Positions 1 through 64,000 of a stretch of 64,000 nucleotides of DNA are shown here, one piece after another. This stretch comes from Girardia tigrina (Eukaryota). The notes beneath the pieces were generated by a model. The model saw only the letters and a list, made by a program, of their open reading frames with translations. It was not told the DNA's origin and did no database searches. Location of the stretch: contig MQRK01228686.1 of NCBI GenBank assembly GCA_001938485.1, positions 1 to 64,000 on the forward strand, written 5' to 3'. Within the stretch, counting starts at the first letter, position 1, and the number at the start of each line of letters is the position of its first letter. A program made the translations under genes and the position numbers.

Positions 1-243
1 GTACAACTTCCTACGTGAAAAAATTTTCAAAAACCAAAATGATGCTCAAAATGCCTTCCAAGAATTCGTCGCTTCGAGAACCGATGCATTTTATGCTGGT
101 GGAATAAAACAACTTGTTTTTCGTTGGAAAAAATGTATTGATTCCAACGGTTCATACTTTGATTAATAAACTTTTGTTTCTTTGAATTTGCACGTCTTTG
201 AAGTTTGTGTCCTCAAACCGCCATTATTTTTCGACCAACCTAA
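1..243 (+). mobile_element. mariner (cecropia/Hsmar1-like) 3' end, truncated by window edge
   Basis: Frame 2 reads YNFLREKIFKNQNDAQNAFQEFVASRTDAFYAGGIKQLVFRWKKCIDSNGSYFD* (stop 164-166). TIR CAAACCGCCATTATTTTTCGACCAACCTAA (214-243) followed by TA resembles the Hsmar1 right TIR. Confidence 0.93.
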
Positions 244-2057
244 TATAATAAAGAGAAAAGCTTATTCTTTGTGTCGATAAGTTTTCGCCTTTATTATACA
301 CATTTTATCGTTTTAGGAAAAAATATCACTGTTCTGGGCATAAATTGATTCATGAGGACGGCCGATTAAAGGGCCATACTGTCAAATCACTGTTTTGTAA
401 CATAAAATTGTCGGAATAATTATTTCGATGGTTATTTGGCGTTCCGAACACGAAAGAGATGTCAATCCTGATTCTTCAAAACTCTTCTCATATATTTGTT
501 TCATATACTTACATTTTATATTATTTATTAAAATTTTGAAACATTTTTCCAACACATTGTGTCAATAAAGACCTCAACCATTAGTAAAACCGATCTGAAT
601 ATTTTTACCTCGCGAAAAAGTAAGTTTGTTCAATTTAGATTATTTATTACATTTTTCTTATTATTCTATTTTATTCATTTAATATTTAATTTGTAAAATA
701 ATCCTTTGCGTCACCGTCCGCAACAAAGCAAACGGTCAAGTAATTTATGAATAATAAGTAACCGAAGCAGATTATGGAGGCGGTGGAGACAGAGGGGGAG
801 GCAATAAAAATTTTAAAATTATGATAAAAGAAGTGAAGTACAAGTTACAAACATGCTCATAGATCTTCATAGATTATTTTACGATGATGACTGTTTTTAT
901 TGGTATTCATTTTCTAAAGTAACATTTTAAAAATAATTAATTAATTAATTTATTACTTTAGTTTTTATACTTTATTCTAATTAAACGTGATTTTCTTCTA
1001 TAAAGCTAGTATTATATTATCGAAAGAAATTATCAAGGGTCTTCTTCTGCTCAGTGTCGTTTTTGAAGACTTTCTTTTGAAGGTTGAAGAAAGTATTCTT
1101 GCTCGAGGACCCCTTAACATTTCGTTTTTTTCAATTCCTTTCTTAAACTTGTGCGTTTCATTAAAAATAATTTTTATCCATAAAAAATAACTTAATAAAT
1201 CCCATCTTTCAAACAAAAATCGTTTTTTTTTCTATAACAATTGACGAATAATTAAAACAAACAATTTCCAGTGATTTATTTTCATTAGAATCTTTTTAGC
1301 GTATCCGAAAATTTCAAATCGATTATTTGATTTATTTGACAGAAACAAAAAAATAATAATAAATTTTGAACAAATTCATGTCTAAAAAAATAATGAAATA
1401 AAATTCCGCGATAAAGATACAATTAAAACAAACACAACATCCTCCAATTATTCAGCGGTCGGATGAATAAGACCGACAAAACGAAGATGAAACCACAATC
1501 ACCTGTTCGGCCGGGCTGGACGCAAAGATTGTGGCCGGTTGAAGCCATAAATCAAAAGTGACCTTCGTTGTCGAACAAAAGTTCCATGTCCTTCAAGTCA
1601 AACATTTTTTTGTCAATCTTATCACAACCATCGAGCTTCGTTTATTTAATACAAACAAAAACTTAAATTTCCGTTGTTTAGTTAAAACAAAAAAATAACA
1701 TCGTTTTTGTTTCATAAAGTCACAAATGTTTCAATATTTAATAATTATTAAAAAAATTGAATAACAAATTAATTTTTAATTAAATTTATTTATATATTTG
1801 AAATAACCAAAAAAATTATTATAAATAATTATACTATTTGATATACTATTTGATTGTTATCGGAATATTAACAATGAATGTTTGTTGTACTTGAAGTTTT
1901 GTTTTAATCGTGGCAGAAGATTGAACCTTGAAATGTGAAAATTCATAGGAAATTTCTGTGAAGTTTGTTTGGGTTGATTTAAACAAATATATTGTTAATG
2001 TCAATCATAAATTTTGGCCCTTAAGAGGGTCGTATTACTTTCAAAGCTTGTGGTATT

Positions 2058-2245
2058 CTTAGCCAACTCTCCCGACAGCAGCAGTCTCACTCCCGTCTGG
2101 ATCTCTGCTCGTGATCGACGACTTCTTGTGAAATTGCGCCAGTCGACTGGCCTCACTTGCAATCCGGTCGAACACATCGTTCACGAGACTTCATGATCGA
2201 AATGGCTTTGACAGAGATGCCAGTGTCTGGGTGCACCTGCTGCAG
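2058..2245 (-). pseudogene. H2B: histone H2B core fragment with two frameshifts
   Basis: Minus strand reads [20 protein letters not shown] / [26 protein letters not shown] / [16 protein letters not shown]. This is the H2B histone fold, with frameshifts near 2186 and 2107. The normal N-tail/YSIYIYK segment and the C-terminal HAVSEGTKAVTKY are absent. Confidence 0.92.
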
Positions 2246-2356
2246 CCGTAATTTTATCATTAGTCTTTCTTCGATTTTCGATTCCTCATTGTCGACAATT
2301 TCGATTTTGCTTTTCTTGGATTTTCTTTCTTCTTTTGTGGACATTTTACGATTGTT

Positions 2357-2476
2357 TTTTAAGAAGAAAAACGATAACACAACTCCCATTCCGGCACTGA
2401 TAAGTGTTTTAATGAAACCATCCGACAGACAACGATCAACTTTCATTCTCAATTCCTCATCGATTTTAGAAATCAT
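2357..2476 (-). pseudogene. MICOS10: MICOS subunit Mic10 (MINOS1) N-terminal fragment fused to unrelated sequence
   Basis: MISKIDEELRMKVDRCLSDGFIKTLISAGMGVVLSFFFLK aligns by eye with the Mic10 N-terminus (ELGRKWDRCLADAVVKIGTGFGLGIVFSLTFFK). The second TM helix (WP..G.G.G.G) is not present. Confidence 0.75.
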
Positions 2477-2629
2477 AATACAATCGCAATTCGTTTTATT
2501 AGAAAGTAAAAATAAAATATTACTTTAATCGATTTTCATACTTTATTATATAACAAAGACAATCTATCATTAATTCGCTTAAACAAACGAAAGAATCTAA
2601 ACTATTTAAAAATTATTAGTATACATATG

Positions 2630-2670
<41 letters not shown>

Positions 2671-2865
2671 TATAAAAATAAATTTTTTTTACTTTTTCAA
2701 TTTGAATGAAAATTTTAATTCGTTCCGAAACATATATTGAAAGTGAAGGTTTCAGTAATAATAAATAGTAACAAAAATAATAAATACTAATAGTTTTATA
2801 ATAGTAATATAATAGTAATAATAGCAATAATAGTAATAGTAGTATTAATAATAATAATAATAAAG

Positions 2866-3539
2866 TGTTAGGACTTAGGGAAGCTCAAATAAATTTTTGA
2901 ATTTTAATATTTAAAATTTAAAATTTTTAAAAATATTTCATACATTAAAATGTAGCAGCAGAAATTTTATGGTAAAAATATGTTTTATTTATTAAAATAT
3001 TAGAAACTTTTATGTTTAAAAAGATTTTAAATTAACATCTAAAATGAAAATTTTATTATATATGTAATGATTAAAGCATGAAGTTGAATCCTGAGGATGT
3101 TCAGATGGCCCGCCACAGCAATTTTTATATGTATATAAAAGAAAATATTAAGGAAATATTAACGATTAAAAAAATTGATTAAAAAGTAAAAGTTGTTAGA
3201 AGGTTTATTATTTGGATTGAAATAAAGTTATAATTATTCTCATTGGATTCTTTATTCTTTAATAGTGGAGTTTCTTTTTATAAGATTAATTATTCCTCAA
3301 TATAGATGCAAAGTTTATAAGAAAAATCAAAATGAAAAGTTTAGTTTAAGATATTTAAAAAAATATGTTCAACGATTAAAATAGAAACTTTATAATTGAA
3401 ATATTTCTAATATGAATATTTTTAACATGAATTTTAAATAAAGAGTTTTAACAAAATCTTTAAATGATAAAATAATAATATTGTGTTTTATTAATAAAAT
3501 ATTGTTCTTATTCTTCAACTTTTGGTATTGAACTTAACA
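2866..3539 (+). mobile_element. putative solo LTR (TGTT...AACA termini)
   Basis: Starts TGTTAGGAC and ends ...GAACTTAACA. Both termini are homologous to the termini of the element at 30241-30498 (opposite strand). Internal TATATAAA and AATAAA. No clear TSD. Confidence 0.55.
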
Positions 3540-4126
3540 ATAATAATATTAATAATNNNNNNNNNNNNNNNNNNNNNNNNNNNNNNNNNNNNNNNNNNNN
3601 NNNNNNNNNNNNNNNNNNNNNNNNNNNNNNNNNNNNNNNNNNNNNNNNNNNNNNNNNNNNNNNNNNNNNNNNNNNNNNNNNNNNNNNNNNNNNNNNNNNN
3701 NAAGATTCATAACTCCAAATATTTATTTCTATTACCATTTCATATTTTTCCAAACAAACTTAGGAGGAACAATATTTTCTTATTTTGCACAAAATCAGAT
3801 ATCAGAATTTTATTATAAACATCCATATATAAATTTTAGTTTTAATTATCAGTATTTATATATTAATTATAAAAATTTTAATGGTTTTTTTATTATTTTT
3901 AAAAAAATCAAATGTGTTAAAAATAATTTTAAAGTTTACAACATTTTCAAATAGCTTTAATATTTAAAAAATTATCTGTTTAAATAAAATTTCATTAATT
4001 ACTTTTCGAGAATTAATTTGTTAAAATTAATTTGAGATTTTTTTTAAAAATTCTTTTCAAGAACTTTTGATTTTAGATATTTACTTATTTTAAATATTAC
4101 AAATTTAAGAGTGTGTCAATCCTCAC

Positions 4127-4177
<51 letters not shown>
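4127..4177. repeat. (TAA)n microsatellite
   Basis: Direct perfect TAA run. Confidence 0.95.
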
Positions 4178-4178
<1 letters not shown>

Positions 4179-6242
4179 TTTTTTTCTTTATAAATTAAGA
4201 CTGCGAAAAAAGATCAATTAATAACGTTTCTGATTGAACATTTTTGTTAATCTGAAAATTTCGTGAAGGAAAGTCGTGATGATTTATGGAAAAAGACGAC
4301 TTTCAAATTAAAGGAAATGTGAGTGTTTCAAGTTTTGTCGATGCAAATTTAATGTCTGCCGCATATGTGAAGCATATCGGAGATTAAAGGTTTGTGTTTT
4401 TGCAAATCGTACGTCTATTTTTATGGTAACGTTGAGAGTACTCTCAATATTCTCACAGGATAAACGATATTTGTTAAGAGATTTCCGCCTTTCTGTTGAT
4501 ATAATCCTTTTTCCTAATACATTATAACATGTTTATTTTTTACTTTTCTCCTGTCTTTTCAAATAGGACTTATTTTTCGAAAGTGAGTTTCACTGCTTTT
4601 CAAGGATGTAAGGAATGCTTGAAGATTTATGGTCTGTCCAAGCCTTAGGACAAACATAACAAATAAAAGAAATAACAATTTGTTTAACGAAATTTCTTTA
4701 CAAAATAATTCCCAAATTGTTGACTTTTCTTTTCTTATAATAAATACTTTCAATAAAAATTTATTTTATTATAAAATAAATAAAAGTTTATTAAAAAAAC
4801 CAAAACTTTAGTTTTGCAAATCATTGCCCCCCATTACAAGAATATTATTTAAAACTGGGGGGATGTACTATTTCTGACTCCGAGGGGAAAATAAATTAAT
4901 GTTTCAAAGTTCTAAAAATTGAATAACTAAAAACGTATTTGGAAATGCAGCGAGGCTTTTATTGACAATTTTAAATTGTTGTAAGAAACTTTCTTTTGAA
5001 GGTTGACCCATAACATAAAATATCAGAGGATGAAGTTATTTGAGGCTTTCTCAAAGATTTTGAGGAAAAGTTTAATACTTTCTGGAGTTTGTGAGAATTC
5101 CCTAAATACCTATAGACATTTCGTGGGACAAATATTTGGAGCACAATGAGTCTTTGTGTGAATCTTTTCGTAATTTCACACAAAAAATTGATATTATTTT
5201 TGCATTATTTTTTTTACCTTCTTTGACACTATTATTATTTATCTTTACAAGGATTAGATCAATGTTCTTCTAATTATCACTATAAGAATGACATATAAAA
5301 TTCTCTAAAAGATCTATATTCTGTGTTCAAAAATAGCTCAAAAGTATCTTTCAGGCCATGAAAATCTTTGTAGTTTCATCGGTCTGGAAGATTTTCAAGT
5401 CAATAATCTGAGTTGAATTATTCATAAATTGGCAAAGATGTTTCCCGAAAACTTCATACTATCCAGAAGATAAATAGGGAACCCGAAATCAAAACTCAAA
5501 TATTATCGACTTGTAATTCTTTTATTTTCAGAAACAGAAGAGGCCATTTCTCAAAAAACTTATTAATGGAGAAGGGAAATAGGTTTCCCTTGTTAATGTT
5601 CAAGGTAAGAAAATATCCTTCATATATGACATATTTGGCATATAATTTCATTGATTCTACTTTAATGTTTTGGAAGAAACCACAGAAATAAAGTCTTTTC
5701 TCCTTTCTCAAATTTGAACTTTGTAAAGGTTTTTTTCTGTTTAAACTGTCATGTATTTGGTGTGTTTTATGCCGAAAATGATGAACTTATTTCAAAGCAA
5801 ATACATGACCTAACTAAGCCAAAATGTCTTTTAAAGGTTTATTATGAGTTTGGAGGGATATCAGTCGTGTAAAAGTGTGGTGACTGATTCCATTGAATAA
5901 TAGTACTGATTGTAGCAGAAAAGGACTTAAATCAGTAAATTTATAGTCTAAATCATTTGCTAAACAATAAAGATTTAAAATAAAAAGTTTGAAATTGTAT
6001 AATAAAGTTATGTTAGTTATAGCAAACTCAAAACAGAAAGAATAAAAGAAGAGTTGACAGATTAAGATAAGAAGAAAAAGTTGTTTAGGAGATCAAAACC
6101 AAACAAATAATACCAGAACAAGTACAAAATCTTGATTATAAGATTTGCCGTTGATTTGATACTTAATGTTGTGTTGGAAAAATCTCGATGAACAGATAAT
6201 ATGTTAGACCAAAATATATATCAAATATTTCAACAAGTTAAT

Positions 6243-6430
6243 GTTTCACAGTTAGTAATAAATATGCGGTATGATTTGTTGAATTCGATACCAATTATTT
6301 CTGTATTAGAGTGTTAAGAAATCGTTTCACCTTTGAAAATAAATATTCGGTACGATTTGTCTGACTCAGTACCAATTATTTCAGTATTAGAGTGTTAAGA
6401 AATCGTTTCACTGTTAAAAATAAATATTCA
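6243..6430. repeat. 81-bp tandem repeat, ~2.3 copies
   Basis: GTTTCAC recurs at 6243, 6324 and 6405, with shared TACCAATTATTTC.GTATTAGAGTGTTAAGAAATC. Confidence 0.9.
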
Positions 6431-6782
6431 GCACATTTTCAAAAAAAACAACACGACTCGGTAATTTTATTTGGAATAAATTACTAATATGACATTTCAT
6501 AATTTTTTTGAATTTTTAAAGTATTCATGACAATACTGAAAATCGATAGAGCCATATATAATTCCAATTTCATAATTTAATTTTTATAATATAATATAAC
6601 TAATTTATAATATATCTAATGATAATATGCTTTTTCCACTCCAAAACCACGCTACAGGAGGCGGTCACTTAGAGTATGACTCCCATACAGGGACTGGAAT
6701 TGAGAGGAGAAAGCATAACGCAAATATAAAATAATAAATTTATAACAATGATATGAAAATAAAATTGTAATTTTAAGATATA

Positions 6783-7314
6783 CCATTCGTTCGTCCCGCG
6801 TTCGTACATGGTGCAATAATTCGTCCCTAATTTATTTTATTCTTACATAATAAATAGAAGGAACATAATGTCTATATGTAAAACAGTCCCACGTCTATAT
6901 TACCAGAGACTAAACCAGATATTGCGAACAGTTAGAACTTTTAACATTCTTTGAATATACTTATGTTTCAATTAGAAGGCTTTGAGATAGATCTCATGTG
7001 CCACCTCTTTAATGCATTGAGGTTTGGAATATGCATACCATATGTTTTGGTGGTATAGCTGGTACGAATGATGCAGTCAAAAGTGGACACTACGGTTTTG
7101 CAGATCATTTTTCACTCCCACCACCAAATCTATGGATCTTTTCAGACTGTCTAAGAAGCAAAATTAAAATAAAAAAAGACATGTTCCGAAGCTGCCCCAA
7201 AGCCCAGTTGAAAAAAGATCATGGACTGTTTTACATAAAGGCATTTTGTTCGTTTTATTTATCATGTAAGAATAAAAGAAATTTGGGACGAATGAACGCC
7301 TGATGAACGAATCC
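6783..7314 (+). mobile_element. internally deleted Mutator-like (MULE) element
   Basis: Imperfect TIRs (ATTCGTTCGTC...TTCGTCCCTAATTT / AAATTTGGGACGAATGAACG...GAACGAAT). The interior encodes decayed VPPL..IEVWNMH, TNDAVKSGH and PPNLWIFSDCLR, resembling the MULE C-terminal PLFPxxxWN / RTNNxxEGWH / HPNLWxF motifs. Confidence 0.65.
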
Positions 7315-8587
7315 TAAACCAATTTTAATATATATAATTTAGTATAATTACAAGATGGTTGCATTATTTATGGTGAACATCAATTTGGAACAATTTGATC
7401 ATCTTATTAACAAGTTTTAGGTTCTGATCGATAGTTTCTTTCAACAGGAAAGAGGTAATTCTTCATTTAGACAACTGTAGGACTTCACGAGTCAAGCTCA
7501 AGGAATCCGCTTCACGCATTTTATTTTCTTCATTCACATCTCCAGCCCTTCCTTAACACAGGTATAACTGGATTCTTTGAATAAGAATGCTTACAATTTT
7601 GTCTGGATGGACTTTTTATAAATACGTCGCATGAAAAAGAAAATAAATTTCCCATTGTTTTACTTCATCCATTTGAAAAGGCGTTGGGATTAAAAAATTT
7701 TAAAAAATTTTAAATTATCCTCTTTTTAACATCAAAATTTAATTAGATTATTTTTTTTAATGGAAACCAAAAATATAATAAAATACAACATTTAATAATC
7801 CCACATTAATAATTGTATAAACAAATAAATAATATATTTATCAATATAAAAACATTATATGTATTTTATTTTATTTTAAACATTTTTCACAAAAATATTG
7901 TAAAATTACTCATCGAAATTATTTATAATTATAATTTCTAAATATAAATATAAATAAAAGTTTAGTTTAATTATTGGGGAGAGAAGCATTGATATAATGA
8001 GCGATTGTGATGAACTCCGAAAGGTTAATAATAACGGAAGGTCCAAAGTGGAGAATGAAATAATTATAAAATAATGAAATAAAATAATAAAGTTGCCAAA
8101 AGTAATACATAATTTCCATCATTATTATTCAAAAAGCCTCCATTTTTCGTATTTATGTTTATTTTTATTTTTTTCTAAATTCTTTCTTAACCATAAATAT
8201 TTAATAATTTTATATCTTCTCTGAAAGAGACCATTATTTATTTCTTTACGGTTTTCAAGATCATATGTGAATCAAAAATAGAAAATATAAAGTTAATAAT
8301 AAATCTAATCAGGTAAAGACCTTTATAGAAAGATCATCTGAAAGAGCTTTGATAAAGGTATTTGGATGTTACCACCTTCACGTGCAGATTAATCCTTTTG
8401 TTAAGTTATGTTCACCTCACTTTCCTGATCTATGAATATGATGGTAAATTGGATTTTATGTAGCTTTTGCATTACCCTAATGAGTTTGAGAAGGTTCACT
8501 GAGTTACCCCCCAAAACAATCGATAAAATGTTCAATTACTTGAGTTCTACGGAAAGTGATCCACGTTTACGGTAAATCACTCTAGGA

Positions 8588-10030
8588 CAGGGGTGTGCAA
8601 ACATTTTGTCGTTGATGGTCACAAATCAATAAGTCTTCTGGTACCACGGTCACATGAATTTCGAAGGGATTATTGGTCATGTGTAGCCGGCTTACCGCAA
8701 ATGTGAGGAATGTTTTGAATTGTGTATTGATATTGTGCATGTTGTATGTTGATTCGGATTGTGCCTCTCTTACACAGATGGATGATTGATATTTTCTTTG
8801 ATTCATACTAATTAAAAATAATTTAATTTAATTGTAAAGTAAAAAGATTTAAAATAATTTTTGAATGTATTATTTATTTTTTAATGTAATTTAAAATTTT
8901 AATATATTAATTTAATATGTTCTNNNNNNNNNNNNNNNNNNNNNNNNNNNNNNNNNNNNNNNNNNNATTCTTTATAATTAATAATTTTTATTAACAGATT
9001 TTCATTTATTGAAAATAATTAGTTTGAACTCAGAAAAATATTGATCAAGAGAGATGTCAAATAGTGAATGCGCTTGTAATATTAATATTAGTTTTAAGTT
9101 TCGCCAAAATAGTTTATTATTTTTTTAATTTGAAAATTTAAAGAACATAAATTAACAATTATAATGCAGAGTAAAAATATGATAATAAATACTTATTTAA
9201 AATATGTTTACAGTAATAACAATTAACATATTTTAATAAAAGTTATAGAATAAGCTAAATAAATTTTAATTAACGGATTAATATTTTCANNNNNNNNTTT
9301 TTTAATAAAATGGTTATTGTAAATTTAAATTAATTAGTTTTATGATTAAGTTTCGTAAGAATGTAAAATTTGGTTACATTAAAAATTTGTAAATTTTTTG
9401 TAAAAAAATATAAGATAAATTAAGATTTAAATATTGTAAAATTTTTTTGTAAAGAAATATAAGATTATTTAAGATCAAAATATTGTAAAATTTTTGTAAA
9501 AAAATGTAAGATTATTTAAGATTTAAATTTTTGTATATTTTCAAAATTTAATCGAAAAAATTTAATGAACTAATTTTTGGCGAAATAATTGAAGTAACAA
9601 GAAATTTGTTTAAGTACATGAATTGTGAATATTAATAAATTTTTGTGGTGTTAAATTATGACTTTAGAATGTGATAATAATGAAAGTGGCATAAACGCTA
9701 CTTACAAATAATAAATGTTGTAAACCTCATATTGATGTTGTTAATAGGTCACAAATCAATAAGTATTCTGGTACCACGGTCGCATGAATTTCGAAGGGAT
9801 TATTGGTCATGTGTAGCCGGCTTACCGCAAATGTGGGCGCACACACAGACAAGACACTATTGCCTACCATAAGCCATGAGACTGCACAAACATTTGATAT
9901 ATGACCGCTTTATACATTAAAATTTAATGTTTAAATTTTAATTAATGTTTAAAAATTTAATTTAAAGATTAAATTCATATATTTCTCCACGGCCGCATGC
10001 GGCCGTACGGCCACAGGTTGTGCACCTCTG
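8588..10030. mobile_element. non-autonomous hAT (Buster/Charlie-type) element carrying an internal insertion
   Basis: Perfect 8-bp TSD CTCTAGGA (8580-8587, 10031-10038) with central TA. TIRs CAGGGGTGTGCAAAC / GGTTGTGCACCTCTG. Subterminal palindrome GGCCGCATGCGGCC. Confidence 0.88.
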
Positions 10031-12439
10031 CTCTAGGATATATCTGATGTTAAAGTCAGATTTTACAAGATTCATAAGTGTGAGGAATGAATTTAATACA
10101 CTTCAAATTTAATAAATTTAATACACTTCAAATGTGTGAATGTATAGATATTGTATGTTGATTTGAGTATGTTGAACTTAGAATGGTGATTCTCCCACCC
10201 AGATGGAAATTGGTATTTTATTAAATTTAAAGTGATTGACTATTCGAATATAATTAAAATAATAATTTGATAAGTTTATATTTTTTAAATTAACAATTAA
10301 AATTAAGTTTAATATTTTTTTAAGAAAAGAAAAGCATTTAAGTAGATTTAAATAAATTTAATAAGATTTAAATTAAATTCATTTTATATAATTTGATAAC
10401 ATTTTATTAAGAAATGGTTTTAATTATTATTTTTAATTAATATTTTTAAAAATTAAATATTTTAAAAAGATTTAGAAAAATTGTTCGATTAATCATGATT
10501 AAAAACAGAAATAATAAAACAAATTAGAACGATGTCAAACGATGAAAGACTTTCTGAGAGTCATAATGACTCTAAATGTGATTGTAATAAACATTCAAAC
10601 GAGGTTTGTCTCAATGATTTTAATAATAAGTATCCTTAATTCATACGAAATCTCCAAGATTAAACTTTCACTGTTATTGTCATCAAGTAAACCGAACTAT
10701 GTCTTACCTTTTAAAATAAATTTCTAATTAAAAAATATTTTAGAATTTTCTTATAAATAATATATATTTAAAAGGATTGTGAAATGATGTAACATGAGTC
10801 TCGGGCAAAATCAAAAGGGGTACTCTACTCACGGAAGGGTAGGAGTCGTTGTTGGGAAAGATTGTGAAATAATAACTCTTTATTATTTTAAACGAAATTT
10901 TAAGAATAACCTCAATAATCTTTCTTCATAAATCGAGAGAAACGGGATATACTTAAGGTTGACACAAATTTTTGAGAATGACTTTATTATTCTTTTAAAA
11001 TTTACTAAAGGAGCATTTTCAAATTATGAAAAAATATATTTATTGTTCTTTTCATCAAATGTATCGCCGTAAAAGATTTCGTGTGTTTTTATTCGAAATT
11101 TTATAAAATTATTCCGCCAGTGCTGCCCCCCCCTCGGCCACCAGATACAGGGACATATGATTCTCTGATCCGGAGAACTAGAAGAGACTTTTGCTTTTAG
11201 AGACACTCGCCAAGAAAATAGAAAATTAATACTAACAGAATTCAACCGAAAAATTTAATAATTCCCCGAAATCTCGTTGATCGGTTAATGTAAACAATTT
11301 TCTTTACATTTTCCCGAATCAAATATTAAATGTTTCTCTTACAAGTATCTGCGGTGCCACTTTTATTATTAGCAGAATAACTAAAATATTAAGCGGCCCC
11401 CACTGACTTTCAAATGTAATTTAGATATAATTCAGAAATAAATTATCTTAAGTCATAAACCAAAACTTATTATTTATAATTTCCTGAGAGAGATTAACGT
11501 TTTGATCAACCAGAGATATTTGAATGTCCATACCAATATGTCTCAACCTTGCTGACCCTTGTGATTGTCGAGGAAGATTGCAGAAATCTCGTTTGACCAT
11601 CATTACTTTTTTGAATATAAAATTCTTTTTTTACTAAAATGTTTTTAAAATTTTCTAAAATCCATCATTTTATAAAATATAAAATGATTTGATTTAAATT
11701 TAAAATATTATTTTTTTTAATTTTATATATATTTTTTATTTTTACTAATAATTTTTAATTGATTTAATTGATAATAAATTATATAAAAAATTATTTCATA
11801 TATTTTAACATTATCAATATAGTTTTAATTATTTATATTATGTAGGTAACAAAAATATCTTTTATATTCTTCTCCTTCTTCTTCTTCGTCTGTATACCAA
11901 CGATTGTAATATTAATAATATATATTATAATTATATTCGATGGGACTAAGTAAATATTAGATTGGTAAACACTATATTTTGAGAATTATTAATAACAATA
12001 ATTATTATTTATTTTTAATTATTGTTATGCTATTGTTATTTTTTATTTTCACAAATCGAAAACATGAGTCGATTTCAGATGTACTTTGAGAGCATTTAAT
12101 TGTTTTAATTGATTGATTTAAGAGAAACAAAAAGACTTTTTATAAAAATTGGTTTTCTTTTATTTTATTTTAGCTTCAACAAAATCCGCGGTCCTAATTC
12201 CAGATAGGGAGTCTAAAGTAGGGGGGTAGATTTTGATTTAAAAAAAATAATATATTATTGAAAAGTTGAAAGAGAAGCTTCATTTTAAAAGCAGGACTAC
12301 CGTTTCATTTTACCTTTACATTAAGGTCCCCGAAAATTCTTCTAAAAGCTATTTTTTAAAGAGTTTTTAAATCATTCGATGGGGTCGATTTACTCATCAA
12401 ACCCTCCTTGATTCTGTTGGTCCTAGAAAATGTCTTATT

Positions 12440-12860
12440 AAATATTTATTATTCCATTTTCCTCATATTTAAAACTCCAAGTATCATTTATTTTCAGTTT
12501 ATTTAGTGTCTCTTGAATAAGTTTTGATTCTCAATTAAAATATTTATTTACTTTAATTATGTTCTCTTAAACCTTTAAACCTCCCCAGGGAGCCGCGGCT
12601 TTTAGGGCTTTTGGTTACATAATATATTTCTGTTATATAAAACCGGGATAATTATGGGATCAGATGTTGAAGATAGGATATGATGAGAAACAAGAAACCT
12701 AATTTACTGTAAGACCCATTAAGTATAACGAACATCGGTGTCATCCGTAACATAACACGTTATTTTTAGTTGCGAAACCTTCCTGCAAAATATAATTTCC
12801 GAAAATCATTTACAATGTATAAAATAATAATAAATGGATTTTCCAAAACCCCATTGATGT
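12440..12860 (-). mobile_element. decayed non-LTR retrotransposon reverse transcriptase remnant
   Basis: Minus strand shows degenerate VL..PF.....VNDF (~12860-12805), then CY(A)DDT (~12755-12737), then YLGV-like (~12480), in the correct RT order, with frameshifts. Confidence 0.45.
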
Positions 12861-13009
12861 TATCCAAAGGGTAGTTGCTATTTTACGCCTCCTCACATAA
12901 GTTTAAGAAAGGGATTTAAGAAAGTAAACATATTTAAATAAAAATATGAAAAATAAATATATATATATATATATATTATTGAGTCTTGTGAACGCAAGTT
13001 TAGTATTTC

Positions 13010-13295
13010 GAAAATATAATTTGATTAAAGCTTTTTTTATACAACTATTGGACATGTTTCGATGTTTATATACATCATCATCAGCAATTTTCTATTGAAT
13101 TGTTTGAATAATACAATTTTTCACAATTTTAATATATATAATTTACTTTAAAATGTGATGAAAAAATTAATTATTAATATTTATCAAAGTATTATTGGGT
13201 AATAATGGCAAAAAGAATATTTTAATTAAAAATTTTAAGTATTGAAATAACCTTACTTTGCCCATTCTGAATGTTAATTGATGGGTTGTAGTGTC
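13010..13295 (-). mobile_element. Penelope-like element 3' end / pseudo-LTR, truncated by assembly gap
   Basis: Near-identical to 20050-20343, which continues into GIY-YIG coding sequence. Contains a hammerhead motif. Confidence 0.85.
13047..13088 (-). ncRNA. minimal type I hammerhead ribozyme (PLE-associated), intact core
   Basis: Minus strand: AUUG CUGAUGA U GAUGU-auauaa-ACAUC GAAA CAU GUC CAAU. Stem I AUUG/CAAU, stem II GAUGU/ACAUC, palindromic stem III ACAUGU, GUC cleavage triplet. Confidence 0.85.
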
Positions 13296-14799
13296 TNNNN
13301 NNNNNNNNNNNNNNNNNNNNNNNNNNNNNNNNNNNNNNNNNNNNNNNNNNNNNNNNNNNNNNNNNNNNNNNNNNNNNNNNNNNNNNNNNNNNNNNNNNNN
13401 NNNNNNNNNNNNNNNNNNNNNNNNNNNNNNNNNNNNNNNNNNNNNNNNNNNNNNNNNNNNNNNNNNNNNNNNNNNNNNNNNNNNNNNNNNNNNNNNNNNN
13501 NNNNNNNNNNNNNNNNNNNNNNNNNNNNNNNNNNNNNNNNNNNNNNNNNNNNNNNNNNNNNNNNNNNNNNNNNNNNNNNNNNNNNNNNNNNNNNNNNNNN
13601 NNNNNNNNNNNNNNNNNNNNNNNNNNNNNNNNNNNNNNNNNNNNNNNNNNNNNNNNNNNNNNNNNNNNNNNNNNNNNNNNNNNNNNNNNNNNNNNNNNNN
13701 NNNNNNNNNNNNNNNNNNNNNNNNNNNNNNNNNNNNNNNNNNNNNNNNNNNNNNNNNNNNNNNNNNNNNNNNNNNNNNNNNNNNNNNNNNNNNNNNNNNN
13801 NNNNNNNNNNNNNNNNNNNNNNNNNNNNNNNNNNNNNNNNNNNNNNNNNNNNNNNNNNNNNNNNNNNNNNNNNNNNNNNNNNNNNNNNNNNNNNNNNNNN
13901 NNNNNNNNNNNNNNNNNNNNNNNNNNNNNNNNNNNNNNNNNNNNNNNNNNNNNNNNNNNNNNNNNNNNNNNNNNNNNNNNNNNNNNNNNNNNNNNNNNNN
14001 NNNNNATATATATATATATATATATATATATAATAGATTTATTACAATATCAACCAATTATAAAAAAAATAATATAAAATAATAATACCGATAAAATCGT
14101 TTTAATTTTTATTTTCCTTTGATCTAGCCTTCATTATTATTCATTTTATTTTTTATTTATTATTTTTTTCCACTGAAACAAGTCCTTCTGACCACAACCA
14201 CAAAATAATTGCTTTCTCCTCGCTATCAAAAGTTTATCTTATCTCCAATTTTAACTTCCCAAACTATTCTCCTCGAATTCAATAAAAAAAATAATAATAA
14301 TAATAATGTTAAAAAAAATCACTAGCCAATTTGCTCATAATTAATTAAAACAAAAAATTAAATTTAATTTTTTTTAATATAATAATAATTATTTAAATGA
14401 ATTGAGAAGAAAAGAGAGAAAACGAAAATCAACCCTCAAAATGTTACGAGTTCCAGCGCTGAAGGGGGTCGGATTATGGTTTTTGTTTAAATCAATCATA
14501 ATAATTATTATAAAAATATAAATAAAAAAACCGTTTTAGTATTAATATTATTATTATTTTCATTATTATTTTTTTGTCGATTCTCTGTTTTTTTAATGGG
14601 TTTGATTTCTTAATTATCTCTTGGAAATTGTTTGAAACTTTTTTCTTTCCGGCGGCAAAGATCTGAGAATTATTGGTTTACAATGAAAAAACCGGTTAAT
14701 TGGTATGTTATATATTTTTTTTACTCGAATGATGATGCAGTAGTCATAAATGTCTTGCCAATATCTTCGATTAAAACGAAAAAAAAAATAAATAAAAAA

Positions 14800-15230
14800 T
14801 ATTTGACGGATAAGTTGTAGGACAGAGTTTTGCGATGTGCATGTTCATAAAATTGATGAAATATGAGCCGTTGTAATTAAAATCAGAGTACAGAGCTCTG
14901 GTATAATTAAAGATACGGCATAGATGACCAATCTTCATGTGACTTAATCGGCGAAAAAAAAAATCGCTACAACAAAAAAAGAAGAAAAGAGAAAGCGAAA
15001 TATAAAGTAATTGATTATTTTTATTTAGTGGGAACGGCGGACTATTTATTCTCTGGCGTACGTACCGCGCTTTATTGCCACCTAGCATGAGATAGGGCGA
15101 CATATTCTCTTTGATCTCGCCGCCGTGACAGTGCTGTGGCTGGGCCCCTACCGCCTGATTGTGTAGGCCGACCGGGCGGCATGCGTGCATAACCGCTCCG
15201 TGGTCGAATGTCATTGGTCATTAATGAAAA
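14800..15230. promoter_or_regulatory. GC-rich non-coding island, candidate Wnt/TCF-responsive enhancer
   Basis: GC-rich island in TE-free AT-rich flanks. CTTTGATC (15109-15116) is followed 2 nt later by the Helper site GCCGCC (15119-15124). No credible ORF. Confidence 0.5.
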
Positions 15231-16021
15231 ATAATCAAGATATTCTTTTTTTTTTGCTTTAAAATATATCATTGATATTCTGTGTTATACTTTCTTTTAT
15301 TATCTATTTTGGTTGTTTTGTCTTCCGAACAGTGATTATTATTCTTCCAGGAGGATCAATTATCATTGTCGGGAAGAGATTGAGAATGGGGGTCGGAAAA
15401 ACCAAATCTAAGTCGAGAATTATAAAAGTCAACGAAAAGATCTTATTGGAAATATGTACTTTTAAAATTTAATTAAAATTAAATTTAATTAATCAATTTT
15501 TTTTGATTGGAAATTAATTTTATTTTTGGAGGAAATATTTTTGTTTTGTTTTTGGTTAATTTGACGGAAAGATTAAGAGATTTATTTTCTTTAATTTTTT
15601 TTTCGTCGTTTCGTTTGTTGGGAGGTCACAGGTTTTATTTACTTTAACATTTTTTTTGTTTCTAGTATGACTTGAACGTTTGATTACGTTTAATAATTAA
15701 ACGAAGGTTTTTTTTGGTGATAGACAAATATTGTCTCGGTAAATTCGTTAAAATAGAACAAAAAAAATAATAATTTTTTATGTCTGTTAAAATAATATAG
15801 AGAAAACACAGTCAATATAATTTTATTAATATTTATATTTTTTTTCGGATAATAAAAAATAATTATTGATAAATGTCAGACATTATTTTCTACTGTGTTT
15901 TAGCAGTTTCATATTTGTAAAAGATGAAAATAATCTGGTTTTTTTATTTTGAAATTTTTTACGTAAACAAGTTTTTTTTGGGAGGGCGTCTTGTTAAAAT
16001 GAAAAATATAAATATATTTAT

Positions 16022-16640
16022 TACCCGGAAATCTCGTTATAAGCCTTAAGCTTAGTAGAGAAAAAAAGTTTTTTTTTCAGCTTGGTAGAGGCTTAGTAAA
16101 GAAATTAGAAAAATTAATTAAAATTTTTTTTATTTTAATATAAAAACTTAAATCTGATCTTTATCATCATCTTCTTCATCATTTCCAAAGTTTCTCTCAT
16201 CCGTTAAAATGTCAATGAGTTGATCACGAATTTCTTCATAATTAGTTTCCATGTCATCATCGTTATCATCTCGGTCTTCTTCGGAGACTTGATCAATTTC
16301 TTCTTCATCATCACCGTAGAATTTGATTGTTGTCTTTTTGAAACCACTTGTAATTGTTGAGACTGGAACTTAATTCCATGCTTCTGAAATCCATTTTGTA
16401 ATTTCTTCGTATGATACACGCTTTAAATTTCCAGATTTTGTATAATTTTTGTAACTGTTTATGAGCCAATTTTCCCACCTGCTTCGAAGACGTGATTTGA
16501 ACGATTTATTGACACTGATATCTAAGACTTGTAGTTTTTTTAGTTAGACCTCCTGGAATCATAGCCATCAAAGTACCACTGCGATAAAGATTTTAGATAA
16601 AAATTCAGGTAGCGGCTTAGTAAAGAAATTAGAAAAATTA
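16022..16640 (-). mobile_element. pogo-family (DDE_1) transposase 3' fragment
   Basis: Minus strand 16586->16148 reads MIPGGLTKKLQVLDISVNKSFKSRLRSRWENWL...KSGNLKRVSYEEITKWISEAWN*VPVSTITSGFKK plus an acidic tail. IPGGLT..LQPLD.SVNKPFK is a pogo signature. Flanked by a ~33-bp direct repeat (16085-16117, 16608-16640). Confidence 0.88.
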
Positions 16641-17351
16641 TGATGACCGAAATTATTTATTAATTTATTTTATTTTTTTTTCTTGTTAAAGAGGTTTTCA
16701 GATAGAATATTTGTATGGAAATTTAAAATTCAATGCATTATATTAATAAATTCACTAAAAAATTGTTCTTCAAACGTTTCTTTCATATTTATCTATTAAA
16801 ATCTTTTATTAAAATCCGTTATCAATATTGTTAAATTTAAAACATTTTCAATTATGACCAGTAAATACAGATGAAGTATACCAAATCCTTTGAAAGATAC
16901 ACGTTTTATTCTTAGTGTATAGAATATGATTACTAAAAATATAATATAACGTAACTTAAAGACAGTAAAAATTTTATATAAGTAGTAATAAGAAGTTATA
17001 TTACGCTAACAGGTCTCCACACCATTTGATGTGCCGCCTGACCCTTGACCCTTAATGTTGTCAAGTCATAGTAACACCAAATTTAGTCAAAATAATCAAA
17101 GTTCATTTTTCTTCCTTCTAACATTTATAAATATTTTAATATAGATAGCGTAATAGATACAAGGCCAGTGGTTCTATTAAAGCAAAAAAAACCTTTATTA
17201 CGGAACACGCATTTATATTTTTAATCGAATTATATTTGTTGAATGAACGAGCTTATTTTACTTTCAACACAATAAATAATTTATTATAGAAAGTCCTAAT
17301 TTAGATTATACGAATCATTATTTAAAAATAATAAAACTCTGGCAATATTAA

Positions 17352-17642
17352 CACATTGTATGTGGGACACGTACTAGTACGTTTTCTGACGACTGAAACT
17401 GGAGCCCCGGTCACGTATTAGTACGGGTTAGTGTAGCAACATGGTTTGTTCGTGAGTACAATATTTACCGTGTATACAGGAAAACGAAACCTAATGTTCT
17501 TGTCTACTACACAGATCCTGGAAAAATTTAGACACATAAAAACTAGTTTTTGAATCAGAGATTTAACTGAATAACTAAATTTACTCGCAAAACGCCCACT
17601 TCTGGTACAATTCTACTGTAAAATGTGCCCGCACAAAATGTG
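17352..17642. mobile_element. TTAA-flanked MITE (piggyBac-like)
   Basis: TTAA|CACATTGTATGTGGG ... CCCGCACAAAATGTG|TTAA. Internal palindromic repeats ACGTACTAGTACGT and ACGTATTAGTACG. Confidence 0.7.
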
Positions 17643-19116
17643 TTAATAAGCCTTAAATATTGGAAAACCTTCTAAGACAACACAAAATGAGTATAATTAG
17701 TAAGTAGATGAAAGTAGAGTAATCAACGCTAACTTTCTGCATTAAAAATTATAAAATCAGATCTACGGGCTTCCATGAAGAAGGATTCGATAGAGGAAAT
17801 TCTGTTTTTACGAACCAATTTGTATTGATTTAGTAATCATAAAACTTTTTCTTTAAAAATAAATAAATATTTAGATAATTTTATCCAATTATCTGATTAA
17901 TTAAATTTTATTTTATTTTTCGTATATTGCTGTATATTAAACTATACACGGACAACTAATTTGTAACCAAATTGCCAGTGTAAGTAAAAATTCAACCGAA
18001 AATGTATTAATACATGTTCATTATTTATATAAAATAAAAAGACCCGGAGCTGGAGTTCGAGAGTGAGTTGGAATCTGAGTCAGAGTAGAAATCGAAAAAT
18101 TTAAAAATATGAGATTCAGCGTCGGGGTCGGAATAGGTAATTTTTAGTAAGATTTTGCTGCCATAGTTTTATGGTCAGATGAATAAGGAGGCCATCTAAT
18201 ATGGTCACATCTTTCAATCCAGTTACGGAAATTATAATTTCAACTGTGACGAAATGGCCGTGAATGTCATTCTCTTTGGACCAAATAAAAGGTACGCCTA
18301 ATTGATCATCAAGAGGTTTGAACTGATCTTCCAAACCAACACCATACTTTTATTTTGCTTTTCCTGCTGTTTTGCATTATATAAGAAATCAAACACTTAT
18401 TCATTTATTTTGGTTTTTCAACGTCGAAATTCTTATTTTTTCTGATAGTAATTAGAATGTTTTAAGAATGTTATAAACTTGGAGTACATTTTTAGAAAAT
18501 TGAGAATTCTAAGTATTATGTTTTGATAAAATATCGAAAAAAACAACTTTCGTCAAAGGACATTCATATCGAGGAAGAATGTTTGATAAAGTCCATTGTA
18601 TCTTTCTAACGAACAAATAGTTGACTTTATCCGAGGAAGCATTCAAGAAAGGTTTATCAAAGTAGTCTGAATCACTAGTTTTGTAGGCCAAGAAGATTAT
18701 GACATATATTTTTGATTCGAAAGTTATATTGCCTAAATTATCGTTAGAAGGATTCACTCAGGTCTTACGGACGCAATTGTGAACTGAAAACGATAAATTA
18801 TGTATCATAAATCCACTGTGCCTGTTCATTCGAGAGGTATTGTGGTTCAAAAATGAATGAACCAAAGCCTTCATTAACGACTCATCTACCTTTCTTTGCA
18901 CCGGCTGACTTCAGTCTTTTTTCTAGTTGTAGTTGACCCATCTCAGAAAACAATATTAAAAACTTCAAAACACACAAATAATTGGTTGGAAATATAATTA
19001 ACATTTTATTATTTTATTTTAATTAATTAATAAATTCATTAATAAAATATATATTGAACACTAATTTGATATTTTTGAAAACTAATTTTGTTAAAGCTTT
19101 TTTTAAGAAATTGATT

Positions 19117-19157
19117 ATTGTACATGTTTAGGAATTTCGTGTTCCATCATCATCAAT
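19117..19157 (-). ncRNA. degenerate hammerhead motif (core mutated)
   Basis: AUUG aUGAUGA U GGAA-cacgaaa-UUCC uAAA CAU GUA CAAU. The stems are retained; core C3 and G12 are mutated. Confidence 0.6.
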
Positions 19158-20087
19158 TACAATTGATTATTTGTTAGTTTTGTAAAATTTTAGTTTTAAT
19201 TGAATAAGTTTTTAGATTATTTTTAATTATTCAAGACATTATTGGATAATAATGGCAAAATATTTTTAAATTTCATTAAAGATTTAATTATTTGAAAAGG
19301 CTTTACTTTGTTCATTTTGAATATTTATTAATGGGTTGTAGAGTCTTATCAATAATGAACTGCCGCTCTTAATGTGAATTCTAATATTAAATTCACTACA
19401 GAATCGGAAGTAAATAACAAACTTCCTTTTCTTGACATTCTTGCCACTAGGATGAATTGGAAATATCGTAATGAATTATACAAAAAGACAACAGATACAG
19501 GTCTCTACAAACACTACAGAGCTTTTGTGAGGAGAAATATAGAGTGTATGATAAATAGCTTAGTTCACAGTGTTTCGAATTGGTCTTGAAATTTTAAATC
19601 ACAGATCATGGTTTAAATATTCTTAGAGGACGCTTGAGGGACTACGTGTACATAAGCAAACAGCTAGACCACAACATTGGACAAATTGTGTACACAAACA
19701 CGTGTTAAAAAATAACTAAATGAAGAAAACATTGAAGGTCACAAATAAATGATAAAAATACCTTATTATGAAGGATATAAAGCATTTAAGAAGAGTATTT
19801 TCAAGAATATATGTAGTGTCAAAGGGGTTTCAATAACATCAAATGTTCAAAGCTCCCACTCAAATAAATCAAAAAAGATTTGTGATTTGCAAGCTAATCT
19901 GGTTTATAAATTTGATTGTTACGGGTGTTAAAACTCGTTCACATCGGAGAGACAAATCGTCATCTCAAAACCCGGATTAGCGAGCATTCAAAATCAAGTC
20001 GATCAAGTATATATTATATAATAGAATAACAAATATAATATAAATATATAGAAAATATAATTTGATTAAAGCTTTTTTTATATAATT

Positions 20088-20129
20088 ATTGGATATGTTT
20101 CGATTTTTACATACATCATCATCAGTAAT
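20088..20129 (-). ncRNA. hammerhead motif, partly decayed copy of 13047-13088
   Basis: AUUA CUGAUGA U GAUGU-auguaa-AAAUC GAAA CAU AUC CAAU. Core intact; single mismatches in stems I, II and III. Confidence 0.7.
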
Positions 20130-21021
20130 ATTTAGAAATTTAGTTAAGAATATTTAAATTGTTTTAATAATACAATTTGAAAAGGTTTATTAACTTCAAA
20201 AGGAATATTTAGAATTAAATATTATAATTTATTAAAGTATTATGGGGTAATAATGGCAAAAAAATATCTTAATTAAAAATTTTAAGTATTGAAATAACCT
20301 TACTTTGCTCATTCTGAATGTTAATTGATGGGTTGTAGTGTCTTATTCATAAAACTGTCGTTCGTAATGTGAATCGAATTCCTTTTGTAGAATAAAAAAC
20401 TCATCTTTTGAAATGGATGAGGTTCTGTCCTTACAACATAACCAGTGATCAAGAACCTTATTCGATCGACTCATTTGCGAGTGCTCGCTAATCCGGGTTT
20501 TGAGATGACGATTTGTCTCTCCGGTTTACGAGTTTTGACACCCGTGACAATTAAATTTATATACCAGATTAGCTTGCAAACCACAAACTGTTTTCGATTT
20601 AAATTCACAAGTCATTCTTACAAAACCTAAAATTTAAAATCAAACTCAATGTGAATCTAAGTAAGCTAATGAGAAATTTTCTTTATTAAAAAATCGAATT
20701 CAAAGTGATAAGATCACTGACTTTATTGGGTAAGAGTAATAAAATGAAGCAAAAATATTTTTTAATATTTATTCCCTTTCAGTTGATTGATTTTCACCTT
20801 AATTCGATTCATCTGAATTTAACAATTGTAATAATATTTGGGTAATAAATTTTTGATAACATAAAATTATAAATTATTACTTATTTTATAAAAATTTAAA
20901 AGTAACTGACTTTTTATTGCAAACTATCAGGTGAAATGTAAAAAACCTTTACAAAATAACTAAATTTTTAACTTTTTTTTCCACGGGCGACTTACCGTCA
21001 ATAAACTTTCTACTATATACA

Positions 21022-21125
21022 TATGTTTTTTTCTCATTCCATTTGTTCTTAAGATATTTGATTATATAAGACATTTGTATATAATCAAATATCTTGAGAA
21101 CAAATGGCAATGAGAAAAAAACATA
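21022..21125. repeat. near-perfect ~100-bp palindrome (hairpin MITE-like)
   Basis: Arms TATGTTTTTTTCTCATT-CCATTTGTTCTTAAGATATTTGATTATATA / TATATAATCAAATATCTTGAGAACAAATGGCAATGAGAAAAAAACATA, with a ~9-nt loop. Confidence 0.9.
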
Positions 21126-21668
21126 ATGAATAACAATACGTTTTATAAAATAATCACTTCTAAAAAGTATTTTTAAAGGAAATATATAATGTAGAGAAAG
21201 ATTATTTAAATAAATAAATTAGATAACATTAGTCTCACAATCAATCTAATAATCCATGAGATTTTTTACTATTTCTGGGATATTTATATTTTTGATTTGG
21301 GTTGAAATTTTCAATGTTATTTATATCTGTTTGTTTGATCTCCTACAATCGGGACATGTTGAACTCGACGGATCAGATCAATCTTCATGAATAATAAAGT
21401 GAATAATTAAACCAACAGTTGTAAATATATCTTTAATACAATAAAACTAGTCTAGATCGTCCGCATGTATAAATTATTTCGTATAAATTGATTCAATTTG
21501 AATAATGAAAGAGATCTCTAAATCAAAAATATATATAAAATACAAGCATGCTCCATTGCAATAAAAAGTTTAAAAGATCTTTATTACAATTATTAGTTGC
21601 ATTGACATTATCTTTGATGATGGTTGATTCAAGATCAGAATTCATAATTTCACACAAATATTTATTAA

Positions 21669-21800
21669 CCCCTTTACCGAGTGTCACGAGTTAACTCGTC
21701 ATATGAAATCTTGGGCTTAACCGTACATCACGAGTTAACTCGTCTTCAGATATATAAAAGTCGTCTGTGTGCCGCGCGTCCCGAGTTAACTCGTCCTGAT
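21669..21800 (+). mobile_element. piggyBac-like terminus with three palindromic subterminal repeats
   Basis: TTAA|CCCCTTTACC start. CGAGTTAACTCG palindrome at 21687, 21731 and 21782. No partner end found. Confidence 0.6.
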
Positions 21801-22515
21801 ACAAAAAAGCATTGGATTTATCTTTGAAGGAAGAAATATCTGGATGATCGATATTAATTTAAAAGATTTTCGATTTTTGATGGGTGAAAATTTTAGAGCT
21901 TCACTTTTTATATTACTATCGGGATTTACATCCCGCCCTTAACTCTATTTCTAACCAAAAACCTAACTGTAAAAATATTTATGGCTGAGACGCAAAGTCC
22001 AGTCATCTTAGAGTATATACGGTATTCGATACGGTTGTCGGGTACCTGAAGCAGCTACTCACTCGTTTCAAAAGTAGGCTTATGCAGCTTCCTTTTCATT
22101 ATTCAACTCGAAAGTAGCATGCCTTTTAGGTAGTGGATCTCGAACGATTCTACTATCCTAATGGCAATCGTCGCGCATTTAAGCATAGAGACGAAATTAG
22201 CCCAATATAGTTTGAACATTGTATCCTTTGAACATTGTATATACCAACTTGATAACATAGTAGACTCTGAAAAGTGTGTTATACACATTTTAAAACTCAT
22301 TAATGTATAATGTACATCACAATCAGCATAGATTTAAATTGTTCGACTCTGATTTCCTCTGTCTGAACAAACTTTGCAGCGTCTTCTTGATATTCTTAAA
22401 GAATCCTCAGTAAAATGCAACAATCTTGAAGATCGGGTTCAAAAGATGGTGTTCCAAAAGGGTTTTTCCAAACTTTTCAGATGTTTAATTTATGATTTCT
22501 AGTTTTAAAGCTGTA

Positions 22516-23681
22516 CTAGGGTGATTCAAAAGTTTTTTCGTTTTTCTATGCCTTACATGGTAACAGTTAATTTAAATGAATATTCTATTTTGTATAGTGT
22601 TGGTTTATTCATTAAAAGTTTGTTTGTTTACTCTTATAAGATTATGGAGAGCGAAAATATGGAATTCGAGTTCTTTTGCGAAATTACTGGAAAAAGGCTT
22701 CAAAACAGCTGCCACAGCCCGGGAAATATGTCTAGTAGAAGGAGAAATTACGGTCAGTGTTCATGTGTCACAATTGTGGTTCAATTGACGTTTCTCAAGT
22801 GGTGACGTCAATTTGGAAGACCAACCTCACTCTGGACGACCTTCTGCTGTTGATGATAACACTCTATGTCAAACTGTGGAGGAGATTTTCAGCAGAGCTT
22901 GGTCCTTCACAACCCACTCTTCAACGTCATCTTCAAGTCAATAGATGATGTCGACAAATTCCTCACGAACTGACAGTCACTCAAGCACACCAACGACTTG
23001 ATCTCTGCAAACAATTACTTGCTCACCCCCATGACGTGCGCTTCTTTAGAAGGATCATGACCAGGGATTAAAAGTGGATATTTTCCGTAATCCCAACGAG
23101 GAGAATCAGTGGCTACCCTTGTATGCCAGCCTAACCCGTGGATAAACATGGACGCATAGATCGCGAAGTTTTGCTTTATGTATGGTGAAATTATGAGGGT
23201 GGTCCACTTCGAGGTGGTTCCGGAGGGGTGTACTGTGAATACCAAACTCTACACTCAACAGCTACGGAGTCTACGCCATTCTCTGTGAGCGTCACATGGC
23301 ATTGGTCAATCGCAACTGAGTTATTCTCCAACAAGACAACGCTTCGGCACATACTGCACGTTTGAATCGTGATAAGGTTACACCCTGCTTACAGCCCCGA
23401 CATTAACCCCAGCGATTACCACCTCTTTCAGGTAATGACGCATTTTATCAAAGGGTCGCAGTTCGATTAAGCAGAAGAGGTTGAACAAGGGTGTAACGAT
23501 TTCTTTGCTTCCAAAACGACAGTTTGGTATATTCGTTGAATCAAGCTACTGGCTGAAAGATGGTTGAAGATCATCGAAAATAAAGGCCTGTATTTCGAAT
23601 AATAAATATGTTCTGTTTACATGCTTTGTTATCTTGAAAATATGAAGGGAAAAACGAAAAAAAACTTTTTAATCAGCCTGG
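22516..23681 (+). mobile_element. full-length decayed mariner (DD34D)
   Basis: TA-flanked TIRs CTAGGGTGATTCAAAAGTTTTTTCGTTTTT / AAAAACGAAAAAAAACTTTTTAATCAGCCTGG. Motifs IMTRD*KWI, LQQDNASAH, HPAYSPDINPSDYHLF, RWLKIIENKGLYFE*. Confidence 0.92.
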
Positions 23682-23689
23682 TATAAAGA

Positions 23690-24041
23690 AACAGCGTTCA
23701 AAATAGGCATACAGAAAAGCCGTTGTATTGCATCAAGACGGCGCAACACAAAAACTTATATTAGCAAAACAGGAGCTTGACTTTGGTACACTCATGCATC
23801 GTTGTATTCAACTAACCTTGCACCTTCAGATTGTCATTTATTGATGTCTTTGCAAAATTCACTGAATGGCAAAACGTACAATTCTGCCTGTAAAAATTCA
23901 TGCGTCTCAGTCTTTTTTTCTGAGAAAGATAAGACCTTCTGGGATGGTGGAATCAGTAGGGGTAAAAGGATCATTGATAAAATAGTACAAACACTCCTTT
24001 TTGATATTTAAAAAAGGACCGGAATTTTTGTTCAACCCAAT
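23690..24041 (+). mobile_element. mariner 3' fragment
   Basis: VVLHQDGA and YSTNLAPSDCHLLMSLQNSLNGK. TIR-like end ...TTTTGTTCAACCCAA. Confidence 0.85.
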
Positions 24042-25039
24042 TATATATAATTATTTAAATAAAAAAATATTAAATAGCTATTAAAATCAAATTACTTTAT
24101 TAAATACTATTTATAAAACCATAATAAGGCTGATAAAACAATTATAATAATTAATATAATTATTTTTCCATTATTAGTATTATTATAACTATTGAGAAAG
24201 AACGTAATAGTTTCCCTCCAGAACTCCTTCCACAATCAAGGGATCCCAATCGATAGTTTCTTTCCTTCTTACTAAAACTAAAAGGCAGAAGTTTGTACAA
24301 AAAATCCTTCCCGTTTCCCCAAAACAAAACGTAATGGAGCCTCAATAGTCCAAGGGAAAATATGCACATGAAATTATTAAACCGGCCTTTTTTCGTGAGA
24401 GTTTAATATGTCTTTTTAAATGTGTTTTATTTAGAAGCCACATTGTCAATAAAAATATTTCCACGTTTGAATTTGCCGAAAGAGCGGGCATTTTTCTTTG
24501 AAAATTTTTTAACTTTTATTGCTTAATCCCATAAATTCTAAATTTTACATTTTATGACTTAAGAATTTTCAACTGCTATAGGAAATCCTGCAAGTAAAAT
24601 ATAATGAGGAATCTTTAATTTATTTACAGTGCAAATTTACTGCTCAATTGTAGTGCACTTTGCGGGGCTGTTTCATTCCGTCGGCTAAGGCTTCTTTTAG
24701 CTCTACAAAGCCCGCCATTTAATGCAAATTTTATATGCTATTCCGAATATTAATGTCTTCTTGAGAGAGAAAAGAAATGAAAGAAACATTCGTTTCTTTG
24801 AAACTTTAAATGCTTCTTAAAACATTTTTTTTAATATGTGAATACTTTTCTTGAGAGCATTCACTCGTCATATGGAGGAACCTTGTAGTGGACCTTGCTC
24901 CAGGATTTGATGAAGATTACCTTCTTTATATTCAAAACCTATATTATTTGTGATAAAAAATGATAATATGGTTATTAATGTTAAGAATCAATAAAACAAT
25001 ATAATTTATCATTTTTCTAGAAATTAAAAACAAATAAAC

Positions 25040-25510
25040 GCCATTTCAAAATATATTTTAGGATAATATATTTCGACGGTTTAACCGTCATCATCAGATC
25101 ACTGATTATATTCTTTTTTTATTGCTTTTATATAAGAAATTAGTGATTATGCAATCACTTACGTAAGTCTAATTGAAAACTCTTAACAAATTATTTGAGA
25201 GTGCTGTTTGAACATTGATTCTAGGATCACATGATCTTATCAACAATGCTTCACATGACACTCTCTCCAAATAATTTTTAAAATGCTTGCACAAAATCTT
25301 AAAATCATTTATGCTCATATTACATTTACACGTTTTTTTATGCTCAGCAATATTACTCTTTCCCCCTTTTTGACTGTGTTCTTGGACTCGTTTGCAGAGA
25401 TGACGGGCAGTCAGTCCCATGTATGTGGCATTGCACCCATTACATGTGTATTGATAAACAATGTCCGAACACAATCCTAGAGTTTCAAGTTTATTTCTAG
25501 AAATTGTTAT
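25040..25510 (-). mobile_element. Penelope-like element 3' end (GIY-YIG endonuclease, second family)
   Basis: ORF 25169-25546 contains SDIVYQYTCNGCNATYMGLTARHLCKRVQEH...NIAEH...CEALLIRSCDPRINVQ, followed by a hammerhead ~70 bp downstream of the stop. Confidence 0.92.
25062..25100 (-). ncRNA. minimal hammerhead ribozyme (PLE-associated)
   Basis: GAU CUGAUGA U GACGG-uuaaa-CCGUC GAAA UAU AUU AUC. Stem II GACGG/CCGUC is perfect; palindromic stem III AUAUAU; AUU triplet. Confidence 0.8.
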
Positions 25511-28500
25511 TATTTTAATAAAACGTATAAACATTTTCCTGTTCAATGATATTGTAGTGTCCTTTTATTCTCAAAGGTTATTATAAAAAAATAAATAATA
25601 TAATACTTTTAAAAGCACCATTTGGTAATTTGGGACCAGTACCGTTTCGGGAGCAATTCTTTACTCTGTCACCTCCAAACAGTTGGCCCAGGCAACCTTA
25701 TAAAAATAAAAATTAATAAATAATAATTTTAATTAACATAATATAAATTAAAGAATTAATACAAAAATTATTAAAAAATCAATAAAAGCATAAAAATAAT
25801 AAGAAATGGAAGTAAATGATCTACTGCTATAGAAATCAGAATTCAGGTGACGTTCATCTCGCGGATACCCTGGTTCTTTTCGATAATGATCATTATTAAA
25901 TGCTTGATGATATGTTGGCCACTAGATAGTTCTGCGGCGACCGACACTACTTATTTGTATGAAGACTCGCTGGCGGGCATGATCGGTCGGATGCAGTGCC
26001 CACCGGTGGGTACGTTGGTGTGTGCTGGTACTGCAACCGGTCCATAGCGGTTCTTCGAAGAGTGTCACCAAGTACACGGCAGAGAGTGGGTTGGCCGTGT
26101 CGATCCCGTTGGAGGCGTCGTGTCGGTCGGTGGTATCTCGACAGTTCGATCGTGACAGTGCCGAGTTCGGTAGGACCGATTTGCCACTTGGTCGAGTGAT
26201 ACGGGTTCCGCTCCGTGGCGTTTCTCGTCTCATAAGATATACCGTGGAGAAGAGAACAAAACGAAACCGCTGTTAATAACATTTATTTTTCACAGATAAT
26301 TCCAATATTGCACAAGATTCAAGTTATTCCAATATAAATTCTCTTATTTAAACAACTGTTAATAAACTTAATACTGTTAATATTTTTTCAGTTATTGTTT
26401 TTCAAATCATTTTATTTTCCGAGCACCACACTTGTCAAAGAAGGGTAGGTTTAATTGCACTTTATATGTGTATCGCAAATACCAATTCACCGAGTAAATC
26501 TCTTTCAGTGCATATAGAACCTAAATATAGAGCTACTTAGCTAGTCTGAATAAAGTCACAAAAATATATTTCATTAAAAAATCTTTTGGTAGTTTTCAGG
26601 TATCTTTGCATCTCATAATAGATCTGTGGTAGGTTGTGAGAAGATCCGCTTATAAGAGCGGATATCTTTAGTAACCAGAGTACAGGAAAATAGAAATGAT
26701 GAAAACATTTATCGATAGGGACATACAGTAATGTATTAATATTTTGATGACCAGGGGTGGGTTAAAAAGGCTTTATTAGTTTTTATCTTGAAGCAAGTCG
26801 TGCTTATATTCTTTTTGAAGTATCTACTTCTTTCCAAAGAAAAATAGGGATCATGTAAAAACACAACATACATTAATTCATTTATTACTGTATAAATTTA
26901 CATAGAGGATCCCATGAAAGTAGGTTACCCAAAATGGAGGATGGATGCCCATCACAATCAATTTAGGCATTATAATTTAAGTCAGATGGATGATGTTATG
27001 AATGAGGATGGACATGGGTCAGTCACTGGTCCTGGGATGCTTCCTGTTGTAATATGGAAATTCAGATACTGAGGAAAGCACAATCATTGGTTTTTCCAAC
27101 GGAACTATGCTGTAAAAATAAATCTTTAAAGAAAAGTTTATTTATTGGTACCTATGTAACCAGAGAACCAACGATGAAGGTATCAGTGGGGTAATGTCAT
27201 TTTATTTCTAGCTATCATGATAAGATTGGGTTGTCTCCTATTGATTCATTTTTTGATATTGTCCTTATTACTGTGAAGAATGTGTACGTAAAAATCAAAT
27301 GTGCAGTTAACAAAAGTACATTTAAAGTGATTTATATTTGTTGTATGTGATACATTTAACCTTTCAGCAATCTCTAAAACAGTTATATGACAATTCTGTT
27401 AAATTATGACTGATTTTGAATTAAAAAAATAAATAAAATTTGTTACCACGTTTTAGCTTGCTTTCTTTTTTGTTGTTTGATTGTCCGCAAAATTTACAAA
27501 CTTTTTATGTATGTTATAACTTTATGAACTTTAGTTATTTTTTCGTAATAAATACATTTTCGGATTCCTTATTAGATAAATTTTATTTAATTATATCTTT
27601 GTCATGATGAATTTTGAAAAACAAATATTATTGATTTTCTTTCATAACATCTCACATCGAAAACTTTGTTTTAATATTCAAATATGAAATGTGAAAGAGA
27701 TTAAGAAAGAAAACGTTTATCTAAAGTGGTTGAGACTGCTGAACAACGCAGTTACCGTCTTGCTATACAATGTGAATGACCAAGTCAAGCTCACGCGGTT
27801 GAGACTGAAAATTGTGTAGTCTCTCGAGACAATTAAGTTTTCGAGGGTTTCAGTCACTCCAACAAAATTTGCATCATCACTTGCTCTAGGTAACATATCA
27901 GGAAGCTTTATGACTAACCTTGAAAATGTCAAGAGCGAATAACGTAGCTTGGTGAACAATATTCAACAATGTAACTAATCATAACTTTTAATGCACGCAC
28001 GTTTTTGTTGTGTAACCCCAGATAAAAGTTATTTTCTACTTTTTAGTCCATGGTAGAAACGTGGTTTTTTAAAAAGTGTTTTATATATTATATTATTAGT
28101 TTTAGAGTTAAAATTGAAATTAAATTTTGAGTTAAATTTCAATTAAAACTAAAAATTATATTGTTGATTTTTGAATTTAAATTGTTGATTTCAGTCGTCT
28201 CGATCCCAATCTCAAATTACAAGAGATAATCTCATCTGGTAACTATCTCAGAGCTCGTTAATTTGCATCAATTTTCAACCTCGATCAAGAAATTTTCTCT
28301 AAGGAAGAAGTAAAACATCTTGTATTTGCGTGGAATATAAACTGAACATCATTGAGCAGTGAGTAACAATTGAGGCTCCTTGACTGTGTCAAAGAGATAA
28401 AGACGTATTTCAACTGTCACTTATCACAATCTGAAAATTGACCCTAAATTACTATTTACAAACAGTATTACGGATGACTTACTTCAAAAGTAACCAAAAT

Positions 28501-28989
28501 ATACATGACATCAAATGCCACAAAGAACATAATAATACGGACAGAAAACAATAACAACCTTCGCTATATGTGACATTTTCTTACTTTATTTCCATTTAAA
28601 ATTTTTTTCATGTTTGACAAGTTTACGCGCAATTCTTTGGTCTTTTAGAAATAAACTTTGGGTTTATAGGAACGGTCAGGCCAATTTTTAGTCTTTCATA
28701 TTCCAGCAACAATAAAATACTTACATTTAAAAACTATTTTTATAAAGAAAGTTAAAAATTACTTATTTCTTATCAATTTTGCATTCCTATGAAGATGGGA
28801 GATTTTAAGGTGCGTTTTACACCTTTGATACATTTTTGGTTTGCTATAATGTTTTACTACAGATGACGAAAAAATTAAGATATTTACAAAATTTTATTTC
28901 AATCAAAAGTATGGACATTTACAGGTCAGAAACGACCATTCGAAAAGATCACTTTGACTAAAGCGTCACATAGTGTCTCAGACTAGTAT

Positions 28990-29620
28990 CCGCTACAGAA
29001 TAGAGTTTGCCGGTAGTATTATGAAGCTTGAACATGGGTTGAAGCTGCTGATGTCGTGCTTCACCAATGTCGACGCACAATATTTGATGTTAGATATGAC
29101 ACATCTTCTTCGGAGCTTGTTGATGGTAATATCTGAAAACTGCAAATCTTTCAGGACCTCATCGTTTTTTTTGCCCATGAACCGAGACATCCGACCACGA
29201 TTGTTCCGAGTTGCACTCCCCAGCCTGGGAATTTCGCTCAAGCTTCCTCTTCCAAGGTCGAATATTTTGTCTCATTCAGGTTTCTTACGGCTTCCAAGTT
29301 CTTATTCCTGATTTGAAGATCAATTCTCAAACTGGATGTTGAGAAGTCGCTTTGCTCATCTTTGTTGATCTGGTAATATGGGAGTTCAAAGTCCAATTCT
29401 TCCATCACTAAGTCGATTACATCTTTATGGCGAGCTATTATCAATGTCAAATATGACTCGCATCAACAGAGGACGTGCATTTGTGTCTCTGCGTATTGTC
29501 GACAGGCTCGGTATAGTGTTTTTTTCTTTTTCCTTGTTTGGTTTATAGTTGACTGGCAAAATAACGCACAAGAAAGTTTTGGAACTCATTTCTACTTGGG
29601 ATAAATACGATTAGAATTTG
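28990..29620 (-). mobile_element. RLE-type (R2/NeSL/R4-like) non-LTR retrotransposon 3' remnant
   Basis: YRACRQYAETQMHVLC*CESYLTLIIARHKDVIDLV (CCHC knuckle + RH), then SLRIDL (PD motif) and KY motif; in-frame stops and frameshifts. Confidence 0.8.
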
Positions 29621-29699
29621 TCATTTTTAAATAAAAGTGATTGATTGAGAGTAATTGAAAATGGATCGTTTATAATAGCGTTCAACCGAAAAGATTCCG

Positions 29700-30150
29700 G
29701 GGTAAGGACAATGATACACTTTCTCCGAAAAATCAATAGTTTATCCTACAAAAGCCATACTTTAAATCTTTTTGAATTTGGAAGACGTCGTGTACTATGA
29801 GCTTTTGCATTGTGCGACTGGTAAATGGAGGAATGAAAGATAGCAATTTAAGAAAAATGCTCCGCATTGACAAAAAGGAAAGATGTTACTTTTCTTCAGG
29901 ATAATGTCAGATCTCACTTGTCTTTGGTGATCCAACATAACTTGTTTGCTGTTTGGCTGGGATACGACATTCCCTGCTGAATTCGTCAGTCACTGTTCTT
30001 TTGAATTTTTACTTATTCAGGTCCTTGGAAATAATTTCAATGGTAAAACTAAAATTCTTTAAATTATCAAATAATAAATGACCACTTAATTGAATTATTT
30101 TCTAAAAAAACTTCAAAATACTGTGAAGATGGAACGAGTTTAAGGAAGTA
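29700..30150 (+). mobile_element. mariner internal fragment
   Basis: KRKDVTFLQDNVRSH, GWD and LFRSL remnants. Confidence 0.7.
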
Positions 30151-30240
30151 TAGAGAAATCTTTCGTGGCATAATTTTGTACATGTACTTCATTGTCTCTG
30201 AAAAATCAACACGATCGTTCCGGAAAACTAAATAAATAAC

Positions 30241-30498
30241 TGTTAGGTTCCATATCAAAAGTTGAAATCATAACACCAAAATTTTATTAATTGAACACAA
30301 TAACATTTTTTGAACAAAGTTTCGATGAAAAATTTTTCTTACACAAATGAAGATAATAAATAAGTAAATGAAGATAAATACGAATACTTAATTTATTATA
30401 TCTTTAATATATATTTTAATAAATATTTTGAAAATTTCTTTAAGAGATTTTAAATTCTAAAATTCAAAATTTCATGTGAGCTCCCCAGAATCCTAATA
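30241..30498 (-). mobile_element. solo LTR (internally shorter copy) with 5-bp TSD
   Basis: ATAAC|TGTTAGG ... CCTAATA|ATAAC. Both ends match 2866-3539 in reverse complement. TGTT termini with a 5-bp TSD are typical of BEL/Pao or copia LTRs. Confidence 0.65.
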
Positions 30499-30523
30499 AT
30501 AACAATAAGATAATTTTAATTAA

Positions 30524-30687
30524 CCCTAATGGGGCCGAAACTATTTCCTTTAGAAAAAATGAATTTTTGATATTAATTCTGGTTTATTATATCTAAATAA
30601 CCTGTTCTACATTAAAAAATATTTTTTGTTTCATACGGTCCTTTTGTAAGAGGGTGTCCTTTTAAAAGGACGGTGGCCCCATTCGGG
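30524..30687. mobile_element. piggyBac-type MITE
   Basis: TTAA|CCCTAATGGGGCC ... GGCCCCATTCGGG|TTAA (12/13 TIR match). Internal palindrome GTCCTTTTAAAAGGAC. Confidence 0.82.
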
Positions 30688-30907
30688 TTAATATATTAAT
30701 AAAATCTCTTATTTTTGTCTGTGTCGAAATAATTATAATAACTTATAAGACGAATGATATGAGTTTACTTAAGATTAAATATACAATTTTAAATAATGAT
30801 GTGTTTTCCTTATAAAATAGAAATAAAAATAAAGAAATTCAAATAAAACAAAATAAAAGTAATTTTTTATCAAGCTGAAGAATGTGAAACATGTTGCATG
30901 TATACTA

Positions 30908-31931
30908 TTAGGTGTATGCAAAAGTTTTTCGTTTTTATATAAATTTCTATGCAAAAAATTCAAGTCAAACTTTACACTTATTCAAAATAGTCTCCATTTG
31001 CAGACATTCTCTTATAGATCTGGTAGGTCATGAATGCCCTTCCAAAGAATTCGGACTTTTAAAGCTAAAATGCCAGTCATGTTGGAGTTCTAGCTTTTTG
31101 AAACTCTGGTCTATGTTGGAGATCTTCAGTCCCAGGAACAGGTAGTATTCGGATAGCGCTAAGTCTGGGCTATAAGCCAGTTGCTATAACACTTCCAAAT
31201 CGAGCTCCTCTATCATTTTTCGAGTGAAATTTGCCACGTGGGGCCGGTCATTGTCGCGTAGTAAAAGGATCTTTCTCAACCCCTTGCCAATACATAGTCT
31301 TAGTCATTCAATTTCTGCGTAAACGTTTCTCATTTGAGCTGCGTCCTACTCTGCGTTCACCGTTTGGCCTTCTTGGACCAGTTCATAACACAAATTATCT
31401 TTATAACCACAAAATGCCCATCAGCACTTTTTTCTATGAAGTTCGGGTTACATAGTCGAAACAGGTTACTGAAAGGGGTTTAACTACTGAAACTTTGTAG
31501 GTTCTTGCTGTTTCTGCATTGAATCTTCCTCAAGTCAGCTCCGCAGAAGGTAATTGAGCAGCTTTTTTAGTCTTACTTCGTTTGGCTCAACGCTCAGGTA
31601 AAAACTGTCCCATGAAACCTCCCAAACTACTTCTGAAAATTTCCTCTCAACTGTTTCTTAATTTCTATAAATGGTAGAAATCTCCATAGCTGCTTCAGAC
31701 TCGTTTTTTTCTTTTATGCAATTCTAAAAGCATTAAATGACGAATGTGAATTCTATCGAAATTCATCTCAAAATAAGCTCAAGTAAAATGTCTGTATTGA
31801 AGAAGTCCTATGCAATAAAAACTACATTAAACTAATAAATAAACTAACTATATTAAGCTAACTGAAAACTAAATCAATATTTTAAACATATAAATTTGAT
31901 TATAAAATATAATCGTAACAAAATAAAACGA
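30908..31931 (-). mobile_element. decayed mariner
   Basis: TA|TTAGGTGTATGCAAAAGTTTTTCG TIR. Minus strand reads MNFDRIHIRHLMLLE..., LLRDNDRPH and NGDYFE*. The other TIR is truncated. Confidence 0.88.
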
Positions 31932-32328
31932 GCGGCACGATCCTTTGCGATGCTGCGATAATACGATGCTGCAAGATTTGCAATTATTTAGACGTATCAA
32001 AAAGAATGAAGTAAAACGATAAAAACAGAATTCATTTTTTAAAATTTATAAATTTTGGTTTCCCTTCTTGATATCTATATATTTTATCATCTAGAATCAT
32101 ATTTCGCATATATTCTGTTATTTATATTAATTTGACTTGGGAATTTTGAACAGAAACTTCTTGCTGAATTTCATATAATTTTTTGTTCAAATCCCGTTTC
32201 CTCTTCATATATATATATATATATATANNNNNNNNNNNNNNNNNNNNNNNNNNNNNNNNNNNNNNNNNNNNNNNNNNNNNNNNNNNNNNNNNNNNNNNNN
32301 NNNNNNNNNNNNNNATATATATAATAAT

Positions 32329-32591
32329 CAATTCAAAACTGAAAGTTAAAAATAATATCTAAATCGATAAAAATTTATAATAAGATAATACACATTTTAA
32401 AATTAAAAACAATTCTTTACAATTTATTTGAAATCTTTTCTAAATGATTCAATTTATTTTAAAATAATGTTCATTTTAAAATTTAAGAAAAACATTTTAT
32501 TCTACCATATTAAAATTAATTATAGCTCAAATTTATTATTTCCAGAAATTAAATACTTTAAATATTTTTTATTTCAATTATATTTGTTAGT
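32329..32591. repeat. 263-bp AT-rich repeat, inverted copy at 36901-37163
   Basis: Base-by-base reverse-complement match with only a few mismatches. Confidence 0.92.
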
Positions 32592-32699
32592 CGTTTTTTG
32601 AATGGTCCTGATTTTGATTATGTTTTTAAGTATATATTTATCATTTATTTATGTTTTATACATAATTTTAAAGCTTATGAAAAACTCTTTATTTCTATG

Positions 32700-33822
32700 A
32701 TACTTTGTTTAAATATTAACTTTCAAACAACGTGTTTATTTAAATAATCAATATGCAAAAAAAGCAATTACTAGCAATTTTTTATATGAATTCAAACTTA
32801 GCACCAAAGCATCGGAGGCCGCCCGTAATATCAACGGTGCATTGGGCGATGGAACCACAAACAAACGTATGTTACAACGTTGGTTCAAAAAATTTCAAGA
32901 ATGAGATGAGACCCTCAAAGATGATGGTGGCCTTGGACGGAAACCTGCTATTGAAAATGAAAATTTGAAAGCTATAATTGAAGCCAATCCACGCACAATA
33001 GTTCGAGAGCTTGCTGAGGAACTAGGTGTCATGATAGGAATAATTTCAAACCATCTGCGTGACATTGGGAAGTCGAAAAAACTTGATAAATGGATTCTAT
33101 ACGAATTAAATAAATTATGCGTCGTTTTGAGGAATCGTCTTCACTTCTTCTGCGGAATAAAAATGATCCGTTTCTGGATCGAATTGTAACTTGTGATGAA
33201 AAGTGGATTCTCTACGACAATCAGAAACGTTCTTCTCAATGTTTGGACCACGATCAAGCTCCGCAACCCTTTCCGAGGCCGAAATTGTACCAAAAAAGAT
33301 GATGAAGACTGTTTGGTAGTCTGCAGCCGGTGTTATTCATCATAGCTTCCAAAATCCATTAGAAACAATTACGGCAGAGAGATACTGTCAGGAAATGGTC
33401 AAAATGAATCAGAAACTCCAACAACAGCAACCAGCATTAGTCAATAGGAAGGGGCCTATTATTCTCCTCGACAAAGCTCGGCCACACATCGCAAGTCTGA
33501 CAATGCAACTGTTGAACGAACTTGGCTACGAAACTTTGAATCATCCACCATACTCACCTAACCTCTCGCCTACTGATTATCACTTTTTCCTCTTTGAGAA
33601 ATACTTCAAAAATCAAGGGGATGCTAAAACTGCCTTCAACGATTTCATCATCTCCAGAAAGCCAGAATTTTATGCAACCGGAATAAATAAACTTGTTCAA
33701 CGTTGGCAAAAGTGTATTGATGCTAACGGTTTTTATTTCGATTAAGAAAGTTGATTCTATGCTGAGATATTTATCTTTAAAGATTATGGTTAAAAAACGA
33801 CATTACTTTTTAAACAATCTAA
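32700..33822 (+). mobile_element. mariner (cecropia/Hsmar1-like), near full-length, frameshifted
   Basis: MQKKQL.AIF(L)YEFKL, RIVTCDEKWILYDN, GPIILLDKARPH, HPPYSPNLSPTDYHFF, RWQKCIDANGFYFD*. Right TIR ends at 33822, followed by TA. Confidence 0.95.
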
Positions 33823-34569
33823 TATATATATATATATATAAGAAAATTATTGCAATAAATACTTTTACTCTTTTTTAGAGTATTGGATAATTTTCGTTTA
33901 ATTTTCAATATAAACCCTACGGAATCACGTTCTTAATTAAAATTGAAAGGATATACCTTATTTCTCATGAGGATGGAGTGGCTGCCATTAACCACGTAAT
34001 TGTTAAAGATTGGTACCCAAAGTTCTAGCAGATTAGTTCAAGTTGTCAAATTAATAAAAGAAGTAGACCATCAAGGGAGACACAAGAAAATCAGGTAAAA
34101 GACCTTTTTGAAGAATGTATATAACCCTAAATCTTTCAGTACTTCCAAATATCAATGGCATCTGCAGTACAAACTCTGAACTATTAGGAAGAGGATCAAA
34201 AACTGATTTTTTAAATCACCTAGAACAGAAAATATTTTTGGTGACAGAAGCGAATAATTAACGTCAACTCTGAAATCGAATTATTTCAGAAACCACAAAA
34301 GATGTTCTTTTCTACAAAGTTGTGGAACCTAAATAACTGATGGCTATAGAACACTACACGAATCGGATATTAGGTATTAATGGAAAATGAAAGAATGACA
34401 AGTATCTATTCATGAAGAATTAAAACCTTAATTACTGAATAGTTCTATCTTGATGTTATCATAAAATATACAACTTTTGAGCTTGGTATACTCATCAGAT
34501 CTCTTACAGATTATCACCATCTAGTTAGGAAATACTTCACAAAACTTTACGAAATACAAATTTCATATA

Positions 34570-35100
34570 CAGGATGTTGTTAAAGTCTTGTCAAAGAGGC
34601 ATTCAAAAAAGATAAACCTGTGTATTTCGGAAAATATAAGAGATACTGCAATGAAACTTAAAATTCAAGTTGAATAGAAAAAAAGTTGTTTTAAACAATT
34701 TATTCAAAATGATCTCCTCCCGCATGTACGACGGCTTCCAGACGTTTCCTGAATGCGGCACAGGCTTTCACCAAAAGCACTTATGGCAGATTCTTCCAGA
34801 CCTTCGCAACGGTATTCCCCATGGTCTTGGCACTTGTGTGACGAAAACGGCCCTTTCTACGCACGCTCATAGGGAGTAATCCAGAGGATTCACATCTGAT
34901 GAAGATGGTGGTTACTTGTCTTTGGTTGTAAAAGTACGATTTTGTCCTCCCTTTGGACTGCCTTAGTTATATGACCAGATGCACCGTCTTGATAAAAAAA
35001 TTCCGGAATTTTTGTTTTGCTAATCGTTCATGCTTCACGGATATCATTGCAAATGACACAGTTATTGCGACGGTTCCCTGATGGATCCACTGTGAATGTT
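34570..35100 (-). mobile_element. maT/DD37D-like Tc1-mariner 3' fragment
   Basis: TA|CAGGATGTTGTTAAAGTCTTGTCAAA TIR. Homologous to 60831-61420 and to the 3' end of 38060-39268. Confidence 0.82.
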
Positions 35101-36445
35101 TTTACGTCTTTAAAGTGAAAAAATCAATCTTTAAGAAATATATTTTTTTAATATTAAGTTCATGATTCTTCATTAAGTTTAAATTAATCATTTTTAATTT
35201 GAAAAAATATAAATAAAATCATTTTAAATAATTACTAAATGAAAATATTTTCAAGAATGAATTTGAATTTGTAAAACGAAATTGGATTTTTTTCATTCAA
35301 TATCAGTTTGATTTAATGTGGAAAATCGGGGATCGTTTTTGTCAGACAGATTCCATAAAGCAGGACTTAGACGAACAAAAAAGATATTAATTTTATCAAT
35401 ATTTCAACAGAAATTTGATTATTCATTTGTTTATATTAATTAGTCATCTGAATACAGTTTGTGAGTTCAAGAAATGAGACCCCCCTTAGACTTTAAGACA
35501 AGGGCCACGTGCCAATGGTCTACATTTTTTATTTATAAAGTTGGTATAATATCAATGATCATTGGTTGAGCCTTTAAACCTCTTATTTCCAAGGAATTAA
35601 AGGCTTCAATAAATTATAATTCATATTATATTATAAATTTAATATATTAAGTTATATAATTTTTTTTATGAATCAGAAAATAAATGAATCACTGATGTCT
35701 CATTTTGTAACAGAATTTTTTCAATATATTTTCAAATTTAAATGATCACTAAAAATTAGAAGTTAATTTTCTTTTTACTGACAAATTTTAGCATAATTTG
35801 AATTTTTAAAAAAAATATTTTAAATAAATTTTGATTTCGAGATAAATAATATTATGAATTAGTTACCATTTCCATTTCGCCAAAAATTTTTATACATTTT
35901 GTTAAATTTTAAATTAATAAAAAAAATTAATAAATACTTAAAACATAAAAAAAACTTTATAAAGCTTTAAAAAATTGTAAAATGATTTTTTTTAAAAAAA
36001 TTAAAAATTAAATAAATATATCAAACCAAAATATTTTAGATTAATTAAATTCGATATATATAATATTAATATGATTATTAAGTTTTAAAATAAGAATTTA
36101 AAAATAGATAATTAATGGGTGAAATTTATAATAATTTTACAAAATAATTTTAAAAGAAATTGAAGTTAAATATTTTTACGAAATGATTTTGAATGATTAA
36201 ATTTAAATTTTAAAATGATTAAATTTAATAATTTTTTTTAGAAATAAATTTTACAATTTGAAAAAATTATAATTTAAATTTATAAAATTACATTTGAAGA
36301 AAAATTATTAAATGGAATTTGGTGAAATGATTAAATTAACGAAAAATTTGTTTAAATATATATTGTAGCAACTACACAATGAACAGCGCACAAGTTATAT
36401 TTTAAATTAAAATCTGAATCGGCAAACAACCGATTTAAACAAATA

Positions 36446-36491
<46 letters not shown>

Positions 36492-36541
36492 NNNNNNNNN
36501 NNNNNNNNNNNNNNNNNNNNNNNNNNNNNNNNNNNNNNNNN

Positions 36542-36593
<52 letters not shown>

Positions 36594-36612
36594 TATATTT
36601 TTGTGTTAAAAA

Positions 36613-36845
36613 CAGGGCTGCCGAGTCGGACTAAAATTGCACGACTCCAACTCCTTTATTTTTAAAATGCCGAACTCCGACTCCGACTGCAACTTCAACT
36701 CAGCCTTCGACTCCTCTTTAGGTTAATTTATAATATTTGTTATTATTTTCGTCGGAGTTAAGTTTCACGACTCTGACTAAGACTCTGACTCCGACTCCAA
36801 CTCTGACTTCCCCAAAAATTCTTAAACTCCGACTCCGCAGCCATG
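36613..36845. mobile_element. hAT-type MITE with (GACTCC)n subterminal repeats
   Basis: 8-bp TSD GTTAAAAA (36605-36612, 36846-36853). TIRs CAGGGCTGCCGAGTCGGA / TCCGACTCCGCAGCCATG. A related decayed piece lies at ~18045-18135. Confidence 0.9.
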
Positions 36846-36900
36846 GTTAAAAATGAATTCGGATTCAGAAACGTCAAATAACAACAATAGCCTAAATGCT

Positions 36901-37163
36901 ACTAACAAATATAATTGAAATAAAATATATTTAAAGTATTTAATTTCTGGAAATAATAAATTTGAGCTATAATTAATTTTAATATGGTAGAATAAAAATT
37001 TTTTCTTAAATTTTAAAATGAACATTATTTTAAAATAAATTGAATCAATTAGAAAAGATTTCAAATATTTTGTAAAGAATTGTTTTTAATTTTAAAATGT
37101 GTTTTATCTTATTATAAATTTTTATCGATTTAGATATTATTTTTAACTTTCAGTTTTGAATTG
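36901..37163. repeat. 263-bp AT-rich repeat, inverted copy of 32329-32591
   Basis: See 32329-32591. The adjacent 37165-37290 also resembles 41470-41575. Confidence 0.92.
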
Positions 37164-38059
37164 TTTATTAAAAGAAAGTTGAAAATTTATTTGAATTTGT
37201 TTGAAATAAAAATTATTAATTTGAGCTAATAAAAATTTTTCACAATTATTAATCCTAATTAAAATATCGAAAATAATATCAACGCAACTAACGAAAATCT
37301 TTTTAAAAAATCATTAAAATTATTTTAACTTTGAGAATCTTTGAAGATTATTTCAAAGTTTCGAGATTGAAGATTGAAATAAAAGTATTTTCTCGTTATT
37401 TATTGTAATAATCATTTCAAAGAAGATTAATTGAATTTATTATTGAGAAATTCTTTTAAAATACATTATTTGTTATTAAAACATGTGTACCTTTTCAATC
37501 ATGGCCGATGTTAGAGAAAGAAAAAAGCGTTTTACTTTTGTAAAAATACATAGAACGGAATAACCGAGAAGTTCCATCAAAAATCTTAAAATCAGAAATA
37601 TATTTAGAGAAATACCCGTTGATTTAAATTTAAAAAGAAATCTAATTGAGTATAAGGATATTAACCTACGTTAAACTTTGAAAATGAGTTCACAAATAAT
37701 ATCACCCACCATCGAATGACCCCTTGAGGAAGGAAGTCGAAACGCCCGTAAGAATTTAAAATATAATTATACTTTTTGTACTCAAGTCACTTATTAAAAT
37801 CGAAGGAAGTTACTAATTATATAAAATATATACCAATAGATATTGTGTAGACTGAGTGTTTTGTGATCCATGAATTAGTAGACGAACATATGTACTATAA
37901 ATAATAAAAAAAGAAGAAAGATTTTATGATCACAAACAAGTCATTATAATTCCATATTCTGAAGGGTTTAGAAAATTAAAGAAAAGTATTTTATAAAAAT
38001 GTATTTCGTTTCAAAATAATCTCAATCACAACAAAAAGTGCCAAATTTGCTCTCAGATA

Positions 38060-39268
38060 CCGGGTGTTGTGAAAATCTTGTCAATAGACTTTGACACAAG
38101 GTTTAATGAACTTAAGTTGATGTGTAGCAATTATTTATATTTTGTTTAGAGATTATAAGCATTGATTTCTTTTCAAATAAATCTTTGATATTTAGAATTC
38201 TGTTAATACTTGGCAGCAAAATGTGCTAAGATTGCCACATTGCTTCGCTTGGGCCATCTTGATGATGAAATTGCTGAGTGACTTGATTGCTCTATGCAAA
38301 CAGTAGATCAAGTCTGCAAATGGTTGGCTGCAAACAAGAGTCAACAAGACTGGCCTATGAGTGGTCGAAAGTCAAAAATAAACCTATTCAAGTTTAGAAG
38401 GAACATCAAGGCACATCCAGAGTGATCAAGCACAGTTCAAGCTTCATAGTTTGATTTTCATCAGTCGTGCAGTCAATAAACTTGATGACAATAGTCTTGT
38501 GATGATCGAGAAACTTTTGCTAACCAATGCAATGAAGCTGAATCGATTTGAGTGGTATCAGGTTGTTAAGAAAGACATGAAGTTCCAAATAGCGGGAATT
38601 GTTAAAGTCTTTAAAGACGAAAAAACTTTCACTGGGGATCGATCATGAAACCGTCGCAAAAACTGTGCCATTCGCTTAGGGAATGAGGACATCAGTAACG
38701 CATGAACGATCAACACAATGCTACTGGGTTTGGTGGCAGCGAATGGAAAAGTTAACCCCCAAGTGTTATTCTCCGCTAGTTACAGTTTAAATGCCACATA
38801 TTACCAACAAGCTCAAAATCAAACTGTACTGTCATGAATGAAGAAGACGCTTTCACTGGGGAATTTTCGTTTTTATCAAGACTGTAAATCATGCCATTCA
38901 GCTAAGGCCGTCCAAAAGTTCTTGGAGGATAAAACTGTACTTTTTACAACCAAAGACACGTGCCCTTAATCTTCATCAGATGTGAGTTTTTTGGATTACT
39001 CCATAATTGAAAGTGTGGAGAGTGAAGCCTGCCATGCTCGTCAAACAAGTGCAGTTGGAAATTCAGTTGTGAAGGTCTGGAAGAAACTGTCAAAAGCGCT
39101 TGTGGTGAAAGCACATGGAAGCCGCCGTGTATGTATGAGTCGATAATTTTGAATAAATTGTTGCAAACACTTGAACTAAACTTGAATTCAAGTTATTTTT
39201 TATATTTTCTGAAATATACATGTTTATCTGTTTGTAATACTTTTTGACAAGACTTTTACAGCACCTGG
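38060..39268 (+). mobile_element. maT/DD37D-like element, full-length, decayed
   Basis: TA-flanked TIRs CCGGGTGTTGTGAAAATCTTGTCAA / TTGACAAGACTTTTACAGCACCTGG. Motifs FKDEKTFT, FYQDCKSCHSAK and P*SSSDVSFLDYSI (cf. WPPSSPDLNPLDY). Confidence 0.88.
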
Positions 39269-41585
39269 TATATTTAAAAAGATTAGTGCTAATCTGGTAT
39301 ATTAACGTTGCCTGACTTTACATGTTTTTAGTTTTAACATGAGTTCTCGTGTATTTTTCATAAAAATTCTTTTTTGAAATTTGAAAAAAAGAAACTCTTA
39401 TTCAATTATATATTCTCAATCATTGTTCACAACCTATTCCTTACTCTCGAGCAATCCTTGATTTCATTTCGTGAGATATTGTTTGGTCTGGTGTAAAAGA
39501 ACTGGTCTAATGTTCGAATATTTCTTGATTGTCAAAGGTTACGCTCCTCATTTGATTAAAGGCGAGTGATAAAGTTGATAATCCATTGGGTGATGTTTGA
39601 AGTTTTAGTGGATGTTGAAGAATTCCTTATTTGAGCTCTTGGTGAACTGTTTTGGGATGATTTACTGAGTAAGGCTTTGTGTTGCCTTGGACCAGGATAA
39701 CCTGGCAATCTTGATCCGGTCTTGATTGCTTTAAAACCATTTTTATTAGACCGTCATTTTTCTTTCCAGAATTGTAAAGTGAATTAGGCCTTCCCAGTCA
39801 CACCAGATGCAGATTGTCTTCTAATGGTTGAGATTTTGCTTCATTCTTATTTTGGGGTGTCTCCTGAGTTTAGTCAACTACTTTATTTACTACGTTCTTT
39901 CAAAGAGACAATCGTTTTCGTCTTCCGTGACGATTCTACAAGTAAATCATTCTTTGTGGTCGGGTATTGATCGATGGGGGGTGATATGTTACGCAGTAAT
40001 TTGAAGAAGATTATACGTCTGCTTTTTGCTAAGTGTTTGAGTCACTCAATCACTTAATAGTTTAGTGAATTTCATTGATTGGAGGTACCTGAAGATTGTC
40101 ACAAGACTAAATTAATCTTTTCAACGACCTTTATCCTTCAAAAGGGATTTAATACAATATTGAAGTTGAAGATCGCCCAGAGAGTGGCGTGTCGTTCAGC
40201 TTGAAATTGCCATGTTTGAATTTGACATACTAATCTCGTTAAGTCTTCGGAACCAAAGCTTCCTCTCCATATGCAGTACAAATGTCTCGAGCTACTTCGA
40301 TAACTTTACGACAACGACAATAAATCATTAAGGGAATTATCCAAGTATTTTCTATATCCTTGACCAATCAGTCTGATAATTATGTTTCATGGTAAGTTTT
40401 GTTTTTGGCAACAATCAACGTGTTAAAAGTGATGTGTACTTTTCAATGATTGAACGTTCATCATTGATTATTACAATAAATAATATCTAATCTAATTATT
40501 TCTTTTATTTTCGTTTTATTTAATTCCATATCAATGTTAAATTACAATTTCTCAATTTAAACCTCTTGGAAGGTGGAGGTACCCTAATCAAAGCGATTCT
40601 GTTCATTCGTCAAAATGTTTATTTTGATCCATTTTGTTCAATGATTGGAATGGGAAATTCGTCCCTTATTCAACTTATTCTCCTGGAATTGTACCACCTG
40701 ATTTTTTATTTATTCAGATCAATAAAACACGTTTTTTGTATAGGATTTGTGAAAGCCGAGGAGATCCGAATATGGGTCGATAATTTCCTTACCTCAAAAA
40801 TATATCGCTTTGTTAGAATCGACAGACTATTTTGGAAATAGATTTGCAGATATTTTGTTTAAAAGTAATAAGTATGACTTTTAACTTTTAATTATAATGG
40901 TAAACTAAAAAGTTCTTTCCAATTTTTATGTCTTTTTGTCTAATTGTTATTCTACTAAATAAAGCTTATTTTATGTACTTGAAAGGGGGCCCTAAGGACT
41001 TATTTTGTTTGGGTAGACCATCTAAAGAGCCTATATGCTCAATACCATTCTTGAAAGAGATGGGAGGCCCATCTACTTGTATGTTATACTATTGTAAATG
41101 TCTTGAATCGTTCTATCATAATTTACGTAAAAATTTGTCATCGATCGTTTATTGAATATTTTTAACTACTAGAAACATAATTAAAAAATTAAAACTTCGT
41201 GACAATGTATTCCATTACTGAAAGTACGAGGAGTTAGTTAATTTTATTTTCGCTGTATAGAAATGATTAAAATTTTAAATATAATGAAAAATTTATTTTA
41301 ATATTTTAAATTAAAAAAAGTTTTGTAAAATTATTGAAATAAATAACATTTCGATAATAAATAAGATTAAATTAAAATCGAAATAAATATTAATATTAAG
41401 TTTTGCAGTTTATTAAAAATTTTATTAAACTGTAAAAAATAAGATAAAAGTCGGTGAATCGATTATTAAAATGAAATTGAAAATTTGTTTGAATTTGCTT
41501 GTAATAAAATTTATTAATTTGTACTAATAAAAATAAATTCTACTTAAAATATTGAAAACGATATAAACGTAACTATTCTGTTTTA

Positions 41586-42070
41586 TGGTTATAAGCCGGT
41601 ATTCGATACTAAGCTAGTAGCTTAGTAAAGTTTTTAAACTCAAAAGTTTTGTTTTATTTTTAATAAGCTAGTGCATCTTACTAAGCCAGTAATTTTTACT
41701 AAGCACTTTTTGATAAAAAAAATTACTTTCATATTTTACTAAGGTACTAGCTTATAACCAAATAGCAGGGCAATTATTTTTGTTATTCATTTATTAAAAT
41801 ACTCGATACTTTATCACTAAAAGTATATCCGGTAAGAAACGAGCGACTTATGCTATGAAATTCAAACTTGATGAAATTAAATATTATAAATTTAGCAAGA
41901 TGTCAAAGTACAAAAGCTTTGCTAACAATTGTCCAAAAGACAATTCAAACTGATGAAAATGAATGTGTGGAAAACAATGTTGGCGTTCTTAATACTGTTG
42001 AATTGTTACTTTCGATGAAATGGGAAATATTTTAGCAATTAAGACAAAGTCTGACCATGGATAAATTAGT
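41586..42070 (+). mobile_element. possible PIF/Harbinger-like terminal fragment
   Basis: Inverted TGGTTATAAGC / GCTTATAACCA (41586 to 41760) and repeated (G)CTTAGTAA / TTACTAAG motifs. Weak Myb/SANT-like remnant downstream. Confidence 0.35.
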
Positions 42071-42239
42071 TGAGAGTAGCAAAACGTGATTGATTATAAT
42101 CAATTAAATAATAATTTAATAATTATTTAGGAAGACATTTCTGTGTATTTGATGGAATTTTGAATGTGTAATTCACTTTGAGCTACTTTCAAATATTCGA
42201 ATAATTGACGCTGATTTGTAATGCATTCAACTTAATAGA

Positions 42240-42590
42240 AATTATGAAGTACTATAGAAAAAAAACTCCTCTTGGATCAATCGAAAAATCACTATTCTTC
42301 AGCAAGACAACGTAAACAATATCACTAAACCAAACGAGAAAAGATAAATCATCTTTATGCCATTGACCATCTACCAAATCCAGCGTATAATCCACACCTT
42401 AGGCCATCCGACTATAACCTTTTCAGATCCATGGAGCAATTTCTTCTTTGCAGAAACTTAAACAATCTTGGCGAGGTCAAAAACGGGTGCCGTGAGTTTT
42501 TCATCTCTAAAAACAAAAATGATATCCTAGCGGGTTTGACTAACTTCGTGATGGATGGATTCAAGACTTTGATTCAAATTGTCTTCACTT
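42240..42590 (+). mobile_element. mariner 3' fragment
   Basis: LQQDNV and PNPAYNPHLRPSDYNLFRSMEQF. Confidence 0.8.
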
Positions 42591-44039
42591 TTTTTACTTG
42601 TTATTAGTAAGAACACCAATTTGACTTTTCATATTTTTATTAACATAACAAGGTTTATTATCCTCAAGACAATATTTGTCGAAGCTTTCGTATGATTGCA
42701 TTCTAATTGATTGATTAATGACTTTAGTCTAATTATTATTGGCAAAAATTGTGATATAAATAATTTGTTAAAATATTTACTCCAAATTTATTGGATAAAA
42801 AGTAAAATGATTATTAATTATGTAAAAAATATTAATTCGATTTATTTTTTAAAAATTGTAAATAAAATTAATTAACTTTTTTAAAATTTTACAATTATTT
42901 TAAATTAGAACTAAATTTAAACATTACTTATTTTTAGATAATAATAATTAAAATATTAATCCTCCATCTTGGTAGGAGAGACACATGTCCAAATCAATAT
43001 ACAACATTCAAACACAAAACATCAAACACTCAAATATTCCTCACACTTATAAAATTATGTTTAAATTTTTCTTAAAAAGTCGGAAAGAACATTTGGTTCA
43101 CCACAATAATTAAGATATTTTTAAACTCGATAACCTTTTACAAGTTTCTAATACAATCATCGCAACTTACTCTGTTTATCTATCCAAACGTTCACTGGAA
43201 TGGTAATTAAAGTACAATAAATATAAAAAAAGCAGAAATAATCTTAAGGTTTTGTTTCCAGGTATATGCTTTTGATATTTAGTATTTTAATAGCACTTGT
43301 GGACCAGCATGGGTCTTAGCGATAAACCAGAACCATAAGTACCACCTTATCTACATTTAACTTCAACTGTAGTGCAATGTTCGCAAATCTTATGAAGGGA
43401 AGTTCAACTCACAATTGAAGATTATAGGCTCTAAACATTGTGTTATTAATAATCACTATTTACTAAAATTATATACTAAGAACTACTTTGATGATCCGAA
43501 ACTTTAAAGTCTAGATTGATCTTAATATCCATGATTCACGTTCGTCAAGTATCACACCCCGCGAGGGGATTCTGTTGAAAATGATGATTAAGTTAAGATA
43601 ATCAATCATTTTTTAATATTTGTTAAACATAAATCTTGATCAAACATTCAAATATAATGCAAAATTGATTACCGTTGGCACTTGACACAAAAGCGGTTGC
43701 ACTCGTTCCAAAACATCCGGTTTATATTAATTCGCGTCACGGCAGCATCAATAACACGTAATAGCATATAGTGGATGTTTACAGAATCACAAACCACATT
43801 TACCATTAAACCAATAATGTACAATTTAATAAGAACTTAATGTTATCAGTTCATTAAAGAGTTCTCTTTACAAGGGTGCGAGGTAATTCTTCAGCAAGTA
43901 TATCAACATTATTTCTAAATTTGAGGCACAAATGAAAGGAAATATAATATTCAAAGTTAAACTTTCCTTATAACGATTATATGATTTTTAGTTAATTGGT
44001 TCCAACAATTCCAGACAAGTTATTCGTTTTACAAATATA

Positions 44040-44500
44040 ACAATGTATGAAGAATAAAATTCGTTTCCAGTTTTTTAGCGTTACTGTTTGGAAAAAAAAC
44101 GACTCTGCACAAGAGCTGCATCCTAAGAAATTTATGCGATGGAAGGTGAAGGATTCGATAATAAGACTACAGCTGCCAAATGATTCAAGCGCTTCAAGGA
44201 TGGTAACACAAGTAAGACCTTAAGACTAAACCTCACACCGGTTCCCGACCTACGGTGAACATCAAGATACTTATACAAGTATCAAAAAATCAGTCAGTCA
44301 CGAGTAAAAGCAAAACTTTGACATGACGATTTCATCATTGGCTCTAAAATAGACGTTATCGACAAATTCATCATTAATTAAGTCCAGAGAAGGCTCACCG
44401 TTGTCCGTACATATTTTAAGAACTCCTTGCCGATCTTCAAGATAACCGATTCTGAAAACGAATGGCGACTGAGAACAGAAAATGAATTTATTTTGCCAAT
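44040..44500 (+). mobile_element. mariner 5' (HTH) fragment
   Basis: RTAAK*FKRFKDGNT...KTKPHTG resembles WFxRFKxGxxxLEDxPRSGRP. Confidence 0.6.
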
Positions 44501-45499
44501 CATTACAATGATTATTAATCATTGATGATCGGCAAATCGGCAGTCCCCATTTTAATGTTGTTGGGATTTTACATTGACTAATTTGAATTTTCGGTGTCTG
44601 GATGTTTCATCACCGGACGATTCATCATACTTTAAATTAAATTTTGTTCATACTGTTTATGAATATTGTCATTTATATTGTAGGAAATAGACACAAGGCG
44701 GGAATTTGAATTGTGAATTGTAGATTCTTCAAATAAAGAACAAGGCGGGACTTTGAATTGTTAATTCTCTAAATATAGTCGATTTTTGGTACAAAATCTT
44801 GTAAATATGTTTTACACTTTGCTGGCTAGCCTAGGCTAGTCGTGGATATCTTAAGATAGGCTTTACCATATCACCAATGTTAGTATACCATCTATTGAAG
44901 TCATAAATGATTATGGTAAACATATTAATACTATGTATATATATGAATATGAGCGATATATTTTCTGTTGTGTAATATAAAGATGTACAATTGTGCAATT
45001 ATTCAACCTTTTCCTTGACTGTGATGCTTTATGTTATGTATATTAATATATGACTAGAGGTAATTATACTATAAGACATGTATTACATATCATCATCGAA
45101 AAATACATATATTACAGGATTTTACATGAAAATCATGTATTTGTCTATGTTTTCCAGTAATTTATGAAAATTTTAATATATACATTCTTACAAAACCTAT
45201 AAATAGTTTACACACTACATATAGATTATAGCCTAAGGCAGCCTGCCTAGGAGTAGTGCAGCCTAGTGCATACATATAACACATAGATTGCATTTACATT
45301 GATGAATCAAGTTTCTGTGTGATATATAACCATAATATAATAATACAAATAGATAATAATATAATATATAACGTGTAAAACACTATAAAAACATTTGAAC
45401 TGTGTTGAATGTGTTGTGAATCACTATATGATCACAACTTGTGATCAAATAGTATGTATCAATAATATATATGTATATAACAATAATATACTAATATTA

Positions 45500-46220
45500 A
45501 TGGTTGATATTGTGATGATTCTTCAGTAAATAGTTGATAATACACATAGTGATTGTATATAATATACAACTATATTATAATATATATGTATATTAAAATG
45601 TTCACTTTTTGAAAGGTTGATAAGGTAACGGTTAATACAATTAGGGTCACTTTTTATGGCTGTTAAGGTAGATTTGAAGGTTTTTATATATAAATGGCTG
45701 TTCATGAGGTGATTTTGATGGTTGATGATATGTCTGATAAGGTGCTTTTAATGGTTGATATGGTAATTTTGATGGTTTTTGAGGTAAATTTGATGGTTGA
45801 TAAGTTATATTTGATGTTTCATATCATAAATGTGATGGTTGATAGAATGGTTGTTGAGGTTCATTTGACAGTTGATAGGTTTATTTGAAGGTTAATATAT
45901 GGTAAATGTGATGGTTGATAGTATGGTTGTTAAGGTATTGTTGATGTTTCATATTGTAAATGTGATGGTTGATGATACAGTTGATGAGGTACTTTGAAGG
46001 TTGATAGTATAATAGTAATGGTCGATAAGGTAATTATTTTAGAATTATATAAAATATTCAGTATTTTCTGTATTTTTTACATGTTCAACTGTGTATTGAT
46101 ATTATGAATGTAATACATGGACATTATGGATGCAATACGTTGACATGATGGATGCATGACGATATCTCCTTGGATACGGCCATGTTTTGAATGGTTGATA
46201 CGATATTGGTTGATAACATA
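45500..46220. repeat. degenerate ~21-bp-period minisatellite (core GATGGTTGAT)
   Basis: Recurrent TGATGGTTGATA / AAGGTTGATA units, strongly G/T-skewed on +. Confidence 0.8.
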
Positions 46221-47920
46221 GTATAATATCATAATATAATACATACCTATAATATAATATTTGCACACATAATGTGCATATATTCGAAAAAGCACTATGT
46301 ATCGATTTTTTCAAAAATGTTGATATTGAATCTGACTATTCATATGTAATTTACTATACATGTGTTCAAACAGATTTTTCATATTTTGCTTTCTTCACCT
46401 TCTATACCCTATGGGCATTCGACACCACTTTACACTATATTATATAAGAAAACATCAAATTTCAGCAAAATTTCCCTGGAATTCATTCTCAAACAGTGTT
46501 GCTAGTTCTGGATAGTGTTTTTTTGTCATCACGACTCTCGATAGTGATAGAAACCTTATTTCTCGATCCAATCAAAAACAAAATGTCTTCATACCCTGTT
46601 AGTCAGTCATTTTCATTCATTTCCATTTAGTGGGGACTATTATAAATAAATCTATCTAATTAGTTACATTTATTCTCTTAGGATTTTATGCATTAATATC
46701 AAGTGGAATATTTCTGGTCAAACGACAAGCTTTTCTAAATGGTTCATCGCAAATTCAAAGACCAATTTATGCATATATCGAAACAACCGTTATCGAGAAA
46801 AGACAAATATAATTATTTTACTGATCATTCTCTACTAACCTACGGAAATAGAAAGTTTTCTGAAACGAATGCTTTTTGTCAGTTTGCGTATACTCCACAC
46901 GAGCAGGAACATTTTCATGTCTACGCTGATCATAACATGTTTCGTCTTTACTTTTTAAGTACGATAAAGTGTTCTATTCTCAACAATCACCTAGAAAATT
47001 GATTTGTTTGGGACGCATGTTTCAAAAAGCACTTTTACAATAATTGCAGTGACAGTTTTGTGAATCAAGGATTTATCTATCAATGCCAAACCATTGTGGC
47101 AATAAACTTATTATATTTTTCTAATACTCATTCCTCAAACAATAATTACAGCAATAATGTTTATAGCTGCGAAGATAATATCAATCAATCTATTAATGAC
47201 TACAGACCATCGAAGAAAACCTTTATTTATTTCAATCCCAAAACATAATTTATATATCAAATCTATATATTTATATACGTTAAATAGTATGTATTGGTGG
47301 TAATCCTTCAATAATATTACTGATAATACACATTATTTACACTCTTCTCTCAAAGACAAATGTTTCAAAGCATTTAGAGTAGTGTAGAAACCTCCAGAAT
47401 TGATCCCTCGAAAAATAGTAAAATTGGATCTTTTCTGACGAATAATTGTTTACCTTATTTCTGACCTCCGGCTAAGTGTACATTTAGTGACAGATGAACG
47501 AACAATTTTATTCAAACTGCCTTATCCCAAATTTAAAACATAGAGGGGTTTAGTGATGATCTCCAGTTTTTTTCTGGGAAATCCATTTGGCCGATGATTT
47601 CCCTTCATGAAAAATAACCAGTCAAGACTATTTAATAATTTTGTACAACCAAGCTCATTCTATGACTCAAAAACGTTTCCGGAATGGATCGTAAAAAATC
47701 TATTTCTGCCACAAACTTTACAAGCATTGGAGGGTGTTTTAACTGAAATTGAGCTAAAATTCCAATGGAAACAGCTCCCAATTTTATGAATCAATGTCTC
47801 ATATAATTTAATCTGTAGCAGTCGCAAAAACGTGGACTAACACCAGTTTAAAATATACTTTGTTGATTTTAAGTGTTTCCTTTATATTGCCAAACTCGTG
47901 TATATCATTTTAATATGATG

Positions 47921-48248
47921 CAGGGCTCGAAGTGAGCCGGGATGTGCTGGTATGCCATACCGCCACTTGTTTTCGAGGCGGTATGACATACCGGCACTTA
48001 TTTGATTTTAAGGCAGTATGATTTGTATACAATTTTGTATACAATTGTATACAATATGTATATACGATATGTATACAATTTTGGGTGAGCGGAAATGAAA
48101 AGAAACCACTGTTTTTTTTAAATATATTAAAAAATCAGGAGAGGACGTGGGAGTTGACGTCAGGGTGGCGTTGGGCAGAGGAAGAGCAAAATCACTGTAT
48201 GGCCGGTTTCCGCATACCGGCACTTATTTTTTCCCACTTCGAGCACTG
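47921..48248. mobile_element. hAT-type MITE
   Basis: TIRs CAGGGCTCGAAGTG / CACTTCGAGCACTG. TSD ATATGATG/ATATGATT (7/8). Repeated CATACCGGCACTT subterminal motifs. Confidence 0.88.
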
Positions 48249-49554
48249 ATATGATTTATAACCTTTTTAAGTTATACGTGTTGTATTTACATTACATTTG
48301 GCTCATTGGAACTGTTTCGACAAAAACTATTAATATAACAGAAAAAAATAAAATGCTTAATTGTTCTTAGGGCTGAAATCAGACATACGACCTCAAAGGG
48401 TAAAGGAATTAATAGAAGCTTTGAAAATTAGAAAATAATAAAAAAATATAAACAATAATATATTGGTAATATTCGATGAATTATTCAATTAATTTATCTG
48501 TTGTTTAATCAATTTATGTTTCTTATTTTAACAAACTTTAAAATCTTTTTTGATATAAAAAAGCGTCCATTGTAAAGGAGGAGTTTGATGGCCCTCTTTC
48601 CGTTCTATGTCTCTCCTTTTGTTTACGACAACAGTACTTAAATAAGTTTATTAATTAAGAACCGGAAATAGTCCAAATATTACCACACAATTTTATTTTA
48701 AAATTTTTAAATGAATAAGCGGCAGTTTACTGAACGTAATGTTTCATGTTAAAACACGTCCTACCAGCGTAGGTTAAGCCATGACGGTTCATTTGTTTTT
48801 AATCCTTCTAAAGTGATTTGTAGCCTTTCGTACATCCAGAAAACAAAATGCTGGGTCAGTTCCCCTTTTACAGTCTCATTTAACTCAGTTTTATTCGGTT
48901 GATAACGCTTACACGTGTAGAATTGGAGCATATAGCTATTATTATAAATAATGGTTGTAAAATGTTCAATATAAAATTAAGGCTCCACCCTAGGAGTTTG
49001 TCGACGGGAGACCACTTGAGAACGACTCAAAAATAGCTGGCGATTGTTATTCAACGTTAAACTAGTTTTTCCTTAAATAGAAAGAACACGATTTAATTCT
49101 CTTTTTCACTACCGATTTAAAATTAAATAACACAAAAATAATACAACTTTTGGACATCAAACCAGTCTTTTATGATAATAAACAAAATATTGAAGTATTC
49201 TTAAAATCCTCCAAAGGTTTGACATACGCAAAGGGTAGGAACGATGGTTGCAAAGGTTTTATAATAAAATGTTTATAAAAATTAATAAAAGAAATTAAAT
49301 GATCACTCACATATTTTTACGTTATATTAATTCATATTTCCCGATCAAATAAATAAATCAAAAGTAAAATAAAAAAATAAATAAAAGTTTAAAAAGTCTT
49401 TTACGTTCTTTTTCTTTCCGCCTCGATTGTTTCTTTTTATTTCCAACCAGACAATTCGTTAATCCTTTTGTTTCATTTCAACATATTCTTTTTCCTTTTG
49501 TTTTTTTATATAACTATTGATATTAATTAAAATATTTTAATAGACAAATACAAA

Positions 49555-49595
<41 letters not shown>

Positions 49596-50874
49596 ATTTA
49601 TTTGTTTTAATTGTTAATGATACTTTTAGTCAATAGTCAACCCTCTTTTTTTAAGGAGAAACGAAATTCCCCCCGGGGAAATTCCATTCAAATTGTGATG
49701 TTAATGATTTTATTATATTTATTTTCAATTCCTCAGAAACAGGCCACCAGGAGAAGAGTATTATTTTAAATAATAATTAATTGTTTAAATTATGTTTCTT
49801 TATTTGTGATATTCATGGAAATAATAATGTTGAAAATATTAATAACAATGATAAAAATAATTTATTAGGATTTGTTTAAAATATAAATATAAATAATTAT
49901 TATCATTAATAATATAGTTTATGTTTATTAGATTATTTTAATTCATTAATAATTCATTTTTAATAATTATAATTATTTAATTCTCCTCCTCCAAGCGAAA
50001 CATATTAACGGTCAAATTATTCTCTTTATAATAAAAAAACTTAATAAATAAAATTTAATAATTTTCGTTTATTTATTTATAAAAGAAATTATCACATTTT
50101 TTAAATAAAAAAAATTTTCCGTTTCTTTTAAAGAAAATTAATTTAAATAAATCAATTGATTTCTATAAATAAAAAAACATACTTTTAATAATTTTAATAA
50201 AATAATTCTTCTTCGTTTATTTTTTTCTTAAAATAAAAATCGCATTTTTCACATTATAACATTCAAAAGTGCCTAAAATTTCGGTTTTTTTGATTGCAAA
50301 AATAAATATTAATCAGTATTTATAATTAATTTATGAATAAACTATTAGTAAAAAAATATGTCGGTATAATTTGGTTTTCCTTAGAAGTGTTCCTAACCCC
50401 TGCTGGTCCATCATACAAGGGGTTAAATGACCGCCGCTCACTTCAATCAAACCAAACCACAATTATTTAAAAGTTCATTTTATTTTTAAAAAAGAATTTC
50501 CCATTAAATAAAATTTGAAATAGAAAAAATGTTAAGAATTTTTTGTAAAACAAATTATTTGCGTTGAACTTTAATACATTTTTATATTATTCAGAATAAA
50601 CTTCCTACGCCAAATTTATAATTAAAAATATGGAATAAGAAACTATGTTGATACTCTCCATTTCTTCAATAAAATAAAATGGAAATTACATGGAAATTAT
50701 TTTATATATATAATATTATATATATTGTATTTAAAATACAATATTGTATATGCATATTTTATAAAAAATAAAAGTGTACGATACTACATAGAATTAAACT
50801 TCTGTTTCTTTTATTTAAATTAATTTTTTTAAACTTTTAATTGCTTAATTAAGTTTATAAATTACGAAGCTAAT

Positions 50875-51945
50875 ATACATTCCTGAGAAAAGGTCTCACA
50901 GATCATCGAATGTTAAAATGCAGTATTCAATCCACAGTATATGCCTTCATCATAAGAAAGGTAGTTCAAATGCTCAGATGGGGATAAATTATTAGTTTAC
51001 CAAGTAATTTCTTCGAAAAAAGTTATATTTCAAGCGTTACTCAACATTTTTTATCTTTCACACTTGATCCTCTATTGTTTTTTTAAGACAATACCACAGA
51101 ATTATGTTGTTCGCTGTTAGATATTCTCATGTATTTAGTATAACAAACTTGGGCAACTTTTTTATTCATTGTCCAGAGTGGAGAATGTCCATATTCAAGA
51201 GGTGTTTTAAACATATTAAACCACAGACGCAAATGGTTTCTGAAACTTTGGCCGTTCTCAATAGCTATCCAATTACAAAAGGCGTTCGGATAGTGAGGTT
51301 AAACTATATATCACTGGTAAATGTGCTTGATCGAAAGGTCATTGTCACGAAACTACCATCCGAGAGATTAAGACTGAAGGCCTCTAAGTCTGAATCTCGC
51401 CCAGAAGTAATGACAATTCAGTGCCTACCTCATAAAGAGGCAAAAATATTATCTGGTGTGGTAACACATCGGATGTGGCTCAGCCATATGTTTGAACTCT
51501 AACCAACTTATGAAAATAGGTTGGATGTTTGAATCACATTTTGTGATTTACGTATCGGCATTAAATCGTTTGCATACGACATACTTACATGGTTTTTTAT
51601 GGTTTCCAGCTGATTGTAATCCAAGAAAATGTGGGTGTACAGTATAATATTTATTTTTACTCAAAAATTGTTACATCACACGTACTCACTGGATTTAAAG
51701 CATTAAGAACAAAAGAATGTCTTATACTTATGTCTTCTATAAATATACAATTATAAATGACCTTGGGTAGGAGTGTGTATGTGCGGGAGGGAGAGAGAGT
51801 GGGTGGAATAGCGGTGTGTGTATTTTTAAATGAACCCATGCTTTACCTGTAAATAACCAAATATTTGGGTGTACATCTACAAAAGTTGTACATCCAAAAT
51901 AGCCTTAAAAAAGCCTATATATATAATGACGAATGATCCGTCAAA
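50875..51945 (-). mobile_element. heavily decayed Tc1-like element
   Basis: Weak TIR similarity (CAGATCATCG / CGAATGATCCG) and remnants resembling DNAP.H and NPIE..W on the minus strand. Confidence 0.35.
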
Positions 51946-54900
51946 CTTAAATACTTTTGTGGAAATAAATCTTTTGAATTGTTTTATTTGCATGAATAAA
52001 TATAATAAATAGGAATTATACGTTTTTAAATTTTGTAATTTGAATGATGTCTTTTAATTTAAAAAAAACTATATTCTACAACGAAACAACAAACTTTTAC
52101 CTGTTTATATGACTCTCTAAACAACCTTTCTTAACCTAAATACGTTCTTGATCTCTGTTTCTGTAAAATAAATTCTTTCTTCAATCCGAATGGTTATCCT
52201 AAATTATTCCTTGAAAAGAAATTGAAAAGCAAGCGATTTTGACACTGATCAAAAAATAATTTTAAAGATCAAACCTTCAAAAATCAATGTTCAAACGGCA
52301 GTCTAAACCACCTTAATTATCTTTGTAATATAATATTATGAGACCGATGGTATAATGATTATTTTATCATTTATATGCAGGTGTATCAAGTGATGCTTTA
52401 ACCAACAAAATGTCATTTATAATATTTTTTTCGCTTCTCTATTGTCTTCATGGAAAACAAAATTATTCAAATTGAAGATTATTCGTAAGTTTTGACAGAC
52501 AATAAATTAAAACAAAAAAATATATAAATACATTAACCTCTTTTTATTGTCTTTAATTTGCCTTTTATTCTAAAAAAAACTAAATTTCTTATTTAATTAA
52601 TTAATTAAATTAATTCCCTGTCAGTCTGTGTTCGACACACCCAAATCGACTCCTGGAAAACAAGTCGTCAGGACGCATTGACTAACACAACTATTCGCCA
52701 ATAAAAAGTGTCCAAGATTTGAATTTCAAAAAATGCTCCAATCAAATCGTTTTCAAAAAAAAATTATTTACAATTTTAATTTTGTTTGATATTCGATTTT
52801 TTTTGTCGTGAAATAAAATAAAAAAAATAATCGAATGAAAACCGAAAACGAATAATTATTTTTTTTCTTCTAAAAGGAGAACAAAACAAGAATTTTTCAA
52901 AAGTTTCTTTTTGTTTTCGAAGGAGAAAAAATGTAATTAAAAAAAAACTTTTGTAATATTGTAAAAGATAAAACCGTGTTTTATTTTTCAACCGTCTAAG
53001 GCTTTTTTTATTGAAAATAATACACGAAATGTTGTTTTGAGGAAATGAATATTATTAGAACAATAACCTTTCTGTAACTGACCAACAAATGATGCATAAA
53101 CTATTGACAAATTCATTAATAATTCAAGGAGTTTGGTTATAGAAAATTAATGTTTCGCATTTAAGACATTGTTGAAATTCCTACTCATCCTTCCATGTCG
53201 TGTTTCAGCGGTCTTTTACACAGGAATTTGTTCGGTTTTGTTCTTTTATTTATTTCTTCTTTTTCTTTTTGAAGGAGGGGTTAGGCTAACTCTTTGGCTA
53301 ATGGGGAAATTTGGCTCTTTTACGGATAAAAAACCAGAAAATATTATATATATATGAATGAAATAATATAATAATAAATTTTTTTTTCTATAAAAATTAT
53401 TATTATTTTTTAATTAAAAAAACTATTCAAAACAATTATTAATAATTTATTTTCAAAATTTTTGTTTTTTTTTCTTTGTTCGTAAATATTTAATTTATTC
53501 CAAATAAATTTAAAGAATAAAAAAAAAATTTACAGAAAAAAAAGATCGAAATAAAAAAATTAAACGATTAAAAAACGAGAGAAAAAAACGATTAAATGTT
53601 TTTTTTATATTATTGATTTGGATTTGATTTTTTTTCCGTCAAAAATCGTGACGGCTCCTACAAAGAGGTCAATTAATTTATATTAATAAATATATATATT
53701 TATATATACTTAGTATATTTTCAAAATGGTTGAGATCGTCTCTAAAATATATTTTTATATATAAACTATGCTCTGCACGCATATTAACAAAACACACACC
53801 CACATCAACGCACACACACACCCACACACGCCCCAAACCAACTTTGACACATTATTTTGTTTGTATTATTGTAAATTAATGTCTCGATTTGTGTGTTTCT
53901 GTGAGAGAGTGTGTGCGTGTGTGGTGTCGATGTGTTGAGTTCATCAACAAGAGCGGTGCAAAAATGAAACATAAGCACAAAAGAGCTGATCGAGACACAC
54001 ACGGCACAATCGTTAAATCAGGCCTCTTCCACTCGGCACATGAGACCAACAATCAAATCAAACTAATCTCGCTCTCTCTCTATCTCCATATCGCTCTACC
54101 TCTCTTGTAGTTCTAAGTGTCGGTAAGATCAAACGAGCCGCTATTGGCAAGCGTGCACCGCCCATTATAATGTAGCCAATGTGAATAACATTATTGATTG
54201 ATGGCAATTATACAAACCCAATTCTCTAACACTATCTGCCTGTCTGTCGGAAATAGAAAAGGCTGTTTATGTTCTTCATTAATGGCAGATAATTAAATAC
54301 GACTGTCTCACGCTATGGACTCTATTGCATAGTAAAACAAAATTCCGGACAAAATAATTCATAAGTAATTGTTTAAATTAATAAAATTATATGGTTTATA
54401 ATTAAACTGAAGAAGCAACAGAAATAGTAGTAAAAAAAAATTTTTTTTTTAATATTTTAAAACAAAAAATTTATTTTAATAGTAAAACAAATATTAAAAC
54501 ATACAGAAAAAAATCCATTTCAAATAATAATTATAAAAAAATTAAAACAAATTTTATTTGAAAATAAAAATAAACCACCAAAAATAAATTAATAATAAAA
54601 CAAATAGTAAAATAAAATAATAATAAAATTAAAAAATAATAATTTGTCACTATTATTTAAAATAATCTTTAAAAAAATTAAATATTTACCGGAGATTTTG
54701 TTAATTTTTCTTTCACTCTATTTTCTCTTTTTAATGTCCTTTTATATTATTATTATTTTTTTTTGAAAATCAATTTTTATCAAAAGACCGATTATTTTTA
54801 TTTTGCCATAAAATTTTCGCGATAAAATCTTTTTTCTTTTCGCTTTTTTTATGGAGCGAATAAAAAAAAATTGTAAAAAAAAATTTTTAGAGAAAAAAAA

Positions 54901-55427
54901 CTAATTTTCATTTTAATTATTTATTATAAAATATTTTTTTTATAATTTTAATTAANNNNNNNNNNNNNNNNNNNNNNNNNNNNNNNNNNNNNNNNNNNNN
55001 NNNNNTATTATAAAATATTTTTTTTATAATTTTAATTAAATTATTTATATTATTTTTTGTTGAAAAAAATAGACATTTAACAAACGCCAACAATTTATAC
55101 CAATTTTTAAAAAAAAATTCAGAATTTTTTATTGCTGTTATAATATATAAATCTATCATTAATTTCATAATATTATATAAATTATATGAATAATATTTAT
55201 TATAATTTTTGTTTTCATTGTGCAAATGAAAGACAACACCCAACCAAAAAGGTGTGCTAAAATACTCAAACAAATTTTTGATTTTTTTTAGTTTTCAACA
55301 ACAAGCTCCGTTGTTTTTCAAAAAAAAAAATAAAAAAATAATAAAAATTTTTTTTCAGTCGTTGAGAAAAAAAAACTTTTTTTCAATTAATTGTGTGTGC
55401 TGAGTGTGTACCTCCTGTAATTAGATC

Positions 55428-55614
55428 GGCGGCGCATATCAAGGGATCAAAGAATCACTTTGATGACGCCGCCATCGTAACCACCTGATTTAATTGGTTA
55501 GCTAGATACCGGCATACAAACAATAACCCGCACTCTCTCAATCGGTCTTTGATGCCGGTCCCGCCTCTCTGCAGCCGGTTTTTATGTCTCTAGAGCGGTA
55601 CGCCTACTTTGATC
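55428..55614. promoter_or_regulatory. proximal Wnt-response element: clustered TCF/LEF HMG sites with Helper sites
   Basis: GATCAAAG 55445-55452, CTTTGATG 55458-55465, CTTTGATG 55547-55554, CTTTGATC 55607-55614. Helper GGCGGC 55428-55433 and GCCGCCA 55468-55474. Confidence 0.8.
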
Positions 55615-55851
55615 TAGATGATAAAGTTATGATTAGAAAATTCATAGTTGAAACCGTTTGCATGATCTCTAACACTGACTATTTGTGTGTGAGTGTTTTC
55701 GGTGTGTATATTATTATGTTAGTATGCCGACTGTTTGTGTGTTCGTGTGTGTATTCGTCAACACAGCAATAAAATGCCTGTTAGACATGCAGTACTTTTC
55801 CATAGCTGTTACTGGAATAATAAGGCCTCATCTTGCGTTTACTCGATTCTG

Positions 55852-55895
55852 ATTGGTTGTTTAAGTCGTTTAAATTTACAGTGACCATATATAAA
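55852..55895 (+). promoter_or_regulatory. core promoter of the Sp gene (inverted CCAAT + TATA)
   Basis: ATTGG 55852-55856 and TATATAAA 55888-55895. Followed by a probable non-coding exon 1 ending at donor GTGAGT 56173, with acceptor TTTTAG at 56668. Confidence 0.55.
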
Positions 55896-56683
55896 TTATC
55901 CATATATAGTTGTGCAGTATATTAATTCATGTTTTTTATTTTAAAAAATTGGTTTTTTATTATTAATAATTTAAAATAAAAACATTCAAAAATAGAAATT
56001 CGATTTTTTTTTTCAAAAAGAAACTTATTACCCAAAAACAATCGCAAATAAAATCCGAAAGAAGAAACGTTTTTTTTTTCGATCTTCCAATTTTAAAAAG
56101 TTCGAAATTCGATTATATTTTTGTTGTCGTTTTCGGAAACAATTAAACTTACCAAAAAAAAAATCAGACAAAGTGAGTTTATTATTTATTTATGATTTTT
56201 TTTCTAATTTTTTTAATATTTATTATTATTTTTTTTTGATTTTTTTTGGTAGTAATGTTTATTAATTTTTGTGGAAAGTTTTTTTTATTGTTTTTTTTGG
56301 ACGGGGGGAAGTTTGAAAAATGTGTTGTTTGTTTTTTTTTAATGAGCGGCGTTATTTCGAAACATCCTTCCACTCAAAAGCGCCAGAAGATTGAGATAAC
56401 GACAAAATGTTTGATGGAAAATCGGAAGATGGTGTAGTTGTCGAAGACAGGAAGTTCTAAGTGTAACTTGTCAAATAATTGACTCTAAAAGTCCTCAATA
56501 AAATGATGAGGCATCCTCATTTGGCGCCATTTACGATGAGTAGGGAGAAAATCGGGACAATTTTCTCAATAAAAGTTAAAATTTCGTTTTGATTAGATCA
56601 TTTTTTTTTAATTTTTGAGAAGAAAAGAAAATTATTCGTTTGAAAGTTTTATTTTTCTTTTATTTTAGAAACACATTTGAAGA

Positions 56684-57733
56684 ATGAATTCTGGACCGGC
56701 AATCATCAACATTCCTTCCACACTCCATATTTTGCCAACATCACAAGGTTTCTTTACGAACAAATCCCAAACCTTGTTAAATGGGCAAATATCTCCATCA
56801 ATAGATCTGGGCTATATTCAGTCTCAGACCAATTGTTCGCCGAGGTTTATATCAAATTCCAATGATTTCTGGCAAAGTCCAGAAATGACTGCTCTTCAAA
56901 GAACGACAGAAAAGTTCTTTGTGAATCAGAGTCTCATCAGCAATAATCCAACCACCATTCCTGTAAATTCCATAATATCCAACCTTTGTCAAAATACTCC
57001 AATAAGACCCATCGCCAGAAAACCTTGTATTGAAATTCCTTCTATTGAATCAAAAAATCAAATTCAATTATTAAATTCTTTATCAACACGAAGTATAGAA
57101 GATTGCGTAGATCATTTTTTCCGTAGATCTATAAACTGTTTTTCATCTCCTTATACACTTCCAAGTTTATTAGCCTGTAAAGAGTTTCCTATAGATCATC
57201 CATCAGTTGAGAATATGGGAAGTAGTCCTCAGAACATATCCAATCTTTTGACTAATCCAAAACAGCTTACCATTTCAACAAACCGAACCAACATTCCTCA
57301 AATCGGGCAACGCAAATGTCAGAAATGTACATGTCCCAACTGCCACCAAGGTCTCAATTCCCGGGCGAATCTGAATGGAGCGAAGAAAGTTCACATTTGC
57401 TACATTTGTCATAAAACATACGGGAAAACTAGTCACCTTAAAGCTCATATTCGTTGGCATAATAACGATCGTCCGTTTGTTTGTACTTATCATTTATGTT
57501 CAAAATCATTCACCAGATCAGACGAATTACAACGACATATGAGAACACATACCGGCGAAAAGAGATTCGTTTGTCCATTATGTTTCAAAAGATTCATGAG
57601 AAGTGATCATCTAGCCAAACATAAGAAAACCCATGAAGGGGTCGACCCGATCGTTCTTGGTGCAGTGATTCATAAAGATCCCAATTCTTCCATTAAACAA
57701 CAGAAAGCAATAAATTCAGAAAAAAATTTCAAA
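56684..57733 (+). CDS. Sp5: Sp-family zinc-finger transcription factor (Sp5/buttonhead-type), main coding exon
   Basis: Btd box [10 protein letters not shown], then three C2H2 fingers with [21 protein letters not shown] and [16 protein letters not shown] and HLAKH are Sp5-type residues. An in-frame TGA at 56678 makes ATG 56684 the start. Phase-0 donor AAA|GTAAGA at 57734 (the unspliced ORF would end at 57748). Confidence 0.93.
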
Positions 57734-58270
57734 GTAAGATATTTTTAATTTTTATTTTATATATTATTTTTATTTCAATATATATATAATAAACGTAAAA
57801 AATAGAGAAAAGAAAGTTGTAAAAAAATAGAAAAAAAGAAATCCCAATAATTGATTAATTTCCAATAAGTGTCATAAAGAGTTTCTTTTTAATTGGATTT
57901 GATTTTGGTGTGAAATTGAAGAAAGAAATAAGAAAAAAAAGCAATAATTATTATTTATTTTTTTATGAATAATAAAAAATAAAAAAACGGTTATGACATT
58001 TATTTCAAGATATTTCCATTCTATTGATTTTTTTTTCAATATTTAATGGAACGGTGATATTCGTAACTTTAACCCATTTTAAGTACCAGATTTATTTTTT
58101 TTTGAAATATTTTAACTTCTACCCATAGATTTGTACTAGTAACAATTAATACAACTAATTGCCGTTATTACTCGAACAATTGCACTGCACTTTCATGGAG
58201 TCATGTTTCAGGAATACCAACAGAGGTCATTATGTAAAAGTTCTAATGTTACTAACTTAATAAAAATTAA

Positions 58271-58510
58271 CCCTACAATGCGTAATTTTTTTAATTATCA
58301 TAAAAAAAATACACACGCGGCCAGTATTACAAACTGAACTGTCATTTTTGTTGACAAAATATATTGCATCTATGACTTTATGGGCAGTTATCATTCCATA
58401 GACAATGTTTTTGGTTCACAGTATGTAAACACTCAAAGAATATCACGTGATTAAAAGATATTGAGGTCAAATATGGTTGATTCAAATATGAATCACGGCG
58501 CATTGTAGGG
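58271..58510. mobile_element. piggyBac-type MITE in the Sp5 intron
   Basis: TTAA|CCCTACAATGCG ... CGCATTGTAGGG|TTAA, perfect 12-bp TIR. Confidence 0.88.
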
Positions 58511-58646
58511 TTAAAAACTAGAGATACCAAAATGGGGCTAGGACGTCTCGAACGTGGGTCGGGATCTTCTTTTTCATCAATTATTAATTTTGATTTATAA
58601 TTTCGATAAAATTAAAATAATTTTATTTTATTTTTATCTATTTCAG

Positions 58647-58772
58647 AAACAGCAGAATATAAAAAAACCAAGACCCGGTCTTTCTGCTACGAACAGCGCG
58701 ATCAATTCTCCCGACCATCATGGTAAAGAAAACATTATCATCGATGAAGATATTGACATAGAATCTATTTGA
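58647..58772 (+). CDS. Sp5: probable terminal coding exon of the Sp5-like gene
   Basis: Pyrimidine tract + TTTCAG acceptor (58646), phase 0 matching the donor at 57734. Encodes KQQNIKKPRPGLSATNSAINSPDHHGKENIIIDEDIDIESI*; spliced protein 391 aa. Confidence 0.72.
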   Translation, partial: KQQNIKKPRPGLSATNSAINSPDHHGKENIIIDEDIDIESI

Positions 58773-60830
58773 TTTTCATCTTTATTTTTGTTGTGTAAAA
58801 CCGTGTGATTACTATTATTTCTTCTAATTGATTAGAGTTTGCAGTGAAGTTTTCTTATTTTATTTTTGTTGAGTTATTTGTAAAACAGCGACTGAGTGTC
58901 ACACCGGGTAAGACTGGAGCGCGGGAGCGCGCTCATCATCATGATCGGTTTAGCGACAAAACTCTCTCAATACTAATTGAAATGTTGACATGTCAACATG
59001 ATCTCAAAATAAAAAATGATATAGTGGGAAAGAGGGGATTTAAGTGATGTGATTAAGGAGGTTGATTCAGTTATATATGGGCTTTTAGATATCAAATAAG
59101 ATGTTGATAGCAACTTGCTTGTTTGATGTCTTGATTTCATCAAGCAAACAAAATTCTGCCTGCAAAATGAGCAATAATTCAAGACAAATTTATTGTTAAT
59201 ATTACTTTTTTTTAGGGGAAAAAAATCGGAAAAAGGGTTTTTATTTTTCTCTCAATTTTTCTTTCGTCTCTTCTTTTTTATTTTAAATTAAAATCAATTC
59301 TTGATTAAAAAAAAACCGAGAAAAAAAGATTGGGAAGATTAGTTTGTTCTATTCTTCTTCGGTAAGAACAACTCTTCAAAGAACGTAACGCGGGAATCCG
59401 ATTGAATGAGTGATAATTGTATCTCTTTTATTTAAACGATTAGGATTACTGAGTTTTCTTCTTTTTTTTTTGTTTAAATTGTTGATATATAAAAATTTGA
59501 CTAGAATGTATTAAGGATTGAAAACTCAATTAATATTCGGGGTTTTTTTGTTCTTATTTTCAAGAGAAAAAAATTATTTATTAAAGGCGGAATGTTTTTT
59601 TTAATTTAATCAAAGATTTTTTTCTGTTTTTTTTGTTGTGTTTTTATAATGAAAAAAATGAGATTAATTTTAATAAATTAATTTAATTTATAGTTAAACT
59701 ATAAATGCCCCTAAAAATACAATAAAGTTATCAGAATTTAAACAAATAATCTCCTTTAATTAAATTTTTTTTTAAAAAAAATTTATAAATACAATGGCCT
59801 TACCTATGGGAAATTTTGGCATTTAAATTGTTTTCTTTGTTTAAATGAATCGAATTTATTATCAACATAATAATGAGGTTTTTTTTAATATTATATTTTA
59901 TATTTTCTACAATATAGGGAGTATACAAAAAATCCCAATTTATAAATAATTTAGTGAAAAAATGCAATTTTTTTTATTTTATTAGAAATTTTAATGATAA
60001 ATAAAAAAATCTTGAAAATTCTCACGAAAAAAAATAATAAAAATTATATAAATTTGATAAAGATATATTTTACTGAAATCTATTTTTATTATATAAAAAA
60101 GGAAATCAATTAATTAAATAAGGACTCCATCGGATAAATTTTTTTTCGGATTTTAATTGTACTGATTAAAAACTTTCCTTCTTTCCGAAAAAAAATAATT
60201 TTTATTTTTTTCATTAAATTAATTTTGGAATTAATTTTCACTTTCTTTTATTTATATATTAATCACTGTTATTTTTATATTGTACAACATAATATATAAA
60301 AATTATTAATAATTATAATATTTATTTTATTCTTTAAATCATTTTTACCTTTATAAAACATTACGTAATATATTATTATAATTATTATTGTGATTATTTA
60401 TTCTATATTTAATTACTTCATCGCGAGTTCTAGAATTTCCTTTATTATTCTGTTTTTTATTGCCCCGGTTAATAACAATTTGATAAAAGTAATACAAATT
60501 GATGGGTAATTGGTTATGATTCCCCATTCTCTCAGGTTGGCTCAAGCAAATTGGGAATCAAAGCATTTGTCTGGGAAAAATAAATATTTGCCCGGTACCT
60601 ATGAAAATTGTCTTTTAAAAAAAATTAATTATCAAAGCAATTTATAAATGTTTTTTTAATTTAATAATTTAACTGTTGAAAGTTTTTTTTCGTGAAAATT
60701 GATAGAAATAAAATTTAGGGTTTTTTTCTAGAAAAAAATATTATAATTATTAATTATAAAATCAATTATTTTTATTGTTTTTGGTATTATAATTAAAAAC
60801 TAGTAACAATTTTAATATAAGTATCATATA

Positions 60831-61977
60831 CCGGATGTTATGAAAGTCTTGACAAAAATGCAATACAAACTGATAGAAATATATATTTCGGAAAATATAA
60901 GACTACGCAAATGAAACATTAAATTCAAGTTGAATAGAAGTGTTTAAAACAATTTATTCCAAGTGATCGCCTCCGCACGCACAACAGCTTCCAGACGTCT
61001 CCCATTTTCTACATGGGCATATATGGAGAAATCCAGAGGATTCACGTCTGATGAAGATGATGGTGACTTGTATTTGATTGTAAAAAATAACGGTTTTGTC
61101 CTCAAGACCTTTTAGACAGCCTTAGTCGTATGTCATAATGTACCGTCTTGATAAAAACAAAATTTTAGCCGGGAAACTTCTTCTTCAGCCACAGCAGTGA
61201 TGTTTGGCTCTGAGCTTGTTAGTAACCTTTTGCATTCAGTCAGTTACCAGCTCGGAAGACTGAGAAGATACTGAGGACTGACTTTCAATTTGCTGTCACT
61301 ACATCCAGTAGTATTATGCTGGGAGGATGCTTTGTTCTGCTACTCGTTCGTGCGTCACTGATACCATATCTCATAAGTGAATGACAGGGTTATTGTAACG
61401 GTTCCATGAAGAATCAATTCTTTAACAATTCCAGTTGAATGGATGTCATGTCATTCAAAAAGCCTGACTCCATTTAAAGCGATTCTTCTTCATCGCATTG
61501 GTTAGAACAGGTATCCCAATTATCATAAGACTCTTGTCACCAAGCTTATTGACTGCACGACTGATCTATGACTTCACACAAAACTTTAAAGCATTAACTG
61601 GTTGTTTGGTAGTTTTGGCTGAGCCTTGGTGATCCTTTTGAGCTGGGATAGGTCTATTTTTGAATTTCAACCTCTTCTAGACCTGTCTTGCAGATTCACA
61701 TTTGTAGCCAATCGTTTGCGGACTCGATCTACTGTTCGTATTAAGTATCACAGTTTCTCGGCAATTTAATCGTCAAGAAGCATTGGGACAATCTCAGCAC
61801 GTTTTGTTGTCATGCGTTTACGAACAGATTTCTAAATATCAAAGATTGATTTAAAAATAAGGTTAATACTTATAATCTCTAAAGTTTAGAGTCTAAACCA
61901 AATATAAATAAATTGCTACATATGAGCTTAAGTTCCTTAAATCTAGTGTCCATTGACAAAACTATCACACCATCCAG
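60831..61977 (-). mobile_element. maT/DD37D-like element, full-length, decayed
   Basis: TA-flanked TIRs CCGGATGTTATGAAAGTCTTGACAA / TTGACAAAACTATCACACCATCCAG. Homologous to 38060-39268; FYQDG and PSSSDVNPLD motifs on minus. Confidence 0.88.
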
Positions 61978-61981
61978 TATA

Positions 61982-62126
61982 TAGTAGACTTCCGTATAAC
62001 GCGATTTCTATACGATCAATTTTAACATGTTTAACCTAACATCATTCGCATTATACCCATTTTCCTTGTTCAACGGGATTCCTTATAAGATGTACCATAT
62101 TAATTGCGCTATATGGGAGTCTGCTG
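61982..62126. mobile_element. pogo/Tigger-type MITE
   Basis: Imperfect TIRs AGTAGACTTCCGTATAACGC / GCGCTATATGGGAGTCTGCT. Confidence 0.6.
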
Positions 62127-62709
62127 TTGAGATATTATAGTACATCGTTTTTGGAAACGTTTATTAATCATCTTTTAAATCTGAAAATTGTTTTCAACAC
62201 TTCAATGACACAATGGAATTCACAATTGATTAGTTTGCATTTTCTATTATTTATGTATTTTTGCAATAGCAGTTTATTAAAGAATAACTTAACTTCAATC
62301 ACTGCAAAATTGAAAATTGCAGGTTTTGTAATTATTTTGTTTTAATCGTACTAATAGATGGCAGAAACCAACGGTAATCATTGAATATAATTTGTTGGGA
62401 AAATTCGGTCTGTAGGTGTTTTAGTAGGAAGAAATCGGCAACCGCATTCTTACAGATAGTCTAACAGAGATATCTGTGACTTCTTTTGCATTTGAGATTA
62501 TAAAATAAATTATATATTTCCTTCTTTTCAAGGTTAAGATCGTTTGAAGGATTAAGATTTTATAACATGAGATTTTTTCAAGTTTAGAAGTAATATGCGT
62601 TTTGAAGAATAATTTCGAATGATATTTATTTTGTATTGTTTGGTGTGTTGTTATCAGGATTGTGTTTCTCCCACCAAAATGGAAGATTATCGATGACGTT
62701 TGGCATAAT

Positions 62710-63309
62710 TATTGGACCGCGATGAGGCTCCTCACCACTTTCCGAAACCGAAGCTCCACTAAAAGAAGGTTATGGTGACTGTTTGGTGGTCTGCAGCCGG
62801 TCTCATACATCACAGTTTTCTGAATATGGGCGAAACGATCACTGCAGTGAAGTACTGCCAACAAATTGACAAAATGCATCACGAGCTCCGATGTATGTGC
62901 CCGAGATTGGTCAATATGAAAGGGCCAATTCTCCTCCACGACAACGTCCGGCCACACATCGCAAAACCGAACCTACAAAAGCAAAACGAATTGGGCTACA
63001 AAACTCTGCCTTATCCATCCTACTCACGGACATTTCGATCACCGACTACCATTTTTTCAAGCATCTGGACAACATCCTCCAGGAAAAATGCTTCAAAAAC
63101 CAAAACGACGCCAAAGACGCCTTTAACGCTTTCATCGCATCCAGAACTCAGGAGTTCTACACTAGGGGCATCAATAAACTTGTTTGTCGTTGGCAAAAAT
63201 GTATTGATTCTGACGGTTTTTATTTCGATTAATGAAGTTTATTCTGTGCTGAGTTACATTAGTTTAAAGTTTAGGTTCAAAAACCTGCATTGTTTTTGCA
63301 ACAACCTAA
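62710..63309 (+). mobile_element. mariner (cecropia/Hsmar1-like) 3' half
   Basis: MVTVWWSAAGLIHHSFL, GPILLHDNVRPH, TDYHFFKHLDN, RWQKCIDSDGFYFD*. TIR ...TTTTTGCAACAACCTAA followed by TA. Confidence 0.95.
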
Positions 63310-64000
63310 TATTTTATAAATATATAATAATATTTTAATCAAAATATTTAAAATCTTAATGGTGCTTTATAATGTAAAAATTCATTTAAAATTATATATA
63401 ATATATTTAAAATGAATTAAAAATATTTTTAAATTTGTTGGAATAATTTAAGGTTTATAAATAGAATTCAAAAAATTTATCAATGAAGAACGACGTCTAA
63501 CTACGAAAGTTTTGTGGAGAATTGTCCTGGAGGCCATTTCAGTTGTGATGTTAATAAAAGTTTTAGAAATCACATTAGTGCTCTTAATATACTAAAAAAA
63601 ACAAAACTCGTAAAGTTTTCCCTAATTCTAGACCTCATATTAAAGGTTACCAATTCTTTTTATATATAATAGTTGCGATAAAAGCACTTCGAAAATTAAA
63701 ATCTAAATTGAAACAATAAATCTATTTGAATGAACCAGGATAATGAAGGTAACAATTTGTTAAAAAAACATTACAATTGGATCAAAACGACTAATGACCT
63801 TTGGTTGTAAACACTAAAATTGTTAATATCTCATTCTATAATATCTTCTATTATTAATAAATATTTAAATTTTGGAAATTACATCATTGTTTTCAGTTCT
63901 AAACTGTAATATTTTGAATTATTGTTAAAATTCCTATGATCAGAATTCTTGATCAAGGAGGATGTATCAAAGAGACCATCCTAATCAATTGAATATCACC

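Follow-up and report, generated by a model that had tools for sequence, protein, structure and literature searches.

In the 64,000-nt stretch of Girardia tigrina DNA analysed here (the window, meaning the whole stretch), a dispersed repeat that combines parts of Mic10 and histone H2B has left a decayed copy at bases ~1993–2545. The family is multi-copy, has joints that recur from copy to copy, and is RNA-derived in origin. We favor, at a probability of roughly 55%, an explanation in which Mic10 exons 1 and 2, without their intron, were placed on a shortened H2B in a spliced fusion RNA that was reverse-transcribed and then spread by repeated retroposition. A sequence-only reading had described the locus as a mosaic of gene fragments rather than a real gene and had proposed a search for other copies. 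The mosaic was confirmed, no working gene is present at this locus, and the locus belongs to the family described here. The window is AT-rich, contains seven runs of N and, outside the sp5 gene, consists mostly of decayed transposon sequence.

Part of the region was contained in 5 of 14 listed runs, none of them on record as RNA (which carries no information on expression), and four runs (X1–X4; three organism labels, three studies) were aligned to 250–2625 at 80% likeness. X1 and X2 are host DNA runs, and X3 and X4 may be RNA, which is a guess; the assembly itself may have been built from X1, and X3 and X4 provide more independent support. The single-copy 3′ flank outside the repeat (250..1992) gave baseline depths of 146 (X1) and 65 (X2). 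Relative to the flank, depth at six sites in the Mic10 part was 49–187 in X1 and 80–193 in X2, and at the H2B core it was ~1000, a value that includes true histone genes. Binned depth over 2010–2489 in X1 was 27,600–110,900. Copy number is likely in the range of tens to about 200, a rough figure, and summed contig depth is no copy number. The differences from the window are carried by 12–28 distinct contigs per site, 878 of 1229 X1 records are < 95% alike, and from the contigs, rather than from mapping, we infer that the copies are dispersed. Single X1 contigs that skip 2221–2409 and 2308–2368 are members of this family with internal deletions. Outside the H2B core, depth is fairly level over 2037–2473, with no steady 3′-to-5′ fall, and it drops sharply near 2540 (in X1 from 20,383 at 2473 to 465 at 2557); this pattern fits copies that span one RNA and makes repeated retroposition the first choice. 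Most copies appear to start near 2540, within the minus-strand Mic10 leader (2477..2545), likely a 5′ UTR. Beyond it on the same strand is a low-copy upstream stretch (2546..2625), with ~3–8 times the flank depth at 2557 and contigs placed as far as 2625, in which a TATA-like word (2553–2547, minus strand) was read by eye.

The Mic10 piece begins at a minus-strand ATG at 2476. As had been recognized from the letters, its start is Mic10-like: residues 7–44 of this frame match Pfam family DUF543, which we take to be Mic10 (E value 2e-6, 28 bits, cutoff 24.1). The same frame had been described as open over 2010–2476, which did not hold: it runs for 107 codons and meets a stop at 2155. A search of 1.84 billion protein representatives produced eight matches, seven to H2B and one to a Mic10 relative (P0123), and no Mic10–H2B fusion protein was among them. 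Word-based protein searches gave no match for the 107-aa ORF (4 candidates) or the 43-aa H2B piece (13 candidates), an Atlas search gave no usable match, and a phage search gave no match. The DNA of P0123, L001, comes from an organism other than the host and was the 1 of 163 candidates confirmed in a second metagenome scan; a first scan confirmed none of 595 stretches. In L001, a 73-nt exon 1 is followed by a 45-nt GT–AG intron and a 48-nt exon 2, which has an AG acceptor before it and a GT donor after it. At only 45 nt and stop-free, this first Mic10 intron (L001 268–312) was read through by the gene caller, which yielded P0123.

In the window, the exon 1 equivalent (2404..2476, minus strand; 59 of 73 nt identical to L001) is joined directly to the exon 2 equivalent (2356..2403, minus strand; 48 nt), with no intron at 2404/2403. 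The 48-nt block has 31 bases identical to L001 exon 2, compared with 14 of 45 for the L001 intron. The last base of exon 2 is also the last of the Mic10 piece, and the next base, 2355, belongs to the H2B side. Two properties of a retrocopy were thus found, namely the absence of a parental intron and a joint at the splice site of the 5′ parent. The retention of introns that marks DNA capture was not seen in the Mic10 piece. Lacking the intron and ending at the exon 2 boundary, the piece must therefore have passed through spliced RNA. The intronless exon 1/exon 2 joint is also bridged in other copies (X1 record 7, X3 record 24, X4 record 30). Contigs of a different kind, X1 record 8 and X2 record 16, have 84% identity over 2403–2535 and are unlike the window beyond. 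They occur at approximately single-copy depth and break at 2403, within 1 nt of the L001 intron position, and we read them as the putative host Mic10 parent gene. An intact Mic10 gene with H2B lying in its intron had been raised as the case against a mosaic. No Mic10 exon 3 was found downstream on the minus strand, where there is one unrelated WP motif, and the locus is therefore not such a gene. At six listed Mic10 sites, 80%–100% of the depth carries a base other than that of this copy, and L001 agrees with the other copies at three of these sites, with the window at one, and with neither at two. This copy is decaying privately, on its own.

The H2B side begins with an 11-nt leader (2345..2355, minus strand) ahead of a second in-frame ATG at 2344, and its first base would be the splice-acceptor side. 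A Mic10-free form of the repeat has the same starting point: an X3 contig matches from 2355 downward and then from 2546 upward, with 0 letters fitting both sides, and so carries 2546–2625 directly upstream of the H2B side (one contig, depth 19, 80% likeness). The blunt, exon-exact joint points to splicing rather than to internal priming or template switching. In the listed subset (32 of 2394 pieces), with bridging judged by a 31-letter rule, the joint between Mic10 and the middle segment is bridged by X1 records 6 and 7, X3 record 23, and X4 record 30, and the joint between the middle segment and the core by X1 record 5, X2 records 14 and 15, and X3 record 20.

The K/E-rich middle segment (2246..2344, minus strand) starts at the second ATG, as had been noted, and its frame enters H2B at ~2245. 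Its earlier interpretation as an unknown second gene was not borne out. In a frameshift-aware alignment, the segment is colinear with residues 4–43 of the H2B N-terminal tail, though when three frames were compared with four tails the best frame was matched or beaten in 63 of 1000 shuffles, which is not significant. Compared with the H2B of P0122, the segment's ATG lies 8 codons nearer the VHPD motif. Neither PDB nor Pfam gave a match for the segment's basic alternative frame. Ordinary H2B contigs leave the alignment at 2240, and no listed joint links them to the middle segment. On the simplest reading, the middle segment probably represents the leader and tail of the H2B gene itself, decayed and internally shortened, and the mosaic probably joins two genes rather than three. 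One contig each in X3 and X4 matches just the 37 bases 2290–2326, with long unlike flanks on both sides; this may be a chance match or point to a third gene, one akin to the middle segment.

The H2B histone fold (2046..2245, minus strand; 54% GC) runs through three frames, as identified by PDB H2B matches, with shifts at about 2189–2190 and 2101–2103. Frameshift-aware alignment recovered residues 4–110 of a 122-residue H2B over 2359–2046, with two shifts and no C-terminal helix; it scored 210, whereas the highest of 10 shuffles reached 37. At each of the two shift sites other copies have 2 nt more, in agreement with the two 2-nt deletions proposed earlier. With two frameshifts and the C-terminal helix gone, this is not the intact H2B frame with a 3′ stem-loop of a replication-dependent histone gene. 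The sequence after the ELAK motif had been called unrelated to H2B, but the loose ends of other copies at 2056 (28 contigs in X1, 25 in X2) stay H2B-like for a few more codons and then enter a hairpin. We read this part as decayed H2B plus a weak putative histone-type stem-loop.

The candidate stem-loop (2016..2031, minus strand) has a 6-bp stem and a 4-nt loop. It lies in register with the Rfam histone 3′ stem-loop model RF00032 at 2031–2016, below threshold (13 bits, gathering 34, E value 0.75). Its inner four pairs fold, folding z-scores of 0.77 and −0.26 are not significant, and a loose form of the motif was present in 40 of 100 shuffled windows. One stem pair is broken in this copy and intact in the loose ends of other copies. 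Because the stem-loop alone is at chance level, it counts by its position after H2B and by the pair restored in other copies. Stem-loop histone genes are reported from the planarian S. mediterranea (PMC10954484). The common 3′ end of the family (1993..2015, minus strand) extends 23 nt past the stem. In loose ends before 2002 (27, 19, and 5 contigs), the last ~10 letters agree, and overall agreement is 0.56–0.71. Since the loose ends agree near 2002 and poorly beyond it, the copies share a 3′ end at ~1993 in different flanks. Many dispersed copies with a common 3′ end, the pattern of a LINE-made retrocopy or SINE-like family, are therefore present here (depth ratios of 49–193, loose ends at 2002).

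In the explanation we favor, an H2B copy located in Mic10 intron 2 or downstream of the gene (or one that was trans-spliced) would have provided a splice acceptor 11 nt before its ATG, and the fusion RNA would have spanned the Mic10 start to just beyond the histone stem-loop. The reverse transcriptase of a host retroelement would have copied this RNA repeatedly, giving mostly full-length copies from ~2540 to ~1993, and the hairpin may act as a 3′ signal for the enzyme. The minority form with 2546–2625, which includes this copy, may have arisen when the cDNA recombined with an H2B copy still joined to its upstream DNA. Some observations count against retroposition. No poly(A) occurs after 1993, the flanks of other copies give an AT-rich consensus only, and there is no convincing TSD. 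The one 9-nt direct repeat in the flanks (1979–1987/2579–2587) is a poor TSD candidate; a repeat like it arose in 99 of 2000 random pairs, which is chance level, and its right copy lies within sequence common to other loci. Canonical histone mRNAs end a few bases after the stem, unlike the common end of this family at 23 nt past it. The upstream DNA at 2546–2625 is unexpected in a simple retrocopy and needs the extra recombination step, the Mic10-free joint comes from one contig at 80% likeness, L001 is from another organism than the host, and no partner element was found. As for a SINE proper, a Pol III head (tRNA, 5S, 7SL) was sought in 1900–2700, and no such family was among seven Rfam matches with E values up to 10. 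Most likely this copy makes no useful protein, and any effect would be as RNA, for example as a piRNA substrate. More speculatively, and with rather low probability, the repeat may be a SINE-like family made wholly of Pol II mRNA pieces, in which Mic10 exons were trapped, the stem-loop serves as a 3′ handle for reverse transcriptase or as a rolling-circle terminator, and ~100 loci give rise to histone- and Mic10-matching piRNAs in planarian stem cells.

The RNA origin of the fusion is compatible with another mode of amplification, which we consider possible but clearly less probable than repeated retroposition. The cDNA may have entered an H2B piece on a DNA element (Helitron-like or TIR) that then amplified it, and the hairpin could replace a rolling-circle terminator. 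The stretch 2546–2625 is common to the Mic10-free form and a few loci, and the 3′ flank is unique, suggesting a mobile H2B unit with a promoter. The lack of both poly(A) and a convincing TSD is also as expected for Helitrons, and HelibatN424 is a precedent for such a sequence of events (PMC4224331). However, most copies seem to be without the upstream stretch, and the ends of such an element were not found. Neither strand of 240–3556 contains a Helitron hairpin plus CTRR, and the common 3′ end is not CTRR. Candidate right ends at 2555, 2578, and 2625 matched at ≤5 of the first 10 bases and ≤9 of 30 when compared as TIRs, inverted repeats in 240–3556 were AT-rich and imperfect (the scan stops at the N gap 3557–3701), and the end motif has no second copy in the window. 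An LTR-based route, with template switching between co-packaged mRNAs in LTR-retroelement particles and the locus as a solo-LTR-like or internal remnant, is unlikely. The end at 1993 is TG...CA-like with a 5-nt inverted match to 2551–2555, such switching is described as giving partial, multi-gene, re-amplifiable retrocopies without poly(A) (PMC5131818), and planarian LTR content is reported to be dominated by Gypsy elements (bioRxiv 10.64898/2025.12.11.693146). On the other hand, no second LTR, primer site, or purine tract was seen near the locus, the end has no matching 4–6 nt TSD, the 3′ flank is single copy, and homology runs past 2555 in some contigs. The joint falls at an exon end with 0 common letters, compared with microsimilarity at 25 of 29 junctions in the account of PMC5131818.

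That the family contains a working gene for a Mic10 membrane segment plus an H2B-like fold, with this locus as its pseudogene, is very doubtful. Across both joints, 95 codons can be read without a stop, some contigs lack the two frameshifts (true H2B genes are among them), and joint-bridging contigs occur in X3 and X4, the runs that may be RNA. These points are outweighed by the altered first helix region, the missing C-terminal helix, the wide divergence of the copies, and the protein search that returned no fusion. Equally hard to sustain is the origin first proposed for the locus, in which a Helitron or Pack-TIR took up fragments of genes from the genome purely at the DNA level and which we now regard as highly improbable. 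Co-oriented host fragments in a multi-copy dispersed unit are what this origin would produce, but captured DNA keeps its introns in the case of GingerRoot (PMC6839031), and here the absent intron and the exon-exact end indicate an RNA step. An assembly chimera, for which a check had been advised, has a negligible chance of explaining the locus. The assembly is gapped, and none of the 32 of 2394 pieces listed spans the whole copy, but contigs of other copies, from the runs of three studies, cross each joint, and a 1.8-kb X1 contig (record 1) is identical over 250–2031 and ties the unique flank to the repeat. Repeated retroposition of a spliced fusion RNA remains our preferred explanation.

Other features were observed in the window. 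Its one clear gene is sp5, represented by a large coding exon with three C2H2 fingers (56681–57745, plus strand) that has 81% identity to Sp5 of Dugesia japonica across 99% of the query and places the window in the dugesiid planarians. A GC-rich stretch at 25900–26270 (minus strand) resembles a badly decayed histone H3 relic and may be a second histone-derived repeat. It scored 49 in frameshift-aware alignment, above the highest values from 25 shuffles (40) and from 284 chunks of the window (also 40), where a chunk border cut the stretch itself; tblastn, Pfam, and PDB searches missed it. Nearby, a 131-codon stop-free stretch (25172–25564, minus strand) resembles by eye the GIY-YIG endonuclease of Penelope-type elements, with no relevant Pfam match; such elements are one candidate class of donors of reverse transcriptase here. 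Decayed mariner-type transposon pieces, 68%–75% alike, lie at 1–246, 32800–33826, and 62760–63312, with a Transposase_1 match at 33320–33742, and more were seen by eye near 22700–23600 and 42300–42600. A 277-nt inverted repeat (32322–32598/36894–37170; 96% complementary, 4.3 kb apart), whose left arm adjoins an N gap, is either a young TIR element or an assembly effect. In the 3′ flank of the Mic10–H2B repeat, a single-copy GC-richer patch at 1387–1633 is matched by a 247-nt contig, without differences, from a run that may be RNA; in six frames it has no Pfam match below an E value of 0.06.

As a rule, chimeric retrocopies are reported as one copy or a few. If our explanation is true, a spliced two-gene fusion present at tens to hundreds of copies means that a mobile family can be built from parts of ordinary mRNAs, and a fixed end just past the histone stem-loop offers a test of the 3′ signal that retroelements in planarians will accept. 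SMEDWI-1 piRNAs in Schmidtea are reported to be fed by stem-loop histone mRNAs and by RNAs of pseudogenes (PMC10954484), and such copies could therefore affect histone RNA control. The family will also inflate H2B and Mic10 gene counts and cause reads to be mis-mapped in the host genome.

In the portions of the literature covered by our searches, which included two planarian genome papers, no such family was described, and repeat libraries may list it as unclassified. Several known systems share some of its properties. Pack-TIRs, which are fragments flanked by TIR elements (PMC8277862), resemble it, together with Pack-MULEs and GingerRoot, as multi-copy units with host gene fragments (PMC8277862, PMC6839031). 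As described there, these units have TIRs and TSDs and carry DNA captured with introns, and neither property was found here. Tailless retropseudogenes, which include 51 human histone-derived cases, are likewise RNA-derived and without poly(A), are truncated near A-rich sites, and have histone mRNAs among their sources (PMC5322556). In that account they are single-source, made by L1, and flanked by TSDs, unlike a two-gene fusion with one common 3′ end past a stem-loop. LTR chimeric retrocopies such as CG17604_r and Bs1 (PMC5131818) also combine partial mRNAs of more than one gene, lack poly(A), and undergo secondary amplification with common joints, but few copies are reported, and their flanking LTR and joint microsimilarity were not found here. 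In HelibatN424, retroposition placed an mRNA in a promoter that a Helitron had captured, and amplification followed (PMC4224331). Such bat Helitron-nested retrogenes are similar in having an intronless mRNA piece within a captured gene or promoter piece, in being multiplied, and in the existence of an insert-free form; they differ in their poly(A), TSDs, and Helitron ends, none of which were found here, where the joint is instead an exon end. The closest likeness is to PIPSL, in which an intergenic spliced RNA was retroposed, giving one gene that was inserted by L1 and encodes a protein (PMC3747384). In both cases, two unrelated genes were apparently fused at the RNA level at an exon boundary and fixed as an intronless DNA copy. 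Unlike PIPSL, the planarian family likely comprises tens to ~200 dispersed, decaying copies with a histone-type 3′ end and no poly(A). By this analogy, the mosaic would work like a PIPSL-type chimeric retrocopy, one that is out of the ordinary in copy number and in having a histone-type 3′ end.
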